A DNA stretch of 64,000 nucleotides from positions 883,621 to 947,620 of the forward strand of contig OZ246415.1 of assembly GCA_965231115.1 (NCBI GenBank), in the 5' to 3' direction. Source of the stretch: an uncultured Candidatus Peribacteria bacterium. Its GTDB lineage: Bacteria > Patescibacteriota > Gracilibacteria > BD1-5 > JAGOOR01. The notes beneath the pieces were generated by a model, which had not been told where the DNA came from, did not search any database, and saw only the letters and a program-made list of their open reading frames with translations. Position 1 is the stretch's first letter. The number at the start of each line of letters is the position of its first letter. The translations under genes and the position numbers were made by a program. Positions 1 through 64,000 of the stretch are shown in pieces.

Positions 1-141
1 ATGGACAATTTACCGATAAGCTGATGCCAGAGGTGCAAAAATGACATGTTCGGGCTATATTTGCACGAGCTTTCTAGAAATTTGACATATAATATTTATA
101 TTATATTATATGCTCGTAGTTAATTCTTAATCCTTTATTTT

Positions 142-636
142 ATGGCTACACACGCTTTTAAGGAATCAGATGGAGATAAATTTGAGAGACTTTTTGAGAA
201 CTTATCTGATCCAGCAGCAGCAACTGGTGTCGTAATTTCACTTGCTCGAAATTTTTGAGAACAAGAAGTACCTCAAACGCTCATCGATACAAACGAGGCC
301 GTTGCAGCAATTATCAAATGAGGATTGCCTCATTATGATGGGACAGGTAATGTTTATGAGATTATGACAGCAAGTCTTCCTAAAAACCTATCCTCTGAAG
401 GTTGTGTTGACCGTCTTTTGACTCCTGCAATAAATCTAGGAAATGGCTTTTCAGCAAGAGCGCATGTATTAGGGGGTGAAGTATATATACAACCAACTAA
501 TATGCCTCACAGACTGTACGGACGACGTTTCAAAAGTGTCCCTGTCATAACAGACATGGGAGATAAAAGATTTAAAATTGCTGGAACTCTCTCAGACGGT
601 AATAGTTACGAGGACGAGATTGTACTACCTGCATAG
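142..636 (+). CDS. hypothetical protein (164 aa)
   Basis: ATG 142 is in frame with track ORF 325..636. The only interruptions are TGA (256-258, 319-321), with no TAA/TAG. No family recognised. Confidence 0.45.
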
Positions 637-702
637 GTCAATTTGACAAATCTTAAATAGGATATAGGATAACTATATCCTATTTTTTATAATATTAATT
701 AT

Positions 703-1188
703 ATGTCTTGTCCTTTGGACGCAGAAACTCGTGTTATCCCCCTAGGGAAAAATGCACCAGTTCAACCAGTTCATACCCTAGCAAACTTATCACTACTCAC
801 AATCAGTAATCGTGTTGGAGATGCTCTACCGGGACTTCTGACTACTGCATATGTAACCGAGACAAAGCCAAATGAAACTATAGACCAATTATGGCCTGTA
901 CACAGATCATTTGGACCAATCCAAATTCGTGGACATAAAGATACTGGTCTCTATATTTTTGATAGCAGCGCGAGCACCATAACAGGATCACCAGTTAGAG
1001 ATGCGCTTCAAGCAGCTCAAGACGCAAGTGGAAATACTTACGTTTTGGTCTACTGAAATGTGCTTGGAGGAGAAAATGATGATAGACATGCATGGATCTC
1101 AACAAGAGATGGAGCGCTGTTATCAGGGACTGTAAATGATGAACCTGTCAGAGGACTGCCCGAAGGATTGGTAGCACTCACAGCCTAA
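703..1188 (+). CDS. hypothetical protein (161 aa)
   Basis: Track ORF 703..1056 reads through TGA 1054-1056 to TAA 1186-1188. A hairpin terminator follows. Confidence 0.5.
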
Positions 1189-1211
1189 TTCAGCTCTTGA
1201 TAAAAACCCGA

Positions 1212-1242
1212 GAGAGTGTAGTATGGCTACACTCTCTTTTTT
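1212..1242 (+). terminator. rho-independent terminator
   Basis: 10-bp stem gagagtgtag / ctacactctc with a 5-nt loop, followed by a T-run. Confidence 0.6.
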
Positions 1243-1267
1243 AAATTTAGAACATTAAAAAGTAATT

Positions 1268-2032
1268 ATGACTATCCAATTTATCTGATGTGGGAAGCTC
1301 GGAAAGATCTTTCTCGAACTCTTCCTCGCATCAGGTGTAGAAAAAACAAATATTTTCGTGGTAACAGGAAGCTCGGAAGGATCACAAAAACTCTCAGATG
1401 AATATGGTATACAAGTAGGAAAAATAGAGAATCCTTCTCTCGTGTTTCTCTGAATCAAACCGCAACAACTCACTGATATCGACCTCACAGTCTACGATAA
1501 AAATACCCTCATTATCTCCCCTCTTGCTGGCGTAAAAAGCGATAAATTCAAGACGTCTGCGACGGTCTGCCGTATCATGCCAAATATCCTTCTCCAATAT
1601 GATCGTGGCACAACACTTGTGCACAAAAATGGAGAATCAGAGACTCTCAACTGGTTTCTGGATACTCTGAACACAAAAGGCAATATCGTGCATTGCAAAA
1701 CAGACAATGAATTAAACGATTTAGCCACAATTAGTGGCTGTGGTCCTGCCTATTTCTTTGCCTTTGCGCAGGCGCTCGAAGAGCTCTGGAAAGAGCATGG
1801 TGGAGATACAGCATCCGCAAAAACAACCATAAAAAATCTCTTTCTCGGTTCTGCTCTCTATGCGACAGAACAAGAGAAAACTTTAACCGAATCAATCAGT
1901 ACTGTAGCATCCAAATGAGGTATCACTCAAAAAGCTCTGGATACATTTGCAGAAAAAGGATTAAAGGATATTATAGATGCCTGACTTAGGGAAGCTTATA
2001 AACACTGAAATACACTCTCTGAGTCCGCATAA
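1268..2032 (+). CDS. proC: pyrroline-5-carboxylate reductase
   Basis: MTIQFI-G-CGKLG Rossmann motif, with the first Gly encoded by TGA 1286-1288. Also has FLGIKPQQL and ASKGGITQKALD motifs. In frame with track ORF 1577..1918. Several in-frame TGA; ends at TAA 2030-2032. Confidence 0.8.
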
Positions 2033-2034
2033 AT

Positions 2035-3279
2035 ATGACAAATACCGAACTCACACATCTTCGTGGTATCGCACGTGACTTTTCTCAGACCTCTCACGAA
2101 GCGAGAAATGCTCTTATTCTCAGCATCGCTGAGAGTCTTCTTGAGCATAAAAATGAGATTTTAGAAATAAATCAGCATGATCTCCGAAAAATGGACAAAA
2201 ATGATCCCCTCTACGATCGAGTCGCTCTCTCAGAGAAGAGAATCGATGGTATGGCTGAAGCGTGCAAAGAGCTCACTCTGATAACTGATCCACTCAGTGA
2301 TGCATACATCCAGAAATTTGCGACAGAAGCTCCTATTCATCTCATCTCAAAACCAGTGCCACTCGGTGTCGTAGCATGTATTTATGAAGCTCGTCCAAAT
2401 GTCACTGTCGATCTCGCCATACTCTGTATCAAATCAGGGAATGTCTGTGTGCTCAAAGGCGGCTCTCAAGCATCTGAGACAAACGCGTATCTGCGAAACT
2501 TGATTCAAAATGTATTTGAAAAAGCATGATTTGCACGAGACTGTCTCTTTGGATACTCTGAAAATCGTGAAGATATCACGCATCTCCTGACAGCGACAGA
2601 ATCAATCGATGTCATCATACCACGATGAGGCAAATCGCTCATCGATTTTGTTCGAAAAAATGCACTTGTACCAACTATAGAAACTGGTGCTGGGGTCGTC
2701 CACATCTACATCGACCAAGAAGTGGAAGAAGAAAATTTCGAGAAAGTCCGCGATATCATCATCAATGCAAAAGTATCTCGTCCTTCTGTCTGTAACGCTC
2801 TCGATACACTCATTATTCACCAAAATACACCCCAAAAACTCATACAGATGATCACGTCCAGTCTTCAGGAAAATGGAGTGGAAATAAAGATGCTTCCAGG
2901 TGAAAAAGAGATAATAGTCTCTTCAGCAATAAGTATGTTAGAGGAAGAATTTTCAACGGAGTGGCTCTCTCTGATATGTGCGATCAAGGTCGTTTCATCC
3001 CTTGAAGAAGCAATAACTCATATCGAGAAATACTCTTCACATCACACAGAATGCATCATCACAGATAATCAAAAAACAGCACAAAAATTCCAGAATCAAA
3101 TAGATTCTGCCGTCGTCTATCACAACACCTCTACTCGTTTTTCAGACGGTGGATGTTTCGGTTTTGGTGCAGAAGTAGGTATCTCGACCCAGAAAATTCA
3201 CGCTCGCGGACCTATGGGTTGCAGAGCACTGACGACATACAAATACTACGCCCACTCTGATTATTCTCTCAGAAAATAA
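2035..3279 (+). CDS. proA: gamma-glutamyl phosphate reductase
   Basis: Track ORFs 2035..2529 and 2722..3279 are in frame and joined across TGAs. The bridging peptide [33 protein letters not shown] is the conserved ProA core. Confidence 0.85.
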
Positions 3280-3283
3280 TACT

Positions 3284-4351
3284 ATGAAAAATATACTTGT
3301 TATCAAAATCGGATCTCAAGTCCTTATGGACGAAAAATGACAGTTTGACTCTGGAGTCATACAGCAAGTCGCTGAAGATATCAATTTTCTCAGACAAAAA
3401 TGATACTGCTGCGTCGTCGTCAGCTCTGGGGCTTGTGCTCTGGGGAAAAATCTCCTCAAACACCATGATCAATCGGTCCTCACGAACCAGATTACGGCAA
3501 GCATAGGCCAGCCATTTCTCATGAAAGTCTATCAAGAAATATTTTCCCAGTACAACATAACTGTTTCTCAGGCTCTTCTCACGAGGTTTGATTTTTCAAA
3601 TAGAGACACCTATGCATCGATACAATCAGTGCTTCAGAAACAGTGCCAGCTCGGTATCATCCCTATCATCAATGAAAATGACGTCGTCGCAAATGATGAA
3701 ATTATTTTCTCAGACAATGATCAGCTCGCTGCATTTGTCGCCATCATGCTCGGAGCAAGCAAGCTCATACTCCTCTCAAATATCAAATGACTCCACACTC
3801 ACCATCCTGATGAGGGCTGAGAAATAATTCACAATGTCGAAAAGATAGATGATAAAATTTTTGGATATGTCTCTAAAAAGAAATCAAGTTTTGGACGAGG
3901 AGGTATGTATAGCAAGCTTATCAGTGCTCAAACAGCTACATATTCTGGTATCGATGTCGTTCTCTGAGAAGGTAAAAAACCCCATATCATACGAGCTATA
4001 GTCGAGGAAGGGAAAGTAGGAACATCGTTTCACAAAAATCCCGTGTCTCGAAAAAAAACACAAATGGAATCATGGATACAGGCAGGAGCTCTCCCAAAAG
4101 GAAAAATCATCGTCAATGCCTGTCTGAGTGATCTACTCCGACAGAAAAAACGCATCTCGATACTCGAAATCGGTATTCTGGAAGCATCGGGTAAGTTTGA
4201 GGTAGGTGACCTCCTTGAGGTATGTGATACAGATGGAAAAGTTCTCGGAAAGTGACTCGCTCGTATATCAAAAAAGGAATTTAAAAAGTACAAAGTGAGT
4301 GAAAAATCTCAAGTAGTCATTCATGCAAACTATTTCGTTTATACGAAATAG
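3284..4351 (+). CDS. proB: glutamate 5-kinase with C-terminal PUA domain
   Basis: MKNILVIKIGSQVL N-terminus and the INENDVV..FSDND motif. Track ORFs 3521..3790 and 4043..4255 are in frame with ATG 3284. Ends at TAG 4349-4351. Confidence 0.85.
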
Positions 4352-4448
4352 TGGTGACATCATCCACTAGGAAACAATTCTGTATTTTTCCAGAGTAAAT
4401 AAATGTGTATTTTAAAAAAAGAAGTACAATTCTCTCATTAAAAACTCT

Positions 4449-5342
4449 ATGTTTTTCTCTCGTATCAAGCCAGAAGAACGATTTCAATTTACGATCAATC
4501 TCGTGATGATTTTTTTGGTAATCACGAGCATATCTCTGACTATCATAGAATCGATCGATAGCATCATGACGCCAGAACTACGAAACATGTTCCTATCTAT
4601 GCATGTAGCTATTTTAGCTGCATTTTTCGCAGAATTTCTCTATCGCCTCTGGCACGAAACTCAATCATATGAAGGCGATAAACCTGTGAAAGCTGCACTA
4701 CTTTTTTTGATACACCCACTCACCCTCATCGACATCATAGTTATAGCCCCTCTCTTTGTGATGATATGGACGCACAATCTTCATGATGCAGATATGGTTA
4801 TCCTGAGAGTACTCAGATTCACGACGATGCTCAATATGTTTCACTTTTATCGCTCTTCTCGAGTCATCAAGCTGCTAAAAGATATGGGGCGAGAAATCTG
4901 GTATGAGATGATGATCATCTTTATCATATCGATGCAGTGTCTCCTTATCTCTGGTGTCCTTTTTTATGCTCTTGAGCACGGTGTCAATCCTCATGTGAAA
5001 AATATATTTGATGGAATATGGTGGGCTGTCGTGACACTCACAACTATATGATATGGAGATGTCTATCCTATTACATTTGCTGGTCGGATACTCGCTATAG
5101 TACTCGCTATGATTGGTATAGGCCTCGTAGCACTTCCGACAGGTATACTGACAAGTGGTTTTATCCGTGCGCTTCGTAGCGAAAAAAAAATATCGCAACT
5201 CGTCGACACGATGGAAGAAGAGGAAAAAGAACAAGATGAGCTCCTCGAACGTGTCGAAGAAATAGAGAGCTCTATAAAACAAAAAAAGAAACCCTCTTTA
5301 GCATCATCAAAAATATTCACCAAAAAGAAAACGAAAAAGTAG
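4449..5342 (+). CDS. voltage-gated-type (6TM) potassium channel
   Basis: Track ORFs 4449..5051 and 5109..5342 are in frame. The TTI-G-YGD selectivity filter has its first Gly encoded by TGA 5049-5051. S4-like ILRVLRFTTMLNMFHFYRSSRVIK segment with spaced Arg. Confidence 0.85.
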
Positions 5343-5422
5343 TGGATAAAAAGTCTAGTCTTCCTCATCAAATCCTCACAAAACATCCTTGCGAGGTTCT
5401 AGAAAGTGTTTACCATAGAAAT

Positions 5423-6754
5423 ATGAAAATCTTACAAAGCCTCTTCATTGTGTGGGTATGCACATCTATTTCTTCTGTTTTTGCAGACTTTAGCGATATA
5501 CAATACTCATGGTACAGGGATTCTATTCTCAGCCTCCAGAGTCAGGGGCTCTCGCAGGGCTATGGAGATGGGAGATACGGACCAGAGACAAATATCACAC
5601 GAGCAGAGATATTGACGATGCTTCTCCGAGCCAATAACACAACAATTCCAGACGCACCAGAACAATGCTTCCCTGATGTAGAAAAAAGTATGTGGTATCA
5701 TCGATATATCTGTACTGCTAATATGCTCGGCGTAGCAAATGGCTTTAGTGATGGAAAATTTAAACCAAACGACTCAGTCACAACGCTCGAAGCACTCGCT
5801 TTTGGCAATAAAGCATTCCAACTCGGCATACCAACGACAGGGGAAAAATGGTATGAAGCTCTCCAAAAATTCGCCGATGAAAACCATATCATACCAACCC
5901 ACGGCTATACTCTGAGTACAAAAATATCCCGTGGGAAAGCTGCAGAACTCATCATACATCTAGAAGAATACAGCAAGTCTAAAACCCCCATCTCCTACAA
6001 AAGCACAGGATGTCAGGCGTCTCCATCTCTTATGTCTGGAGAAAATACCCTCACGATAGAAGGAACAGAGCGCAAATACAATCTCTTTATACCGAACGGG
6101 TACTCGAACAATCAAGAATATAATCTCACTATTGCTACCCATGGTCGGACGAATAGTAAAGATCAAGTCCAAGCATACATGGGTCTCGGAAAGCAATCTG
6201 ACAGCATCGTGGCCTATCCAGCTGGACTCCCTGCAAAAAGTGGCAGCTGATTTTCGTGGAGCGAAAAGGAAAATATGACCTTTATCGATGCCATCCTCCA
6301 GCAAGTTTCAAACAACTATTGCATCAATCGTAATCATGTCTACATCGTCGGGCACTCGCTCGGTGGATGGATGGCTCAGAGAATAGCTTGTTTGCGTGGA
6401 GAATTTGTCAGTGGTCTCGCAGTCGTCGGTTCGGGTCCATTTGGAAGCACTTGTTCTGGTCCAACCCCCTCACTCTTTTTCCAAAATGTAAACGATACCC
6501 TCTCTTCCTATGCCTCAGGAGTGAGCGCGAGAGATACACGACTCAAGGTCGATGAATGTAGTGAATCAACTGAAAACGTACAAATCGGCCCACTGAACTG
6601 TATCAAATACAATTCCTGTTCAGCAGGCAACAGTGTGACTTGGTGCGAAGGCTACACAGGCTACAATGGCGATCCGCACAGCTGGCCTACCTGAGGCTCT
6701 TGGCAATCACCAGGAGGTGGAACATGGATACTCGATTATTTTAAGAAATTATAA
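5423..6754 (+). CDS. secreted SLH-domain esterase (PHB depolymerase / CE1-like)
   Basis: Signal peptide MKILQSLFIVWVCTSISSVFA, then two SLH-like repeats (FSDIQYSWYRD..GYGDGRYGP..ITRAE; FPDVEKSMWY..GFSDGKFKP). Next comes an HG..VAYPAG..GHSLGG serine-hydrolase core. Reads through TGA at 6248 and 6692 to TAA 6752-6754. Confidence 0.7.
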
Positions 6755-6807
6755 AAAATCTCTATTTTTTCAGAAATCTCTTACCTTAATGATAAACAAA
6801 TAAAAAA

Positions 6808-6826
6808 ATCTCCAATTATTGGAGAT
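6808..6826. terminator. bidirectional hairpin terminator
   Basis: atctcca / tggagat stem flanked by an A-run and a T-run. Lies between the esterase 3' end and the tRNA 3' end. Confidence 0.6.
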
Positions 6827-6841
6827 TTTTTCGATGTTCTT

Positions 6842-6916
6842 TGGTGGCGGGGGGTGGGATCGAACCACCGACCTTCAGATTATGAGCCTGACGAGCTACC
6901 ACTGCTCTACCCCGCG
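6842..6916 (-). tRNA. tRNA-Met (anticodon CAT), initiator-like
   Basis: Hand-folded cloverleaf. CGCGGGG..CCCCGCC acceptor with a 1:72 mismatch, CTCATAA anticodon loop, GGTTCGATCC T-arm and encoded CCA. Closely resembles bacterial tRNA-fMet, but only one of the three anticodon-stem G:C pairs is kept. Confidence 0.8.
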
Positions 6917-6928
6917 ACATACCTGAGC

Positions 6929-6955
6929 ATTGTATGAAATAGGTCATCATGTCAA
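6929..6955 (-). promoter_or_regulatory. putative sigma70-type promoter of tRNA-fMet
   Basis: Minus strand reads TTGACA-15 nt-TACAATGC, about 13 nt upstream of the tRNA 5' end. Confidence 0.4.
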
Positions 6956-7014
6956 GAGATAAACCAGGTTTTACCGAGGATTCTCTCGATTCCGAGAAGA
7001 AGATAATATAGGAT

Positions 7015-7926
7015 ATGGACATGCCTCCTCGTACAACACAAAACACTGTAAAATATGACATATATCGTGGAATTGATGAAAATTTCTGACCTTATGTACA
7101 GAAAAGATTTAAAAATGCCAATCAATCTATCGTTGATATCATCTCCCCTATAAAGATATCTCGGTATGAGAAAAAGCCTGAATATACCTACTTTGCGCTC
7201 CTCGTGCCCGAATATGGATCAGATGAAAATATAGCCTGGAAACAAACTCACGCTTTTATCGGTTCAAAATATGTCTTATTCGTAGACGAAGATATGTGGG
7301 GAGAATTTGATAGTTTTGAGAGAAATAATAGATGATTATCCAGTGAAACAACAGGTATTGGTCTTTTTTATACCTTTACCGCAAATGCAGTAGAGGATAT
7401 GTTTACGATTCTGGCTCGATTACAGCTCCGTATAGAGACAATGGAACAATCCATATTTCAAAACATACCAAATAACGATCAGATCTCTGAGATACAGAAT
7501 CTCAAAAAAAATATTATCAATTTCAAATCAACTCTCCTGCCTATCTATGAAGTACTGAGCGAATATAGAGATGATACAAAAATAAGTACAGACGAAAAAC
7601 ATAGCATAGACGATATACTCAGAAAAATAAAGAAACTCATGAGTAATCTCGATGATTTCCATGATATCACAAAGCTCCTCCGTGAAACAAATGAAACACT
7701 TATAGCACGAAGTACAAACGAAACCATCAAACGTCTTACACTGTTTAATGCTCTGCTCCTAGGCCCTAGCATGATAGCCGCATTTTTTGGTATGAATATA
7801 CACTTTGGTTGGTTCACTGAAAATGCTAGCAATGGCGAGATAACTCCCCTCTTTGGCATCATATGTATCATGATTTTAATGACCGGCGGAGTCTACCTCT
7901 TTTTTAAAAAGAGAAATTGGATCTAA
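7015..7926 (+). CDS. corA: CorA-family magnesium/cobalt transporter
   Basis: C-terminal two TM segments with the FFGMNIHF (GMN) motif. ATG 7015/7021 is in frame with track ORF 7399..7926 through TGA at 7081 and 7333. Confidence 0.75.
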
Positions 7927-7930
7927 AAAA

Positions 7931-7954
7931 ATCTCCATCGTGATAGATGGAGAT
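7931..7954. terminator. bidirectional hairpin terminator
   Basis: 9-bp stem atctccatc / gatggagat. A-run on the plus side, T-run on the minus side. Confidence 0.6.
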
Positions 7955-7967
7955 AATGAAGATTACA

Positions 7968-8042
7968 TGGTGCCAATGGGTGGAGTCGAACCGCCGACCA
8001 CAGGGTTATGAGTCCTGTGCTCTACCGCTGAGCTACATTGGC
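7968..8042 (-). tRNA. tRNA with anticodon CAT (elongator Met or Ile2-lysidine type)
   Basis: Cloverleaf with GCCAATG/CATTGGC acceptor, GCTC..GAGC D-arm, CTCATAA loop, GGTTCGACTCC T-arm and encoded CCA. One mismatch each in the anticodon and T stems. Confidence 0.75.
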
Positions 8043-8095
8043 ACGCTGTGAATACTATCGTTTTTTGAAAAAAGACAACTTTTTTCTGCGAGAAA

Positions 8096-8737
8096 CTATG
8101 GGAGGAAGCGTATTACAAGGGAATATTTGTAATTTTTTCCATTAAGATGGCTCATAAATCCAAGAACCAAGAGGACGAGATACGCCAAAGCTAAAAAAGG
8201 AATAAGAACTATACCGACAACAGAAATAGCCAGGACAAGAGTGTAGAGAAGGAAGCTGATATTGAAATTGAGGATTTCAAAGCATGTTTCCTTTTCAAGT
8301 TGTGAAAGCTCTGATTTTTTCCAAAGAAAATAAGCAAGAACAACAATAATACCAAAAGTGCCTCCTGAGATAACGTTTGCAACAAAGTGGAATATCCCCA
8401 GCATTTTGACACCTTCATGTGCTTCTTCTTTGTGCGATTTCTCGGCCACATGAGAAGTTGTTTTTTCTTCCACCTTTGGAGCAGTAGGGGCAGCCTTCTT
8501 CACTGGAGTTACTTTTTTCACTGGAGTTACTTTTTTCTGAACAGGCTTTTTTGCTTCTACAACTTTAGGAGCCACTGTTTTCTTCGCTGTTGTTTTTGCT
8601 GGAGATGTTTTTTTAGGAGCAGATTTTTTGACTGCCGCTTTTTTCTTTGTCGTCTCAGTGACAACAGGAGTTACTGCTTTTGCAGCGACTGGAGACTTCT
8701 TTGTTGAAGTGCTCTTTTTTGTATTTGTTTTTTTCAT
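8096..8737 (-). CDS. membrane protein: Lys/Ala/Pro-rich N-terminal tail plus DUF4870-like TM domain
   Basis: Uninterrupted track ORF. The N-terminal ~110 aa are KKxxAxK repeats. The C-terminal has 3-4 TM helices ending in GKNYKYSLVIRFLP. Confidence 0.65.
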   Translation of the reverse strand: MKKTNTKKSTSTKKSPVAAKAVTPVVTETTKKKAAVKKSAPKKTSPAKTTAKKTVAPKVVEAKKPVQKKVTPVKKVTPVKKAAPTAPKVEEKTTSHVAEKSHKEEAHEGVKMLGIFHFVANVISGGTFGIIVVLAYFLWKKSELSQLEKETCFEILNFNISFLLYTLVLAISVVGIVLIPFLALAYLVLLVLGFMSHLNGKNYKYSLVIRFLP

Positions 8738-8838
8738 ACACGAATACTAGAAAAAGAATTCTCGAAGTCAAAGAGAAGAGAGAGGAAGAAGAGTTTACAT
8801 GCGCGCAATAATCTCTAATATAGGGATAATTTCATCCT

Positions 8839-9414
8839 ATGAATAAAAATCGTCTTGAAGCATTTAGCGATGGCGTTATCGCTATTATCATTACCATCAT
8901 GGTACTCGAGCTTCGCGTACCTCATACAGTCGATATACACGCTCTCAGAGAGCTTGTCCCAGTATTTCTGGGATATGTGCTCAGTTTCGTGTATGTCGCT
9001 ATTTATTGGCACAATCATCATCACATGTTTCATACAGTGAAGCATGTGAATGGAACTATCATGTGGGCAAATACACATCTTCTTTTCTGGCTTTCGCTCA
9101 TACCGTTTACAACAGCATATATGACAGAAAATCATTTTGCAAAAATTCCAGTACTACTCTATGGATCAGTACTCCTGCTCGCAGCTATAGCCTATTTTAT
9201 CACTCAGGGAAGAATCATCGCTTCTCAGTGATCAGATTCACTCCTAGCAAAAGCAGTCAAAAATGATATAAAAGGCAAACTCTCACCATTTTTCTATGTT
9301 CTCGCTCTCATAGGGGGAGCGTTTTATCCCGCAATAGCCATAACATTTCATGTGATTGTGGCGCTCATGTGGCTCATTCCTGATAAGAGAATAGAGTGAA
9401 TTATCGAAAGCTAA
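8839..9414 (+). CDS. TMEM175/DUF1211-family potassium channel-like protein
   Basis: N-terminal RLEAFSDGVIAIIITIMVLEL signature. Track ORF 8839..9231 continues through TGA at 9229 and 9397 to TAA 9412-9414. Confidence 0.7.
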
Positions 9415-9420
9415 AAAATT

Positions 9421-10203
9421 ATGAATACAAATACACTCCCAAAACCAAATGTCGCAAAAAGAGAGACAACCAAACGAATCAAAATAATCGAAGATATATT
9501 ACCAGAGCTCATCAAATACAGTAAAGCAATTCTCCTTACTGGTACGATGGCTTATGGGCAAGATTTTAGCATAGACGACGAGTCCCCTATAATACTTCAG
9601 ATAATCACTGATGATGAAAACATCGAGAAAATTGGGGCATGTAAATTTTTCCAAAAATACAACACTCAGAAAGTGCGCGATGGCTTTGCATCTGATATAT
9701 TTCAAGAATTCATGTTTACTTTTATGGTGAAAGAGATAACCATTGAATGTCATTTTTGGAATGAGAAAACATGGAAAGAAATAACACGATATAAACGAGA
9801 AAAAATCACCCGACTTCGGTCTCAGACAAGAAAAATATACACAGACAGCGCCTATGGTTTTGATGGAGAAGAAATCAGGACAGAATACCCAGATTACAAA
9901 AAAGAAATTTATAACGTGGGAGAATTACCTGCCTATACTCTGAGAAATGAGACACTTTTCCTCTCTAAACCACTCTCTGATATCCTCATCTGTATAAAGC
10001 TCTACGACGAATGCGATGCAAAATCAGCCATTCGCGAATGTAAAAATATCACCAAACAAAAACTCGCAGAAACAAAGAAAAAACCAGAAATTATTTACTC
10101 TCTCTTCAATACCCTTCCAGACAAAGAGCACGTTTCTCCAGAAGTAGCAGAAAGTGTGGAAGATAGGACAATTATTTCTGAAAATACAGAAATAGATATT
10201 TAA
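9421..10203 (+). CDS. hypothetical protein (260 aa), possibly nucleotidyltransferase-fold
   Basis: Uninterrupted track ORF. Only a weak GTMAYGQDFSIDDESPI resemblance to the pol-beta NTase motif. Confidence 0.5.
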   Translation: MNTNTLPKPNVAKRETTKRIKIIEDILPELIKYSKAILLTGTMAYGQDFSIDDESPIILQIITDDENIEKIGACKFFQKYNTQKVRDGFASDIFQEFMFTFMVKEITIECHFWNEKTWKEITRYKREKITRLRSQTRKIYTDSAYGFDGEEIRTEYPDYKKEIYNVGELPAYTLRNETLFLSKPLSDILICIKLYDECDAKSAIRECKNITKQKLAETKKKPEIIYSLFNTLPDKEHVSPEVAESVEDRTIISENTEIDI

Positions 10204-10253
10204 AAAATCCAAAAATTACCATACTACCTTTATTCTTTTTTTCACTTTATTGT

Positions 10254-11453
10254 ATGTACACCCCCTCTACAAAAATTCTCGAACGCTACGCTGATGTCCT
10301 CGTCAATTTCGCCCTCGGTGGCGGGACTGGTATCAAGGCTGGTGAAGTCGTCCTTCTCTGCGTACCAGAATGTGCACGTCCCGTGCTCCAGCCTCTCCAC
10401 GACGCTGTATTGAAGTCTGGTGGCCATCCTGTAGTGGATATTATCCCTGATGGACTTCAGAGAAGTTTTTTTCAACATGCGAATGATGAGCAAATTGCCT
10501 ATCGTCCCATGAAGCGACTGCTCGGGACAGTAGAAGACTGTGATCATCGTCTCTACATGATAGCGGAACATGAGAAATACGAACTCGCTGGAATCGATGG
10601 AAACAAAGTAATGAACCGTTTCAAAACTATCAAACCATACCGTGAAGCAATGCAGAAAAAGGAAAATGAGGGAAAATTCACTTGGACTCTCGGCCTCTAT
10701 GGGACAGAAGCAATGGCATCTTTTGCTGGCATGTCTCTCGAGGAATACTGGGGAGAAATTATCAATGCCTGCTATCTCGATACAGACGAGCCGATTAAAC
10801 ACTGGCAGGAAACAGAGGCAACACTTCATACGCTCACAAAAAAACTCACTGATATGCAGATAGAATGGGTACATGTGGTCGGTGAAGACGTCGATCTCAA
10901 AGTAAAGATAGGAGAGAAAAGGAAATGGCTCGGTGGAAGTGGTCGAAATATTCCAAGCTTTGAAGTCTTCACGAGTCCAGATTGGCGTGGAACTGAGTGA
11001 TGGATTCGCTACAATATGCCGCTCTCCTACCAGAGTAACATCATCAAATGAATCCGATTAGAATTCAAAGATGGCCTCGTGGTCAATGCGACGGCAACAG
11101 AAAACGAGAAGCTCCTCAAAGAAATGATTGCGCAAAAAGATGCAGATAAAGCAGGAGAATTTTCACTCACCGATCGACGACTCTCTCGTATTACCAAATT
11201 TATGGGAGAAACGCTCTACGATGAAAATGTCGGTGGACCATTTGGCAACACCCACATCGCTCTCGGTATGGCTTATAAAGACGCTTATACTGGCGACGTC
11301 GCAAATACAACACTCGAAGAATGGGAACGTCTCGGCTACAATGACTCTGTCGTTCACACCGATATGATGAGTACGACAAACAGAACTGTTACGGCCACAC
11401 TACAAGATGGAAGCGAGAAGATTATCTACCAGAATGGAGAGTTCGTAATTTAA
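10254..11453 (+). CDS. aminopeptidase, M29 (AmpS/PepS) family
   Basis: Track ORFs 10254..11000 and 11079..11453 are in frame across two TGA. N-terminus ILERYADVLVNFALGGGTGIKAGEVVLL and C-terminal GNTHIALG..VHTDMM are typical of M29. Confidence 0.7.
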
Positions 11454-12040
11454 GCCTTTCTCATTTTTGCCATTTTCTGAAGTACTTTCTCTCGGACGGA
11501 GAGTTGTTTCAAAATATTATCTGCACGGACAGGATCCCAAAACTTACTCAAAAAAAGTTTTCCATCCGCAGGGACAGAGAGTCAGATTCTCTTTCTTGTT
11601 TCACCTAACAATATTTGAACTCTTTTCTTATTATGAGTGGGGAGTTTAATTCTCAAAACTTGATCATCAAGAGTTGTTAATATCGATCGACTCTGTGGTA
11701 AATCACCGCTATCGCCTGGGTTTACATTTCATTTTACTGCGACACGACGTGTCGTATCAAGTATAGAAGTAATAATCTGAGTTGTTTGAAATGTATGAAT
11801 AAGTGCATCCGAACATCCTATGGAGCGTAAATAATCTGTTACAGTAAATCTATCCTCATTTTTATAAGCGAAGTGGATACAGAAAGGGTTTGTCCCCTCT
11901 GGATTACAGGGGCAATTCATAATTGCCTTCCGAACAGCAGAAGCTCCTCCTTCATTCCACAGTAACTCATGTCGGTGGTCACATGGAAGAGAAGTGCCAA
12001 AATCAACTGATTCGAGAGTAATACCTTTAGAAAGACACAT
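11450..12040 (-). CDS. hypothetical protein (196 aa)
   Basis: Track ORF 11729..12040 continues through TGA at 11729 and 11582 to TAA (plus tta 11450-11452). Overlaps the aminopeptidase stop in TTAA. Confidence 0.5.
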
Positions 12041-12090
12041 ATCGCATTATAATAAAATAAATTATTAAAATGCAAGTCATTTGAGCGTCT

Positions 12091-12498
12091 CTACTTTTTG
12101 AGAAGGTCTCGGATTTCCGTGAGGAGTTCTTCTTGGGTAGGGCCTTTCGGTGAATCAGAAGCTGGTTTTTGGAGCTTTGTCATGGCTTTTACGACGAGAA
12201 AGATACAAAATGCCACAATGAGAAAATCTACTGTTGATTGGAGAAAATTTCACCAATTAAGAGATACGGCAGGAATCCCCTTTTGAATACCTGGGAGCTC
12301 TTCAATCGCATCTTTTATGATGATTTTATAATCCGTAAAATTAATACCACCAGTGAGGACAGAGATTATTGGCATGATAACATCTCCGACAAGTGAGGTA
12401 ACAATCTTTCCAAATGCTCATCCGATAACGACTCACACGGCGAGATCGACGACATTACCCCGCATTGCAAAAGCCTTAAATTCTTTAATAAATGACAT
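12091..12498 (-). CDS. mscL: large-conductance mechanosensitive channel
   Basis: Hand translation [46 protein letters not shown] at 12433-12435 and 12418-12420 encode conserved glycines. Absent from the standard-code track. Confidence 0.85.
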
Positions 12499-12617
12499 AA
12501 ATTAAGAGAGTAAAAAATAAATCGAGTAAATGATAATGAGAGGCCAGAGAAACACAAGAAAACAATATTGCATACTCTCTAAAATTACATTACTATGACG
12601 AAAGAGTATAAAAAAAT

Positions 12618-12962
12618 ATGGCAACTACTATTATATATTACGACGATCAGTGTGGGGTATGTGGAAAATGGATAACGATTCTTCAAAAATACGGATCTCT
12701 CCGATATACGAGCTACATAGGACTTTCTCAGGCGCCAAAAGAAATACAAATACTTTCAGATTCACATAAATCATGGGTCATAGAAAGAGAAAATAATTAC
12801 TATCTAGGATATGCTGGCTTTATTGAATGCATAAAAGGATCTCGATTCTTTGGGTGGTTTTGATGCATAGGAAATTATTTTCCCCTGAAACAGATAGGAA
12901 ATATCATATACAAATATATCTCTTCTCGGAGAAAAACTTGTCGCATCAAAGCGCACCAGTAA
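12618..12962 (+). CDS. thiol-disulfide oxidoreductase DCC family (DUF393)
   Basis: YYDDQCGVCGKW N-terminal CxxC motif. Track ORF 12618..12863 continues through TGA to TAA 12960-12962. Confidence 0.6.
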
Positions 12963-12967
12963 AAAGA

Positions 12968-14014
<1,047 letters not shown>

Positions 14015-14060
14015 ATCTGTATCGTACAGTGAAAAATCAGAAAGCAAATTTTGACTTCTT

Positions 14061-15236
14061 CTAAAAATCCTCTCTCTTGATCCAAAAGACAATAAATGCT
14101 ATTGCAGAAAATGCTCCAGCAATCCACATAGGTGAGATCATATGATTGATAAAATAACCTCCGAGAACTGGTGCCAGGATAGCGGTAAGACTAAAAACAG
14201 AAGAGAAATAACCACTCACCTCCCCTCGTGTATCAGACGAAGCTTTTGAGACTCATTCAGATTGAAGCACTGGCCACATAGCAATAGTAAAAAAGACCAT
14301 GGTTACCTCACAAGCGAGCCACACAAGTATATGACGACCTCCAAACTGATCATAGAACGCTGTCATCGTAAAGAGAATAATCGAAGCTATGAGGGTAATC
14401 GTAAGTATCTGACGTGGAGAAAATTTCTTGAGCCAAAATTTGCCCAGAAGAAAACCCTGACAAAAAGCCATAAAAACTCCCACTCACATGAGAACATGAC
14501 TAATCTGAGGGATAGAGAGATGGTAAAATCTATCCATATACAGACTGTACGAATTTCGGTAGACTCCAGCACCGAGACCAACTAAAAGTGCGACCCAGAG
14601 ATAGAGAGATATATGACCCCGTATGAGTGCGCCAAAAACTGGAAACGAGCTCTTTTTTACAAAAGTTGTAATAATACTTGGTTTATGTGTTTCTGGGAGA
14701 AAGAACGTGATAAAAAGAGCATTGAGGAAGCTAATAATACCGGTAACAAAAAATGGTACAGCATAACCCCATTGAACGAGAAAACCGCCGAGAAAAGGCC
14801 CCACAATCATAGAAAGACCAAACATCATCCCAAAAATACCAAAATACTGTGCCCTTTCTTTTTCATCCTTCGATATATCAGAAAGTATCGCCTGAGCAAT
14901 AGTCATATTCCCCGCTGTCACTCCATCGATGACACGACCGACAAGAACCCACCAGAAGTTTGGAGCAAAAGCCGTAATAATCCAGCCAAGGGCAGAACCA
15001 AAAACACTCAGGGTCAGTATTTTTTTGCGACCGATACGATCAGAGAGTCGACCGAGAAGGGGTGATGCGACAAAACTACAAAGAGCATAAATACCACCCA
15101 TGATACCTATCCATATTGGACTGGCAGCAAATTGCGTCTCAAATATGGGAAGGAGTGGGAAAATAATAGTGAGACCGATAAGATCGAGAGCAATCGTCGT
15201 AAAAATAGCGGCTTTGAGTCAGCGAGAAGAATTCAT
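14061..15236 (-). CDS. MFS transporter (DHA1/TetA-like)
   Basis: GRLSDRIGRKK motif and about 12 TM segments. Track ORFs 14253..14483 and 14484..15101 are joined in frame by TGA. ATG at 15236. Confidence 0.75.
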
Positions 15237-15271
15237 AAATGAGACGATACGAAAAAAGTAAAAATAACAAC

Positions 15272-15853
15272 TTAGTTTGTGTGTCACTCAGACTGCCATA
15301 CTTTGATGGATTCGACAGGATGCACGAGCATGATGATATTAAGTGTGAGATTATCACGAACCCAGAGAAGACAGCCAATTTCAAAGACAATAATTATAGC
15401 AATGCTTACCCAAATTTTCGATATACGAGCCACGAGAAAACCCAAAGCCATCATGCCCACATCAGAAACAGAGTTCAGAATACTATCTCAGACATATCCG
15501 AGAGCAATAGTTGCCTCGCGATATCTATTTATGATGATGGGGGAATTTTCGAGAAGTTCCCATCCCCCCTCGATACCGAGAGCAAAAAGAAACCTATATT
15601 TCAGAGGAAGCCTACGAGCGACGAGCCAGAGAAATCCATAAAACAGAATACCGTGAATGATGTGTGAAAAAGAATATGCATCAGCAACTCTCTGAGAGTT
15701 TTCACTACTCCAGATATCACCATCCCAAAAACCAAATCTACCATCAGGACCGAGGAGGGAACGTCCACTTAAATATTCTATGACAGCCACCAAAGAAAAC
15801 ACAATTATTACGGAAATAATTGAGAAAAGATGTTTTTGTAAAAAAGATTTCAT
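15272..15853 (-). CDS. DUF2585-family membrane protein
   Basis: Track ORF 15488..15853 continues through TGA as GDSILNSVSD.. to TAA (plus tta 15272-15274). Confidence 0.55.
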
Positions 15854-15864
15854 AAAAAAAATAA

Positions 15865-16734
15865 TTATTTAATTCTCTCAGCCCCATAGACTCCCATCAA
15901 AAGATCGATATCTTTTTGGCTCTTTATCAAAAGATCGATATTTTTCTCTTCTGCTGCACAGAGTAATGCTGCACCGAGCGGATCGAGACCAACTTTTTTG
16001 ATATATTCGACGAGACCAGCAAAGTCTTTTATAAAACAGTGCCCCCCTGCGCCTCTCCCCTGATGTTCGAGGATTCATGAAGCATGGATGACATCGAGAT
16101 GACTCTTACCAATACGCGGATCAGATCCTATACCTTCTTTGATCACATCCCAACTACTTCCAGCATTTTCAGCCAAATCATAGAGAATATTAGCATAAAT
16201 CACCTTGAGAGTGAGAAAAGAATTACTGCCATATTTGATAAATTCTGCCTCACGAGAAGTACAGACGATATTTACAGGAGACGCTGGAAGAATATCGATA
16301 ATTTGTTGTGCTCGAGCCCTAAAGTCCTCGCTATCTACGGGATAACCGACGATATTTCTTGTCGGATTGGCGACATCATAGGCAGCCGTTTTTTCAGCAA
16401 GAAATTCTGGAGAATGAAAAACAAAACGATCAGAATAGAGCGCTTGAATCTTTTCGCATGTACCCGGCATCATGGTCGACTTGATAACTGCGGATTTACC
16501 AGGTCAAACTAATCCGACAACTTCACGGAGGATGTCATAATTAAAACCTTCAGGCGTAGTTGGTGTGGGAACACTGATAAATACAATATCACACTCGGAT
16601 AATCTCCGACGATTGTCAGGGGTATCAAGACGCTTCGAATAACGGAAGATATCATACCCTCTCGCCTCAAAATCATCAGCCATATTTTTCCCAATAAATC
16701 CTTGTCCAATAAATCCTATTAATAACTGGGACAT
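15865..16734 (-). CDS. short UDP-glucose/GDP-mannose dehydrogenase-family protein (289 aa)
   Basis: IGFIGQGFIGKNMA Rossmann motif and the catalytic GGHCFIKD motif. Track ORFs 16504.. and 16075..16473 plus a tail are joined across TGA. The ORF ends about 57 aa after the catalytic Cys. Confidence 0.7.
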
Positions 16735-16836
16735 AAAAAAATAACAAAAAGTAATACAAGAATTATTGAGATTTGTCTCTATTTGCAAACAAGAATAAAA
16801 AAATCCTGACAAACGTCAGGATTTTCGATTTTCAAA

Positions 16837-16924
16837 TGGCGGAGGGACTGAGATTCGAACTCAGGGTGACTTGCGCCACGACAGTTTTCAAGACTGTTGC
16901 ATTAAACCGCTCTGCCATCCCTCC
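16837..16924 (-). tRNA. tRNA-Ser (anticodon TGA)
   Basis: GGAGGGA acceptor, CTTGAAA anticodon loop, long variable arm, GGTTCGAATC T-arm and encoded CCA. Confidence 0.85.
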
Positions 16925-16943
16925 ATACTTAAAATGTGAGGGC

Positions 16944-16971
16944 ATTGTAGAAAAAAGTCATCCTCTGTCAA
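16944..16971 (-). promoter_or_regulatory. putative promoter of tRNA-Ser
   Basis: Minus strand reads TTGACA-16 nt-TACAATGC just upstream of the tRNA. Confidence 0.45.
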
Positions 16972-17112
16972 AGAAATATTTTATGGTAAGACTCTCTAGG
17001 GTACAATGCGCTATCGGAAAGTAAAGATAGGAGCATTTTTCTCGTCTTGCGCTTCAGGTCTCCGAAGTTATACTTACGCCCGTCCTTTATATCCTAATAA
17101 CCCAAAATTTCT

Positions 17113-17943
17113 ATGGACAAACACAGTCATCAAAGTGTCTACGCGGCCATAGCAGCGAGCACAATCGTTTCACTCCTCGGTACCTACTTTATGGTACAGC
17201 TTCCAAAGATAGAAGAAGTAGGCGGACGTGCAAACTACAAAATCTACCAAAACATGATCAGCAGTCCAAAATATGCTGAGAATGTAAAAAACTCTCTTGA
17301 ATCAAATCAGAAAGTCATGAATGGAGAGCAACCAACTCAGGGTAATAATCAGCAACCAACAGAACCAAAAGCAACTGGTAGCCTCACTCAAGATGATATC
17401 GGAGCAGTTCTCAAGGATACGTACCTCAAGGGCAATAAAGATGCTCAAATTCTCTGGGTCGAATACTCAGACCTTGAGTGTCCTTTCTGTAAGCGTCTCC
17501 ACGATTCTGGTGCTATCAAAAATCTCGAAGCAAAATATGGAGATAAGATGGCGTTCGTATTCAAACACTATCCACTCCCCTTCCATCCTACAGCACTTCC
17601 TGCAGCTGAGTCAGCTGAGTGTGTCGGTGAAATCGGCGGATCTGCTAAGTACTATGCTTTTGTAGAATGAGTATTTGCAAAAGGAACGCCAACACAAGAT
17701 GTTATTGATGGAGTTCTCAAGACTATTGGTGTTGATGCAAAAAAAGTAAAAACATGTGCTGATAGTGCAAAATTCAAGGACAAGATCAACGCAAGTCAGT
17801 CAGAAGGTTCTAGCAAATTCGGTGTCAATGGTACTCCTGGAAATGTCCTCATCAATACTAAAACTGGTAAATATGAAGTCGTATCAGGTGCCCAACCAGA
17901 AGCAAACTTTGATGCTGCTATAGGTCGTCTCCTCGCAGAATAG
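17113..17943 (+). CDS. membrane-anchored DsbA-like thiol:disulfide oxidoreductase
   Basis: N-terminal TM segment and CPFC active site. Track ORF 17113..17670 continues through TGA to TAG 17941-17943. Confidence 0.75.
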
Positions 17944-17966
17944 TTCGGAAAACAAGTTTTCAATAA

Positions 17967-17994
17967 ACCCCCACATTTGTGGGGGTTTTATTTG
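17967..17994 (+). terminator. rho-independent terminator
   Basis: acccccac / gtgggggt stem with a T-rich tail. Confidence 0.65.
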
Positions 17995-18025
17995 CCAATT
18001 TTTATAAAATAGTTATAGTACATGA

Positions 18026-18877
18026 ATGAATAGGCACTTTGAGAAATTGACATCACAAATTGCAATAGGGATGCACGATCATGTCAGCATCGGGCATATT
18101 GATGAGGATTGAAATTTTTGAGGTGGGAATTTTTGAGTTGATGTTATCTCTGAAGGAATCATAGAACATCCAAAAGGGATGTTTGTAGATCTACGAGATT
18201 ATAAAACAGATGTAAGGAAAGTGTTAGAAGCATACCATCACGGACTTATCATTTCCGAGAAACAAAAAAGAGTAAAAAGAGAGTGTCGAGGGAGGGCTAT
18301 GAATATTATCGAAACTTCAGGCGGAACTATCGAATGACTCCCTGTAGTTATTTTCGATAGCCTCAGAAGAGCCATTCATGAACCAACACAACTCAAGATG
18401 CTCAGGCTCAAAACACCATCTGGAACACTATGGGAAGCAAGAGATGAAGCGTGAATAGTGCAGGTTGATCGAGCAAAACAATTTAAAAAAAGAAGCATGT
18501 GGGCATGTGAACTGGATTTTTGACACAGAATTGTGGGTCTCGGAAAATGCGAAAATCCACACAGTCACACCTGGATACCAAAATTACGATTTAATAGAGA
18601 ATTGAACCCTGAAGAATACCAAAGAATAACAAAAAAAATAGAATCTAAACTCAAAAAAAGTTGGAATGGACGATGAGTTTTTTATGAAAAGGATGATTTT
18701 GCAGATGCATTAAAAACAAAAAGAAAGCCTAAAAAACTCTCATCGAATCCAACGACTGAAGTCATATCAAGACTCATGATACGAGAAATAATTGATGTAC
18801 TAAAACAAGAAAACTCAGATATAATTCTGGCTCACTTTGAGCTCTGGGAAACACCGACTAATTTCGTAACGACATAG
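18026..18877 (+). CDS. hypothetical protein with C-terminal PTPS/QueD-like CxxxHxH motif (283 aa)
   Basis: Checked codon by codon: open from ATG 18026 to TAG 18875 with 7 in-frame TGA and no TAA/TAG. GKCENPHSHTW resembles the 6-pyruvoyl-tetrahydropterin/6-carboxytetrahydropterin synthase metal site. Invisible in the standard-code track. Confidence 0.5.
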
Positions 18878-18914
18878 ATATTGCGAATTCAGACAAACGA
18901 AATAAGCTAGTCTT

Positions 18915-20741
18915 GTGATAAAAAAAGAGAATCCTTCAAAAAAACTCCACGCTCATATCCCCTCTTGCCCAGGGGTATATCTAATGAAAAACAAAGAAGG
19001 GACTATCATCTACATCGGTAAGTCAAACAATCTCAAATCTCGAGTAAAATCGTATTTTGTACCAAATGCTTCACTCAATTTTGCGAAGAAAAAGATGGTT
19101 ACGATAGTTGAAAAAATCGACTACATAGAAACAAAATCTGACCTCGAGGCTCTCATGCTCGAAACCAATCTTATAAAGAAAAATCAGCCAAAATATAATG
19201 TCCTCATGAAGGACGGAAAAAATCTCTCCTATATCAAGATAACAGTTGACGAGATTCCCTGCCTTATCCGTACTCGACTGAAGACAAAACATGGAGAATA
19301 TTTTGGCCCCTATAGTCAGTATTTTGATACAAGAAACTACGTGCGTTTTATCAGGAAGCTTTTCAGGCTCGGAAATCACGAAAAAATAGAAAAATTTGGT
19401 CCGCCTTGCATGGATACATACATCGGCCTCTGCCCAGGACACTGTACTGGCGAGAAAAATAAAATAGAGCTCTATAAACAAAGACTCACTGAGGCTCGAG
19501 ATTTTCTCCTCGGAAAACAAGAAACAGTCTTGGAAGAACTCCAGAATAAAATGAAATTAGCTGCCCAGGATAGACGCTATGAAGATGCAAGTGAGTATAA
19601 AAATCTCATCACACAAATAGAATCCGCTGGTAGTAGGCAAATCGTTCGGGATGCTATCTCAGGGGATGCAACAGTTGTCGTAACGCTCGAAAAATATAAT
19701 CATGTCTTTATCAGTTTTATCGAAGTCAAAAACAGTATGATCGTCGGTGTCCACGAATATAAACTCGCAAATCCTCTCCAGGAGACACACGAAGAACTCA
19801 TCACTCAAGCGATACTTCAGCATATCTCAGAGGAGCCCATAAAAACACTCTACACCGATATAAATATCTCATCTTTGTGAGACCTGCAGGAATATTTCAA
19901 TGCAGAAAAAATACAGATAAAGGAGCCAAGCCGCTGAGAAAAAGTACGTATTCTCGAATTCGCCCATACCAATCTCCTCAATTTTGCCTACCAAGAGGAA
20001 ATGTCTGGATTCAAAAATGCGACACTCTCGAAAAAAACAATGATAAGCCTCATGGAAAAAATAGGACTTGAACCAAAGGAACTCGAAAAGAAAAAGGAAA
20101 TCGTTTTTGAATGTTTCGATATTTCTCACAGTCACGGTGAGCACACTGTCGCGAGTAAATCAGTCCTCGTCAATGGAAAGCCAGAACCAAAACGCTATAA
20201 AAAATATAGAATAAAAACACTTGAAACAGGAAAAATTGACGACTTTGCATCAATGGACGAAATACTCACCAGGCGGACTCTCTGAGCTCTACGTGGGGAA
20301 GACTCGTGGCCAGACCTCATCATCATCGATGGCGGGAAATGACAACTTTCACATGCAGTGGAAGCGATAAAAAAAGCTTCTGGAAAAGAAAAAATACTCC
20401 CCATCATCTCTCTCGCAAAACGTATAGAAGAAGTATTTCTGCCAGAAAATTCTGAACCAATTCTCCTCGAAAAGTGATCGGGCGAACTCATGATACTCCA
20501 AAAGATTCGTGATGAAGCACATCGATTTGCTATTAATTATAACAGAAGCTCTCGGGAAAAATCCTACACAAAAACCATTCTCGACGAAATCCCTGGAATA
20601 TGACCCGCAGCGCGCCGAAAAATATTTCAATCTGTCTCACGTATCGAAGAGCTCTCTGCATGGAGCTATGAAAAAGCAAAAGACACCTTCGGAAAAAAGA
20701 CTGCTGAGGCTCTCCAAAATCACGGACTTATACAGGAATAA
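18915..20741 (+). CDS. uvrC: excinuclease ABC subunit C
   Basis: GIY-YIG N-terminus ([30 protein letters not shown]). Track ORFs 18915..19880 and 20001..20285 are in frame. The C-terminal RNase H-like/HhH region is read across TGAs to TAA 20739-20741. Confidence 0.85.
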
Positions 20742-22004
20742 TTACGACTTATTTTTCGCGCTTGCCAGTATCTGCACAACAATAAGAAAATGAACCAGAA
20801 CAGGTATATTAAAAGAAAAATACAAGGCAAAAAGTCAGAGCGCAATCTTTTTTTCATGAGATAGGTGTCTGAAAGACCTCGCTACACACCATATCACTGT
20901 GAAAAATATAGGCACTCAAAAATGGAGTGCAAAATCAAGAAAGACATTATGGCTCCTATCGATCCTATATGCAGGATCCTCATAGACGGAGAGAAGCGGG
21001 TGTCGGAAACGCTCCGAGACGGCGAGGAATCAATCAGGACCATATCCAAAAAGAAAATGCCCAGCATCATGAGTAAGCGCTGCGAATCCAGTTTTCCAGA
21101 GATACCAACGTGCGATAAATCATTTCATCTTCTGAGCCTCCAGAATAGTATCTTGATAATTCAGCCATACATACCCAACAATAGCAAAAAGTAAGAAAAC
21201 TATTGCACCCCAAGACCATGCTCGATATTTTGTTTTTGGTATCAAATGATCGAGTATGACATATCCGACATAACCAGCAAATACCATCCAAGCAAGATAA
21301 CTCCCTGTCCAATAAATAATAAGACCCGAGATAACCCAGACTGCTATCTCCCAAAAATGCTCTTCCCAAGATAACTCACCTTCGAAACGAAAAACTCGCA
21401 AAAGCGGGAGAAGCAAAAGCACTTGCCCAGCCAAATAATTCGGATTACCGAGCGTCGAAAAAAGTCTCCATGGATCAAGGCGAGAATTGTAGGCGTTCGT
21501 GAGAGGGTCAAAACCAAACCTCTGAAAAAATGCATAGAGAAGGATACCAGCAAATCCTATAAAAGAAATATTAAAGAGGTACTTTTGCTGCTTTTCTGTG
21601 AGCCCCCGAACGAGCCAAAAAAGACTAAAGAGTCATACATAAAAAATGAAACCATGTGTTTTTTCCTGATTGCCTGTGAAAAAATAAGGGTTGAGACCTT
21701 TATTGAGAAAATAAGAAGAGACGGACCAGACAAAAAATAGAAGCACGCTCACAAGAAATGTTTGAGAAATGGTCTGTTTTTTTTGCGTAAAATACTCTGT
21801 AAAAAATGATACTCACGCTCCAATAATAAAAATCGAAAAAACAAATACCTTCACCGATTCAAATCACGACCATCGCAATTGTGGGAACAAAAAATGCATA
21901 ATATCTGCTAGTGTACCCTGAATAAATGGCAGATAAAGCCACGCATAAACAATAGGCGTAAGAAGAAAAATCGCTGAGAGAAAAATGAGTCGAATTTTTA
22001 CCAT
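20742..22004 (-). CDS. O-antigen ligase (Wzy_C/WaaL-like) family membrane protein
   Basis: Multi-TM protein with TLGNPNYLAG and SHNVFLDF motifs. ATG 22004 is in frame with track ORF 21120..21434. TAA at plus tta 20742-20744. Confidence 0.6.
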
Positions 22005-22011
22005 AAAAAAA

Positions 22012-23166
22012 TTATAAGAAAGACCCCAGAACTGTAAAAAAACGTTCTATTTCTTGATGCGTCGTATCAAAACCAATACTCATACGAACGCTTCACTGCA
22101 CTCACAGATAATTATGGAGTGGTTCACAACAATGATGTCATGAACGAAGACAAATACCTTCTCCTCCAAAAATATCAGCAACATCTACGCTGTGTTTCCC
22201 CTCGACCGTAAATGACCAGATACCAAGTGCATTATCTTGAAATGAGTGAAAAACAGTCACTCATTTTTCCTTCATTTTTTCAAAAGAAGAATTTGTAAAA
22301 TGAATATTTTCACGATATTCACGATGTTTTTTTTCATCCATTTTTTCCAGATATTCGATAGCAGCACCGAGGGTTACTGCTCCTGTAATATGGGGAGTCC
22401 CCGGCTCCCATCGCTCTGGTATACCAGCCTGCTCATAGCCATCAACAGAAACAAAATTAATAGCTCCTCCTCCACCAATAGGAGCTTGCCAAGATTTTTG
22501 GAGAACTTTCCAAAGCGCCAGAACACCAATACCGGTGTCGGCCATCATTTTATGCCCAGAAAAAACGAGAGCATCGCACTGAATATCCTTCATAGAAATA
22601 GTTCCATGGGGCGTCATCTGAGTAGCATCCACACAAAAAAGTCGATCTCGACCAATAATGTCACGTACTTTTTCAAGCGGATGAATCGCACCAGTCACAT
22701 TACTCGCATATTGCAGGCTCACAACTTTGACGGAATCATTGAGTTTATTTTGGAGATCTTCCAAATCAATACGATAGTTATGATCCAGAGTAACAAATTT
22801 AACCTGTGCCCCTACTCTCTCAGCCAGCATCTGCCAGGGGACGATATTTGCGTGGTGTTCAGAGAGAGACAGAAGGATCGTATCGCCCTTACCGATAACA
22901 CCATTTTGCTCAATGGCCAATACAAGAAGATTGATGGCGTATGTTGCAGAATATGTATAGAGCACTTCAATTGAATCACACCCTATCCAGCGAGCGACTA
23001 TTTTTTTTGAATTTTGATACGCAATCATCGCTGTCTCAGCAAGATCATAGTTGCCCCGACCAATATTTGCATAAGAACTATTCTCAAACTGTTCACGCAC
23101 TTCCAATACTTCCTTCTTGCGAGGATGTGTCGAGGCGTAATCGAGATATACAAGTGGTTGAGACAT
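22012..23166 (-). CDS. sufS: cysteine desulfurase (class V aminotransferase, SufS/Csd-like)
   Basis: Track ORF 22261..23166 (HHANIVPW, SGHKM PLP-lysine motif) continues through TGA. LRS-G-HHCCEP active-site loop with Gly = TGA 22138-22140. Confidence 0.8.
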
Positions 23167-23255
23167 AGGAAAAGTACTGTGGTTAGTATATATATTTTTT
23201 CAGAAGTACGAGAAAATATGGATGACTTTCAGAACTTTTTCTCTATACTCCCCTT

Positions 23256-24764
23256 ATGTCTCTGTATCAATCCTACCGCCCAAAAAACTTCTCTGATGTC
23301 GTCGGACAAGAATTTGTGAAGAAAGTACTCGCAAATTCATGTAAAACACAGACTTTTCACCATGGCTATATATTTTTTGGATTTCACGGTATCGGAAAGA
23401 CAACCCTAGCCCGAATATTCGCAGAAGCAGTGAATTGTACAAATATCACACCGGACGGCAATCCATGCCATAGCTGCCAAAATTGTCTCGCTTTCGATAA
23501 CCATCAGATGATAGATGTCGTTGAAATCGATGCTGCGAGCTATACTGGCGTCGATAATATCCGAGAAATCATCGATCACGCAAAATTCACACCAACACAA
23601 GGAAAGTACAAAATCTACATCATCGATGAAGTCCACATGCTCTCAAAAGGTGCTTTTAATGCGCTCCTGAAGACGCTTGAAGAACCACCAGCACATGCCA
23701 TTTTTCTCCTCGCAACCACCGAAATAGCAAAAGTCCCTGATACCATCCTCTCTCGAGTTATCCGTTTTGATCTAACGAAAATCGCCGAAGCTGATATGCG
23801 CTGACTCCTCGAGAAAATCTGCACAGAAGAGTGAATATATACAGAAAAAGAAGCTATAGATATGATCATCCGCCGAGCGAGAGGAAGTCTCCGAGATGCC
23901 CTCACGATGCTCGAAAAATGTATATTTGATAAAAAAGTAGAGACTAAAAATGTCGAGGCAGCCCTTCATCTCGTGAGCCTTGGTTTTCTCAGGGAAACAT
24001 TTGATGCATGTAAAAATGGAAATGCGGGAGAAATACAAAAAATATTGACCACTCTCGAACAAGAAGCGACTGACGTCCGTCAATTTGCAGCACAGATGAC
24101 CGAATGGATCGTCGAACATATCGGAGAGGCTTTTGAGCAAAAACTCTTTCCACTGTATCAAGAGCTTTTTGACCTCTTTACAAAGATATACGTGCAGAGT
24201 CGACAAGTCGCTGTGCCTATGGATATCATGCGTATGTCGCTCTACGAGAGAATCAAATCAGGCGTCATAGAAAAAAAACAAACACCAAAAAAAGACCAAG
24301 ACACTCCAGAGCCATTACCTATCCCCCCTGAGACAAAAAAAGAAACTCCGCCAGCAAAAGAGCTACCAGCTCCTGAACATGAATTACCAGCACCAAACCA
24401 TACCCTCCCAGAAGCAGAAAAAGAGCTTCCTCCAGTGACTCATGAAATCACTCCTGCGCACGATATTTTGACAGAGGGGTTTTCTGCCGAAAACTATCTC
24501 AAAAAACTCCAAGAACTCGGAATAAAAAGTACGATTCTCCCCCTCCTCCGTACAGCGAAAATCACACAAATTGATCATCAAATCAACATAACAACCACCT
24601 CATTCTGAAAATGACGGTTCGAAGACACTACCCTGAAACCAATTTTTGTTGCTGCGGCTGAATCATTTGGCGCATCTTGAATATCTTTTATCACTCATGA
24701 GGAACAAATCCCAGAAGAAGTCCAGACAGACAGTGCGGATATAGCTCGTGCTATTTTTGAATAG
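23256..24764 (+). CDS. dnaX: DNA polymerase III subunit gamma/tau
   Basis: YRPKNFSDVVGQ, GIGKTT Walker A and IIDEVHML. Track ORFs 23256..23804 and 23862..24608 are joined in frame. Pro-rich linker. Confidence 0.85.
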
Positions 24765-24783
24765 TTTTCTATAATTACTGTCT

Positions 24784-25923
24784 ATGAAAGACTTTCTCAA
24801 AAATCACATTCTCACGCGTCGATTTGGAGGACACTTATTTTCATTCTTTGGCATCATAGTAATACTCTATGTATCCAGAGATTTTGCTGTTTTTTTCTTA
24901 ACAGCATTTCTCTGTGGTTATATGTTTCAAGTGATCGCTCAATGGTCAGAAAGACATATCCATAAAATAGCCAATAAATCACCAAAACAATTCAAAAAGT
25001 GACTAACTCTCCTCGCTCACGAAAAAACACTCATCACTATTTTCTACATATTTTTCGCTCTTGTACTCACTTTTGCTATTCGAGATATAGGACCAGCCCT
25101 CATATCAGACCTCATCGGTCTCCTCCAGTCTCTCTCTCAGAGACTGTCGATCGATATGGGAATAGATGATATCAAAAATACACTCAGCCAATGGCAAAAC
25201 ATCTCCTATAAAGTCGGAGATCTCATCAATGTGATATCGCCCGATACAGATACTCGAACTATTCTGGCACAATTTTTTCACATAGGAAGCATATTCTTTC
25301 AAGTCGTCTTTGGATACGTATTGAGCTATGTTTGGCTTATGGAGTACGGGAAAGTTCAAAAATATTTTGCACAGATGAAAAAATGACCTTTTGCTTTTTT
25401 CTATAACGATTTAAAGATTATTTTCGAGAAAATAGTGAATAGCTTTGGTCTTGTATTTCGGGCACAATCACAGATAGCCCTCGTCAATACCGTACTCACT
25501 GTAGTGACACTGATAATTGTCTGAATAATATTTGGAGAGATTACCTACAATGGGAGTTTCGTATTCCCCTACCTTCTCGCTCTTGGTTGTATCACTTTTT
25601 TGACCAGTTTCATCCCAATTCTTGGTGTATTTATTGGGGGTATTCCGATTTTATTTTCCGGTATATCAGCTTATCCTGGTTGGGGGATAGTTATCACACT
25701 TATTGTGATGCTTTTTGTTATACATACGATAGAGGGCTATTTTCTCAACCCTCGACTTGTAGGAAGATCCTTGAATATTCCCGCTCCCGTTGTCTTCATC
25801 ATTCTCTTTGTTTCTGAGCATTTTATGGGTATTACAGGCTTCTTTTTATGAGTACCTGTCTACCTCCTCCTGACAGAATTCATCACCATCATTGCGAGCA
25901 AGGTAACAACAATCAGAGATTAA
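24784..25923 (+). CDS. AI-2E/PerM (UPF0118) family transporter
   Basis: Track ORFs 24784.., 25156.. and 25600.. are all in one frame joined by TGA. Multi-TM with an IPILG..IGG.P motif. Confidence 0.65.
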
Positions 25924-27548
25924 AATGCATCAATGACATGAAACTGAGGCGTAATAGCATCTCTCCAGGTATGGGCTTTAAGAGTCCCAATAAGGTTATG
26001 GGGCTTCTCAGAGAGTCTTTGAGAATATTCCCCCATACGAAATCCTACAATCTCTAATTTTCATGGCATATCCCATCGGATATGCTCCCCTGTTTGTCCG
26101 AGAGGTCTCACAGGAACAGATATACCAGAGAGGAGAAAAAGTGGCGCAGAAAATCCTACACCAAATGGACGAAGGGCATCTATTTCTGAAAGGGTATTGA
26201 GATTGATTTTAAGTGGATCAAGAACAGTATCGATATGAATTGTTGGAGTTGTATCGATATTTTGCATAAGCTCATCTGCAGCAGATTTCATACTATTGCA
26301 TGCTTTTTCTATATTACCCGCTTCGATTGTGCATCCTGCAGCTCCAGCGTGCCCGCCAAATCGTGTCAAATAAGCAGAAGAGAGTTCCAGTACCTTTACC
26401 AAATCAATACCAGCTGGCGCCCGAAGAGAACCTACATAATGACCATCATGTAATGTAAAAACAGCACTTGGCTTATGATACATCTCAGTGAGTCTACCAG
26501 CCACCAATCCCAAGATTCCATGCTCGAGATGTTCATCGATATATATGAGAATTGATGGGCTCGTATCTATAGTGCTGAGAGCTTTTTCTAGAGCTTCTTT
26601 GGATTTTCACTTACGAATCTCGTTGACAGCAATAAGCTCCTGAATATGAGAAAAAGAATGAAGAGAAGAAGCAAGCAATGCGGTGATGCTCTGATATGGT
26701 GTCGTGATACGACCTCCAGCGTTGAGAAGAGGCCCAACAAAAAATCCTATATCTTCTTCAGTAAGAATGGGTCTCTTGAGTGTATCAACAAATGTCTGGA
26801 AAAATGGATGATGTGAGGACTGTGATTGGAGAATGCCCTGACGAACAATGGTACGGTTTTCATCGAGCATGGGCATACAGTCAGCCACAGTACCGAGAGA
26901 AACTATATCCACATATTTACGGAGCATATCTTTTGTTTTTTCTGGGAAGAAAAAATCTGATAAGGCATGGATAAACTTCCAAACAACTCATGATCCAGAA
27001 AGCCCCTGAAATGGGTAGAGGGAATCTCTTCTTTTTGGATTAATAACAGCAATACAAGACGGGAGCATCTCTGGGCATGAATGATGATCGGTAATGATAA
27101 CATCCATACCCAGTGTTTTTGCATGGTTTACAGGCTCGATATCTTTGGTACCACAGTCCACAGTGATGATGAGTTTGGTGCCAGTTTTTGCAATCTCTTC
27201 CATGTGGTACGATTTTATACCATAACCATCGTGAACACGATGTGGGAGCCGATAGGATACATCCATACCGAGCTCATCTCTCAGAAAAAGAAAAAGAGCC
27301 GCTGTCGAAGAAATACCATCGACATCATAGTCTCAAAAAATCATAGATCTCTCTCGATTTTCTCGAGCAAAAGCGATTCTCTCTATAGCTTTTTGTATAT
27401 CTGGGAGCAGAAGTGGGTCATGAATAATATCTCCACGAAAAAAACTCTCCTCTGATCCGCGAAGAGAGAGGAGAAGTTCTGTGAGATTATCTGGATGTGT
27501 CGAGTGAAGCACCTCAATGCGTTTTCCTCTGAGTGACAATTGTTCCAT
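25920..27548 (-). CDS. recJ: single-stranded-DNA-specific exonuclease
   Basis: Four track ORFs (26061.., 26607.., 26988.., 27333..) are in one frame. IF-G-DYDVDG with Gly = TGA 27333-27335, plus DHH and GGHAGAAG motifs. Confidence 0.85.
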
Positions 27549-27563
27549 TCTTGTAAATCGTGA

Positions 27564-27869
27564 TTATTTAGCTGACAATTGCTCTTTCATGTGCTGAAAT
27601 GCGTGATGGATCAGATCATCGAGCTTGAAAAACTTCTCTCGCTCAAACATAATGAGCTGTCCGTCAATATGGGCATGGAGTTTACCGTAAAAAGAATCAT
27701 CACTATTTTTCTTAATGGTTACCTCGATACGGACTTCCGCATCTGGCTTATCATCATATCGACGAAGGTACGCATCTACCTTACCCATGCTGTCATTGAC
27801 GAGCCTCTCGATTACTTCTCGGTCATACTCAGCAGAACTGTCTATCTGCAATATTATTTGTGGTTGCAT
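27564..27869 (-). CDS. hpf: ribosome hibernation factor (HPF/RaiA family, short form)
   Basis: 101-aa uninterrupted ORF with the HPF-like pattern ..FYGKLHAHIDGQLIMFEREKFFKLDDLIHHAFQHMKEQL. Confidence 0.55.
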   Translation of the reverse strand: MQPQIILQIDSSAEYDREVIERLVNDSMGKVDAYLRRYDDKPDAEVRIEVTIKKNSDDSFYGKLHAHIDGQLIMFEREKFFKLDDLIHHAFQHMKEQLSAK

Positions 27870-27941
27870 AGGAAAAAGGTTAAGAAATAAGTACTCTCAG
27901 TATAGTTTAGAGATATTGGGAGTCAACTGGTCACCTCTTCC

Positions 27942-30512
27942 CTATTTCTGTTCTTCCTCTATTTTGACTGTTTTCTTTTTCGCGAGTTCAGAGTCCCAGA
28001 GAGCAAAATCAATTGATGGCAAAAGCGCACTAATTGCCTCTCATTTTGTCAAAACAGCATAGTTAAGATTCGACCAGACATATTCCTGTCTTTTTTTGAA
28101 ACACTCAGAAGAAAAATAACGTGTAGCATTTTTTGTACACGCTATCTCCGCATCGATGATTTTTTGGTCTTCCAGGCTCAATGAGACATTACCAAATTCA
28201 ATAGGGTCTTGACCTATAACAGGCTCACGAGAAAGTCCTGTAATAGGATTATAATAAGTAACAAAATCACTCGAATAAGAGCCAGTATTATAGTATGCGG
28301 CACCATTTGGACCCATTTTTTGACCATGAAAATATTGATATTCAAAATCTTCTACTTTCTGCCATTCCTCTCGATATTTTGTTGTTGCCTGATTTCTAAA
28401 TTTATTCAAAGCAGACTCACTATAATTCGAAATTTTGACACCAGCAAGACTCATACTGAGCATGAGCTCAAAATAATCACGCTTTGAGCTATCCACATAA
28501 GCATTTCGATTAATAGGGAGCTTGCGGATAATTGATTCAAATGTAGGACTTTTGCTATCATTTGGATTGATATGATCGGTGAATTTTTTGTGATAAATAG
28601 TCCAGACATGGAGGCGAGCATAGGCATCCCATGTCAGTGGAAGTTCTCCATCAAAATTTGCACGAGGTGAGAGTATTCCGTATTTGACGAGGTATTTGAG
28701 AGTGTCACGGAATTCTTGAGATTGATCCTCGACATCAGTATAGGCGAGTTTTATGCCTGCAGTTCCAAAATCTGTTATGCCATCAGTCGGGAAAATCAGG
28801 GTCTTATCAAGATAATTTTTCATGATATTCATGATATCATTTTTATATTGTTTATCGGTGTAGAAAAAGAGAGAGAGGAAGTGAGAATTATTTTTTCCGA
28901 CGAGGAGTATGATTTCACACTGTGTCGCAAATTTTTGTGAATTTTTCTCATCAAAAAGTCGCAGATCTCAGCTTGAATCACACACAGAAAAGCCCTCATG
29001 TCCTTTGTAGGTAATTGTTTGTGATTCCGAATTCTGACCAAAATACGGTGATTCCTTGAGGCGGCTCAGAAGCTCACTTGCCGATGTTCATTCTGTATAA
29101 AATGAATTTGGAGCAATACTAATCTGGGCATAGCTCCAGAGATTTCCAAGATAGTTACGCACAGTAAAGAGATCCTGATAATTTGCCATAAACTGAGAAA
29201 TGACGCCGTTGTATGGGAAAAAATTAGAACGAAAATCAACCAACGATTCTGACGGAGGCAATATTTTGAGATTTGCATCAGTCACATCAATCGCTACATT
29301 CGGTGAAAATGAAAATTTTGCAGGAAACGAAACTCCAGCCAAAAATGCACTTATATTTTTCTGAAGAGTTTCATAGGTTGTCTCATTTGAAAATGGAGTC
29401 GAGAGTTGCAATAATATAAGGTGGTGTTCGTCTATAATTTTGAAATAAACATACTGTGTTTTTGTCTTATCGCCGCCAGTATTACCGAGCGTATCGACTT
29501 CATAAAATGATTGTCCTCCGATGGTCACAGTTTTAAACTTCACGTCCTGCCAGAAAGGAAAAAATGATTGTCCTGAGAGAAAGTATCTGATCTCTTCTGG
29601 TGTCTTGAGGCTCGGGGTATTGAAATGTATAAATGAAAAACCTCAAACAGCAGTACTACTCTCATCTGCTATCTGTCCATCTATATAGGATCCCGGTATA
29701 TAGGTCGTGATATTATACTTTGTTGGGAAATTGAAAGTGATGAGAGGATCAGTAATGCTTTTTTTCTGTGAAGCCTCGGTAACAGTTTGTAAAAATGGTG
29801 AAAATTTTGGATTATTTGTCTGAATTTTTTTTGTTTTAGCGAGAGAGGTTTCAACGAAAGATTTCGCTTCTCGTATCGAGAGTGAATAGCCAAGTGCTGG
29901 GTCAGAATTCCCTCCGATAAGAAAAGTATTGATACCGACTACTTTGCCGTCTCGGATAAGTGGTCCGCCAGAATTTCCACCCGCTATAAGAGTGTCTGTT
30001 TTAATATACGTATTCCCATTATATGCATACGTCCCGGATACGATTCACTGTGTTTCTGTAATAGTGTTTGCCCCAACCCATGGGTAGCCACGAGCATTCA
30101 CTGTATCGCCAGTATTTGGCGTATAATTCGTGTCGAGAGGAAGTGCCGTAAAGCTCGAGAGATTGACCGATCGACCAAAAATATCGGTACTATCAATCTG
30201 AAGGAGTGCTATATCTTTGTCCGGGTCACGGGCAATAACTGAGGCGGTATAATAACATTTTGGAGGAAGAGTCGGATCTTCAGTGAGACAGATAGAAAAA
30301 TCATCGGAGATACCGCCGAGACCATCGTCGACGACATGATTATTGGTGATGATGTGTCCTGCATTATCTATGATAGAACCACTTCCCCATCCCTGGAGTG
30401 AGAAATACGTGCCGAGAGGTTCTTTGTAGGAAATAACCTGGACGACTGGGGATGGAGCTGCAAATGCTGAATAGCACAAGACAGCAAAAGAGAGAAGGAA
30501 GATTTTTTTCAT
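27942..30512 (-). CDS. secreted trypsin-like (S1/HtrA-type) serine protease with large C-terminal extension (856 aa)
   Basis: Signal peptide MKKIFLLSFAVLCYSAFA. Catalytic triad context: GHIITNNHVV, DIALLQI, GGNSGGPL. Track ORFs 30045.., 29088.. and 28041.. are in one frame joined by TGA. Ends at TAG (plus cta 27942-27944). Confidence 0.7.
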
Positions 30513-30566
30513 AGTGAGAAAAGAAAAGTACGCCTCTACTGTATGATTTTTGAGGAAAAATCAAAG

Positions 30567-30595
30567 AAAAACTCCCACATTTCTGTGGGAGTTTT
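30567..30595 (-). terminator. hairpin terminator downstream of fusA
   Basis: aaaactcccaca / tgtgggagtttt stem with a 4-nt loop and a T-run on the minus strand. Confidence 0.65.
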
Positions 30596-30616
30596 GGAGA
30601 TTTATGAAGAGAAATA

Positions 30617-32761
30617 CTATTCATCATCTTCTTCGAATTTCACACCTCGTTCAGCGCGGATTTTTTCTGTGATAGCGGCAGGAACTGGAGAGTAATGTGA
30701 GAATTCCATTGCATAGGTAGCACGACCCTGAGACATAGATCGGAGAGAAGTCGAATAGCCAAACATTTCTGAGAGTGGGACAAACGCAGCGATGATCTTC
30801 GCCATACCACGATCACTCATCTCATTAATCTGACCTCGTTTTGCATTCACATCACCGAGAACGTCACCCATATAATCTTCTGGAGTTGAGATTTCGACCT
30901 TCATGATCGGCTCGAGAAGGATAGGCTTCGCTTTCTTTGAAGCCTCTCGGAAACATCGGCTCGCAGCGATACGGAATGAGAGTTCATTTGAGTCGACATC
31001 ATGGTAAGAACCAAATGTGAGGGTTGCCTGAACATTTACCATAGGGTAACCAGCGATAACACCTCGAGCATATGATGCATTAAGCCCCTTCTCAACACCT
31101 GGGATGAATTCTCGTGGGATAACACCTCACTTGATCTCGTCGATAAAGTGGTTTTCTTCTGTGTACTCTTCTGGCTGAGCCTTTCTCATATCTTCTGTGA
31201 TAGGTTCAAACGTGATGATAACATGACCAAATTGACCACGACCACCAGTTTGTTTCTTGTATTGAAATTCTTGATCTTTCACGACTTGAGTGATAGTTTC
31301 ACGGTAAGCAACTTGAGGAGCACCAACATTACACTCGACTTTGAATTCACGACGCATGCGATCGACGATGATATCGAGGTGGAGTTCACCCATACCAGCG
31401 ATGATAGTCTGACCCGTTTCACTGTCAGAGCGGATACGGAATGATGGATCTTCTTCAGCGAGTTTACCGAGAGCAGTACCCATTTTTTCTTGATCTGCTT
31501 TTGATTTTGGCTCTACAGAGACAGAGATAACTGGTTCTGGGAAATCGAGAGAGAGGAGCTTGATAGGGTGTGCCTTGTCACAGAGTGTGTGACCTGTTTT
31601 TGTCTCCTTGAGACCGATAACCGCAGCGATATTACCCGCTGAGATTTCTGTGATTTCTTTTCGATTGTTTGCGTGCATCTCGACGATACGACCGATACGT
31701 TCTGACTCACCATTGTTAGCATTGGTGACAGATGTACCAGACTTGAGAACACCAGAGTAAACACGGACAAATGTGAGACGTCCGACAAATGGATCCGTCA
31801 TGATCTTGAATGCAAGTGCTGAGAGTGGTTCAGAATCGAGTTGTTTAAATTCAACCTTCTTTTCATCATCATCTGGATCAGTACCGACGATTTTTCCTTC
31901 GTTGATATCGAGTGGTGACGGGAGGTAATCAACAACAGCATCGAGAACTTTCTGAACACCGACGTTTGCGAGGGCAGAACCACAGAAGAGTGGGAATACA
32001 TTTCCAGACATAACACCCTTGCGGATACCAGCCTTGATTTCTTCGACTGTGAGCTCCTCACCACCGAGATATTTATTCATGAGTGCATCATCCTGTTCTG
32101 CAGCTTTTTCGATCAGTTCGAGACGGCATGCTTCTGCACGAGCTCTCATATCTTCTGGGAAAGCACGCTCGACGACTTCGACACCCATATTCCCCTTGAA
32201 TTCCCATGCTTTCATAGTGACGAGGTCGATGATACCCTTGAATTCATTTTCACGACCGATAGGGAGCTGAGCTCGGACTACTTTATTTCCTGCGAGACGT
32301 TTTTTGATTGATTCAAATGTCATTTCGAAATCTCCACCAGTCTTGTCCATCTTGTTCGCAAACGCGATTCGAGGAACACCGTATTTGTCAGCTTGCTTCC
32401 AAACTGTTTCTGACTGAGGTTCTACACCCTGTGAACCGTCGAATACGACGATACCACCATCGAGGACACGCATTGAGCGCTCTACTTCGATCGTGAAATC
32501 CACGTGACCTGGAGTATCGATGATATTGATATCAAGACCGTTCCATGCTGTCTTTGTTGCAGCAGCCGTGATCGTGATACCACGTTCTTGTTCCTGTTCC
32601 ATCCAGTCCATAGTCGCAGCTCCATCATGTACCTCACCGATTTTGTGAGTTTTACCAGAATAGAAGAGGATACGTTCAGTGGTAGTTGTTTTACCAGCAT
32701 CGATATGCGCGATAATACCTATATTACGGATATTGCGCTTCTTGTCGTCAGTTGCAGACAT
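30617..32761 (-). CDS. fusA: elongation factor G
   Basis: [13 protein letters not shown]-domain. Start taken at [16 protein letters not shown] (ATG 32761), not the track's 45-aa upstream extension. A single in-frame TGA (31127-31129) within [17 protein letters not shown]. Confidence 0.9.
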
Positions 32762-32863
32762 AAGGAAGAAAAGAGTAAATAAATTTATCCCGATAAACGG
32801 GAGAAAACATGAGCATTGTATAGAAAAAGAAAGGGAGTCAAGGATATAAATAAGGCTGTATAT

Positions 32864-32892
32864 TTGACACGATGGCAAGAATGAAATAAACT
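32864..32892 (+). promoter_or_regulatory. putative promoter
   Basis: TTGACA-17 nt-TAAACT, about 35 nt upstream of ATG 32929. Confidence 0.3.
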
Positions 32893-32928
32893 GCACGGGT
32901 TATCATTTTATTTTATTATCTCTTCGTT

Positions 32929-34842
32929 ATGAAAGGTGTCCTCAAAATCGGAGCATTTCTCGTCGTGCTCGTCGTGCTCATTGGTGGCGGGTGGTACTAT
33001 ACAAATAAATCTCACGGCACAACCGACTGAGATTCAAATTTTAATAAAGCCCTCGAAATCATGCAGAGCCTCCAGTCATCAGCTCTTGGCAGCTCTCTCA
33101 CAAATGATCAACTCGATACACTCGAAAAGGGTTTTATAGATGCTCAGGCTCGTTTTCCAAAAATTACCGCCTTCCGTGAAGCAGATCGTACAAGTCTTGC
33201 AACACTTTTTACAAATAATAACATAACAGGAACGATTGCTACCGACATTTCTACACTTGCAAATGGACTCGTCGATAACTATAAATCAGGTATCGATGCA
33301 AAAATCGCAGCACTCTCAGTCTCAGACGCTGTAAAAGCGTCTCTCAAAAAACTCACCGATTCTATCAATAGTCTCTCAAACGATATCCGTCTCACAACAC
33401 AGTTTGTCTCATGGTATACCTCAAAGAGACCAAATATCTGTACGACAACAGATTCTAGCAACAATCAGTATGTAGCTGGTACTATCTCATTTAAATATCC
33501 GAGCACTCCTGTAAAAACTCCTGTAGTAGAGACATGTAGTGGTGCAGTACTCTCAGAACACTTCTGTTCAGGCCTCGAGTACACACCAGATGCAGCTCAT
33601 GACAAAACCAGAAATTGTGAATTTGGTTGTAGCAATGGTGCTTGTCTCAAAGGTACAATTGGTATCGTAAATATAGTCAGCGCCGCATCAGCGAGTGGCA
33701 CAGTCATGACAGATGTAAAACAGAACCAGACATTCTATCTCAAGGCAAGTCCTACTCGTGCAGCTCAGGCGACAGCAACGTCAGATGCGGATGGTAAAAA
33801 AGCCACAATCGTCTCTGGTGGTTTCGGATATGCTAGCGCTCCTACGGCTCCTCCAACAGTCACTATCACTGGTGGTACATGTACAACAAAACCAACAGCT
33901 CGTGCGACAGTACGGGAAGGAGAAGTCACTGAGGTGAAGCTTATTGGTGGTAACTGTACAGTTGCACCAACTATTGCTATCGCGGCACCTCCTCTCACTG
34001 CGGCTAATACGACTATCTATGCTGTGATTGATTCTCCATCATTTACTAGTGGCAAATGTACGCTTACAACAAAAAGCCAACCCGTTGTCACTTCTGGTGC
34101 AGATCTCTATTTTGGCCCTATTCTCTGTAACACGACTGAAAATCATACTCTCACATTCAATCTCACTGACAACAATACAACTATCGGATCAGTCAGTAAA
34201 ACAATCAATATTGGTGGTGTCAGTATGAAAAACTTTGAAATCACAGCTCCTACAGCAGTCGCTGCTGGTAATGATTTTAGCATCAAAGTAAAAACTATAG
34301 GAACGAATGATCTCCCTATTACAGATTATACTGGTGACTTCTTTATTATCGTCGATGGTGATGATGAAGCTACTTTCCCTCAGGGGGCACAAAAAATGAA
34401 TGGTCAGTCAGAAATCTCTATCGACCATATCAAATTTTCTAAAGGCGGAACTATCAAGATCACTATCCGCGGAGAAGGCGTCAGTGATACAGCTGAAAAA
34501 ACTATTGTCGTAACTGGTGCTGACATTTCTATAAAGGCTGGTGCAGCAACTTCGACTAATAGTTATGGGAAAGAACTCACAGCTAATTCAGGCGACACTA
34601 TCACCTATAAATGGGAGGGGACAAATGGTACTACAGGCGACACCACATACACTTCAGTAAAAGCATCTGGCGGTAACTGTGGCTCTGGTCAATGGTCAAC
34701 TGGTAATGGTCTCACGGGTACATTTACTCAAACTCTTCAACCAGCCAATAAATGATGTACCTATACATTCACTTATAAAGTCTCAAAAACAGGCTTAACC
34801 AGCTTTGCTACAGACAGTATAACACTGACTGTAAACGAATAA
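32929..34842 (+). CDS. N-terminally anchored surface protein (637 aa), function unknown
   Basis: ATG 32929 gives MKGVLKIGAFLVVLVVLIGGGWYY (TM segment), in frame with track ORF 33061..34755. Cys-rich module, SGGFGYASAPT..VTITGG repeat-like segment and Ig-like beta-rich C-terminus. Ends at TAA 34840-34842. Confidence 0.6.
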
Positions 34843-34867
34843 TTCTATTATTGTAGAACATAATTAT

Positions 34868-34902
34868 CCCCCTTGACAAGATATTGTCAGGGGGGATTTT
34901 TT
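34868..34902 (+). terminator. rho-independent terminator
   Basis: 11-bp stem cccccttgaca / tgtcagggggg followed by a T-run. Confidence 0.7.
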
Positions 34903-34935
34903 GATATAGAGAACAAGGTGGTGTATTCTCTTGGT

Positions 34936-35925
34936 ATGTCATATAAGCCACATATTATGTTTTCTCCAAAAAAAATAGCACTTTTAGCCATTGGATTAGC
35001 TTCTATTAGCCTCTCTCACGCTGATGTAGTTGAATGTACAAGCCAGAAATATTTCTCAGATAACCAATGTCAGATCTGTCAGGATGGTGGCGACGCGACA
35101 TCGACAGATACGAGCATCACTCTCCCAAAACAGGATCTCTCATGGGAAAATACGCTCGACGGTATCAATCAAAACTTTTACGAAACGAGCCAGAGCCCAG
35201 CCGAAATCAAGACAAATATAGCCACTGCTCCTGCAACATGGGACGAAAAAGGTCTCGATTGGGGTACAGATGTAGTATGGAAAGACCTTGATGGTCTCAA
35301 TATGTTTAGTCTCGATGCAGGAAAAACAATCACTGTCAAAAATATCGCTGACAAGACATCCGTCACTCTCACAAGCCCAAAACAAGTAGCAGATCCCTAT
35401 TTTGTCGTCAAAGTCCCAATCTCATACTATGAGCTCAAAATGGGAACCTTCAAAGAATCAGAAAAAAAGACGGTCAATTATTGTATCTCATACAAACCTA
35501 AAAAAACAACAACCACACCACCCGCAACAAATACAACAACCACAACAACACCTCCGGCAGCAACTACACCGCCAAAAACTACAACAACCACACCACCCGC
35601 AACAACACCTCCGGCAGCAACTACACAGCCAAAGACAGTCACACCTCCAACAACTACAGATACAACACCAGATCTCAATAGCGCCAGTGATGCCCCAGCT
35701 GACACCGCTCCTGATACAACATCTGATACCACCACAACAAAAGATACTGGCACAGATATACCATCTTATAATGCAAAACCAGTAAAACCAACACTCAACT
35801 CTGCAGGAAAAGATCCTACAAGAGTCCCTACTGGTCCAGCAGAAAACATGTTTATTGTTATTGCAGCCCTCCTTCTCACAGTACTTTTATTCCCGAAAAT
35901 AAACAAAATTTTTGAAGGAAGATAA
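34936..35925 (+). CDS. secreted Thr/Pro-rich protein with C-terminal TM anchor
   Basis: Start placed after the terminator hairpin (ATG 34936 or 34957). Signal peptide ..LLAIGLASISLSHA, TTTPPA/TPP low-complexity stalk and C-terminal VPTGPAEN plus TM plus basic tail. Confidence 0.6.
   Translation: MSYKPHIMFSPKKIALLAIGLASISLSHADVVECTSQKYFSDNQCQICQDGGDATSTDTSITLPKQDLSWENTLDGINQNFYETSQSPAEIKTNIATAPATWDEKGLDWGTDVVWKDLDGLNMFSLDAGKTITVKNIADKTSVTLTSPKQVADPYFVVKVPISYYELKMGTFKESEKKTVNYCISYKPKKTTTTPPATNTTTTTTPPAATTPPKTTTTTPPATTPPAATTQPKTVTPPTTTDTTPDLNSASDAPADTAPDTTSDTTTTKDTGTDIPSYNAKPVKPTLNSAGKDPTRVPTGPAENMFIVIAALLLTVLLFPKINKIFEGR
35506..35625 (+). repeat. imperfect tandem duplication inside the Thr/Pro-rich coding region
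   Basis: Identical 25-mer at 35506-35530 and 35581-35605. Identical 20-mer at 35549-35568 and 35606-35625. Confidence 0.8.
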
Positions 35926-37080
35926 TTACACAACGTAGTTGTCCCAAAATTTCTTTCTAAAATCTGCATATTCTGATTTCTCTATAGCCTCACGAGCACG
36001 ATCACAGAGACGCATGAGAAATTCGACATTATGCATCGAGAGAAGTATCTGTCCGAGAATTTCATCAGCATGGATGAGATGACGGAGATATCCGAGAGTA
36101 TAGTTTTCACTGACAGAAGTCTCAAATCCTGGTAAAACTGGGATTTTTTCGAGAGAACCAGCGAGATTGCTCCGGCCCACTTTCATATACCCCTGTGAAG
36201 TAAATATCTCTCCGTGTCGTCCGAGACGTGTCGGGAGGACACAGTCAAACATATCGATTCATCGCGCTATAGCTTCTACGAGATCTTCTGGAGTACCTAC
36301 TCCCATGAGGTAATGAGGCTTCTCTGGTGGAAGCTCGGGCGCGAGGAGATCAAGCATTTTCAACATCGATTCTGTACTTTCTCACACCGAGAGTCATCCA
36401 ATGGCTATACCCAATGTCGGAAGTTTTCGAAGGAATCGAACAGATTCAAGTCGTAAGTCCTCGTATGTCACTCATTGAATAATTGGAAAGAGAGTCTGTG
36501 GGTGGAGTCATTTTTCTGCACGAAGGATCTCATTTTTCTGCCACTGAACGATGCATCGTTCGACCCAGTCATGTGTACGGTCGAGAGCCTGTCGTGCTCG
36601 TTTGTAGGTCGCATTTCCTGGCGCGACATCATCAAATGCCATGATGATATCCGCTCCGAGCTTTGACTGGATATCCATGGCATCTTCTGGGCTCACAAAA
36701 TGCTTCGTACCATCAATATGTGACTGAAATCGGACCCCCTCCTCTGTGGTTTTGACCAGTGATCGGCCACTGCGCGTATGCCCGAGCGAAAAAACCTGAA
36801 AACCTCCGCTATCCGTCAGAATAGGGAGATCGATATTCATGAATTTGTGGAGCCCTCCCATCTTCTCGACGATATCTGCTCCAGGACGAAGCATGAGATG
36901 GTAGGTATTACTGAGCATAATCTGCGTATTCATCTGAGCAATCCCCTCTCTCGTGACTCATTTAATAGTCCCCGCAGTGCCTACTGGCATAAAAACTGGT
37001 GTCTGAATAGCCCCGTGAGGAGTAGTCAATATACCAGCACGAGCAAATCAATCAGTAGAAGTTGTTTCAAAAGAGAACAT
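35926..37080 (-). CDS. tgt: queuine tRNA-ribosyltransferase
   Basis: Track ORFs 35926..36252 and 36508..36933 are in frame with ATG 37080. [29 protein letters not shown] and [12 protein letters not shown] motifs, with several conserved Gly encoded by TGA. Confidence 0.9.
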
Positions 37081-37082
37081 AA

Positions 37083-37625
37083 TTATTTTCATATACGATA
37101 TTTATCCTGCAATGCATTGTGAAGCATTTTCCCAGTGGCAGATTGCCCAGATGTTTCTTCTAAAAAAGCAGTAATAGTGCCTTCTTGATCGGTATAGTGA
37201 GCACGAATCGTGAGATAAATCTCCGATGATTTTTTTCGAGCTCTTCTCAGGCGAGCGATCTCCTGCCCTATCAGAGCAAAACCAACTGCTTGTCCGAGCT
37301 TTGAAGTGCTAAAAACTTTCTGAATATTGACGATAAGCTCTTCTATATGTCTCAGGTGGATATTGATTTGATTATCAATTTTTGTGATAGTTACAAATTC
37401 ATCGAGCTCTCCTTCTATGGACGCATGTTGTCTCTGAGTATGAGATGAAACATCTTGAAGCGACACAATAATCTGAAGAAAAACTTTCTTGAGCAGTACG
37501 GTATCCTCGAGAGTGTCGAGAGCATCACAGATGTTCTCACAAGACGTGATGAACTCCTGAATATGTTCATCGAGATGAACAACATTCTTCCGAATTGCCT
37601 GAATCCGAGGAGTCTCTTTTGACAT
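37083..37625 (-). CDS. hypothetical protein (180 aa)
   Basis: Track ORF 37089..37625 extended by two codons through TGA to TAA. Lies 2 nt upstream of the tgt start. Confidence 0.5.
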
Positions 37626-37760
37626 ACCGAGAGTATAGGGAAAATTCTCTTATTGCAAACGTCAAGAACCAGGAAAGCCACTCAATAAGAAGGATGCAAT
37701 CAGTAACATAATTATATCCAGGTACTATAAGAAAATCCTAAAATACTACCAATATAAAAG

Positions 37761-38666
37761 TTATTTTTTCAGAACGGGGTAATGCGTACCGTGATATGCA
37801 TTCTTATTTTCTACAAGCCAAGATGTTCTATTCGGAGAAGTTTTTTCGTAGTATGTGAGAAGCCGGGAGATGAATTCATGTTCCTGCGGACTCGTTGGTT
37901 CCATCTTTCTCGTAACTGGATTAAATACCTCTGGAACGGAAAAATCTATTGTCCGACCAAACTCATGAGGAGAAATAGTTTTTGTTGCTTGAAAATTACT
38001 TCATCGAAGTTTTGCCTGGTATTCTTCTGATCGTACAAGACCTCCCACTTTGAGCATTTTTCCTGTTTTTGCATAAAAGACCTTGGCGACGAATTTATTA
38101 AATCGTTCATACGCATCAGGATGTATCAGGTTATACCAAAAACGGTTCTTCATATCGAGATCCCCAGCAAGTTGAATGGCAAAATATCTCCCCTCTTCAA
38201 TAGATGGGAGAGGGATTAGTTTTCCAGCTGCGAAAGCCTGCTGAATCTCTTCGATAGTATCAAATGGCTTCAATCAAAATGATTGAAGCTTTGCAACCTC
38301 ATCAGAAGCCTTCCCTCCCCCATTTAGTGCCATTAATTGAGCCTTTCGTTCGTTGAGTGTGATTTTCTCAACTCTTTCGAGAAATTTTCCATCCAGAGGT
38401 TCCGCTGTGGGCAAAACATCAAATTGGTTATTTGGGAGTGGATAGGGATTATACGGAATAGCTTCTGGTGCTTCTGGAGAAGCTCATATGGAAGATGATG
38501 GTATTTGTTGAGGTGCGTCATCATGAGCTGGAATTGGTTGCTCATCACAAGCAGTCAAGACGCTGAGTGCGGCAGTAGAAAACAAACCCCTCAACATCAG
38601 CCTACGAGTAGGTGACAGAGGGGTGTGCGAATGGTGATTATTCGAGTTCATAAGTATATTATACAA
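37761..38666 (-). CDS. lipoprotein, peptidase M15 (VanY/LD-carboxypeptidase)-like
   Basis: Signal with RR and lipobox (RRLMLRGLFSTAALSVLTAC). Track ORFs 38484.. and 38001.. are in frame through TGA. SPHEFGRTIDFS resembles the M15 SxHxxGxAxD zinc motif. Confidence 0.5.
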
Positions 38667-38689
38667 TATAAATATGAATATATCAAGTA

Positions 38690-40189
38690 CTACTCGCCTC
38701 CTTTGACAAAGGTGTATGCAGTACCCTGTTTTCCGGCTCGCGCTGTACGACCGATACGGTGAACATAATCTTCACGAGTCGCTGGTTCATCGAAATTGAT
38801 GACATGCGTGACATCAGGAATATCGAGACCTCGAGCCGCTACATCAGTAGCGATAAGGATTTTTATTTTATTCGTGCGGAAGTTGTTGGTAATTCTCTGA
38901 CGGAGATTCTGAGATTTATCACCATGGAGAGCATCGACAGGCGCCCCGAGATCACGGAGATCATCAGAAACTCGGTCTGCCTCTCGCTTTGTACGAGTAA
39001 AGATGAGATACTTCCCTTCTTTATCCTTTTGGAGGAGATCATGAAGTTTCTGTTTTTTGTTTATCCCTGTCGTATAAAATACTACTTCTTGTGCGACACG
39101 AGAACCAACTGGTTCTGATTTGATCGTTACTTGAGTAGGGTTTTTGAGAAATGAATGAACATGACGCTCGATATCACGAGACATCGTCGCAGAGAAAAGC
39201 ACTGTCTGCTTATCTTCTGGGAGCATAGCCATGATTTCCTTGATATCATTGATGAAACCCATGTCGAGCATACGGTCAAACTCATCGAGGACGATGTGTC
39301 CATAATCAGAGAAATCAATCACGCCACGATCATAGAGATCCTTGAGACGACCTGGAGTCGCGACGATACAGTGAACACCACGCTTTATATCCATTATCTG
39401 ATTACGAGCATTAGCACCACCGACGACAACCGTCGAACGGAGGAAAGTCCCCTGTGTTATCCAACGAAATTCTGTCTGTACCTGATCCGCGAGTTCACGC
39501 GTTGGGACCATGACAAGGAGACGTTTTTTTACACCAGCGAGCATACGATGCACGATAGGGATGAGAAACGCTGCTGTCTTACCAGAACCAGTATTTGCGA
39601 GACCGAGCATATCAGAACCGTCCATGATGGCCTGAAGAGTCTTTTCCTGGATTTCTGTAGGCTTTTCATAGCCTTTTTTATCAATATTTTTGATAACATG
39701 CTCATCAAGAGCGAAATCATGGAATTTCTTTGTCACTTCGTACGGAGTGAATTTGAGCTCACCCGAATCGTCTGTCGGTGTAAACATATACTGTTTATAG
39801 CTTGGCTGCGGAGGCATACGACGACCGCCTGAGCGACCACCACCACCGAAACCACCACGCCCTCCAAATGAAGGCTTCCCTCCAAATGACGAACCACGAC
39901 CGCCGAAACTTGGACGACCACCAGATGATGGACGACCACCACCGAAACCACCACGTGCAGGGGCACCAAAAGTCTTGCGTTCACCACCAAAGGCAGGACG
40001 CTCACTTCGTGCACCATCACGACTTGGTGCATGACCAGGGCCGAAGCCTTTTTGTTCAGCACCACGACCACCCGAAAAGCCTCCGGATCTCGGAGCTCGC
40101 TCTTCGCGATTGTACTTCCCACGTGCACCTCGACTACCGGTAGGTTTACCAGTTTCAAAATCCTCTAACCGCTTCGAAAAATCGAACAT
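38690..40189 (-). CDS. DEAD-box RNA helicase with N-terminal Gly/Arg-rich region
   Basis: Uninterrupted 499-aa ORF with AxTGSGKT, PTRELA, LDEFD (DEAD variant), SAT and HRIGRTARAG motifs. About 125 N-terminal residues are GGR/FGG repeats. Confidence 0.85.
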   Translation of the reverse strand: MFDFSKRLEDFETGKPTGSRGARGKYNREERAPRSGGFSGGRGAEQKGFGPGHAPSRDGARSERPAFGGERKTFGAPARGGFGGGRPSSGGRPSFGGRGSSFGGKPSFGGRGGFGGGGRSGGRRMPPQPSYKQYMFTPTDDSGELKFTPYEVTKKFHDFALDEHVIKNIDKKGYEKPTEIQEKTLQAIMDGSDMLGLANTGSGKTAAFLIPIVHRMLAGVKKRLLVMVPTRELADQVQTEFRWITQGTFLRSTVVVGGANARNQIMDIKRGVHCIVATPGRLKDLYDRGVIDFSDYGHIVLDEFDRMLDMGFINDIKEIMAMLPEDKQTVLFSATMSRDIERHVHSFLKNPTQVTIKSEPVGSRVAQEVVFYTTGINKKQKLHDLLQKDKEGKYLIFTRTKREADRVSDDLRDLGAPVDALHGDKSQNLRQRITNNFRTNKIKILIATDVAARGLDIPDVTHVINFDEPATREDYVHRIGRTARAGKQGTAYTFVKGGE

Positions 40190-40373
40190 ACTAAAAAAGA
40201 AAAAAATAGAACCGCGTGAGGCTGGTCCTATTTAATTTTTCAATTGGTTTGAAGGAAAGAACTCTGCTCAGGCGAAGGACACTGTTGTGTATTGATAGAC
40301 TCTCTTAATTAAAACCAAATCTGGGATCTCACTGTAAAAGAATTTATCTGAATTTGTAACGTGTACTTCTCGC

Positions 40374-40400
40374 ATTATACAGAAAATATTTTTTTGACAA
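40374..40400 (-). promoter_or_regulatory. putative promoter of the helicase gene (long leader)
   Basis: Minus strand reads TTGTCA-15 nt-(TG)TATAAT, about 175 nt upstream of ATG 40189. Confidence 0.35.
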
Positions 40401-40450
40401 GTTTATTTTTTATTTCCGTATAAATTTTATGTATAAATATGGTTTAGACA

Positions 40451-40477
40451 TAAAAAATGACCCTCCTGTGGGGTCAT
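40451..40477 (-). terminator. hairpin terminator downstream of the low-GC operon
   Basis: atgaccc / gggtcat stem with a 7-nt loop and a T-run on the minus strand. Confidence 0.5.
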
Positions 40478-40574
40478 ACTATAATGGAATAAATAGTTAT
40501 TGGTTGACCTAAAGGTCTAGAACCATTTGGTGATCAGAAATGGGACAAATGGCACACCTAAAAAGGTCATTATC

Positions 40575-41537
40575 TTATCAATTAATTATGGGCTCAATGA
40601 CAGATGTTAATATATATCAGTATTCTCAATCTATACCTCATTTTCTTACCCATTTCTTTGTTCATACCAATAGAAGAAAAAAATTAATCCACTCCGTGTT
40701 AATTTTATATCAAGTCACATTTTCATACTCGTGGATTAATGTTTCTAAGACTCCATTTTCTCTAAGAGAAGGATTCCAAGTAATCATGAGAGCAAGCTCT
40801 TCTTCTGGAAATCACCACCGTATTGTTCACCCAAAATCTATAAGTCGAGAAACATCTCAATTAAACAAAACATTTCATTGATGAATATCTCCATGTAAAA
40901 GCCTTACATCTTTTGATTTTTTTTCTGGCAAATTTTTATATATTTGTGCTAATTTTAATAAAATTAAATCTATTAGATTTCATGTTTTTCAGGATTTTTG
41001 CTTAATCTCTGCTGTTACATTTGTAACATAATCATCTAAATTATTATGCGGACCTATACCCTGAGTATTTAAATAGGCATATCCTGGTGGTTTATCTTGC
41101 ACTACATTGTGGACTTGAGCAATATTTGTTCATAGACTTACTAACTGTAGTTTTCCTGGAACGTAATCGTCTCACATTGATTTCCATGTCTTGCCTTCAA
41201 CAAGGTCTTGTAGTACCCAATAATAGATCCGCTGATCATTTTCATAAACACCCATTGAGTATATATGCGGGATTAATCATGGATATTTATTTTGTATAAA
41301 TAATTCTAATTCTGTTTCTTTATGCATTCTCTCTGTCAATGAAATTTTAAGTGCAAATTTTATTCCATTAATATCTACTTCTACACAACTTCTATTTCTT
41401 CCAGATCATATAAACCGCCAATTAATTCAATTTATTCACATAATACCATCAACTCTTGACTGCATATTTGATCATAGAGTGACACTATTAACTATGTTGA
41501 TAATTTCTCCAGAAAATACCGGATCTAAAACCTCCAT
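40575..41537 (-). CDS. aminoglycoside/choline-kinase-like phosphotransferase (APH family)
   Basis: Codon-by-codon check: open from ATG 41537 to TAA (plus tta 40575-40577) with 19 in-frame TGA. LLHGDIHQ-G-NVLFN-G-DVSRLIDFGG catalytic/DFG-like motif. Confidence 0.65.
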
Positions 41538-41568
41538 AATGTTGTAAATTAATTATCTAAGTATTTTT

Positions 41569-42693
41569 CTATTTGTTGATTGATAGTCTTGATTGTGAAT
41601 TAATAGAGGATCATAGTTGATAAATCCTGTCATGTACATCATCAATAGACGTAGCATCCCTAAATTTTACAAAAAAATCAACAGTCTTATATCATGTGGG
41701 AGTAGAATAAAGCTCTCTTATATCAAATCACAAATTATGAAATAACCCCATAGCATTTTTTAGAGTGCCACTTTTTTGAGGAATTTTGATCAATCACGTA
41801 AATTCAGAGTTATTTTCGTTAGAGGACAATAATTTAAATCAAAAATTAAGAGGGTCTAAATCTTCTAAATCATTATCGTAATGATCCCGTTTTTTAGTAT
41901 ATGTATAAATAAATTCCATTTCATCGATTCATTTTTTTATGGAAACAATTCCTAGTATACTTATACCAGACTCATGCAATTCTGTTAATTTCTGATGCAG
42001 GGATCATGGTACATCTGGAATATTCATTATTTCACAATTCAATTCATCTGACAAGGCTCATGATGGGACAATATCTTCTGGATATTCAGAGTTATTTGCC
42101 CCCATTAGTAAGAAATATGTAAAATTATTTCTAGGTCAAAATTCCCTCGATAATATATCAACAGACTCATCGTCAATACTCGGGATGTATTGATGTGGAG
42201 CAATCGCTCATGCATATGAATCTAATTTAGGAGAGTTTTTTTGAGCATGAATATGTTCGATAGCTCAAGATGTTGAACCAGTATTAATATGATTTAGTTT
42301 TTTTCAGAACATAGCAACTTGTGAATCTGATGTTTGGTAAAAAGACTGCACGTGTGTTCACAGGTCATGAATATTTCAAATAGGAGTTCATTTTTTACAA
42401 ACAAGCCAATATTCAATTTTCATCTTAGTTACTGCAAGTATTTTTAGTTGAGACATAGAATTACCAATTCCCTCAAGTGTATCTTTTACAGACGATCAAA
42501 AAACATTATAAAATGGAATTAAAGCCAATCAGTTTGGAGTTTCAGAGTTCAATAAGGACTCAACTGCAAGCTTATTGGAAGAGCATAATTGATAGCATGA
42601 CTTTTTATCCAATCATAAATCATTAGCATGTTGAACAGTATTTGTGGCTCTAGAAGGAGTGCCTGGATTACCAAGCAAGAAAAGTTTGTGCAT
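41569..42693 (-). CDS. divergent prephenate dehydratase-like protein (PDT plus ACT domains)
   Basis: Codon-by-codon check: open from ATG 42693 to TAG (plus cta 41569-41571) with 18 in-frame TGA. FLLGNPGTPS, LIPFYNVFGSSV, NNFTYFLL (TRF-motif position). ACT-like IPQKSGTLKNAMGLFHNLGFDIRELYSTPT..VDFFV. Confidence 0.55.
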
Positions 42694-42698
42694 AAAAA

Positions 42699-43394
42699 TT
42701 AGGTAGAAGAAATTACGCGTTCGGCTGTAGCTTTAGCTAAAATGCTCATGGTGTCAAAAAGTGAAAATTCATAAAAGTTTGTGCATATAAGCTGTAAATC
42801 AGTACAAGCCAGAAGTACATCTTTTACTTGTTTACTTCTCATGGTTTCAACTATTTCATGTATAACTTGTTGGTTATTTTGAGAAGAAATATTATTTACG
42901 ATATTATATATAACTAAATCTAGCTTTGATTGCAAATCTGGATCAATTTTTACAATATTGATAGATTTTTGGAGTAGTGGCAATTCATACAGTTGATATT
43001 TTGAAGTAGCAGTTGTAGAGAGTAATCAAATCAATGTAATTCAAATTGCAGCAAGATAGTTTACAGTTTCATCTATAATACTCACAACAGGTATGGAAAC
43101 AGCTCTACGTATTTGCTCAATTAATACATGAACTGAATTACAAGGGATTACAATAAAATCTGCTCCACCTTTTTCCAAATTTTTCGCTCCTTCTATCAAG
43201 TAAGGCAAATATTCAGTTATTCATTCACCTGTTAAAAGAAAATTTTTCTCTAAATCAAGTGGCAATGCCGTATTCCATATAAGTATTGGAGGTCTAGTAT
43301 CAATCTTATTTTGTGAAAAAATATTAATTAATTCTAAATAAAATTTAGCAGTTGTATCTGGTCAAAGTCATCAAAGGACGCCTATAGTTTTCAT
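42699..43394 (-). CDS. aspartate/glutamate-type amino acid racemase
   Basis: MKTIGVL-G-GL-G-PDTTAKFY N-terminus. Two catalytic Cys contexts, VIPCNSVH and LLACTDL. In frame with track ORF 42699..42983. Confidence 0.7.
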
Positions 43395-43397
43395 AAA

Positions 43398-45941
43398 TTA
43401 TTTAATAATAAATTGGATAAATTTTCATTTTCCGTATTTCAAAACAACTTTGTCTCAAACTTTGAAATCAAACACAGTATTCATGCCTGTAATCTTTTCG
43501 TTATTCACCGATATTGCTCATCATTGAACCCTTCTCCGTATTTCAGATCCAGAAAGAGATACATTATTTTCTTTCACAAGAGATAATAAGCTCATAACAT
43601 TAAATCATTCCTCTAAATAAGTTATCTCCATAGTTACAATATCGCTAGGAGCCTGTTTTTTAGAAAAGACTTGCTCAAATTCTCTCTCTGCAGATTTAAC
43701 CATATCATCTTCATAAAAAAGACCAAGTATGCATCTAGCCAGCATTTTTTTAACGAGAATAGGGTTAATTAATCACGATTTAACAGCTTTTTCAATGAAT
43801 TCTACTTCATCCTCCGAGGTGGAAACAACATAAGAAAAATAAGTTAACATCTGCTCATCGTTCATGGACATTATTTTTCAATAGTCCTTATCAACTTTGT
43901 GTTGTAAGTTTTCTTCTGGCTTCATGCCAACAAAGTTATTGTATGTTTTACTCATCTTTAGCCCATCAAACCCATTAAGTAGGGGTGTCGTAATAACTGC
44001 TTGGGCAGATTGTCCCTGACTAGCTTGTAAATCCCTTCATCTATAGAGATTAAACAATTGATCTTGCCCTCCGAGTTCCACATCTGAATTTAAAACTACC
44101 GAGTCCCATCATTGAAGCAAAGGGTAGATAAATTCTCAAATAGCTATTGAGCCGCCATCTTTCATTCTTTCTTTGAATTGTTCTTTTTGAAGCATTTGTC
44201 CGATTTTTCATTTCATCGCTAGGCCTAGTAAATCTGCTGCAGTCCAAGTTCCATACCAGTCCTTGTTATATACTATTTTTGCAGAACCTGAGTCTAGATC
44301 AATAACTTTACGAACTTGAAGAATATAGGTCTCAATATTTTTGTTAATTTGTTCCTCACTCAACACCTCTCTTGTGCTTTTTTTATCGGGATCACCTATT
44401 GTGGCGGTAAAAGTACCGATTAAAAAACGAATTTCATGTCAAAGTGCTTGGAAAAGGTGTAATTTTTTTAATGGAATTAAGTGACCAATATGTATTTCAT
44501 CTCATGTCGGGTCTATTCACAACTTAATAATTAATTTTTTTCAGGCTTTTATCTTTTGAGCTAATTCTGACTCCCCTATAAAATCAGCAGTACCTCTTTT
44601 GATAAGCTCAATTTGCCCCTCGGGAGTAGATTTCTTAACATCAAAATCATGTGGCAAAAACCTTCTTCACTTTATCTCATGCTCTATATTCTCCAGCTCC
44701 CCGGAGATATTTATTTCATCCATTTTTAAGTGCTTATATTTTCATGTGTGCGATGCCGCTACAGATGGCTCACTATTTCTTTCTAAATTCAAATCTGTAT
44801 TCATACTTCAGAGAAGATCTTTCTTTTCTAATCAAGTAATTTTTAGGTTTACATCACTCACAAAATGTAGATATTCCTCTGGAGAAATATTACAAATTTT
44901 ACAAATTTGTTCAAGTTGAACCTGTCTATCTTTAGAAAATCTATCAAATGCTTGAGGTGAAACACCTTGTCTTTCAAATAATATATCTCATTTTGGATCC
45001 TCATAGTACGGAGGTTTCAAATACATATCCGATGTTAAATGGACATGATTAGGATTTCGTGCTTGTCAAAGCAATGTTGTTCTAATTAGTACTCGAAGAT
45101 GATTAAAATTTCTCTCAGCTTTTCATCATAATGAGATATAGTAAGGATTATCGTATTGGTGATGTGCTTTATTTATGCCTTTATCATGAAATAAGTCCTG
45201 TAATCAGTAAATGTGACTTACTGCATATTTTAACGCATTTTTTTTACCTTCTTCTCATCCATGTTTTTCTCACATTTTCCTAAATACTGCAATTAAGTTT
45301 TGTACTTCTTGTTCATTCATTGAGTTTAAATTTTGCTCAATTTGATCAATTTGCTCCTTAACTTCATCATCCATCAAAAGGTAATCAAAATCAACTATAT
45401 CAACAAGATCAGGAAAATACTTTTTTATAAAACTCTTTAAAATAAATATAGTTTTTAAGCTTTGTATTTGAGTTTTTTCTGCATCGTATCCATTAAATTC
45501 TATCGCTTCAGACATTCATAAATGGATTCTTAGTCTTGAGGAGCAATTCGGATGGTGTTTATTAATAGTAGTATGAACATGTCGCAAGTATCCTAGTCAT
45601 CCTAGAATATAGCTTGGTAAAACTATGCTTGTAGAACTTTGAATTCCTCAAATACCCACATTCATAATAGTATTGACTTGTTTTCATTGAATAACATCCC
45701 TCGATAAATTAAATAAATCAGGAATAGTCGCTTCAGATATGTGTGTATAATTCAAACCATGGCCTATTCTAATCAAATCTAGAAATATATTCCTATGCGC
45801 CAAAGATTCAAATTCCAATCAATCATATGCAAGGTTATCTTTAGTAGGATCCTCAAGTATTCTCAAGACACGACCATGCGTTAAGGTTGGATTTTCATGA
45901 ATACTTTTTCATGAGCTTGTCGTTTCTTGTAAACTAAGCAT
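43398..45941 (-). CDS. tyrS: tyrosyl-tRNA synthetase fused to an unassigned N-terminal extension of about 435 aa (847 aa)
   Basis: Whole ORF checked codon by codon: no TAA/TAG between ATG 45941 and TAA (plus tta 43398-43400), with 32 in-frame TGA. HIGH motif (EIHIGHLIPL) at about residue 483. ELGGQDQ, YPLLQ-G-WD, KMSKT and an S4-like C-terminus SGSEIRRRVQGGAISVNNEKI. A TAA lies two codons upstream of the ATG. Confidence 0.75.
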
Positions 45942-46027
45942 AAGGAATTATTTAAAATAAAACATGAGAATAATATTGAAAGAATAAAAGAAAAAAACTG
46001 AATTTATATGAAATAAATAATAATAAA

Positions 46028-46057
46028 ATTATTGATATATTGAATATTATCAATAAT
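46028..46057. promoter_or_regulatory. perfect 10-bp inverted repeat (candidate operator) in a divergent intergenic region
   Basis: attattgata (46028-46037) and tatcaataat (46048-46057), separated by the near-palindromic spacer tattgaatat. Lies between ATG 45941 (minus) and ATG 46086 (plus). Confidence 0.4.
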
Positions 46058-46085
46058 ATTTTTCATATTGTTTCATTTTATTCCT

Positions 46086-47831
46086 ATGAATACAGCCGAG
46101 TTACAAGAATTACATCCAGAAGAATATAGAGACTTCTTCTCTCATAATATGATGGTTTTTTCCCTACCCTTTTGTATGGTATGGATGGGGAGCTCAGATG
46201 AAACAAGCGTAATACACATAAAACAATCTATACCTCTCAGAATTTTTATATGAATACGAAAAGTCAGTTCCCCCTGAATCCATCTCAAAAATTTTCGGTC
46301 ATATTCACATTTTCGAGAAAAATTTTTTACTCGTAAAATGCCTGATTATCTCCCTCCAGCAGATATGTATATCAGACAATTGCTGAAGGAAATGCCAATA
46401 AATGAAGGAATAGAGTTATCAATACTTTCCGAATGCTGAAGAACTTTAGGCTTTGGTACACATACGCTAGTGTTATTTAGTATTTTTCTAGCACGAAAAT
46501 GGCTCGATGATGATAGTATTTTTCAAAAAATGAGTGAAGAATCTATAAAAGCACCTCATGAAGCTATCTGACCAAATACATTTTTATATGAATTGCTCAT
46601 AGAACATCAAAAAATCCTAAAAAAAATACAGCAAGATTCAGGTTTCATGATTCTCGCAACTTGCCTCCTTGGCTGAGCCTACCCTATTGTCTCATACACA
46701 TCAGCTAGAAAAGATACATATAATATTTTTGCTTTTTCTCTTAAAGATTTTCTGGGTGAACATGCACCTGAGTATCCTCATTGTAGCTATGAGCAATCTA
46801 TTTATTTTCCTGGACTCCCATATCTCTATGAGAACTATATAAGATCCAACAATCCAGACAAAATTAATATCGATACACCAAGAAAAATAATACATGAAGT
46901 TACGGCTAAGCGCCATAAGAATTATACCGAAGAACAAATCCCTGATTTTCTATGTTCTTCATCGGACCTATCTCATGAAAATTTCACAAATATACTCATG
47001 AGGCTCAAGACCTATAAAAGTATTCAAATATTCCAAGCAATGATACAGGCACATAAACATGAATGATCTCAGAAAAGCTCACTTGAATTGATAACATTAT
47101 TAGAACAAAGGATCTCTCTAGATACCCTAAAAACCAATGTTGATGAAGATATGAAACAATGTTATCATGATATTTGGGAAAAATTTCATAATAAATCCCA
47201 TCCTGCCATTTTCCCAAATATTACACTTTGAAGTTGAGGCTGTTTTAACATTATCAGCCCTCCGATTGTTCATCAAGATATTATGCGTGAGTTACCAACT
47301 TCAATGAGAGATAATTATCCCGATGGGGTAACTGTTTATAGGAGTTGGAAAGATGGTTTGGAGTTAAATGGTTTTACATTAGAACAAAATATAAGTCAAA
47401 AACATTATCATAAGCTCACAGAAAGGAATATCGGCTTATGTACCGTCTCTAACGAAGTATATGTTATACCTCAGAGTGGTTTAGAAGCGTTTTCTAAGGG
47501 AAAAGTTATTTTTGATCTTTCAAATCAGAAAATATATGCCGACTGACATACAGTAACAAGTGCACAAATACCGTCACAGAAGGCTACAATTGAGATAATT
47601 AAGCTTCTTCTTGATGCACCAAATAACATTCTCAAAAATTCGGAACTTCCACGATCAGTCTATAGCAGTATGAAGAGCGAAATGAATTGAAAAATAATCA
47701 GCCCGATTAATAAAATTTGTCACGAGGTTACTGGTGAATTATTCCCTCTTTTACTTGAAGGCAGTCTCAGTAAATTTACACTACAACTTACACTACAACA
47801 AGATAAATATCTTGGTTTTTTTACTCGTTAA
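46086..47831 (+). CDS. fusion protein: GHMP-kinase-like N-terminal region plus OmpR/PhoB-type winged-helix DNA-binding C-terminus (581 aa)
   Basis: Codon-by-codon check: open from ATG 46086 to TAA 47829 with 10 in-frame TGA. FSLPFCMVWMGSSDET (GHMP motif I-like), SEC-G-RTLGFGTHT (motif II-like). C-terminal VIFDLSNQKIYADGHTVTSAQIPSQKATIEIIKLLL..ILKNSEL..KIISPINKI resembles Trans_reg_C. Confidence 0.5.
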
Positions 47832-47913
47832 CATCAATCGTTTTCTCGGAAATAATCTCCACACCTTTTTGCCTGGTTCAGAATATAATCTGTATACAGT
47901 GTCTTAAAAAGAA

Positions 47914-48507
47914 CTATTCCAAAGATTTTTCTATCTCAAGAAGCGTTTCAAATTCCTCTATCATTGGATGATTCCAGGTTTCTCGAAGCATCTTCAGAAC
48001 ATTTTCTTCAAACCAAATTTTTTTATCCTTTCATTTATTAAAAAGCTTCCAAATATCTTTTCAGTGATCATTGTAAGCTATAAATAAAGCTTCGAGATTG
48101 TGAATTTTATCAGCCACAGCAATTGCTTTTGCTCACTCTGATCCATTCCTGACAGTTTCAATATATTTAAGTTTTTTTTCTTCCCAAGGAAGACTCGGGT
48201 CATTTGAAACTGCCTTTACTAATTCGTACACTTCTTCTCCGAGTTCCTCACGGAAACTATCTACAGTATAGTTCGTGTCTTCCAGGACATCATGAGTTAG
48301 AGCAGAGGCTAGTATGGTATCTGAAAAGCCATATTTTGCTAGCCTTAGAGCAATCATGAAAGGATGTGTCATGAAAGGAACTTCCTCTCATTTCCGTTTC
48401 TGGTTAGCATGAGCTTTAACGGCAAGCCGAGTGGCTTTTTCAAGAATTCATATATCAAAATCAGGTTTTTTAATCTTCTTTTCTGCTTTTTTTAGATTTT
48501 TTTTCAT
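47914..48507 (-). CDS. HD-domain hydrolase, SpoT/RelA-hydrolase (small alarmone hydrolase)-like
   Basis: HANQKRK..PFMTHP and ALTHDVLEDT motifs. ATG 48507 is in frame with track ORF 48133..48372 and continues through TGA to TAG (plus cta 47914-47916). Confidence 0.65.
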
Positions 48508-48618
48508 ACGATAAATTTTATTTAATAAAGCCCTCTTGTCACGATTGATATTAGTTTCAATAATCTTGAAGCATCTAAGCGTCTCTCGCACTAATCAATC
48601 ACAACACAATCATAATTG

Positions 48619-49221
48619 TTATCGTGCTGCTCCCGAGCTTTTAGATAGACCATATTCCCAAGGATTAATAGTTTTATAATCGTAGAGGTAGAGGACTTTG
48701 TGTTTTTTCGGATCTTTTTGACGAGAATTATAGGCTTCAATTTCTGCTTCTATATTAGGCACACTGTCTTCTCTGCTAACCCCGATATAGATATTTTTAA
48801 CAGGACTCTGAATTATGGCTTTCAAGATGTGTTCATCGTGTTTCTTGAGAACGGTACCGAATATAAGAAGATCTCCTCAAATAGCTCAAAGAGATCTGTA
48901 ACAATGATTGAGGTAGCCATTATGGATGATTTTTTTCATCTTTTGCTCACTCTCTCACTCTGAAACAAAAACAGGATAGATGTTGTTCTCGAGATTGCCT
49001 CGTATTTGTGTTACCAGATCGACTCAAGTCTTGCTATATGTCTTTTTGATTATTTCGTCTCCTGCATCGAAGATATGGAGTGCTCCATGAAGAAAGTGCA
49101 GTTCGAAGCTTTTTGAATTCCAATAAACAACAAATCACTCATGGGAACTCTCTTCAGTTTCTCAGAAACCGTCTTGGCGATAGGGTACAAAAAAGGGCGG
49201 TCGAAACGCGCTTTCATGAGA
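48619..49221 (-). pseudogene. probable 5'-truncated remnant of a SIR2-like/DUF4917-like gene
   Basis: The frame is open for 200 codons below an in-frame TAG (plus cta 49222-49224). No ATG/GTG/TTG occurs in the first 94 codons, although they contain protein-like LHFLHGALHIFD and FVSEGESEQK motifs. The first ATG (48939) would give only 106 aa. Family call is from memory of the motif pattern. Confidence 0.4.
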
Positions 49222-49369
49222 CTATCGCCAAGACAGCTTCATTCTCGTTCTTTACACAAAAGACCGAAGTCAAATCTGAAAGGACGGAGCGGTTTACAAC
49301 CGCCCTATACTAGATTCGAAGGGTATTTTGGGTAAAAAATGGAACGAAAAGAAATGTAACTGTCTTGGC
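49171..49369. other. noncoding segment with alternative long-range pairings
   Basis: 49223-49234 (tatcgccaagac) pairs perfectly with 49171-49182. 49227-49236 (gccaagacag) also pairs perfectly with 49360-49369. Local hairpin gcggtt-tac-aaccgc at 49289-49303. agggcgg (49194-49200) is complementary to ccgccct (49300-49306). Confidence 0.4.
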
Positions 49370-49421
49370 TTTAAGAGCTTAGCCATTTCTTACCTTTATC
49401 AAGTCTTATTTGCTGTACTCT

Positions 49422-49655
49422 ATGCCTTATATTGATTTGGATGAAGAAGAGCGTAGAATACACAGTATGAATAAGATAATCTGTCCGCAATGCTGATCTG
49501 AGAACATTCAAGATTTACTACCTGAGGTAAACAGTGAAGGGAAAATATTTCGCAAACAGTATGAATGTAGAGAGTGTAGTAATAGATTTGAAGTACCACC
49601 TAGTGAAGAAGAAATCGCAGTTTTTAAAAAAATGATAGCTGAAATTCCTAGGTAA
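49422..49655 (+). CDS. small zinc-ribbon protein (77 aa)
   Basis: CPQC-G-S..CRECSNRF: two CxxC pairs, with the Gly of CPxCG encoded by TGA 49494-49496. Ends at TAA 49653-49655. Confidence 0.5.
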
Positions 49656-49791
49656 TAGAAATGAGCAAATTCATTGATACTTTGATGGTTTTTTAAAGTC
49701 TCTCTTAGTGTACCTCATAGATAGGCATAACGGTCTCACACCCTTAGTATTTATTACCAATCCCACAAAGGATTTAAGCCATAAATTAAGC

Positions 49792-49819
49792 AAAAAAATG
49801 ACCCTAGGTAGTAGGGTCA
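49792..49819 (-). terminator. hairpin terminator downstream of tRNA-Gln
   Basis: tgacccta / tagggtca stem with a T-run on the minus strand. Confidence 0.55.
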
Positions 49820-49842
49820 CAATGTGACAATAGTGTACGTAA

Positions 49843-49917
49843 TGGTTGGGGATGAGGGATTCGAACCCCCGCGTGGCGGAGTCAAAGTCCGCTGCCTTAC
49901 CGCTTGGCTAATCCCCA
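49843..49917 (-). tRNA. tRNA-Gln (anticodon TTG)
   Basis: TGGGGAT/ATCCCCA acceptor, GCCAAGCGGTAAGGC D-arm, CTTTGAC loop, GGTTCGAATCC T-arm and encoded CCA. Confidence 0.85.
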
Positions 49918-49983
49918 ACGTACGCCTGAGTTTAGAGAAAAATCTGTTTTTGCAAATGCTGTTTTCCAAATAAAATATTTTTT

Positions 49984-50011
49984 TTGACAAATAGTATCCT
50001 CTCTCTACAAT
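49984..50011 (+). promoter_or_regulatory. putative promoter of tRNA-Asn
   Basis: TTGACA-16 nt-TACAATGC, 8 nt upstream of the tRNA 5' end. Confidence 0.5.
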
Positions 50012-50019
50012 GCCCCAGT

Positions 50020-50094
50020 TCCTCGGTAGCTCAGTGGTAGAGCAGTTGGCTGTTAACCAATTGGTCGTAGGTTCGAATCCTACCCGGGGAGCCA
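50020..50094 (+). tRNA. tRNA-Asn (anticodon GTT)
   Basis: TCCTCGG/CCGGGGA acceptor, GCTCAGTGGTAGAGC D-arm, CTGTTAA loop, GGTTCGAATCC T-arm and encoded CCA. Confidence 0.85.
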
Positions 50095-50110
50095 TTCATA
50101 CAATATAGAA

Positions 50111-50137
50111 AGATCTGTTAAAAGCAGGTCTTTTTTT
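50111..50137 (+). terminator. rho-independent terminator after tRNA-Asn
   Basis: agatctg / caggtct stem (one G:U pair) with a 7-T run. Confidence 0.6.
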
Positions 50138-50145
50138 GAGTAATT

Positions 50146-51471
50146 TTATTGAATATCTATTACTATTTCCTCAAGAGCTTTATCGAGAGCTTTATCAGCT
50201 TCTTCTTGACTCTTGCGACTCCCTGCTACTATCCAGCCAATCTCATCGAGGATACATCATCTCGGAGGAAAATCACACTCCATGCCCACTTCTGCGAAAA
50301 ATACATATTCGAGGATATGACTCATATCTTCAGGTCACTTCAGATTTTTGAGAACACCAGCACTCGTAGTAAATAGATCTGCAGTTTTCATATACGGATA
50401 CATTCCAGATTTTGATGAGACATTTTTCTGTGAGAGCTCCATCCCGAAGGCAAGTTCGAGATTCGCAAGGATAAGGTCATAATTATCCTGTCAGAGCGGA
50501 AAAACAAAGTTTTCACCTCCTCCCATTCGAAAATTTATCTCTATAAGTGCAAATGAAAATCCGAGACTATCGTGTCGCACGCGAAATTCGACATGGAGAC
50601 AGGCAGTCTGTATATCTCGAGCTTGGTCCAGAATATGCTGAGTATATCGTATGACTTCTTTTTGTTCTTCCTCATCGAGACAACTGCATGTCTGAGAACC
50701 ATTTTCGAGAAATCATGGCTGTTGAGGTACGAAATTCTCCACAAATCACGACCAGACAATTTTTCCATTTTTGACAACGAGATTGAGATCGATATCAGTT
50801 CACTCAAAATAAGGCTCTAGGGTGATGGAAGAGAGACCGTGTTTTTGGACACAGACATTCAATTCTTCTGGAGTGCGGACGACATGTATGAGAGATTTCC
50901 CCACGCTCTCCACACCTTTGAGAATCAGCGGAAAATTATCAGACGAAACATGCTCATAGTCAACACACGGGAGAGATATAACATGAGAGCAGTCGAGAGA
51001 GAGTGAATTTTTTTGAGCGAAGAGCCATTCTCGAAGAGTTTGTTTATTTTTGAGGTGAGCGAGGATAAGAGGATTGATGCCAGGCTTACCGAGAAATTGC
51101 GCTATCTGAGCACAGAGGACGACACTTTTATCAGCAAAAGTCCATACGCCATCAAAAGTAATATTTTTTTCTTGGGCATATGATGATATTGCCTGAATGC
51201 GAATATCAGTCTCAGGGGCATCTGGATTCTCCAGAGGAGAAAATGAGTCATCACACGCTATCACGCCATCTACAGAATCAGAAAACCAACCCTGTGACCT
51301 ATCGAGAACTATTAGTTTTCCGACTCAGAGGTCTTTTATACGTTTAAAAACGAGGTATTTTAAACTCGGACCCGCATTGATGAGGAGTATGGTTTTATTT
51401 TTTAATTGTTCTCTATATTCAGCTGACGGCAATGTAGAATCCCAGAGGGTAGTATCAAAATATGTGAGCAA
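50146..51471 (-). CDS. ATP-grasp family ligase (start uncertain, probable TTG)
   Basis: The frame is open from TAA (plus tta 50146-50148) up to an in-frame TAA at 51493-51495. It contains track ORF 50800..51264. IEINFRMGGGE ATP-grasp motif and a pre-ATP-grasp KTILLINAGPS segment. No in-frame ATG upstream; the first candidate start is TTG at 51471. Confidence 0.6.
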
Positions 51472-51578
51472 TCAAGAGGTTAGTCAAGGACATTATGCAG
51501 AAAAAAATGAAAAATCCAATTCTTCGTAATTCCTTTATATAAAAGAATACAGACAAACTTGCTTTAGAAAAATTTTGG

Positions 51579-51860
51579 CTATAGTTGGTGAATTATCCAC
51601 TTTATGAGTCTCCCCGAGGCATCGCAATTTGAACCAGCACATACTTGGACCCCGGAAAAATTAGTGTCATGTGTCATACCACCAAAATGATCTAATTCAT
51701 GAGCAGTAATAGCGAATACGCGTAGTTCTATTGAGGCATTTTTATCAGCAGACTGAAACATACCATTTGGCTTTAATGAACTGATACAATGTATAGGAGA
51801 TACCGTTGTTCTTAAAGGAAACGAAGAAGATGTTTTACGCTTAATGGCCTGTCTCTTCAT
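51579..51860 (-). CDS. small protein with metzincin/archaemetzincin-like HExxHxxGxxH motif (93 aa)
   Basis: Uninterrupted track ORF. Contains AHELDHFGGMTHD followed by VCAGSNC. Confidence 0.45.
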   Translation of the reverse strand: MKRQAIKRKTSSSFPLRTTVSPIHCISSLKPNGMFQSADKNASIELRVFAITAHELDHFGGMTHDTNFSGVQVCAGSNCDASGRLIKWIIHQL

Positions 51861-52043
51861 GAGACTTGATATTGAATTAATGCGGGAAGCATCTCAAACA
51901 GTAACGCGAGATGATCATTACCAGCGGTATAGAAAAGAATTGCGTTTGATGGATATAATCATACCTCCGATTACACATCAAACAAAAACTACTGAAGGGA
52001 CGAAAGTAAGATGGAAATGGTTCAGTTTTCTACAAAGAGCAGC

Positions 52044-53459
52044 CTAACCGACACTCCCCTCCATCTCGAGAGCGATGAGAGCATTCAATTCCGCAGCATA
52101 TTCCAGAGGAAGTTCCTTTACAATCGGAGAGATGAAGCCGTTGATTATCATGGCTTTGGCAGCGTCTTCGGAAATCCCTCGAGACCTAAGGTAGTAGAGC
52201 TGCTCTTCGCTGATACGTCCAGCACTGGCTTCATGAGCACAGATGGATGAAGCATTTCGCACACGAATATCAGGAATCGTGTCGTTTTTTGAAAGCGAAT
52301 CAAGAATCAGTGCATCACAATCAATACGACTGACTGAATTGTGAGCAGATGGATGAATATCAAGCAAACCTCTATACGTCGAAAGACCTCCTCATTTTGA
52401 GAGAGACTTCATGATGACATTGGACGATGTATCTTCTCCGATATGGATAACCTTCGCTCCCCCATCGACTTCCATACCTGCATTGGCAAAAGCGACACCA
52501 AGATGATCACATGAAGACTTCCGCCCCTGAAGAATCGTACACGGATAGAGCATCGTCACCCCACTTCCGAAGTTCCCCCCCACCCATTCCATATATCCTT
52601 CTTCTTGAACAATTGAACGCTTAGTGTTCAAATTATAGGTATCGATAGACCAGTTTTCGACTGAGGTATAGCGCATCTTTGATTTCTTTCAGACAAATAT
52701 CTCGACCATGCCCGCATGGAGACTCGGTGTATTGTATTTTGGTGCACTACACCCCTCTATATAATGTACTCTCGCTCCGTCTTCAATAATCATAAGCGTG
52801 TGTTCGAACTGTCCTCCTGATTTCACATTCATGCGAAAATATGCTTGGAGTGGATCGGAAATTTCGACGCCCTTTGGCACATAGAGAAAGGTCCCTCCAG
52901 ACCACACAGCACCATGTAATGCAGCGAATATATGGTCACTTGATGGGATAAGTTTCATGAAGTACTTCTGTACCAGTTCTGCGTGTTCATTGACAGCCAC
53001 TGACATATCCTCGAAAATCACTCACTGATCTCGTAATTCTTGACGAAGATTATGATACACCACCTCACTATCATATTGAGCCCCTACTCCTGCGAGCATT
53101 GTCCGCTCGGCTTCGGGGATTCAGAGTCGCTCAAACGTGTTTTTGATGGTGTCAGGTACATCATCCCATGATTGGGCATTTGAAGCACCTTCTGGTCGAG
53201 CATAATAACAAATTTTTGTGAGATCAAGCTTTGAGAGATTAGGTCCCCATTTGGGCATCGCTTTTTCTTGAAAGACTTTCAGGCTAGCGAGACGTTTTTC
53301 GAGCATCCATTCTGGTTCTTTGTTTTGTTCCCATATTTTTCGCACGACCGACTCACTCACACCATATTCAAATACATTCGAATACGACGCATCATCATGT
53401 CCATCAAAGAGAGCACGGGAAACTTCTCCGAGAGTATGAATTTGGTCGTTATTTGACAT
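52044..53459 (-). CDS. sufB: Fe-S cluster assembly protein SufB
   Basis: Four track ORFs (53121.., 52689.., 52392.., 52044..) are in one frame joined by TGA. Conserved SufB sequence throughout ([32 protein letters not shown]). Confidence 0.9.
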
Positions 53460-53509
53460 TAATTTAAATAGTATAAAATTATATTTGTATTATATAAAAT
53501 TAAATTTTT

Positions 53510-53830
53510 ATGCCAGAAAATGAGCTCTTTTGTATTCCGGTAGGTATGTCAAAAATCAATGGAAACATTTGATTGCTCGGAGGAAAAATAAAGAATTGAA
53601 TTGCTAGAATACTCGTTGTCGGATGAGGCGCCACCGTAGCTATCACCATTCCGACAGTTATGGTTTTAGCAACTCTCAATAAGCAACCAGAATTCGCAGC
53701 AATGCTTGCAAAAACTGGAGGATTTGCAGGATTGTTGGCACTCGGAGGATTTTTGATGAAAAAAACATGAGCGCAAAAACCATCACATCCCGAGCGAGAA
53801 GAAAGCGATGATGAATTGAGAGATTGTTAA
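53510..53830 (+). CDS. small membrane protein (106 aa)
   Basis: ATG 53510 to TAA 53828, with 4 in-frame TGA. Two hydrophobic segments. No family recognised. Confidence 0.4.
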
Positions 53831-54507
53831 TTTTGATCAAACAGAACCAAATCTGCTCCAAAAAATTTACGCCATTCTTTTTGCACTGTACTGATAAAAT
53901 ACTCTGGCTCTGTTGCTAATTTTTCGAGAAACATATCCCTATTTCTCGGAAAATGAGGAAATGCTTTTTGCGCTTCACGTGTCAAAAAAGGATTATCTGG
54001 ATTTCCAGTAATATCTGTCAAAAATTTATAGAATCACATATTTCTCTGAAAACCAGACATGATGACATCACGCGTCATCGCTTGTCCAGTAGGAGCATGA
54101 GACTCCATGATGAGGCGAGCAGTACAACGCATATGATGATCGAAATCACCACCCACATTCGCGATGTCTGCATCCGCGATGATTTCCTGTCTTCAGGATA
54201 TTTTTGATCTATCTCGAAAAACTGTGCCCAAGATGAGATGTTCGACGTTATTACGTGTATGTATACCTATTCCAAATTTCTTGCCAATACCATGGCTAAT
54301 ACGAGCTGCGCGTACTTCATCATCCGACTGAACAGCAAAGGTATGATCTATATCATGACCTGCAGTCGAGAGGAGGAATTCGATATCATCTGCATATCCC
54401 ATTCTTATAATATTTACCATCACTTCATCTCCATGATCCGCACCATGAAATGGAACATCCTTATAGGATTGTAACATTTGGCAAGCCGCTTGTCGTAATT
54501 GAGTCAT
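53827..54507 (-). CDS. HD-domain phosphohydrolase
   Basis: Track ORFs 54193..54507 and 53827..54021 are in frame through TGA. HGADHG..GHDIDH metal-binding pattern. Confidence 0.6.
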
Positions 54508-54568
54508 AATAATGTTCGACTCATTATACCAGACTCAGAGATATGTCAAACTATTCCGTCAAAATTAC

Positions 54569-54868
54569 CTAAGAATGACCTTTGAGATTCTTGGATATTT
54601 TACGAGATCTTTCATGTTGTTTTCGTGTTACTTCTTTGATAAAACTGGAGATAACTCAGATAGATGCTATCACATAAAACATGGTAAATATTTTTCCATG
54701 ATCAGTCGCAGGATGAAAATCACCGTATCCTACGGTCGTAGCAGTCATCACCGAAAAATAGAGACTGTCGAGCCATCTCCATCATTCGATGATATGATAT
54801 CCGATAGTACCTATAAGTATGACGAGAATGGCACTCAGTGTCTGGTATTCAAAACGAAATACTGGCAT
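54569..54868 (-). CDS. minimal 2-TM potassium channel (99 aa)
   Basis: Codon-by-codon hand translation gives MPVFRFEYQTLSAILVILIGTIGYHIIE-G-WRWLDSLYFSVMTATTVGYGDFHP... The TVGYGD filter is present. Preferred over the antisense track ORF 54512..54877. Confidence 0.75.
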
Positions 54869-54883
54869 GATATATGAATTTAA

Positions 54884-56476
54884 CTACAAAACCGAAGCAG
54901 CTATAAGTCCATCAAAAAGTGGGTGTGGTTTCCCTGGTCGAGATTTAAATTCAGGATGAGCTTGAGTACCGACAAAATACTTACAAGCAGGATTTTCGAT
55001 GTATTCAATAAGTCGCCCCTCGTGTGAAGTACCCGAAAGAACAAGTCCGTGCGTACGAAGTATTTCATGCTTGTCTGGACAAACTTCATAGCGATGACGA
55101 TGACGATCGTTAATGGTTGTCGAGCCGTAAAGTTTCTGAATCAGAGAACCTTCGATAACAGTCGCATCCTGATGTCCGAGTCGAAGCGTACCACCTTTAT
55201 CGATTTTCTCATTCTGATCTGGGAGGTAGTCGATAAATGGCGTTCCTGGCTTTTCAAACTCTGTTGAAGTAGCATCAGCAACACCACAAACATTGCGAGC
55301 AAATTCTACCACAGAGAGCTGAAGACCGAGACAGATGCCGAGGAATGGGATATTATTTTCACGAGCATATTTGATGGCGGCGATTTTCCCCTCGATACCA
55401 CGAGAACCAAATCCACCAGGCACAATCATGCCATCGAGCTTTCCTGAATTTTTTAATTCATCTAAAAGATTTGGATTTCCCTCGATATCTTCTGCATTGA
55501 TCCAGTGACGACGAACTTTTGTCGCATATTTTGCACCAGCATGAACGAGTGCTTCCCGGACGCTCATATACGCATCCTCGAGTTCTGCATATTTCCCGAC
55601 AATAGCGATATTTACTTCTTTTATTGGCGAGATAACATTGGTGACAAAAGCTGACCAATCAGAGAGATCGATGGGTCTATGTTCGAGATGGAGAACTGTC
55701 TCTATCTTTTCTTTGAAACCCTGTTTTTCAAAGAGAAGTGGTACCTCATAAATAGTACGAGCGTCCGTTGCCTCGATGATATTTTCTTCATAAACATCCG
55801 TAAACATCGATATTTTTGGTTTGAGTTCAGCGGGTATAACGCGAGGACATCTCGCTACGAGGAAATCTGGCTGAATACCAGCCTCTCGGAGCTGTCTCGC
55901 TGAGAGCTGTATCGCTTTTGTCTTGAACTCTCCAGAAACTTCGACGTAGAGAAGGGGGACGACATGGACATAACATACATTCGTCGGACCAATATCGCGA
56001 CGAAGCTGGCGAATTGCTTCGATAAATACAGGACTCTCAGCATCTCATACCAATCATCCGATTTCGACGATACATATATCAGCTTTTGATGCCTGTTTGA
56101 TAATTCTCTGTTTGATTTCATCTGTAATATGAGGAATGACCTGAACCGTTTTTCCGAGATAATCCCCCCGTCTTTCGTTTTCTATGACGGTGAGATATAT
56201 TTTACCTGTTGTCGGATTTGATTCACGGTTGAGTTCTATATCGACAAATCTTTCATAATTTCCGACATCGAGGTCTGTCTCTGCTCCATCTTCTGTGACA
56301 AATACTTCTCCATGCTCATAAGGTGACATAGTACCAGCATCGACCTGAAGATAGGGATCCATTTTCATCATGTTCACGGTGTACCCAGAAGATTTCAAAA
56401 GTCGACCAATCGATGAAGCCGTTACGCCCTTTCATAAACCAGAGATAATACCCCCTGTCACAAAGATGATTTTCAT
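54884..56476 (-). CDS. pyrG: CTP synthase
   Basis: [18 protein letters not shown]-terminus. Track ORFs 56054..56398 and 54884..55807 are in frame. GICLG glutaminase Cys and the HRHRYE motif. Confidence 0.9.
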
Positions 56477-56639
56477 ATCCCAGGAGACTATTTACTTTTA
56501 CTGAAAAATCAAAAGGAAAAAAAGGAAAAAACATAAAATAATATAGTACTGGCACCTAAACAATTCAGGTGCTAAAAATTTGCAAAGGAAGAAAAAACTC
56601 CTATACTCACTCACAGATTTATTTTATTATTTTTCTTTT

Positions 56640-56954
56640 ATGACTCGCATACTTACCTCTAGTGATTTTGCAGCAACTATTGCCTCTGGCGTAACTCTCG
56701 TTGATATGTACGCTGACTGGTGTGGACCATGCCAACGCCTCGCTCCTATTGTCGAAGAACTCTCTCATGAATTCGAAGGGAAAGCAACTATTACAAAGCT
56801 CGATGTCGATGCTTCTGGTGATATATCTCAGCAATTTGGCGTCATGAGTATTCCGACAATTCTCATTTTCAAAGATGGTCAACTCGTCGATAAAACGGTC
56901 GGACTCGCTTCAAAAGAAGACCTCTCTTCTCTCCTCAATAAACACATAGCTTAA
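56640..56954 (+). CDS. trxA: thioredoxin
   Basis: WCGPC active site. Start taken at the internal ATG (MTRILTSSDF) of track ORF 56580..56954. Confidence 0.85.
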   Translation: MTRILTSSDFAATIASGVTLVDMYADWCGPCQRLAPIVEELSHEFEGKATITKLDVDASGDISQQFGVMSIPTILIFKDGQLVDKTVGLASKEDLSSLLNKHIA

Positions 56955-57236
56955 ATGATAAGCCTCTGACTTTATCTCCTCGCTGGCGTGACATTTTTCC
57001 TTGGTCTCATCTACTGGGCCATCATTATCGATGTGCTCTTGAGCTGGCTCACACTCCTCGGGGTGCATGTCATCATAGGCCCTCTGAATAGTATTACTCG
57101 TCCTCTCTACGAACTCACGAGAAAAGCATTTCCGACACGTATGGGAATGATAGATTTAGCTCCCCTCATTCTGATCCTCATTCTCGATCTTCTCAGAGCG
57201 ACTCTGATACCATTTTTGGTCAATTTTTTACGATAA
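56955..57236 (+). CDS. yggT: YggT-family membrane protein
   Basis: ATG 56955 directly abuts the trxA stop. In frame with track ORF 56988..57236 through one TGA. IIDVLLSW..IDLAPLI pattern. Confidence 0.6.
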
Positions 57237-57239
57237 AAG

Positions 57240-58085
57240 ATGATTCTCGATATCAAAACTCTCGCCAATACTCTTACAAAAGAAGTAGAGTGAGCGGTCA
57301 AAAAACTCTCCACTCCGCCGTCCCTGACAATCATCATGGTCGGTGACGACAGTGCGAGCGATGTGTATGTAAAAAATAAAATCAAAACTTGCAAAACTGT
57401 CGGAATAGATGCGCATCTTGTATGTCCAGAAAAATCGAGTACGAGTGAATCAATAAAAGACATAATTCATAAACTCAATAAAGATACATCTGTCGATGGC
57501 ATCCTCGTACAATCACCACTCCCCTCTCATATCAATGCGCAGGAAATTTTCGATTGTATAGATCCGATGAAGGATGTAGACGGTTTCTCTAGTACGAATA
57601 TGGCCCGACTCTACGGTGGCGACGAAACTGGACTCGTCCCAGGAACACCAAAAGGTATCATGAAAATCATCGAACAAGAAATAGGTACTATCCAAGGAAA
57701 AAATGCTGTGGTAATCGGCAAAAGCACTATCGTCGGCAAACCCCTCTCGATGCTCCTCCTCCATGCTGGAGCAACCGTGACTATATGCCACAGTAAAACA
57801 AAAGACCTCTGAGAACATACAAAAAGTGCTGATATAGTCATCTCTGCAGCCGGCAAAAAACACCTCATTACCGCCGACATGATAAAAGCTGGCAGCCTCG
57901 TCATCGATGTAGGAATCAATGTCGTGGAAAACTGAGAAGGAAGAAAACTTTTCGGGGATTGTGATACAGAAAATATAGCAAAAATAGCAGATATCACACC
58001 CGTACCTGGTGGCGTTTGACCGATGACAATTGCACTTCTTCTCTCCAATGTCCTCCTCGCCCACACGATTCAATGAAAACAATAA
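57240..58085 (+). CDS. folD: bifunctional methylenetetrahydrofolate dehydrogenase/cyclohydrolase
   Basis: [40 protein letters not shown] and PVPGGVGPMT motifs. In frame with track ORF 57336..57812. Confidence 0.9.
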
Positions 58086-58306
58086 AACAGTCATTCGTTC
58101 TATCGATAGCCATCATTACTGCTTTTCTCTGTGGAAAATATTTCGCCGAGACGCGAGAAAAAGAAATCCAGAACATAGATCCTCCACGAGTCTTCATAGA
58201 ACAACTCAAAACAAAAATGAATATTACGAAAAATAGAAATGATATTGAAATTTTTCTCAATGGGACGAAAATAACCGAAGGTATCAAGCTCGACGTAAAA
58301 CGCTAA
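58073..58306 (+). CDS. small N-terminally anchored protein (77 aa)
   Basis: Internal ATG of track ORF 58016..58306 gives [21 protein letters not shown] (TM segment). Overlaps the folD end by 13 nt. Confidence 0.4.
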   Translation: MKTIKQSFVLSIAIITAFLCGKYFAETREKEIQNIDPPRVFIEQLKTKMNITKNRNDIEIFLNGTKITEGIKLDVKR

Positions 58307-58325
58307 TCCATAATATTATATATCT

Positions 58326-59741
58326 ATGTACTCTCTTACCGCATTTAAACCCTACGATATCCGTGGCGTCTGGCAGACAGAAATCGATGAAAAACTCGGC
58401 CGTATCATGGGATACGCTCTCGGACTCCATCTCATCGAAAAATATACTACACCAAAGATTCTGATTAGTTCTGATGTACGAGAAGCGAATATGCTCTTTA
58501 TCGATGAATTTCTCCGTGGTATGAAAACTGCTGGAGTAGCTGAAGTAACGGTTATTGGACAAGGTCCATCAATCACATGATATAGCTACGGGGTCTGTTC
58601 AACACCGATGGCTTATTATGCCGCTATTGATACATTTGACTGCGCTTGTATCTTCACCGCATCGCACAATCCGAGTGAATACGTCGGTATCAAAATCGTC
58701 GATAATAAATGTCTCTCAATCAAATCAAATGATTTACGAAGCATGTTTGAACAACATGAGCACGATACGATAGAAGGCTCTGCATTTCCAGAATTGAAAC
58801 CATATAATGATACACGCATCACGTCTCTCCTGACTGATTTAAAAACAAAATTTCAAACACTCAAAAAAATACCAAAGATAACAATTGACTACAGCCATGG
58901 AGCAGCGACACATTTTGAACAAGCATTTTTACGAGAAATACTCGGAGATACAGCAACACATATATTTACGACACCAGATGGATCCTTCCCTGCACACGAG
59001 ACAGATACTTCTCGATTTGCGAGCTATGAAAAACTCATAGCAGAGATACAGAAAAATGGCAGTGATTTTGGTTTTATATTTGATGGTGACGCTGATAGAT
59101 TTGGTATGGTTATCCCCGATGGTACCGTCGTCACGGGTGACATACTCCTCTCCATCATCGGCAAACAACTCCTCACTGATGGAACCGCAGAACGACTTGG
59201 GACAAAAGTAATATTTCAAGAAGTATTCTGTGGCCGTATCGTCGGTGACGTCGTAAAAAAGCACGGTGGCACTCTCCGTATGACTCGGGTCGGTCGCGAA
59301 GCGTTTGTCCGAGAAGTCATAGAAGCGAATGGTCTTCTCGCTGGTGAGGTATCGACGCATCTCCTTTTCAAAGAATACGGAACAATAGAGATGCCTCTCG
59401 CAGGACTCTATTACCTCCTCAAGGTCCTCGAAAATTATGATAATGCAGCCTCGATGATCGCCGAGTACAATACCTATGCTCGTGGACAAGTATTTCAATT
59501 CAAAACAGAAAAAAAAGATGAAATCATTGACGCAATAAAAGAAAAATACAAAGCGTACGAACAAATAACGCTTGATGGGATAAGAATAGAAGCTCCTGAC
59601 TACTGGTTTTGTGTGAGAAAATCAAATACTGAACCTCTCCTCAAAGTAGCTCTCGAAGGGAAAGACAAAACGATGTACGATAACATACTACGAGAACTCC
59701 GTGAATTCTTCACAGCATTTGGCGCGACAGAAAAACTCTAA
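58326..59741 (+). CDS. phosphomannomutase/phosphoglucomutase
   Basis: TASHNPSEYVGIK phosphoserine loop and FDGDADR metal loop. Track ORFs 58326..58580 and 58608..59741 are in frame through TGA. Confidence 0.85.
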
Positions 59742-59747
59742 AAAACT

Positions 59748-60755
59748 ATGCTCGCCCTCTTTTTCCTTATTCTATTTTCGGCAAATGTATGGCTCTGATG
59801 GGCATTGTGATCATGGATGGGCATAGGAGCATTTTTGTTATTTATACCAGTTTCCATTCTGATTACTATCGGCGGAGGTATAGCTCTCGGACTCGTAGGG
59901 ATGATTTTTGGGAAGCACGATGATAGAGCTCAGGGTAAGAGATTTTTGAGAAGCTTTCTCCGTGGTTGGGCATGGCTTGTGGGACTATTGTGGCTCACTC
60001 CTTGGCTTCTCTTTGGAGCGATCGGATTTTCAAACACATTCATACCAGCTACACTCCCACGAATCACTCTCTCCAATGGTGAAAAAACAGTGGTATTTCA
60101 ATCCATGATGCATATAGCCTCACCAGACTTCTATACAGACGTACGGAACGATATGCAAAAACTCGAGAAAGAAGACTATGTATTTTTCTACGAAGGGGTC
60201 AAATCAGGCTCACCAGAAAGCCTCGCAAAACTCTCTCGATTCATGGGTACTACGGTATCACCAGAAATGTATGATGTACTCGCAGAAGTCGCAGGGTTAA
60301 CATTTCAGGGAGACGAGAGTTTTACAGGCATAATCCCCAGCACAAATGTCGACCTTACGACTGACGAGATAGTGAAACTCGCAGAAAAAAATGCAACTGG
60401 TTTCCCTGTGGAAAAAGAAGCTGATTTTATAAATATACTCAAAAAATATTATCCTGATTTCACGCCTCTGCAAAAAAAGATAAGCATCATCCTCGCTCGC
60501 GGTATCATGAATATGCTCCTACGAACTTATACAGACCCTGCTCTCGCGCAGGGCATGAAGGATACAATTCCAATTTTTAATATCATACTCGATGAACGAA
60601 ATAAGCATCTAGCTGAAGCAATAGAAACGTCTCCAAATCAACACATCTACATACACTATGGCGCGCTCCATTATGCAGGAGTTCTCAAGCTCCTACAAGA
60701 AAAAGACCTCAGATGGAAAGAAGTTTCCAGAGTGAGTTTTCAGGTTGTACGATAA
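59748..60755 (+). CDS. membrane protein, possibly TraB/GumN-like
   Basis: ATG 59748 is in frame with track ORF 59817..60755 through two TGA. Three N-terminal TM segments. The family resemblance is weak. Confidence 0.45.
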
Positions 60756-60784
60756 ATTTGTACAAATTATATTCCATACATATA

Positions 60785-61102
60785 ATGACGCTTATGAAAA
60801 AGAAACTGCAAACCTCTCTCTACATCACACTCGGAACACTCTCGCTCATAGGTGGTATGGTATTTTCATGATACAACCGAGATGGAGTAGAGTGAATACC
60901 TGGAGCAAAGAATCTCCTCTCTCAGAGCGTCCCTGATGCTCCACAAAACATCATCTCAAATGAAGTTACTCCTGTAGATATCGAAAAAGTAACCGCTCGA
61001 ATCAAACAACTCGAATCCGAGATACTCAAAGAAACAAATGATCCTGAACGCGATCTGCGCCTCCGTTCAGAGCTTCAATCTCTCCGAGACCAACTCAAAT
61101 AA
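60785..61102 (+). CDS. small N-terminally anchored coiled-coil protein (105 aa)
   Basis: ATG 60785 to TAA 61100 with TGA read as Gly. Has a TM segment, followed by a terminator. Confidence 0.4.
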
Positions 61103-61113
61103 ATATTCAGCAT

Positions 61114-61142
61114 AAAAAAACAGGAGTAAATCCTGTTTTTTT
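61114..61142. terminator. bidirectional hairpin terminator (copy A of an inverted pair)
   Basis: A-run, acagga-gtaaa-tcctgt hairpin, then T-run. Confidence 0.65.
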
Positions 61143-61159
61143 ATACATGTGATAATGAA

Positions 61160-62605
61160 TTATCGTTTTTGTCGTTTATAGGTAACAAACCAACCTATAC
61201 CAGCTGCGATAACAAGAAGTGCGAAAAAGATATCAACTGGGCCAGTAGCTGGAGTTCCTGCCTGACAAATATTACTACAACGATCACCACTGAAATTATT
61301 TCCGTCGTCACATTCCTCTCCACGTTCGAGGATACCATTTCCGCAAGTAGAACCAGCGAAACGACAGTATCGGTCACATGAATCACCAGAAAATGTATTT
61401 CCATCATCACACTGCTCCCCTCGCTCGATGACACCATTTCCACAGACAGCACCGACATCGACGATAGTCCTACAAGAGTTTGACTGATCGCGGGCATCAG
61501 GGTAACAATGCACTGTATAGCGACCTACCTGACTAAATGAGTATGGAGTATTTGTTGATTCAAATGTCCCCATTACTGTATTGCTTTTTGTAATAGCTAT
61601 GACAGTTCTTCCTTGTGGCTGTCCAGAACAGAGAATAGATGTATTGAGGGGCGCACTACCGTAGCTATCGAGTACTTGCACGTGACACTTTGGATTGATG
61701 ATATTCACTGTACAGTTATTTGCACAGTTATCACCATTATTTGAATTCCCGTCATCACACTGTTCATTTCCTTCACGGAGACCATTTCCACAGGTAGGCC
61801 CCTGGGGTGGTATAACCTGAGGAAAGCGACAGTTATTCATACAAGTATCATTGTTGTTTGCATTACCATCATCACATTGTTCATCATTTTCACGTGTACC
61901 ATTTCCACAGAGAGCAGAAGTACAACTATTCGAACATGCATCATAATTATTTGTATTTCCATCATCACACTGCTCTACGCCTTCACGAACACCATTTCCA
62001 CAGACAGGATAACGACATGCCGAAGTACAGCTATCATTGTTATCGAGATTGCCATCATCACATTGTTCACTCGCTTCTCTGATACCGTTTCCACAAGTAA
62101 CTACCTGAGGAGCCGCGGCATAGAAAAAACCACACTCAAGATGACTCACTTCTGTTCCAGGAACATTTGTATTATTTTCTCGAATAGAAGATTTCGTCGA
62201 ATATTTGATAACATAGACTGGGTTCGCGTAGTTTGTATTTGAAGGAATACTTCCTTTTGTTACAGCACTGCTTGATTTCATTTTCGCCCAAATCCATGCG
62301 CTCTGACCATTTCAAATATTCGTGATATCAAAGAGATTTGTAATGTTACCCGTTGGGGAAACACTCGCTCACTGAAATGTCTCACCAGTAATAGTACTCT
62401 GTGTGATGATTTCTTGCTGAGCTGATGTGAGTCCGCTACGAGGAACAAAGATATCTTGAGGTCTATTGGAACCCGCAAGATCAAAGTGGAAACACTGGCC
62501 ACAGCCAGCTCCACCAGGTACACTCGAACAACTCACTGAATAAGCTGATACAAAAAGCGGAAAAGCTGATATCAGAGTGAGAAAAATGAGAGACAAACGT
62601 CGCAT
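61160..62605 (-). CDS. secreted, C-terminally anchored protein with six Cys-rich CGNG..E.CDDGN repeats (481 aa)
   Basis: Track ORFs 62369..62605 (signal peptide MRRLSLIFLTLISAFPLFVSA) and 61160..62281 are in frame through two TGA. Six repeats of CGNGxxExxEQCDDGNxxxxDxCxxxC. C-terminal TPATGPVD plus TM plus KRQKR. Confidence 0.75.
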
Positions 62606-62722
62606 AAATATGGGATTACTGTACTACAATACCACTCTTTTTTATGAGGGTCAAATAACTCGAGAGAAAATACAGTAGACAAATAGTTTTTTTTTCATAT
62701 AGTCACGCCACGTTGATTCAAC

Positions 62723-62798
62723 GGGAACGTAGCTCAATTGGTAGAGCAGCACCCTTTTAAGGTGATGGTCCTGGGTTCAATTCCCAGCGTTCCCACCA
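62723..62798 (+). tRNA. tRNA-Lys (anticodon TTT)
   Basis: GGGAACG/CGTTCCC acceptor, GCTCAATTGGTAGAGC D-arm, CTTTTAA loop, GGGTTCAATTCCCAG T-arm and encoded CCA. Confidence 0.85.
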
Positions 62799-62856
62799 AA
62801 TTTTAATCCACAATTGAACCCAATTGCCACTCAGAGTACCATTCAGGTACTCTTCC

Positions 62857-62880
62857 GGTTCAATTCCCAGCGTTCCCACC
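62857..62880 (+). repeat. 24-bp direct repeat of the tRNA-Lys 3' end
   Basis: ggttcaattcccagcgttcccacc is identical to 62774-62797. No matching 5' half, so this is not a tRNA. Confidence 0.85.
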
Positions 62881-62926
62881 GGAGAAATGCCTCAATGGCA
62901 TTTCGAGTACTTCGACCTAAGAAAAA

Positions 62927-62954
62927 GAAAAACAGGATTTACTCCTGTTTTTTT
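62927..62954. terminator. hairpin terminator (copy B, reverse complement of copy A)
   Basis: acagga-tttac-tcctgt hairpin with a T-run. 27 nt are identical to the reverse complement of 61116-61142. Overlaps the PBP stop codon. Confidence 0.65.
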
Positions 62955-64000
62955 GTGCCTTCTGGAATCTTGGGAGCAGTATTGAGGAGACCTTCCATAT
63001 CTATCTTCCCCTCTCCTGGTGGTATACCATAGTACTGAAAGAGAAATGTCGCTATATCTTTGAATGTTTTCGCAGAAGAAAACTCCGCATACTGAGTACT
63101 TCTCGGACGATCAAATCTCACGAGGATGACAAATTTTGGATTTCCAGAAGGACCAAAACCAGCGTATGATGTATTTGTACGACCATTTTCGCCCCGTTCA
63201 AAGCCTCCTTTGCTACTCGCAATCTGTGAAGTACCTGTCTTACCACCGAGATAATATCATGGGACTCATCCTGCTTTAGCGAAACCTTGTCTCGCTGATT
63301 CAGTAAGCATCGCCACAATTTTTTGAGAAGTCGTCGTACTGATGACACGACGTACAGGAATAGGCTCTGTATCAACCGTATCGCCATCAGGATAGACACG
63401 CTTTTGAACAATATAAGGTTGCATATAGACACCACCATTGGCGAGTGCAGAATATGCGGCAGCCATCTGTATGAGGTTCACTTGGATACCTTGGCCGAAT
63501 GTCATAGTAAAGAGTTTTGCTTTTGGCCATTTCTCATAGGCTTCGAGAGAGCCAGTATGCTCACCATCGAGAGTAATGCCGGTGATATCACCGAGACCAA
63601 ATTTTTTGAGATATTCATAGAAAAGTGGCTTCCCTACTCTCTGTACGATATTGATCATACCGACGTTACAACTGAAATCGACTGCATTTCGAAATGTATG
63701 CCATCCCTGACAGTGATTGTTATCGAGGTTGCTGATTTTAAATTCATCAATTTTTACAGAACCTCTATCCTCATACATCATATCTGGTTCTATCTCACCA
63801 GAATCCAGACCGATAGCCGTCGTGAGTCATTTAAAGATACTACCAGGCTCATACGGTGCAGTGATGGGGATATCTTGATGCCCCATAAGTCCTACTCCAT
63901 TTTCATACACATAGAGTTTTTTCGTAGGATCAGCGAGGGCCAGAAGCATGAGGTCTTCATCATGGAGCTCATCGACCGTGATAAGACGATTTTCAAAAAC
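62939..64000 (-). CDS. penicillin-binding protein transpeptidase domain (partial; 5' end beyond the window)
   Basis: EPGSIFK (SxxK) and KTGT motifs. Track ORFs 63266..63781 and 62939..63121 are in frame through TGA. The frame is open to the window edge. Confidence 0.8.

What the first reader, a model, noticed from the sequence alone, without database searches (positions are those of the whole stretch)
40478..47850. Low-GC, TGA-dense five-gene block that looks like an ORF desert in the standard code
Sample 60-nt lines here count about 23-33% GC, against about 40% or more in flanking housekeeping genes. The track has almost no ORFs of 60 aa or longer. Under code 25 the block is fully coding: a four-gene minus-strand operon plus a divergent regulator-like gene. 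The left boundary is a hairpin terminator (40451-40477) next to the helicase promoter region. The right boundary is a convergent junction at about 47.85 kb. I recognised no integrase, transposase or convincing att repeat. The compositional shift therefore suggests a foreign or fast-evolving origin within code-25 organisms or their phages, but that is not proven.
Basis: partly seen in the sequence, partly recalled or inferred. Interest (0 to 1): 0.7.

Follow-up and report, generated by a model that had tools for sequence, protein, structure and literature searches.

The report
Portable tyrosyl-tRNA synthetase island beside tRNA-Gln
The AT-rich, TGA-rich block is a real six-gene cassette in a bacterium that reads TGA as glycine; it sits in a swap-prone slot next to a tRNA-Gln gene and carries a tyrosyl-tRNA synthetase fused to an uncharacterised synthetase-like domain, which in distant microbes also lies beside Trp/Tyr synthetase genes and often a racemase gene.

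Summary
Window 40.5-48.5 kb has 30-35% GC, against 41% +/- 2.7 elsewhere. It looks ORF-poor only under the standard code and is fully coding with TGA = Gly.

- **TGA density** is not a separate anomaly; the block's low GC predicts it.
- **Extent.** The block is an 8.0-kb, six-gene cassette (the HD hydrolase gene belongs to it). The cassette is conserved as a unit at 85-93% nt identity in two other metagenome lineages (three contigs). All six genes are under purifying selection.
- **Position.** Close relatives keep the flanking order (SufB, ATP-grasp, tRNA-Asn/Gln, helicase) but hold different cargo in this slot. The cassette always lies beside a tRNA-Gln 3' end. It is bracketed by att-like direct repeats: 46 nt at 96% in a relative, and a degenerate tRNA-end-plus-terminator copy here. 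No integrase is present.
- **Cargo.** An unknown 581-aa gene with a conserved upstream motif faces an operon of N-domain::TyrRS, amino-acid racemase, PDT/ACT-like protein and APH-type kinase.
- **N-domain.** It belongs to an unnamed family with a predicted class Ic synthetase-like fold. In four distant locus groups this family lies beside a racemase gene (three of four) and/or TrpRS genes (three of four).

"Foreign origin" is partly supported. "Fast-evolving" and "phage" are not.

The parts
40190..40455 (-). Conserved promoter and 5' leader of the DEAD-box helicase gene. Homology to all relatives stops at about 40452-40455, which is the left synteny breakpoint of the variable slot.
   Evidence: Local alignments to L037, L038, L039, L041, L042 and L036. 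Sequences beyond the breakpoint are unrelated in the relatives.
40457..40524 (-). Left boundary repeat: hairpin terminator (40457-40477) preceded by a degenerate copy of a tRNA-Gln 3' end (GGTTCTAGACCTTTAGGTCAACCAA). Together they resemble the tRNA-Gln 3' end plus terminator at 49798-49866.
   Evidence: Terminator scan. Local alignment score 54 against a shuffle mean of 33.5, sd 5.6, max 53. Probe scan score 31 against a null 99th percentile of 27 and max 30.
40575..41537 (-). APH-family small-molecule kinase, 320 aa, last gene of the operon.
   Evidence: Pfam PF01636, 48 bits against a cutoff of 23. HGD motif seen in the sequence. dN/dS 0.23.
41569..42693 (-). Prephenate-dehydratase-like protein with an ACT-like domain, 374 aa. 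Divergent; by eye the motif reads TYF where TRF is expected.
   Evidence: Pfam PDT, 42.5 bits against a cutoff of 25.2; ACT is below its cutoff. NCBIfam equivalog cutoffs are not reached.
42699..43394 (-). Asp/Glu-type, PLP-independent amino-acid racemase, 231 aa. Both catalytic Cys motifs are present (IPCNS, ACTDL).
   Evidence: Pfam PF01177, 102 bits. TIGR00035, 136 bits against a cutoff of 93. dN/dS 0.075.
43398..44651 (-). C-terminal half of the 847-aa protein: a genuine bacterial TyrRS with HIGH, KMSKT and an S4-like tail.
   Evidence: TIGR00234 tyrS, 299 bits against a cutoff of 113.8. PDB 6bqy at E 1e-69. Closest genomic relatives are single-length Patescibacteria TyrRS at 31-40%.
44652..45941 (-). 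N-terminal half (about 430 aa): a member of an unnamed family with a predicted class Ic aaRS-like fold and no HIGH or KMSKS motif.
   Evidence: No Pfam or PDB sequence hit. AF2 model pTM 0.72. All top 50 Foldseek hits are TyrRS/TrpRS catalytic domains or PIsnA. 85 relatives found by exhaustive HMMER, many of them stand-alone.
45986..46013 (-). Conserved intergenic motif TTTCATATAAATTCAGTTTTTTTCTTTT between the divergent genes. Candidate operator or promoter element.
   Evidence: Unique in the window, 0 expected by chance. Its 15-nt core is present only next to 58x-aa genes in L006, L007, L104 and L009 among 105 loci.
46086..47831 (+). 581-aa protein of unknown family, divergent from the operon. 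A homolog accompanies the TyrRS gene in most related loci (not seen on the short L105 contig).
   Evidence: Homologs at 28-82% identity in L002, L006, L008, L009 and L108. No Pfam, NCBIfam or PDB hit. AF2 model poor apart from residues 460-570.
47914..48507 (-). Small HD-domain protein of RelA/SpoT hydrolase type (HDVLEDT motif), 197 aa. Sixth gene of the cassette.
   Evidence: Pfam HD_4. TIGR00691 partial match. Same composition as the block. Conserved with the cassette in L006 and L104.
48619..49221 (-). Truncated DUF4917 gene remnant lying between the cassette and tRNA-Gln. Absent from the equivalent position in L104 and L006.
   Evidence: The open frame has no start codon and matches profile positions 152-293 of 311 only. 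The blastn gap relative to L104 covers window 48548-49705.
49798..49917 (-). tRNA-Gln(UUG) gene (49843-49917) and its terminator hairpin (49798-49820). Right anchor of the island.
   Evidence: ARAGORN and Rfam. Terminator scan. Homologous tRNA end plus terminator lies next to the cassette in L104 and L006.
50020..50094 (+). tRNA-Asn(GUU), partner of tRNA-Gln. The pair is conserved in L041 and L042 but inverted in L041.

Best explanation
**What it is.** The block is the 8.0-kb core (window about 40548-48564) of a tRNA-Gln-linked genomic island of roughly 9.4 kb (about 40457-49797) in a code-25 (TGA = Gly) CPR bacterium.

**Shown.**
- The six genes form a unit that is conserved, under purifying selection, and found beside tRNA-Gln 3' ends in different genomic neighbourhoods.
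- In close relatives the slot between tRNA-Asn/Gln and the helicase promoter holds other, mostly AT-rich cargo.
- Copies of the tRNA 3' end and longer direct repeats bracket the cassette.

**Inferred.**
- The cassette relocates by site-specific recombination at tRNA-Gln genes, using a recombinase encoded elsewhere.
- It keeps the AT-rich composition typical of a flexible gene pool.
- TGA enrichment follows automatically, because TGA is the only AT-rich glycine codon in this code.

**Function (inferred from domain content and conserved neighbourhoods).** It is a tyrosine / aromatic amino acid 'supply and charging' operon.
- An active TyrRS is fused to a synthetase-like N-domain that probably binds or transforms the aromatic amino acid or its activated form.
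- A broad amino-acid racemase interconverts D and L forms.
- A PDT/ACT-like protein and an APH-type kinase are accessory enzymes.
- The divergent 581-aa gene, with its conserved upstream motif, is the likely local regulator.
- The (p)ppGpp-hydrolase-like HD protein would link the unit to amino-acid starvation signalling.
For: - **Composition:**. TGA explained by GC. Code 25.
- **Cassette conserved as one block:** 93% nt identity to L104 and 85% to L006/L007 over 8.0 kb, with the same gene order.
- **Purifying selection:** dN/dS 0.075-0.23.
- **Variable slot in syntenic relatives:**. Left breakpoint at about 40455.
- **tRNA-Gln linkage and repeats:** L006 has four copies of the 23-nt tRNA-Gln 3' end and a 46-nt, 96% direct repeat spaced 8330 nt apart around the cassette. 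The window has a degenerate tRNA-end-plus-terminator repeat. L104 starts inside the tRNA-Gln 3' end and has T-arm-like repeats at both ends.
- **Contig ends:** contigs L104 and L007 end at the cassette edges.
- **TyrRS identity:**
- **N-domain fold and family:**
- **Link to aromatic amino acid genes:** L008 has TyrRS heading SKI-EPSPS-CM-aminotransferase-PDH/PDT-chorismate synthase. L108 has N-TyrRS, racemase, PDT, prephenate dehydrogenase.
- **Stand-alone N-family genes in distant organisms:** they lie next to a racemase gene in three of four locus groups (L010, L012/L013, L106/L107) and next to TrpRS genes in three (L011, L012, L106). tRNA-Trp, chorismate mutase, anthranilate synthase or trpAB genes are also nearby.
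- **Conserved intergenic motif** travelling with the 58x-aa gene.
Against: - No integrase, excisionase or transposase lies in or next to the island.
- The window's own flanking repeat is degenerate and only modestly above the shuffle controls.
- The cassette carries what may be the cell's only TyrRS, which is unusual cargo for a mobile element.
- The TyrRS half is CPR-type.
- The GC offset is preserved at every divergence level from 54 to 94% aa identity. That fits long vertical residence as well as repeated transfer.
- The aaRS-like fold of the N-domain rests on a medium-confidence model (pLDDT 69). Profile-profile comparison with the TyrRS half found nothing (probability 0.15).
- The regulator role of the 581-aa protein has no homology support.
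Confidence: 0.6

Rival explanations
1. The block is a vertically inherited, lineage-specific tyrS operon and is not mobile. It is AT-rich and TGA-rich because it is weakly expressed or under relaxed codon selection. Its different neighbourhoods reflect ordinary genome rearrangement at a tRNA-associated recombination hotspot.
For: - The TyrRS half is CPR-type and passes the tyrS equivalog cutoff.
- All genes are under purifying selection.
- The GC offset from the flanks persists at 94, 84, 59 and 54% aa identity, and the unfused TyrRS of L008 is also low-GC.
- No integrase is present.
- Highly expressed genes in the window avoid TGA: the helicase has 0 and the gene at 30617-32761 has 1.
Against: - SerRS in L006 has normal GC (0.448) and TGA/Gly of 0.04, so synthetase genes as such are not AT-rich.
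- Direct repeats and multiple tRNA-Gln 3'-end remnants flank the cassette precisely.
- The cassette moves as one 8.0-kb unit with sharp homology edges.
- The slot holds unrelated cargo in close relatives.
Confidence: 0.27
2. The cassette is a biosynthetic or modification module in which the N-domain is an enzyme that consumes Tyr-AMP or Tyr-tRNA made by the fused TyrRS, as cyclodipeptide synthases and IsnA-type enzymes use synthetase-like folds. The racemase, PDT-like protein and kinase would tailor a tyrosine-derived product. A separate housekeeping TyrRS would exist elsewhere in the genome.
For: - The N-domain has a class Ic-like fold without HIGH/KMSKS, and PIsnA is among the fold hits.
- The family has strongly conserved polar motifs.
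- Stand-alone members sit next to extra TrpRS copies (two in L011), racemases and a tRNA_edit-domain protein.
- The location is an island.
Against: - No CDPS or PvcA Pfam match.
- No second TyrRS is seen, though only 64 kb is available.
- In L008 and L108 the neighbours are primary aromatic amino acid biosynthesis genes.
- Small CPR genomes rarely encode secondary metabolism (general knowledge).
Confidence: 0.1
3. The block is a phage or plasmid fragment, or an assembly chimera joining a low-GC organism to this contig.
For: The compositional jump. Some relatives' contigs end at the cassette edges.
Against: - No hits in IMG/VR, phage records or plasmid records.
- No phage-type genes.
- An independent Logan assembly (L001, 18.6 kb) spans both junctions with the same gene order.
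- L006 also spans both junctions in another sample.
Confidence: 0.03

Closest known systems
tRNA-gene-associated integrative genomic islands
   Same: It is adjacent to the 3' end of a tRNA gene and flanked by direct repeats derived from the tRNA end. Its base composition is deviant and AT-rich. Its presence and content vary among close relatives, and decayed remnants have accumulated at the site (the DUF4917 fragment and multiple tRNA-end copies).
   Different: No integrase or excisionase is encoded. The cargo includes a bona fide aminoacyl-tRNA synthetase that may be essential. The repeat in this window is degenerate.
Double-length pseudo-dimeric TyrRS of Leishmania and trypanosomatids (Larson et al. 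2011, as cited in PMC5370408)
   Same: One polypeptide carries two class Ic synthetase-like halves, and only one half has intact catalytic motifs.
   Different: Here the degenerate half is not a recognisable duplicate of TyrRS (hhalign probability 0.15). It belongs to a separate family that also exists as stand-alone proteins. The active half carries its own anticodon-binding and S4-like domains. The host is bacterial.
ORF1 partner of non-canonical TrpRS-A in CPR bacteria and DPANN archaea (Mukai et al. 2017, PMC5370408)
   Same: Both are orphan proteins with class I synthetase-like features, encoded next to class Ic synthetase genes and tRNA-Trp in uncultured small-genome lineages. Function is unknown in both cases, and a heterodimer with the synthetase has been proposed.
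   Different: Sequence identity with ORF1 could not be tested because no sequences are held. The tRNA-Trp in L011 has G73, not A73. The TrpRS neighbours here match bacterial trpS models. Mukai et al. predicted no Rossmann fold for ORF1. No racemase link and no TyrRS fusion was reported there.
Synthetase-like proteins recruited to amino-acid metabolism (HisZ, AsnA) and cyclodipeptide synthases
   Same: A synthetase-like fold without the canonical ATP motifs, encoded with genes for the matching amino acid.
   Different: No sequence similarity to any of them, and no Pfam match. Activity is untested.

Membership tests
Genetic code 25 (TGA = Gly) organism | In-frame TGA at positions that are conserved Gly, not Trp, in homologs | tested here: met
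   TyrRS and SufB alignments to PDB chains. ORF coverage rises from 68% to 98% when TGA is read as sense.
tRNA-linked integrative genomic island | Located at the 3' end of a tRNA gene | tested here: met
   tRNA-Gln lies at 49843-49917. The cassette is next to a tRNA-Gln 3' end in L104 and L006 as well.
tRNA-linked integrative genomic island | Flanking direct repeats (att-like) that include the tRNA 3' end | tested here: met
   Clear in L006: a 46-nt, 96% repeat around the cassette and four copies of the 23-nt tRNA end. Degenerate in the window: score 54 against a shuffle maximum of 53 and 31 against a null maximum of 30.
tRNA-linked integrative genomic island | Encodes its own integrase or recombinase | tested here: not met
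   No such domain in any block gene. None was seen in L006 or L104.
tRNA-linked integrative genomic island | Variable presence at the site among close relatives, with deviant composition | tested here: met
   L041, L042, L036, L038 and L009 hold other cargo. GC z is -2.4 to -4.1 and tetranucleotide z reaches 7.2.
Bacterial tyrosyl-tRNA synthetase (tyrS, TIGR00234) | Score above the equivalog cutoff with HIGH and KMSKS motifs | tested here: met
   299 bits against 113.8. HIGH and KMSKT are visible in the sequence.
Bacterial tyrosyl-tRNA synthetase (tyrS, TIGR00234) | Charges tRNA-Tyr, and is the sole copy in the genome | not testable with these tools
Double-length pseudo-dimeric TyrRS | Two class Ic synthetase-like halves in one chain | tested here: met
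   At the fold level only: all top 50 Foldseek hits for the N-half are TyrRS, TrpRS or PIsnA. The model has pLDDT 69 and pTM 0.72.
Double-length pseudo-dimeric TyrRS | The second half is a diverged duplicate of TyrRS | tested here: not met
   hhalign of the N-family against the TyrRS half gives probability 0.15. The N-half belongs to a family with stand-alone members in organisms that are not recoded.
Mukai ORF1 / TrpRS-A system | Adjacent to a class Ic synthetase gene and tRNA-Trp | tested here: met
   L011 has TrpRS, tRNA-Trp, the N-family gene, an aminotransferase and a second TrpRS.
Mukai ORF1 / TrpRS-A system | tRNA-Trp with the A73 discriminator base and an archaeal-type TrpRS-A partner | tested here: not met
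   The L011 tRNA-Trp has G73. The neighbouring TrpRS genes match bacterial trpS models.
Mukai ORF1 / TrpRS-A system | Sequence homology to ORF1 | not testable with these tools
   No ORF1 sequences or accessions are held.
Prephenate dehydratase (PheA) | PDT domain above the family cutoff with equivalog-level similarity | tested here: inconclusive
   Pfam PDT scores 42.5 against 25.2 (met), but NCBIfam equivalogs score 40 against 219 (not met). By eye the motif reads TYF where TRF is expected.
Asp/Glu-type amino-acid racemase | Family score above cutoff and two catalytic Cys motifs | tested here: met
   PF01177 scores 102 bits and TIGR00035 scores 136 against 93. Cys residues in IPCNS and ACTDL are seen in the sequence. 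Substrate is unknown.
Winged-helix (OmpR-like) transcription regulator, for the 581-aa protein | Recognisable DNA-binding domain | tested here: not met
   No Pfam, NCBIfam or PDB profile hit. Fold hits to BaeR, MarR and Fox domains have E of about 1, which is not significant.
Phage or plasmid cargo | Relatives on viral or plasmid records | tested here: not met
   No match.

The most novel reading that the evidence does not exclude
The N-terminal domain defines a new, widespread synthetase-like protein family. It works together with class Ic synthetases (TyrRS or TrpRS) and often a dedicated amino-acid racemase, for example to sense, edit or transform D/L aromatic amino acids or their activated (adenylate or tRNA-bound) forms. 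In code-25 CPR bacteria it has been fused to what may be the cell's only TyrRS. The whole essential module would then hop between tRNA-Gln sites without an integrase of its own.
Probability: 0.3. Interest if true: 0.8.

Novelty: new variant of a known kind. Interest (0 to 1): 0.62.

Why it matters
- **Annotation.** In TGA-recoded bacteria, AT-rich accessory DNA looks like an ORF desert under the standard code, because TGA becomes the preferred glycine codon there. That matters for gene calling and for island detection in such genomes.
- **Evolution.** It documents a tRNA-linked swap site in poorly known CPR bacteria. The portable cassette there carries a core translation enzyme, which bears on how essential genes move in reduced genomes.
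- **New biology.** It exposes an unnamed synthetase-like family. This family is repeatedly linked to Tyr or Trp synthetases, often a racemase, and aromatic amino acid genes across distant lineages. That gives a concrete, testable handle on a possible new layer of aromatic amino acid or aminoacyl-tRNA metabolism.

Tried and rejected
- **Phage or plasmid origin:** no hits.
- **T-box or other known RNA elements in or around the block:** only the two tRNAs were found.
- **'Gene desert or pseudogene' at 50.1-52.0 kb:** rejected. An intact ATP-grasp gene (76% to L041 over 400 aa) lacks an ATG start and was truncated by my own ORF caller.
- **Internal duplication of TyrRS as the origin of the N-domain:** hhalign negative.
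- **Word-indexed homolog search with the N-domain profile:** added nothing.
- **GTDB species-representative scan:** found only single-length CPR TyrRS. Fused forms may have been missed because TGA breaks the back-translated search patterns.
- **581-aa protein:** the structure prediction had pLDDT 42, the fold search was not significant, and the PDB profile searches of both halves were negative. My by-eye impression of GHMP-kinase-like glycine motifs and an OmpR-like C-terminus is therefore unsupported.
- **Housekeeping identity between the window and the L006/L002 organisms:** impossible to measure, because no flanking genes are shared.
- **Identity with Mukai's ORF1:** untestable.
- **Tool restriction:** window proteins containing TGA could not be handed to the structure and representative-search tools. 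P0001 (94% identical) and P0007 were used instead, with W at TGA positions, which may have lowered model quality.

Full report
**1.
- In 1-kb windows, GC is 0.30-0.35 from 40 to 48 kb. Outside that stretch it averages 0.410 +/- 0.027 with a minimum of 0.354, so z = -2.4 to -4.1.
- A GC-corrected tetranucleotide measure also singles out 40-48 kb, with z up to 7.2.
- Under the standard code only 23-26% of 40-48 kb lies in open frames of at least 100 aa. When TGA is read as sense, 93-97% does, as in the rest of the window.
- TGA encodes glycine. In alignments to solved structures it falls on conserved Gly of TyrRS inside the block and of SufB outside it, and never on Trp.

**2. Two corrections to the description.**
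- First, TGA density is not a second anomaly. TGA supplies 36-64% of Gly codons in the block, against about 12% elsewhere. A regression of TGA/Gly on the GC of all non-Gly codons, trained on 126 non-cassette genes from this window and related code-25 contigs, predicts the cassette values, with residual z mostly within +/-2. TGA is simply the AT-rich glycine codon.
- Second, the unit has six genes, not five. The HD-domain gene at 47914-48507 shares the composition. It is also part of the stretch that aligns as one block to relatives: window 40548-48548 at 93% nt identity to L104, and 40582-48564 at 85% to L006/L007.

**3. What the genes are.**

| Window coordinates | Strand | Product | Key evidence |
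|---|---|---|---|
| 40575-41537 | - | APH-family kinase | |
| 41569-42693 | - | Divergent prephenate-dehydratase-like protein with ACT-like domain | |
| 42699-43394 | - | Asp/Glu-type amino-acid racemase | above the TIGR00035 cutoff; both catalytic Cys motifs present |
| 43398-45941 | - | 847-aa N-domain::TyrRS fusion | see section 4 |
| 46086-47831 | + | 581-aa protein of unknown family | no Pfam, NCBIfam or PDB match; structure model too poor to use |
| 47914-48507 | - | RelA/SpoT-type HD hydrolase-like protein | |

The C-terminal half of the 847-aa protein is a genuine bacterial TyrRS. It scores 299 bits against a cutoff of 113.8 for tyrS, carries HIGH and KMSKT, and matches PDB TyrRS at E 1e-69.

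**4. The N-terminal half of the TyrRS protein.**
- Residues 1 to about 430 match nothing by sequence in Pfam or the PDB.
- A model built from the 94%-identical P0001 with four homologs has pTM 0.72 and pLDDT 69.
- All of its top 50 structural matches are catalytic domains of TyrRS or TrpRS, or the tyrosine-binding isonitrile synthase PIsnA. E values run from 3e-5 to 2e-3 and TM scores from 0.3 to 0.5.
- The canonical HIGH and KMSKS motifs are absent.
- A profile-profile comparison with the true TyrRS half finds no homology. This is therefore not a recent internal duplication of the Leishmania 'double-length TyrRS' kind.
- An exhaustive HMMER search found 85 relatives. A few are other TyrRS fusions from TGA-recoded organisms. 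Many are stand-alone proteins of 360-450 aa from organisms that are not recoded, with shared motifs (GGxPQxxFN, GKxPVYYxARDGD, MGxKHGG...AAHPxYN) and no Pfam family or name.

**5. A conserved neighbourhood for that family.**

| Locus | Arrangement |
|---|---|
| L010 | Stand-alone gene followed 4 bp later by an Asp/Glu racemase gene |
| L011 | TrpRS, tRNA-Trp, N-family gene, aminotransferase, second TrpRS |
| L012/L013 | Divergent from a racemase, TrpRS and chorismate-mutase cluster next to trpAB |
| L106/L107 | Racemase, class Ic synthetase, N-family gene (4-nt overlap), next to anthranilate synthase genes and a tRNA_edit-domain protein; flanked by resolvase and transposase genes |

Within the code-25 clade the TyrRS gene, fused or not, heads aromatic amino acid genes. 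L008 has a near-complete shikimate-to-prephenate operon. L108 has racemase, PDT and prephenate dehydrogenase. L105 has PDT upstream and racemase downstream. The invariant core of the fused forms is N-domain::TyrRS, racemase and a PDT-like gene.

Mukai et al. 2017 (PMC5370408) described an orphan 'ORF1' with class I synthetase-like features, always next to non-canonical TrpRS genes in CPR and DPANN genomes. It may be the same family. I could not test that, and the L011 tRNA-Trp has G73 rather than their A73.

**6. Where the cassette sits.**
- Using the flanking helicase as a probe, close relatives (helicase 83-90%, SufB 92-93%, other neighbours 67-93% aa identity) keep the order SufB, ATP-grasp, tRNA-Asn/Gln, helicase, TGT. 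None has the block genes in the slot.
- The slot's content in each relative:

| Locus | Genes in the slot |
|---|---|
| L041 | UMPH-1/HAD, sulfotransferase, ornithine-cyclodeaminase-like and TauE-like genes, also AT-rich and TGA-rich |
| L042 and L036 | ATP-grasp/MATCAP 780-aa gene plus a 506-aa membrane protein |
| L038 | PLD-like gene and a longer HD gene |
| L009 (SufB 92%) | Methyltransferase, NUDIX, AA-kinase, APH, SIS genes and a 58%-identical homolog of the 581-aa gene, in the opposite orientation |

- Homology of the helicase promoter and leader to all relatives stops at window 40452-40455, right at the terminator.
- Conversely, the same cassette lies among unrelated genes in L006 (5'-3' exonuclease and VIT1 on one side; glyoxalase, Mur ligase and SerRS on the other) and in L002 (next to umuDC-like, resolvase, restriction-modification and ThsB genes).

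**7. Boundary scars.**
- In all three close versions the cassette abuts a tRNA-Gln 3' end plus terminator.
- L006 has an intact tRNA-Gln(CTG) followed by three further copies of its last 23 nt, one of them 100% identical. It also has a 46-nt direct repeat (96% identical) spaced 8330 nt apart that brackets the cassette.
- L104 begins inside the tRNA-Gln 3' end. It carries a T-arm-like repeat (GGTTCTAGACC) at both ends.
- In the window, the sequence just downstream of the APH gene (40457-40524) aligns with the tRNA-Gln 3' end plus terminator at 49798-49866. The score is 54 against a shuffle mean of 33.5, sd 5.6 and max 53. A probe scan gives 31 against a null maximum of 30. This is significant but degenerate.
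- Between the cassette and tRNA-Gln the window has an extra 1.16 kb that L104 and L006 lack. It contains a truncated DUF4917 gene matching only profile positions 152-293 of 311. That looks like debris from another insertion.
- No integrase was found anywhere in the island.

**8. Foreign, fast-evolving, or neither?**
- The six genes are under purifying selection between the window and L006 (dN/dS 0.075-0.23). Helicase, SufB and ATP-grasp compared with L041/L042 give 0.045-0.10. The cassette is functional and not unusually fast-evolving.
- The cassette is 8-12 GC points below its flanks in every host with 38-47% GC, at 94, 84, 59 and 54% aa identity. Only in a 22%-GC lineage does it match its surroundings.
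- The TyrRS half is closest to ordinary Patescibacteria TyrRS.
- No viral or plasmid relative exists in the collections searched.
- The sharp unit boundaries, the repeats, the tRNA linkage and the alternative cargo argue for a portable island (my best explanation, 0.6).
- The persistent GC offset and the CPR-type, possibly sole, TyrRS keep a vertical, low-expression explanation alive (0.27).

**9. Likely working.**
- The intergenic region carries a 28-nt motif at 45986-46013. It is unique in the window. Its 15-nt core occurs only next to 58x-aa genes among 105 fetched loci, including L009 where the adjacent operon is different.
- This suggests, but does not prove, that the 581-aa protein and the motif form the local control unit.
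- I infer that the operon couples tyrosine or aromatic amino acid supply (PDT-like protein, racemase) to charging (TyrRS).
- The N-domain would act on the amino acid or on its activated form.
- The kinase and the (p)ppGpp-hydrolase-like protein would be accessory parts.
- None of these activities was or could be tested here.

**10. Verdict.** The finding is real and more structured than described. It is a conserved, selected, six-gene tyrosyl-tRNA synthetase cassette in a tRNA-Gln-linked variable slot of a code-25 CPR bacterium. As an island it is a variant of a known kind. Its cargo is the novel part: a TyrRS fused to a member of an unnamed synthetase-like family that recurs beside Tyr or Trp synthetase genes, and often a racemase gene, across distant lineages.

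Noticed in passing
window 40190-40455 (minus strand): The helicase 5' leader appears more conserved among relatives than the helicase protein itself. It contains an invariant hairpin (AATAGGACCAGCCTCACGCGGTTCTATT) followed by a T-run just before the start codon, so it may be an attenuator-like regulatory element. No Rfam match and no covariation, because all pairs are invariant.
   Followed up: partly
window 50146 to about 51420 (minus strand): An intact ATP-grasp gene (76% identical to L041's over 400 aa) has no ATG start and probably uses an alternative start codon. An ATG-only ORF caller truncates it to 126 aa and makes 50.5-52.0 kb look empty.
   Followed up: yes
window 48619-49221 (minus strand): Truncated DUF4917 gene remnant (profile positions 152-293 of 311, no start codon) inside a 1.16-kb segment that is absent from the equivalent position in L104 and L006.
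   Followed up: yes
L041 6083-6661 compared with L042 2962-3189 and window 49843-50094: The tRNA-Asn / tRNA-Gln pair is inverted in L041 relative to L042 and the window. This is further evidence of rearrangement at the site.
   Followed up: no
L002/L003 15700-22559: In the 54%-identity relative the cassette lies next to umuDC-like genes (IMS, Peptidase_S24), a resolvase or serine recombinase, a type I restriction-modification system and a ThsB-TIR gene. That is a mobile or defence region.
   Followed up: no
L106/L107 1131-2483: A methyltransferase fused to a tRNA_edit (YbaK-like aminoacyl-tRNA deacylase) domain sits just upstream of the racemase, class Ic synthetase and N-family operon. Resolvase and transposase genes flank the region.
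   Followed up: no
L009 5904-11738: A 58%-identical homolog of the 581-aa gene, with the same upstream motif, faces a different AT-rich operon (SIS-domain protein, APH kinase, AA_kinase, NUDIX). The gene-plus-motif unit may therefore be a reusable control module for several cassettes.
   Followed up: partly
L036 compared with L042 (780-aa and 506-aa gene pair): Orthologous cargo genes differ by about 7 GC points and in TGA/Gly (0.04-0.08 against 0.20-0.30) between two relatives. GC and TGA use therefore drift quickly between these lineages.
   Followed up: no
window 49706-49743 (minus strand): A further weak T-arm-like remnant (GGGTGTGAGACCGTTA) lies downstream of the tRNA-Gln terminator, matching the left repeat of L104. 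Its score of 28 is borderline against a null 99th percentile of 27.
   Followed up: partly

Follow-up and report, generated by a model that had tools for sequence, protein, structure and literature searches.

A double-length tyrosyl-tRNA synthetase and its adjoining racemase at the core of a candidate aromatic amino-acid module in CPR bacteria

Results

The operon and its genetic code

The tyrS, racemase, prephenate dehydratase (PDT)-like and kinase genes studied here genuinely form an operon, in a code-25 CPR bacterium (genome contig of about 1.05 Mb), and the core that stays constant among relatives consists of a class Ic-like paralog domain, an aromatic aminoacyl-tRNA synthetase (aaRS) and a racemase. 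The block around the operon is quite possibly, just short of an even chance, an aromatic amino-acid supply and tRNA-charging module with D/L handling, by a mechanism that we infer below. The pairing of paralog-aaRS and racemase recurs across related bacteria, either fused with TyrRS or beside TrpRS.

The window is the whole stretch of 64,000 nt that was analysed. Read with code table 11, the region 40575-45941 contained no ORF longer than 113 aa. With TGA as a sense codon, four minus-strand ORFs appeared, and the anatomy given by the first-pass annotation (four co-directional genes with gaps of 3, 5 and 31 nt in the order tyrS, racemase, PDT, kinase) was reproduced. Because TGA occupies invariant glycines (VLggLgPDTT in the racemase, HGDIHQgN in the kinase, and the GGxDQ glycine in the relative P0002), the code is 25, with TGA read as glycine, and not 4. 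An independent Logan assembly (L044) gave identical gene calls and an identical junction with the flanking genes. The features are as follows.

45941..43398, minus strand: tyrS, 847 aa, 32 in-frame TGA
44667..45941, minus strand: TyrRS N-terminal domain, aa 1-425, modelled as class Ic aaRS-like, without HIGH/KMSKS
43398..44666, minus strand: canonical bacterial-type TyrRS part, aa 426-847
43394..42699, minus strand: racemase gene, 231 aa
42693..41569, minus strand: PDT-like gene, 374 aa
41537..40575, minus strand: kinase gene, 320 aa, last of the operon
40477-40457, minus strand: terminator-like hairpin with T-run, a consensus match only, 98 nt beyond the kinase stop
45986..46002, minus strand: 17-nt element TTCAGTTTTTTTCTTTT, 45 nt upstream of the tyrS start
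46086..47831, plus strand: divergent gene, opposite to tyrS, 581 aa (family about 590 aa), unknown fold
47914..48507, minus strand: HD_4 (RelA/SpoT-type HD) phosphohydrolase gene, 197 aa (PF13328, 47 bits)
40582..48564, no strand: compositionally distinct 8-kb block holding the tyrS operon, the 17-nt element, the divergent gene and the HD_4 gene

A single downstream terminator had also been proposed. One hairpin does follow the kinase, the sole minus-strand terminator-like site within 40000-48800, and none was found inside the operon, but the scan overall did not rise above its shuffles. No T-box was found at the TyrRS locus.

An aaRS-like domain fused to TyrRS

The four family calls made earlier (TyrRS, racemase, PDT-ACT, APH-like kinase) agreed with profile scores and motifs, and profile searches reassigned none of the racemase, PDT and kinase (PF01177, PF00800 and PF01636 all above cutoffs). 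The TyrRS part comprised a catalytic domain (HIGH and KMSKT), an anticodon-binding domain and an S4-like C-terminal domain. The 847-aa protein matched TIGR00234 with 299 bits (cutoff 114; aa 445-846) and PF00579 at 3e-61, and its TyrRS domain was 35-40% identical to the TyrRS of other CPR bacteria. A linker at about aa 365-425 was poorly conserved.

The N-terminal domain (aa 1-425) had no Pfam or PDB sequence matches, and its profile-profile comparison with TyrRS or TrpRS detected nothing. An AlphaFold2 model, of medium confidence (pLDDT 70, pTM 0.73), was built from five sequences with W placed at TGA positions. When it was compared with the PDB using Foldseek, 49 of the top 50 matches were TrpRS or TyrRS (E down to 1e-5, TM only 0.4-0.5), the sole exception being PIsnA at rank 22. 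The matches spanned about 370 columns, the helical anticodon-binding part included. On this model the extension is a paralog domain of class Ic aaRS-like type in which HIGH and KMSKS have disappeared, an aaRS-like nature that the first-pass label of an extended TyrRS had missed. Family-specific motifs of the domain (GGS, KHGG, AHPxYNQ, GGxPQxxFN, PVYYxARDGD) were strongly conserved, and an HMM search recovered both fused forms and free-standing homologues of ~360-450 aa.

The racemase begins 3 nt past the tyrS stop and is of the PLP-independent Asp/Glu type (PF01177, 102 bits, above cutoff; TIGR00035, 136 bits, cutoff 93). Its closest solved structure was the P. horikoshii aspartate racemase 1JFL (E 9e-30), with which both catalytic Cys aligned, as expected from the earlier description of a PLP-independent enzyme with the Cys pair. 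This nearest solved relative acts on aspartate; an aromatic substrate for the racemase is presumed.

The PDT-like protein scored 42.5 bits against PF00800 (gathering score 25.2) and fell far below the NCBIfam equivalog cutoffs. The replacement of its TRF motif by TYF was confirmed, and TYF was also seen in the PDT of a full pathway operon (L006). Of the insertion of ~90 aa reported before the ACT domain, the extra segment exists but is itself an additional ACT-like domain (aa 216-282), giving a PDT domain followed by two ACT-like domains, of which the canonical one lies at aa 299-343 with ESRP changed to YSTP. Since the window's operon lacks chorismate mutase and aminotransferase, a catalytic role would require prephenate or arogenate from outside. 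The last gene of the operon encodes an APH-family (eukaryotic-like) kinase (PF01636, 48 bits, gathering score 23), with the motifs HGDIHQGN (HGDxxxxN) and IDFGG (DFG), predicted to act on a small molecule or a protein; its best solved relative was APH(4)-Ia (E 0.014).

A constant core among relatives

The extension was carried by P0001-P0005, P0007 and P0009, and there were six distinct fused loci. The racemase lay directly downstream of the fused TyrRS in all six (the window, L001, L004, L030, L031 and L033), and it stayed 3' of the fused gene where identity had fallen to 54-55% in the TyrRS domain and 32-34% in the N-terminal domain. Identity matrices of the N-terminal domain, the TyrRS domain and the racemase were congruent, indicating co-inheritance. 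A close PDT homologue was present in 4/6 fused loci (the window, L001, L004 and L033); PDT was shorter and more distant in L031 and absent from L030. Among the relatives compared, a kinase homologue was found only in L004, and the HD_4 gene, the last of the low-GC block, was conserved only there, so both are additions confined to the window's lineage and L004. Co-occurrence was found for racemase and fused TyrRS, but the complete four-gene set, which the first-pass annotation had taken as the unit, was limited to the window's lineage and this one close relative. NUDIX, kinase and HD_4 genes differed between loci.

In standard-code CPR bacteria the paralog had a gene of its own, whose usual neighbours were TrpRS and/or the same racemase family. 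The arrangements were as follows.

L035: paralog, TrpRS, racemase
L036: paralog, TrpRS
L038: racemase, paralog, then TrpRS
L040 and L041: paralog, racemase
L042: paralog, then TrpRS
L043: paralog adjoining racemase and TrpRS

One paralog locus, L037, had neither aaRS nor racemase beside it; its neighbours were a Trp-repressor-like HTH gene and an aminotransferase. An unfused sister TyrRS in L006 had neither paralog nor racemase, and was followed by shikimate kinase, EPSP synthase, chorismate mutase, aminotransferase, a PDH-PDT fusion and chorismate synthase. Aromatic neighbours elsewhere were PDT and PDH in L031, PDT in L033, and in L038 a chorismate-mutase-like fusion (an ORF judged by eye, not by profile). 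In the code-25 lineage, the unit sits among Tyr/Phe biosynthesis genes, ranging from the window's PDT-ACT-ACT gene through PDT plus PDH to a full post-shikimate operon.

Upstream element and divergent gene

Two more conserved parts lay outside the four genes that had been delimited as the module, namely the 17-nt element and the divergent gene of about 590 aa. The element is a candidate operator or promoter element. A TTTCA repeat preceded it by 11 nt and a -10-like box followed it at about 10 nt. The element occurred once per locus with <=2 mismatches, 5' of the first operon gene (the window, L001-L004, L006, L030, L031, L033 and L034). At <=3 mismatches the window held 6 matches versus 1.18 expected, and 45986..46002 was the only one with <2 mismatches. 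Homologues of the divergent protein (27-83% identity) occupied the same divergent position in L001, L004, L006 and L031, and the L034 homologue faced a different operon bearing the same element. Its position and the shared element make the 581-aa protein a candidate regulator of the operon. The protein had no Pfam or PDB matches. A winged-helix reading of it failed statistically.

Discussion

Proposed mechanism and alternatives

TyrRS has the weakest stereoselectivity among aaRSs and charges D-Tyr (PMC6765224). The module would ensure that tRNA is charged with an aromatic amino acid of the right handedness. The racemase would interconvert D- and L-tyrosine (D/L-tryptophan in the TrpRS versions), yielding L-Tyr for the synthetase and leaving less D-Tyr for mischarging by TyrRS. 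The paralog domain may be a non-catalytic partner of the synthetase, serving as a pseudo-dimer half or as a checkpoint that binds the amino acid or aa-tRNA; the PDT-ACT-ACT protein may make or sense Phe/Tyr precursors, and the ~590-aa protein may regulate the operon through the 17-nt element. The neighbourhoods point the same way as one of the options raised in the first-pass annotation, aromatic or D-amino-acid salvage or quality control. In relatives, PDT, PDH, chorismate mutase, aminotransferase and shikimate-pathway genes accompany the same TyrRS, and no partner is more constant than the racemase. A second option, a regulated stress module, had the neighbouring HD_4 gene as the sole point in its favour.

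The composition of the block raises the unlikely, though not negligible, alternative of an accessory, horizontally moving aaRS island, in which TyrRS is a second, specialised copy that tolerates an inhibitor or stress, like TyrZ or resistant IleRS/TrpRS copies, accompanied by helper genes and a kinase that inactivates a small-molecule toxin. Block genes had a GC of 0.30-0.35 and used TGA for 36-64% of Gly codons; for most flanking genes the corresponding values were 0.40-0.48 and about 10%. The limits 40582..48564 are those of the exact stretch with 84.6% DNA identity to L004, beyond which the flanks were unrelated. Lower GC and more TGA than the flanks were found in five genomes whose flanks are unrelated (the window, L001, L004, L030 and L033), a tRNA-Gln gene adjoined the block in the window and in L004, and signs of mobility were found elsewhere: three integrases flanking the paralog-TrpRS pair of L036, IS200-type transposases beside the module in L035, resolvase, restriction-modification and UmuDC-type genes near that of L001, and different cargo beside the same regulator family in the close relative L034 (SufB 92% identical). 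The APH family of the kinase also fits. However, no integrase, att repeat or transposase was found in or beside the window's block, PADLOC returned no matches and there were no viral contigs. The TyrRS domain resembles ordinary CPR TyrRS, a second TyrRS is known for none of these genomes, and the module accompanies primary-metabolism genes. To our knowledge, CPR genomes of about 1 Mb seldom hold duplicate aaRS genes.

HisZ is a HisRS paralog that regulates HisG. By analogy, the paralog domain might be a regulatory sensor of amino acid or tRNA that adjusts synthetase, racemase or PDT-like enzyme to Tyr/Trp availability, while the racemase would meet the cell's D-amino-acid needs at large, for instance in cell wall synthesis. 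The loss of catalytic motifs from a domain with strongly conserved family motifs would suit such a sensor, as would the biosynthesis genes, ACT domains and Trp-repressor-like gene with which it is associated. This explanation is nonetheless improbable, and it does not account for a racemase, rather than a biosynthetic enzyme, as the constant partner.

APH-type kinases are common in self-resistance, and an aa-tRNA-dependent biosynthetic cassette could be imagined, in which the class Ic domain, devoid of both motifs, would draw Tyr-tRNA or Trp-tRNA from the fused or adjacent synthetase, a D-residue would be supplied or epimerised by the racemase, and the product would be modified or detoxified by the kinase. 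The modelled class Ic-like fold without HIGH/KMSKS, as in cyclodipeptide synthases, the fusion or adjacency to an aaRS that, as framed here, always holds, and the constant presence of the racemase speak for it. No cyclodipeptide synthase was among the top 50 fold matches, however, and no tailoring, export or carrier genes were found; the neighbours were instead PDT, PDH, chorismate mutase, aminotransferase and a Trp-repressor-like gene. Mukai et al. were equally negative for ORF1 operons (PMC5370408). We consider such a cassette quite improbable. The self-resistance cassette listed as an option in the first-pass annotation is conceivable, given the compositional island and some relatives that lie among integrases and transposases, but biosynthetic, export or defence genes did not accompany the block.

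Packing of a housekeeping tyrS with unrelated neighbours by genome compaction, without functional coupling, is disfavoured as very improbable: CPR genomes are compact, gaps are short everywhere in the window and the kinase, HD_4 and NUDIX genes vary, but the racemase follows the fused gene in every fused locus despite divergence, standard-code CPR bacteria show the paralog-racemase-aaRS association again, there with TrpRS, the components co-evolve and the upstream element is conserved.

Comparison with known systems

Cyclodipeptide synthases have a class Ic-like Rossmann fold without HIGH/KMSKS and depend on aaRSs for substrate. The N-terminal domain modelled here would share such a fold, but those enzymes have about 230-300 aa and no helical anticodon-binding part.

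The TyrRS of Leishmania and other trypanosomatids, as presented in PMC5370408 (citing Larson et al. 2011), is double-length and pseudo-dimeric, and likewise has two class Ic-like halves in one polypeptide with catalytic motifs in one. In that account both halves are TyrRS-like by sequence, whereas here the N-terminal half has no detectable TyrRS similarity and belongs to a family also found free-standing, and the C-terminal half is a complete bacterial TyrRS with an S4-like domain.

For the TyrRS-racemase module a stereochemical role is only inferred. Dedicated genes for the D-Tyr problem of TyrRS are known in D-aminoacyl-tRNA deacylase and in B. subtilis TyrZ, a second, D-Tyr-discriminating TyrRS (Williams-Wagner et al. 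2015, as cited in PMC11005379). As described there, MarR and a T-box control TyrZ, which is a single-domain TyrRS and has neither racemase nor paralog; no T-box was found at the present locus.

In the enterococcal tyramine cluster, tyrS lies within genes for metabolism of its cognate amino acid (PMC3315439), and here too a TyrRS gene lies together with genes of tyrosine metabolism and presumably shares their regulation. Tyramine clusters have a decarboxylase, an antiporter and leader-RNA regulation, in contrast to the racemase, the PDT/PDH-type partners and the candidate protein-plus-DNA-element arrangement found here.

The nearest parallel in the literature is the ORF1/TrpRS-A pairing described by Mukai et al. 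2017 (Life 7:8, PMC5370408), in which the aaRS-like ORF1 always accompanies TrpRS-A in CPR and DPANN. The likeness to our paralog family is one of description: a protein without sequence similarity to known families, always beside a class Ic synthetase, predicted to be class I aaRS-like and proposed to act in a heterodimer or pseudo-dimer. ORF1 operons have TrpRS-A, of archaeal type, as the partner and include a tRNA-Trp(A73) gene; Mukai et al. report no racemase, PDT or kinase in them. The partner in the present loci is either a fused TyrRS of bacterial type or a TrpRS that matches the general TIGR00233 model and may be of the bacterial or the TrpRS-A type, and no tRNA gene adjoins it. In some ORF1 operons a Trp-repressor-type gene comes first, a feature also seen at L037.

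UGA encodes glycine and four genes form a putative operon

Under translation table 11, the longest open reading frame (ORF) in 40575-45941 was at most 113 aa; the standard code yields no genes in the operon region and was rejected. Stop codons counted per frame showed a strong surplus of TGA in one minus-strand frame, and when TAA and TAG were taken as the sole stops, long ORFs extended across the entire 64-kb window. In-frame TGA codons were located at family-invariant glycines, such as those in the racemase N-terminus (VLggLgPDTT) and a kinase loop (HGDIHQgN), and the Gly of the GGxDQ motif in a related TyrRS (P0002) was encoded by TGA. Since in-frame TGA falls on invariant glycines, the host uses code 25 (UGA = Gly) across the whole window, a code found in CPR bacteria of the Gracilibacteria and Absconditabacteria type. 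Code 4, in which TGA is Trp, was ruled out by these same positions, and public entries of these proteins carry W there as a consequence of code-4 translation. Table 11 loses about half of the window's coding capacity.

Once TGA was read as sense, the four contiguous, co-directional ORFs of the first-pass annotation were recovered, with intergenic gaps of 3, 5, and 31 nt in order.

Genes of the operon (all TGA-as-sense ORFs) and downstream site
45941..43398, minus strand: tyrS, 847 aa
43394..42699, minus strand: racemase gene, 231 aa
42693..41569, minus strand: prephenate dehydratase (PDT)-like gene, 374 aa
41537..40575, minus strand: kinase gene, 320 aa
40477-40457, minus strand: terminator-like hairpin with a T-run, the sole such minus-strand site in 40.0-48.8 kb

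An independent Logan assembly (L044) contained the identical gene set and the identical junction to the flanking genes. The four genes are likely co-transcribed, judging from sequence; the terminator scan overall was not above its shuffles. A promoter-like site (TTGACA, about 19 nt, TATAAAT) was seen at 40389-40430 on the plus strand, directed inward at the operon's 3' end, and a near-identical copy of this stretch, AAAATATTTTTTTGACAA, was located at 49972-49991 between two tRNA genes.

Protein families encoded by the operon

Profile searches reassigned none of the four families originally called (TyrRS, racemase, PDT, and kinase). The TyrRS scored 299 bits on the TIGR00234 equivalog (cutoff 113.8), with aa 445-846 covering model positions 9-405 of 406, and the motifs HIGH (IHIGHL), KMSKT, and ELGGQDQ were present and kept in all homologues. 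By profile and motifs, the C-terminal half of the 847-aa product is a bacterial class Ic TyrRS with predicted tyrosylation activity. The racemase scored 102 bits on PF01177 (gathering score 31) and 136 on TIGR00035 (cutoff 93), and its closest solved structure was the Pyrococcus horikoshii aspartate racemase 1JFL (E 9e-30). Both catalytic cysteines proposed from the sequence, in PCN(T/S)xH and (G/A)CT(E/D) contexts, aligned with those of 1JFL. The score on the CuyB equivalog model was 140 against a cutoff of 190, and no model gave a substrate.

The PDT-like protein scored 42.5 bits on PF00800 (gathering score 25.2) over aa 18-200, was far under the cutoffs of the NCBIfam equivalogs (NF008865, 40 versus 219 bits), and had the PDT 3MWB as its best PDB match (E 0.36). 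TRF was replaced by TYF, and the ESRP of the ACT domain read YSTP. The first-pass view of a diverged PDT with TYF was borne out, but its insertion of about 90 aa turned out to be an additional ACT-like domain (aa 216-282), alignable with an aspartokinase ACT domain and preceding the canonical PDT ACT domain (aa 299-343). TYF was also found in the fused prephenate dehydrogenase (PDH)-PDT gene of a complete pathway operon at the related locus L006; it may therefore be clade-typical instead of inactivating, and the window PDT is perhaps still catalytic. The kinase scored 48 bits on PF01636 (gathering score 23.2), with HGDIHQGN and IDFGG intact (HGDxxxxN and DFG-type motifs). It reached at most 27 bits, far under the cutoffs, on the NCBIfam equivalogs for aminoglycoside, fructosamine, homoserine, MTR, thiamine, and SrkA kinases; its best solved relative was the hygromycin kinase APH(4)-Ia (E 0.014).

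The N-terminal domain of TyrRS has a putative class Ic synthetase-like fold

The N-terminal extension of the TyrRS (N-domain, aa 1-425) had no sequence match in Pfam, NCBIfam, or PDB. It was modelled with AlphaFold2 from five homologues (pLDDT 70, pTM 0.73), and when the model was compared to PDB with Foldseek, TrpRS and TyrRS structures made up 49 of the top 50 matches, with E-values down to 1e-5, TM-scores of 0.4-0.5, and approximately 370 columns including the helical anticodon-binding part. Neither HIGH nor KMSKS was found in the N-domain, which has conserved motifs of its own (GIGG / IGMGGS, KMGEKHGG, NALxYAxxHxY, and KPPYY / PVYYxARDGD); a conserved GGKAERNFN resembles GGxDQxxN. When the family was set against the TyrRS halves and TrpRS by profile-profile comparison, no signal emerged, so that the N-domain can be called class Ic aaRS-like on structural grounds and with medium confidence. 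If the chain is read as a putative double-length, pseudo-dimeric class Ic synthetase, its N half is a fold-level match from a medium-confidence model, with no profile similarity to TyrRS or TrpRS.

When 1.84 billion cluster representatives were searched with an HMM, 83 family members were returned at E <= 1e-3. A few were TyrRS-fused (843-861 aa, and one of 810 aa), and the majority were free-standing proteins of about 360-450 aa without a Pfam domain (hereafter the paralog), one of them annotated as a hypothetical protein in a Candidatus Paceibacterota MAG.

The conserved unit consists of paralog, aromatic synthetase, and racemase

Gene neighbourhoods were compared among related loci from other assemblies, either with the fused gene (TyrRS-ext) or with the free-standing paralog.

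Gene content of loci with a fused, unfused sister, or free-standing gene (identities are to the window TyrRS)
Window, fused: 581-aa gene (divergent), TyrRS-ext, racemase, PDT, kinase
L004, fused, 88%: gene set of the window and HD_4
L033, fused, 63%: PDT, TyrRS-ext, racemase
L001, fused, 57%: 582-aa gene (divergent), TyrRS-ext, racemase, PDT; without kinase
L030, fused, 46%: TyrRS-ext, racemase, NUDIX
L031, fused, 42%: 593-aa gene and PLP enzyme (divergent), TyrRS-ext, racemase, PDT, PDH
L006 9742-17219, unfused sister TyrRS, 57%: tyrS, then shikimate kinase, EPSP synthase, chorismate mutase, aminotransferase, PDH-PDT fusion, chorismate synthase
L035, free-standing: paralog, TrpRS (TIGR00233, 278 bits), racemase (42% identical to that of the window)
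L036, free-standing: paralog, TrpRS; flanked by three integrases
L038, free-standing: racemase, paralog, chorismate-mutase-like/methyltransferase fusion (read by eye), TrpRS
L040 and L041, free-standing: paralog, racemase (contig ends)
L042, free-standing: paralog, then TrpRS
L043, free-standing: paralog beside racemase and TrpRS
L037, free-standing: Trp-repressor-like HTH, paralog, aminotransferase, phosphatase; neither aaRS nor racemase

The racemase was 3' of the fused gene in all six fused loci. A class Ic synthetase was the recurrent partner of the paralog, being a fused TyrRS in six loci and, among the eight free-standing loci whose flanks could be used, a TrpRS within about 2 kb in five. 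The pairwise identity matrices of the N-domain, the TyrRS domain, and the racemase shared one common ordering, indicating that the three were inherited together. We found that the conserved unit is a class Ic-like paralog with an aromatic aaRS and an Asp/Glu-type racemase; in the code-25 lineage, PDT is a frequent companion, and the kinase and HD_4 are local additions. The four-gene unit first proposed is present as a putative operon in the window, but the core shared among relatives is paralog, aaRS, and racemase, with the kinase a local member.

L006 had no racemase, and a divergent 586-aa homologue of the 581-aa protein was again present there. Its tyrS is preceded by a 73-aa remnant that consists solely of ACT sequence and is a homologue of the window PDT's C-terminus. 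The CPR group is usually regarded as amino-acid auxotrophs, and a code-25 CPR contig with a tyrS-led post-shikimate Tyr/Phe operon was unexpected for such organisms. Some code-25 CPR bacteria thus carry tyrS-headed Tyr/Phe pathway operons.

Across the 13 loci scanned, no tRNA gene, tRNA-Tyr and tRNA-Trp included, was found next to the module. A collection-wide genome scan returned only CPR TyrRS with at most 40% identity across the full domain, together with two short end-of-contig fragments at 45-54% identity; the scan is uninformative on the distribution of the module in GTDB genomes, because back-translated patterns miss TGA-encoded glycines.

The operon lies in a low-GC, possibly exchangeable block

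The operon and the divergent 581-aa gene lie in an 8-kb block (40582-48564) with GC of 0.30-0.35, GC3 of about 0.2, and TGA for 36-64% of Gly codons, compared to GC of 0.40-0.48 and about 10% of Gly as TGA in most other window genes. The adjoining DEAD-box helicase gene (38690-40189, minus strand) encodes a long Gly/Arg-rich N-terminal tail; the gene has 64 GGN codons and zero TGA, a sharp contrast to the block. The block limits coincided with the sole DNA similarity to L004 (84.6% over 8.0 kb), the flanks being unrelated. The same offset between module and flank was found in L001 (10001-14397), L004 (3414-11364), L030 (2057-5334), and L033 (450-4854), so that the modules of five genomes had GC of about 0.30 versus 0.40-0.47 in the flanks, with about half or more of Gly as TGA. 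The offset may reflect either repeated import from a code-25 donor of very low GC (L031 has GC of 0.22 throughout and about 90% TGA glycines) or selection on codon usage.

Compared to the window, L034, a close relative, encoded SufB at 92% identity and a neighbouring 530-aa protein at 88%. Synteny held to the ATP-grasp gene and then broke, the ATP-grasp protein being 52% and the homologue of the 581-aa protein 58% identical; the ATP-grasp gene marks the putative edge of a hypervariable region. The ATP-grasp-like frame of 448 codons in the window (50146-51492, minus strand) had no ATG near its 5' end. Both the window and L004 have a tRNA-Gln gene next to the block. In the interval that runs from the block to the tRNA-Gln/tRNA-Asn pair (49843-50094), a 106-aa ORF (48619-48939, minus strand) matched DUF4917 over no more than its C-terminal third (profile positions 223-308 of 311) and is probably a gene remnant.

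Among the features by which islands are recognized, deviant composition, a tRNA gene close by, and flanks that differ from relative to relative were all present; an integrase or transposase in or beside the window's block was not found, nor were direct repeats at its boundaries. A phage or defence origin was rejected, as there were no viral contigs among the relatives and no PADLOC defence match, and PHROG matches were generic. Among code-25 bacteria, the block has the character of an exchangeable island, and its consistent TGA enrichment and low GC are useful for tracing gene flow between recoded bacteria. Elsewhere, the paralog-TrpRS pair of L036 (509-12192) has three integrases of phage type around it, together with HTH genes that resemble excisionase genes, and two IS200/IS605-type transposase genes are located 3' of the module in L035 (9193-10669).

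A conserved element and a candidate regulator

The 144-nt intergenic region upstream of tyrS had no match to a T-box or any other Rfam family even at E <= 1. It contains two sequence features.

Elements upstream of tyrS
45986-46002, minus strand: 17-nt element TTCAGTTTTTTTCTTTT, 45 nt 5' of the tyrS start
46029-46056: perfect 9-nt inverted repeat TTATTGATA-N10-TATCAATAA, 30 nt 5' of the start of the 581-aa gene

In each of L001-L004, L006, L030, L031, and L033, TTCAGTTTTTTTCTTTT was found once with at most 2 mismatches, in front of the gene that opens the operon. It is preceded at 11 nt by a TTTCA repeat and followed after about 10 nt by a -10-like box. Six matches with at most 3 mismatches were found in the window versus 1.18 expected by chance, and 45986-46002 was the sole match with fewer than 2. 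The element was also present in L034, where it faced a different operon (an SIS-like gene as read from sequence, APH kinase, amino-acid kinase, and NUDIX), and a 604-aa homologue of the 581-aa protein faced that same operon. In L034 (NCBI contig CAYUVP010000020.1, GCA_964448195.1; 8969-9817), a run of N lies inside the SIS-like gene, and gene content beside the regulator homologue there may be incomplete. The inverted repeat was partially conserved in L004 and missing from more distant loci.

Because the element associates with a divergent gene for a protein of about 590 aa, the 581-aa protein (46086..47831, plus strand) is a candidate regulator, and the association points to a regulon defined by this protein. 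The 581-aa protein had no profile match in Pfam, NCBIfam, or PDB searches, and its AlphaFold2 model had a pLDDT of 33. A by-eye reading as a GHMP-kinase-like N-terminal part with an OmpR-type winged helix was not supported statistically, since hhalign against PhoB and OmpR sequences gave a probability of 1.3%, with the register as expected. Almost no transcriptional regulation is known to us in the host group, and the protein of about 590 aa and the 17-nt element offer a candidate regulator-operator pair.

Possible function of the module

We hold the structural and evolutionary description of the module with high confidence. A mechanism of D/L aromatic amino-acid supply is offered tentatively, at somewhat below an even chance. 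TyrRS and TrpRS are the synthetases most prone to D-amino-acid mischarging, TrpRS being, besides TyrRS, the class I enzyme known for transferring the D-form of its amino acid. In the supply mechanism, the racemase tied to TyrRS or TrpRS and to the aaRS-like partner would convert the D/L aromatic amino acid and hand the L-form to charging, and the motif-less N-domain would act as half of a pseudo-dimer or as a binding checkpoint. A second TyrRS of B. subtilis is described as discriminating against D-Tyr (PMC11005379). The PDT, PDH, and chorismate-mutase companions would place the module in Tyr/Phe supply. As the window operon has neither chorismate mutase nor aminotransferase, a catalytic PDT-like protein would need an external precursor; alternatively, this protein may be an ACT-domain sensor.

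Four rival readings were considered beside D/L supply. The module could be part of an accessory resistance-type island, a reading to be set beside the APH family of the kinase. It could be an aa-tRNA-dependent biosynthetic cassette, in which the synthetase would feed a product pathway, or the N-domain could be a HisZ-like sensor, as a synthetase-like protein lacking both signature motifs. Mere gene packing fits poorly with the recurrence of paralog, synthetase, and racemase in both fused and free-standing loci.

A bolder extension of D/L supply is that the class Ic-like paralog and the racemase form a new tRNA-linked amino-acid chirality system in CPR, fused onto the synthetase in the code-25 lineage, which we consider quite unlikely. 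Such a system would either provide proofreading in place of D-aminoacyl-tRNA deacylase for mischarging-prone TyrRS and TrpRS, or deliberately make and use D-Tyr- or D-Trp-tRNA. Motifs of D-aminoacyl-tRNA deacylase were absent from the 64-kb window, a result that bears on this stretch alone and is uninformative on the remaining genome.

Comparison with known systems

We know of no double-length class Ic synthetase from bacteria. If our reading is correct, a bacterial one would join the single eukaryotic example, and a sizeable family outside Pfam (83 cluster representatives, E <= 1e-3) would be tied to aromatic aaRSs across CPR and linked to a racemase. Trypanosomatids have a double-length class Ic synthetase; a matching layout in the window protein is putative, its N half being assigned by a fold comparison of medium confidence. 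The occurrence of aaRS genes within cognate amino-acid clusters has been described already (PMC3315439).

The nearest published systems are the ORF1/TrpRS-A pairs of CPR and DPANN, which, with ORF1 compared by description, share with our module an aaRS-like partner beside a class Ic synthetase. For ORF1, Mukai et al. put forward a heterodimer, citing the double-length TyrRS of Leishmania (PMC5370408). The racemase link would, if our reading is correct, give a concrete, testable hypothesis for the long-standing question of ORF1-type partners, namely Tyr/Trp D/L discrimination or salvage. In the ORF1 pairs, the synthetase is an archaeal-type TrpRS-A and the operon includes a tRNA-Trp(A73) gene, whereas here the synthetase is either a bacterial-type TyrRS or a TrpRS that scored 273-278 bits on the general TIGR00233 and only 51-102 on PRK12285 TrpRS models, and the operon has no tRNA gene. 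The module also differs from ORF1/TrpRS-A by its fusion to TyrRS and by its racemase and PDT partners.

What the first reader, a model, noticed from the sequence alone, without database searches (positions are those of the whole stretch)
43398..45941. Tyrosyl-tRNA synthetase carrying an unassigned N-terminal extension of about 435 aa
I walked every codon from ATG 45941 to the TAA at 43398-43400. There is no TAA or TAG, so under code 25 this is one 847-aa polypeptide. The C-terminal ~410 aa are an unmistakable TyrRS, with HIGH at about residue 483, GGQDQ, KMSKT and an S4-like tail. Bacterial TyrRS normally has HIGH at about residue 40-50. The preceding ~435 aa are His-rich in places (AHRNIFLDLIRIGHGLNY, RHVHTTINKHHPN, KAHHQYDNPYY, NPNHVHL) and include a coiled-coil-like middle. 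They match nothing I can name. An internal ATG (44723, MDEINISG...) could also give a conventional-length TyrRS from the same frame.
Basis: partly seen in the sequence, partly recalled or inferred. Interest (0 to 1): 0.75.

Follow-up and report, generated by a model that had tools for sequence, protein, structure and literature searches.

The report
Tyrosyl-tRNA synthetase fused to synthetase-like domain
This gene from a bacterium that reads TGA as glycine encodes a normal tyrosine-charging enzyme preceded by a second, very diverged copy of the same enzyme fold that lacks the usual catalytic motifs. That extra domain belongs to an unnamed protein family whose genes sit next to amino-acid racemase and tryptophanyl-tRNA synthetase genes in other bacteria.

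Summary
The stretch 45941->43398 (-) is one 847-codon frame with 32 in-frame TGA, no TAA/TAG and a TAA stop. TGA falls on invariant Gly positions, so the code is 25. Residues ~407-847 are a complete bacterial TyrRS.

The N-terminal ~400 aa are coding: P(stop-free by chance) ~1e-12 and dN/dS 0.13. The fusion is conserved in at least 8 independent assemblies. The extension is not an orphan. It belongs to a family of about 35 free-standing ~390-aa "hypothetical proteins" with no Pfam model.

An AlphaFold model of one free-standing member (pLDDT 93) matches only TyrRS, TrpRS and cyclodipeptide synthases in the PDB. The domain is therefore a second, extremely diverged class Ic synthetase fold without HIGH or KMSKS, joined to TyrRS by a disordered linker.

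Free-standing members lie next to Asp/Glu-type racemase genes (8 of 13 loci). They also lie next to TrpRS (5 loci), a tRNA-Trp gene, a trpR-like gene, a YbaK-type deacylase and aromatic amino-acid enzymes. In the window the fusion heads an operon with a racemase, a prephenate-dehydratase-like gene and a kinase.

The biochemical role is unproven. The best guess is a non-aminoacylating partner domain acting on tyrosine or Tyr-tRNA. It is a new variant of a known kind.

The parts
43398..45941 (-). Whole gene: 847-aa fusion protein under code 25 (TAA stop at 43398-43400)
   Evidence: Orthologues of 843-861 aa are P0165, P0166, P0121, P0167, P0122 and P0123; P0027 is truncated by its contig end.
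44784..45809 (-). N-terminal domain ('N-dom', residues ~45-386): diverged class Ic synthetase-like Rossmann domain without HIGH or KMSKS. It keeps the family motifs G.GG, KHGG, Y..AH, GG.AE..FN and KPPYY..GD.
   Evidence: Homology to about 35 free-standing proteins (alignments). AF2 model of member P0125 has pLDDT 93.3, and Foldseek hits are only TyrRS, TrpRS and CDPS. The fused orthologue model has the same order of strands and helices, with pLDDT ~90. dN/dS is 0.13.
45810..45941 (-). N-terminal ~44 residues, poorly conserved and predicted disordered or low-confidence
   Evidence: pLDDT 33-61 for residues 1-40 of the orthologue model. The segment varies among orthologues.
44724..44783 (-). 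Linker (residues 387-406, ERNSEPSVAASHTGKYKHLK), predicted disordered
   Evidence: pLDDT below 50 for residues 387-400 of the orthologue model. Length and sequence vary among orthologues.
43401..44723 (-). Complete bacterial TyrRS (residues 407-847): clade-specific N-terminal helix, Rossmann catalytic domain, helical anticodon-binding domain and S4-like C-terminal domain. Starts at the internal ATG 44723.
   Evidence: TIGR00234 at 299 bits. Pfam tRNA-synt_1b, plus weak SYY_C-terminal and S4 hits. Foldseek best match is full-length T. thermophilus TyrRS 9sdf/1h3e: E 7e-30, TMt 0.78, 30% identity. dN/dS is 0.057.
44481..44492 (-). HIGH signature (residues 484-487)
43944..43958 (-). KMSKT (KMSKS-type) signature (residues 662-666)
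42699..43394 (-). Asp/Glu-type amino-acid racemase, 231 aa. It starts 3 nt after the fusion's stop. Both catalytic Cys motifs are present (PCNS, ACTD).
   Evidence: Pfam Asp_Glu_race 5e-29. TIGR00035 at 136 bits, above the 93 cut-off. Same position in L003-L007. Homologous racemases lie next to free-standing N-dom genes.
41569..42693 (-). Diverged prephenate-dehydratase-like protein with an ACT domain, 374 aa
   Evidence: Pfam PDT 8e-11 and ACT 6e-5. Far below the NCBIfam equivalog cut-offs. Conserved in L003-L007.
40575..41537 (-). APH-family small-molecule or protein kinase, 320 aa; last gene of the operon
   Evidence: Pfam APH 1.6e-12. Conserved in L006/L007. A terminator-like hairpin follows at 40457-40477.
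46086..47831 (+). Divergently transcribed 581-aa protein of unknown family, conserved partner of this TyrRS clade
   Evidence: No Pfam hit. Homologues lie divergent to the fusion in L003-L007 and to the unfused TyrRS P0001 in L002 (phmmer 1.5e-78).

Best explanation
SHOWN. The gene encodes one 847-aa protein with two class Ic synthetase folds in tandem. The C-terminal 440 aa are a complete, canonical bacterial TyrRS that presumably charges tRNA-Tyr. The N-terminal ~340-aa core (N-dom) has the TyrRS/TrpRS/cyclodipeptide-synthase Rossmann fold. It has diverged beyond sequence recognition and lacks the ATP-binding HIGH and KMSKS signatures. A ~20-residue disordered linker joins the two halves. 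N-dom is a member of an unnamed family that also exists as free-standing ~390-aa proteins. Their genes are linked to an Asp/Glu-type racemase, to bacterial-type TrpRS, and in single cases to a tRNA-Trp gene, a trpR-like repressor or a YbaK-type aminoacyl-tRNA deacylase. They are also linked to enzymes that make aromatic amino acids from keto-acid or prephenate precursors. The fusion is therefore a 'Rosetta stone': N-dom works physically together with an aromatic-amino-acid synthetase.

INFERRED. N-dom does not activate amino acids itself. It keeps the pocket-forming elements of the fold (Y-x3-H helix, GG..FN strand-helix, P-x-YY loop). I propose that it binds the aromatic amino acid or the aminoacyl end of the tRNA charged by its partner synthetase. 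Together with the translationally coupled racemase, it would then form a module that supplies or polices L-tyrosine for charging. TyrRS and TrpRS are the synthetases known to mischarge D-enantiomers, so the most likely activity is stereochemical quality control or hand-over of substrate or product, acting in cis. The fused version has lost three charged residues that are invariant in the free-standing family (R120, D201, D354). It may therefore have kept binding but not the full chemistry.
For: Single frame, coding signal and code 25. TyrRS identity. The fusion is conserved in at least 8 sequences from independent samples, with N-dom identity from 93% down to 29%. Purifying selection on N-dom (dN/dS 0.13). 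A family of free-standing homologues with no Pfam or PDB sequence match. Fold: the AF2 model has pLDDT 93.3 and pTM 0.92, and all top Foldseek hits are TyrRS, TrpRS, Leishmania double TyrRS or CDPS at probability 1.0. The only hhalign block pairs GGrPE..FN with the TyrRS GGTDQ.FN. Disordered linker and two confident halves. Synteny of the fused form (fusion, racemase, PDT-like, APH, with a divergent unknown gene). Contexts of the free-standing form: racemase in L008, L009, L013, L014, L015, L016, L017 and L021; TrpRS in L008, L013, L015, L019 and L020; tRNA-Trp 21 nt upstream in L019; trpR-like in L008; Aminotran_3 plus the tRNA_edit (YbaK) domain in L022; chorismate mutase, aminotransferases, ELFV dehydrogenase and a PrnB-like gene elsewhere. 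Residue losses in the fused clade. Literature precedent: Mukai et al. 2017 (PMC5370408) described an unknown class-I-synthetase-like 'ORF1' that always accompanies a TrpRS in CPR/DPANN operons headed by trpR or following tRNA-Trp.
Against: No activity has been tested, and the proposed ligand (amino acid or aminoacyl-tRNA) is inferred from fold and gene neighbourhood only. Foldseek TM-scores are moderate (0.45-0.54), and profile-profile comparison with TyrRS is not significant (E 0.57). The models are of homologues, not the window protein: P0125 is a free-standing member, and P0165 has Trp written at TGA positions. The context sample is small (13 informative loci, some related to each other). 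The racemase's substrate is unknown; the NCBIfam assignment is only the generic 'amino acid racemase'. Where a YbaK-type deacylase is present (L022), N-dom need not be the deacylase itself. I could not determine whether this TyrRS is the genome's only copy.
Confidence: 0.5

Rival explanations
1. Covalent pseudo-dimer. N-dom replaces the second subunit of the obligate TyrRS dimer, as in the double-length TyrRS of Leishmania and trypanosomes. It would be a purely structural or tRNA-binding half with no chemistry of its own. Free-standing members would form heterodimers with TrpRS.
For: Both halves have the class Ic fold, and Leishmania double TyrRS chains are among the hits for N-dom. Catalytic-type residues are lost in the fused clade. 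Mukai et al. proposed exactly this for ORF1/TrpRS-A.
Against: The full-length model has pTM 0.58, so it gives no confident inter-domain packing. The linker is disordered. Foldseek of the full-length model finds nothing that spans both halves, and the Leishmania enzyme is not in the top 50. The TyrRS half keeps its own anticodon-binding and S4-like domains, and bacterial TyrRS uses these across a true homodimer (established knowledge). The strongest gene linkage of the family is to a racemase rather than to a synthetase (8 versus 5 of 13 loci). Many family-invariant polar residues are retained.
Confidence: 0.15
2. N-dom is a synthetase paralogue recruited to metabolism, like HisZ or AsnA. It would be an aromatic-amino-acid sensor or enzyme that regulates or catalyses a step of aromatic amino-acid salvage together with the racemase, PDT-like protein and aminotransferases. 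Fusion to TyrRS would serve only co-expression or channelling.
For: The family is repeatedly linked to chorismate mutase, a PDT-like gene, class I/II and class III aminotransferases, an ELFV dehydrogenase and an MR_MLE gene. The unfused TyrRS of the same clade sits inside a shikimate operon in L002. A trpR-like gene lies upstream in L008. N-dom and the racemases are poor in Trp: 0 TGG codons in the window N-dom and 0 Trp in five racemases.
Against: Direct adjacency to a tRNA-Trp gene (L019) and to a YbaK-type aminoacyl-tRNA deacylase (L022) points to tRNA-level chemistry. So does the covalent fusion to a synthetase. No nucleotide-binding signature is left for an adenylate-forming reaction.
Confidence: 0.2
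3. N-dom is a cyclodipeptide-synthase-like transferase. It would take Tyr (or Trp) from the aminoacyl-tRNA made by its partner synthetase and transfer it to an acceptor, possibly a D-amino acid made by the racemase, to build a small molecule or envelope component.
For: CDPS structures are among the significant fold matches (6ez3, 5mlp, 9j61). Like CDPSs, N-dom lacks HIGH and KMSKS. Most free-standing members have a Ser in the Gly-rich loop after strand 1 (G.GGS). A dedicated synthetase next door is typical of aminoacyl-tRNA-dependent pathways (general knowledge).
Against: No Pfam CDPS hit. The loop Ser is absent in the fused clade (GIGGIQ), and R120 is lost there. N-dom is about 100-150 aa larger than CDPSs. 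No tailoring enzymes typical of CDPS clusters are conserved.
Confidence: 0.1
4. The N-terminal region is not part of the functional protein. Translation would start only at ATG 44723 to give a 441-aa TyrRS, or the fusion is an assembly artefact or a decaying relic.
For: Met407 lies at the domain boundary. The unfused relative P0001 starts at the equivalent position. No clear Shine-Dalgarno sequence precedes either ATG.
Against: At least 8 independent assemblies have the same uninterrupted frame. N-dom has dN/dS 0.13, strong codon-position periodicity and 0 versus 25 stops. The family-invariant residues are kept. Met407 is not conserved in P0027, P0122 or P0123. N-dom has no stop of its own, so any translation of it yields the fusion.
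Confidence: 0.03

Closest known systems
Double-length TyrRS of Leishmania/Trypanosoma (PDB 3p0j, 5usf; Larson et al. 2011, cited in PMC5370408)
   Same: One polypeptide carries two class Ic synthetase folds. One half is catalytically competent and the other lacks the catalytic signatures.
   Different: There, both halves are recognisable TyrRS copies and each has an anticodon-binding domain. They form an intramolecular pseudo-dimer that divides catalysis and anticodon recognition between the halves. Here the extra half is N-terminal and unrecognisable by sequence. It belongs to a separate family with free-standing members, and it is joined by a disordered linker to a TyrRS that is complete on its own. 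No pseudo-dimer was predicted.
'ORF1' partner of TrpRS-A in CPR bacteria and DPANN archaea (Mukai, Reynolds, Crnkovic, Soll 2017, Life 7:8, PMC5370408)
   Same: An unknown protein, predicted to be class-I-synthetase-like, that always sits beside a TrpRS. Its operons are headed by trpR or follow a tRNA-Trp gene, and the proteins are Trp-free. The free-standing N-dom loci L008, L019, L013 and L015 show the same elements.
   Different: ORF1 was paired with archaeal-type TrpRS-A and tRNA-Trp(A73), and no racemase was mentioned. The authors found HIGH- and KMSKS-like motifs and no Rossmann fold. Here the TrpRS genes are bacterial-type and the tRNA-Trp has G73. A racemase is the commonest neighbour, and the model is a Rossmann fold without those motifs. 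A fusion to TyrRS was not described.
Cyclodipeptide synthases (CDPS)
   Same: Class Ic synthetase catalytic fold without HIGH or KMSKS, and significant structural matches. CDPSs act on aminoacyl-tRNA rather than on ATP plus amino acid.
   Different: No sequence-family match. N-dom is larger (about 340-390 aa against about 230-300). It has different conserved residues and a different gene context (racemase and synthetase rather than tailoring oxidases or P450s).
Free-standing and fused aminoacyl-tRNA editing or accessory domains (AlaX/AlaRS, YbaK/ProX/ProRS INS, DTD-like domain of archaeal ThrRS)
   Same: The same evolutionary pattern: a protein that is free-standing next to the synthetase gene in some genomes and fused to the synthetase in others.
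   Different: Those domains have unrelated folds and demonstrated deacylase activity. An editing or accessory domain built on the class Ic catalytic fold has not been described, to my knowledge.
Non-translational synthetase paralogues HisZ and AsnA
   Same: A synthetase catalytic fold retained for amino-acid binding and recruited to amino-acid metabolism. The genes are clustered with biosynthetic genes.
   Different: Both are class II folds and neither is fused to a working synthetase.

Membership tests
Bacterial tyrosyl-tRNA synthetase (TIGR00234 / Pfam PF00579 + S4-like C-domain), for residues 407-847 | Scores above the curated equivalog cut-off over nearly the full model | tested here: met
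   TIGR00234 at 299.1 bits against a cut-off of 113.8, model positions 9-405 of 406.
Bacterial tyrosyl-tRNA synthetase (TIGR00234 / Pfam PF00579 + S4-like C-domain), for residues 407-847 | Class I signatures HIGH and KMSKS | tested here: met
   HIGH at residues 484-487 and KMSKT at 662-666.
Bacterial tyrosyl-tRNA synthetase (TIGR00234 / Pfam PF00579 + S4-like C-domain), for residues 407-847 | Tyrosine-pocket residues (equivalents of B. stearothermophilus D78, Y169, Q173, D176, Q195) | tested here: met
   Read directly from the sequence: IGDPDKK, EFIYPLLQGWDS and GGQDQ. All columns that are invariant in 48 TyrRS are kept in the clade. The residue numbering comes from my own knowledge of the Bst enzyme.
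Bacterial tyrosyl-tRNA synthetase (TIGR00234 / Pfam PF00579 + S4-like C-domain), for residues 407-847 | Anticodon-binding helical domain plus C-terminal S4-like tRNA-binding domain | tested here: met
   The model aligns over 444 columns with full-length T. thermophilus TyrRS bound to tRNA (9sdf/1h3e, TMt 0.75-0.78). Pfam SYY_C-terminal and S4 hits are weak.
Bacterial tyrosyl-tRNA synthetase (TIGR00234 / Pfam PF00579 + S4-like C-domain), for residues 407-847 | Charges tRNA-Tyr with L-tyrosine; sole or housekeeping copy | not testable with these tools
   No biochemistry was possible. The rest of the genome is not available, and no second tyrS lies in the 64-kb window.
Class Ic synthetase catalytic fold (TyrRS/TrpRS/CDPS superfamily), for the N-terminal domain | Rossmann-type fold that superposes on TyrRS/TrpRS catalytic domains | tested here: met
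   The model of family member P0125 (pLDDT 93.3) gives only TyrRS, TrpRS or CDPS among its top 50 PDB matches. The best is E 1.2e-5, TMt 0.54, probability 1.0. The fused orthologue has the same order of strands and helices.
Class Ic synthetase catalytic fold (TyrRS/TrpRS/CDPS superfamily), for the N-terminal domain | Sequence-level membership (Pfam PF00579, or a profile match to TyrRS) | tested here: not met
   No Pfam or NCBIfam hit. hhalign against a TyrRS profile gives E 0.57. A PDB profile search finds nothing.
Class Ic synthetase catalytic fold (TyrRS/TrpRS/CDPS superfamily), for the N-terminal domain | HIGH and KMSKS ATP-binding signatures (needed for a true synthetase) | tested here: not met
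   The HIGH position reads P..R in free-standing members and T/S..V in the fusion. The KMSKS position reads GK.P.YY or LKPPYY.
Leishmania-type double-length TyrRS pseudo-dimer | Two recognisable TyrRS copies in tandem | tested here: not met
   The N-terminal half is not a TyrRS by any sequence test. It groups instead with a separate family of free-standing proteins.
Leishmania-type double-length TyrRS pseudo-dimer | Intramolecular pseudo-dimer between the two halves | tested here: inconclusive
   pTM 0.58 and a disordered linker. No PDB match spans both halves. A monomer AF2 run with few fused sequences cannot exclude it.
Cyclodipeptide synthase | Pfam CDPS family match; size of about 230-300 aa | tested here: not met
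   No Pfam hit. The domain is about 340-390 aa.
Cyclodipeptide synthase | Catalytic Ser in the loop after strand 1, and use of aminoacyl-tRNA | tested here: inconclusive
   G.GGS is present in most free-standing members but is GIGGIQ in the fused clade. Use of aminoacyl-tRNA is not testable here.
ORF1 of Mukai et al. 2017 | Gene next to a TrpRS, in operons with trpR or tRNA-Trp; protein poor in Trp | tested here: met
   Met for free-standing members: L008 (trpR, N-dom, racemase, TrpRS), L019 (TrpRS, tRNA-Trp, N-dom), and L013, L015 and L020. Of 34 members, 17 have at most 1 Trp.
ORF1 of Mukai et al. 2017 | Sequence homology to published ORF1 proteins; partner is archaeal-type TrpRS-A with tRNA-Trp(A73) | not tested
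   No ORF1 sequence or accession is held in the paper's text or supplements. The partners found here are bacterial-type TrpRS with G73.

The most novel reading that the evidence does not exclude
N-dom is a tRNA-acceptor-end holder that presents synthetase-made aminoacyl-tRNA to the co-encoded racemase or PLP enzyme. The amino acid would then be epimerised or converted while still esterified to tRNA. This would be an aminoacyl-tRNA-level 'chiral repair' or a tRNA-dependent aromatic amino-acid pathway, analogous in logic to SepRS/SepCysS or GatCAB. It would explain three things: why three unrelated racemase or PLP families (Asp/Glu racemase, Aminotran_3, MR_MLE) alternate next to N-dom; why a tRNA gene and a YbaK deacylase occur in the operons; and why the domain is fused to TyrRS in genome-reduced code-25 bacteria.
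Probability: 0.1. Interest if true: 0.9.

Novelty: new variant of a known kind. Interest (0 to 1): 0.65.

Why it matters
Paralogues and appended domains of aminoacyl-tRNA synthetases are a main route by which translation enzymes gain new functions. For the TyrRS/TrpRS subclass, the only well-studied non-synthetase relatives are cyclodipeptide synthases and the inactive half of trypanosomatid TyrRS. This finding defines a further, unannotated branch of that fold. It shows that the branch is fused to TyrRS in several TGA-recoded candidate-phyla bacteria. It also ties the branch by gene neighbourhood to amino-acid racemases, TrpRS, a tRNA-Trp gene and an editing factor.

This gives a concrete, testable handle on two questions. 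The first is how genome-reduced, amino-acid-dependent bacteria secure or police aromatic amino acids, possibly including D-enantiomers, for translation. The second is what the unexplained 'ORF1' partner of TrpRS reported in 2017 might do. The family also deserves a Pfam/InterPro model; at present every member is a 'hypothetical protein'.

Tried and rejected
1. Word-indexed homologue search with the N-terminal 437 aa found nothing. Scans of GTDB genomes and JGI metagenomes with the same single sequence also found nothing. These misses reflected limited sensitivity, because an exhaustive HMMER search later found 44 relatives.

I used orthologue sequences from the database instead. Those have Trp written at TGA positions.

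3. A profile search against PDB sequences gave only noise. hhalign of the N-dom profile against a TyrRS profile was not significant. Fold assignment therefore rests on AF2 plus Foldseek.

4. Pseudo-dimer test: neither the full-length model nor its Foldseek search supports it.

5. Family alignments A2 and A5 were too divergent for the search for related loci. The closer alignment A6 found nothing in GTDB species representatives but found 7 loci in JGI/ENA metagenomes.

6. The promoter and terminator scan was uninformative: 48 sites against 45.7 expected. The only useful site is a hairpin after the last operon gene. There is no convincing ribosome-binding site before either ATG.

7. By eye, the divergent 581-aa protein looked like a GHMP-kinase-like domain followed by a winged-helix tail. 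Pfam gives no support even at E <= 5, so I dropped that idea.

8. Literature searches for Gracilibacteria TyrRS, for PDB 9dh4 'PIsnA', and for a TrpRS/racemase cluster gave nothing relevant. There is no follow-up on ORF1.

9. A Trp-free composition as a starvation signature is suggestive. The background Trp content of these genomes is also low and the proteins are homologous, so I treat it as weak evidence.


Full report
**1. The observation**

On the minus strand, ATG 45941 opens a frame of 847 sense codons that ends at TAA 43398-43400. The frame contains 32 TGA codons and no TAA or TAG. The stop-free stretch begins only two codons upstream of the ATG.

Standard-code ORF calling fragments genes throughout the 64-kb window, so the organism is TGA-recoded. 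TGA means Gly, not Trp. TGA codons fall on Gly columns that are invariant in 48 standard-code TyrRS, such as the G of G-x-DPT. They also fall on Gly columns that are 29-31 of 31 conserved in standard-code homologues of the N-terminal domain.

The N-terminal 406 codons are coding:
- There are 0 TAA/TAG in frame, against 25 in each of the other two frames.
- None of 20,000 shuffles was stop-free, and the analytic P is about 1.4e-12.
- GC by codon position is 0.42/0.30/0.20.

**2. The C-terminal half is a complete TyrRS**

Residues 445-846 score 299 bits on the tyrS equivalog TIGR00234, whose cut-off is 113.8. Residues 467-759 match Pfam tRNA-synt_1b at 3.4e-61. A model of the 93%-identical orthologue P0165 aligns over about 444 columns with full-length Thermus thermophilus TyrRS bound to tRNA (9sdf/1h3e: E 7e-30, TMt 0.78, 30% identity). 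The tyrosine-pocket residues and both class I signatures are intact. dN/dS against the orthologue in L006 is 0.057.

**3. The fusion is real and conserved**

A search with the TyrRS part found P0027, a 645-aa protein cut off by the end of its contig. Its N-terminus is homologous to that of the window protein (phmmer 8e-89).

An exhaustive HMMER search and a profile search added six more full-length fusions: P0165 and P0166 (847 aa each), P0121 (843), P0167 (852), P0122 (861) and P0123 (810). These come from independent Logan, ENA and JGI assemblies. All had been translated with Trp at TGA.

N-terminal identity to the window protein runs 93, 79, 54, 46, 40, 33 and 29%. The TyrRS part is always more conserved, at 51-70% where it was measured separately. 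dN/dS of the N-terminal part is 0.13.

An assembly artefact or a dead relic is therefore excluded. Met407 is conserved only among the closest relatives. The nearest unfused relative, P0001 (55% identical), begins at the equivalent position.

**4. What the extension is**

Pfam and NCBIfam find nothing. The exhaustive search, however, also returned about 35 free-standing proteins of 360-450 aa, a few of them longer, from standard-code organisms.

None of the ten family members scanned shows a Pfam domain in this region. A profile of the family matches no PDB sequence. Every named member is a 'hypothetical protein': Gracilibacteria MCT4617541.1, Peregrinibacteria PIR55517.1 and one Gonapodya (fungal) record.

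The family shares these motifs: G.GGS...P..R.PAYI; P..R.F.A......N; F...F.P; MG.KHGG..G..AL.YAAAH; GG.P(E/Q)..FN; and GK.P.YY.A..GD.

An AlphaFold2 model of member P0125, built with a 38-sequence alignment that included the fused domains, is confident (pLDDT 93.3, pTM 0.92). Its top 50 Foldseek matches in the PDB are all of one type:
- archaeal, eukaryotic and bacterial TyrRS (best hit 2cyb, E 1.2e-5, TMt 0.54);
- TrpRS;
- the Leishmania double-length TyrRS;
- cyclodipeptide synthases.

At sequence-profile level the relationship is not significant (hhalign E 0.57). Even so, the only block hhalign aligns is the one expected from the fold: N-dom GGrPE..FN against TyrRS GGTDQ.FN.

By position in the fold, HIGH is replaced by P..R. 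The KMSKS loop is replaced by GK.P.YY.

The extension (N-dom) is thus a second class Ic synthetase-like Rossmann domain that lacks both ATP-binding signatures.

The full-length orthologue model has pLDDT 87.9. N-dom shows the same order of strands and helices as P0125. It is joined to the TyrRS by a disordered segment (residues 387-400). pTM is only 0.58, and no PDB entry matches across both halves. There is therefore no evidence for a Leishmania-type intramolecular pseudo-dimer.

The fused N-doms keep most family-invariant residues: G.GG, Y124, N163, KHG, Y255, H259, GG285/286, F292-N293, P324, Y326, Y327, D333 and F370 (P0125 numbering). All of them have lost R120 (now V/L/T/C), D201 (now L/I/S) and D354 (now Q), which are 28-31 of 31 conserved in free-standing members. 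The fused domain may have kept binding but changed or lost chemistry.

**5. Gene neighbourhood**

In the window the fusion is the first gene of a tightly packed minus-strand operon:
- fusion;
- after 3 nt, an Asp/Glu-type amino-acid racemase (TIGR00035 above cut-off, both catalytic Cys motifs present);
- after 5 nt, a diverged prephenate-dehydratase-like protein with an ACT domain;
- an APH-family kinase;
- a terminator-like hairpin.

A 581-aa protein of unknown family is transcribed divergently.

The same arrangement occurs around P0167 (L003-L005) and P0166 (L006-L007). The unfused clade member P0001 (L002) has the same divergent unknown gene. It lies inside a shikimate/aromatic operon with shikimate kinase, EPSP synthase, chorismate mutase, an aminotransferase, PDH/PDT and chorismate synthase.

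I examined 13 informative loci that carry free-standing N-dom genes:
- An Asp/Glu-type racemase is adjacent or in the cluster in 8 loci (L008, L009, L013, L014, L015, L016, L017, L021).
- A bacterial-type TrpRS is adjacent in 5 loci (L008, L013, L015, L019, L020).
- L008 reads trpR-like, N-dom, racemase, TrpRS.
- L019 reads TrpRS, tRNA-Trp (CCA anticodon, G73), N-dom starting 21 nt later, aminotransferase, ELFV dehydrogenase, aminotransferase.
- L013 adds a PrnB-like protein.
- L015 and L020 add a chorismate-mutase/methyltransferase gene.
- L011 has an MR_MLE-family enzyme two genes downstream.
- The long-form members in L012 (Gracilibacteria) and L022 (Peregrinibacteria) overlap the start of an Aminotran_3 gene. 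In L022 that gene is followed by a YbaK-type tRNA_edit deacylase.

**6. Interpretation**

Shown: one protein with a diverged class Ic fold, a linker and a complete TyrRS. The extra domain is a member of an uncharacterised family whose free-standing genes travel with a racemase and with TrpRS. The fusion is a classical Rosetta-stone indication that N-dom acts together with an aromatic-amino-acid synthetase.

Inferred: N-dom has no HIGH or KMSKS but retains the pocket-forming elements of the fold. The operons contain a tRNA gene, a deacylase, a trpR-like regulator and enzymes that produce aromatic amino acids from D-forms, keto acids or prephenate. I therefore think N-dom binds the aromatic amino acid, or the aminoacyl end of the charged tRNA. 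I think it works with the racemase to supply or stereochemically police the substrate or product of the synthetase. From established knowledge, TyrRS and TrpRS are the synthetases that mischarge D-enantiomers.

Rivals are a purely structural pseudo-dimer partner, a HisZ/AsnA-like metabolic sensor or enzyme, and a CDPS-like aminoacyl transferase. I cannot separate these without biochemistry. The confidence of 0.5 covers the combined statement. I hold the fold, family and fusion part with about 0.9 confidence and the specific mechanism with about 0.3.

**7. Comparison with what is known**

The closest structural precedent is the trypanosomatid double-length TyrRS. The closest literature precedent is 'ORF1' of Mukai et al. 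2017 (PMC5370408). ORF1 is an unknown class-I-synthetase-like protein that always lies next to a non-canonical TrpRS in CPR and DPANN operons. Those operons are headed by trpR or follow tRNA-Trp, and the proteins are Trp-free. The free-standing N-dom loci look very similar. No ORF1 sequence was available, the partner TrpRS here is bacterial-type, and a racemase was not reported there, so identity of the two families is untested. Neither a fusion to TyrRS nor the racemase link was found in the literature searched.

**8. Caveats**

- The models are of homologues, not of the window protein itself.
- Foldseek TM-scores are moderate.
- The context sample is small and partly redundant.
- The racemase's substrate is unknown.
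- I could not determine whether the genome has another tyrS or a dtd gene.

**9. Verdict**

The extension is now assigned to a fold, a family and a gene neighbourhood. Its function is still open. It is a new variant of a known kind, with interest 0.65.

Noticed in passing
window 40500-48600: The whole cluster (kinase, PDT-like, racemase, fusion, unknown 581-aa gene, HD_4) is 28-36% GC, against 39-50% in the flanks. It is also very rich in TGA(Gly) codons: 16-19 per about 350 codons, against 0 in the adjacent 499-aa DEAD-box helicase gene. The same GC dip over the same genes is seen in L003 and L006. This points to an old transferred island or a weakly expressed module.
   Followed up: partly
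window 46086-47831 (+); L002 6504-8264; L003 8097-9845; L006 4081-5907: A ~580-610-aa protein with no Pfam match always lies divergent to this TyrRS clade, whether the TyrRS is fused or not (phmmer 1.5e-78 to L002). By eye it looked like a GHMP-kinase-like domain plus a winged-helix tail, but Pfam does not support this. It may be the cluster's regulator or a further enzyme.
   Followed up: partly
window 47914-48507 (-); L006 3414-4016: A small HD_4 (RelA/SpoT hydrolase-like) protein, a possible small alarmone hydrolase, lies next to the cluster in both the window and L006.
   Followed up: no
window 48619-49221 (-) and 49843-50094: A truncated DUF4917-like ORF, followed by tRNA-Gln (-) and tRNA-Asn (+), lies at the high-coordinate edge of the low-GC region. 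This may be an island boundary. I did not search for flanking direct repeats.
   Followed up: no
window 38690-40189 (-): A DEAD-box helicase with a ~130-aa Gly/Arg/Ser-rich N-terminal tail encoded entirely with GGN codons (no TGA). This is a sharp codon-usage contrast with the neighbouring island.
   Followed up: no
L002 9742-17219: In another TGA-recoded organism, the unfused TyrRS of the same clade is the first gene of an apparently complete late-shikimate/aromatic operon (SKI, EPSP synthase, CM_2, aminotransferase, PDH/PDT, chorismate synthase). That is unusual for candidate-phyla bacteria, which normally lack amino-acid biosynthesis.
   Followed up: no
L019 349-424: A tRNA-Trp gene (CCA anticodon, G73, encoded CCA end) lies between a TrpRS gene and a free-standing N-dom gene, 21 nt before the N-dom start.
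   Followed up: partly
L022 7001-12184; L012 7001-10091: Long-form family members (610-654 aa, with an extra ~250-aa N-terminal region of unknown fold) overlap the start of an Aminotran_3 gene. In L022 a YbaK-type tRNA_edit deacylase and a class I/II aminotransferase follow.
   Followed up: no
P0147 (KAJ3331065.1): One family member is annotated in the chytrid fungus Gonapodya sp. JEL0774, on a 4.4-kb contig. This is either contamination or a eukaryotic member.
   Followed up: no
L013 1308-2866: SIR2_2 and PycTM (defence-system-type) genes lie a few kb from the N-dom/PrnB-like/TrpRS/racemase cluster. This is probably an unrelated neighbour.
   Followed up: no
window 6842-6916 and 7968-8042 (-): Two tRNA-Met (CAT) genes lie 1 kb apart. 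I did not examine whether they are initiator, elongator or lysidine-modified tRNA-Ile.
   Followed up: no
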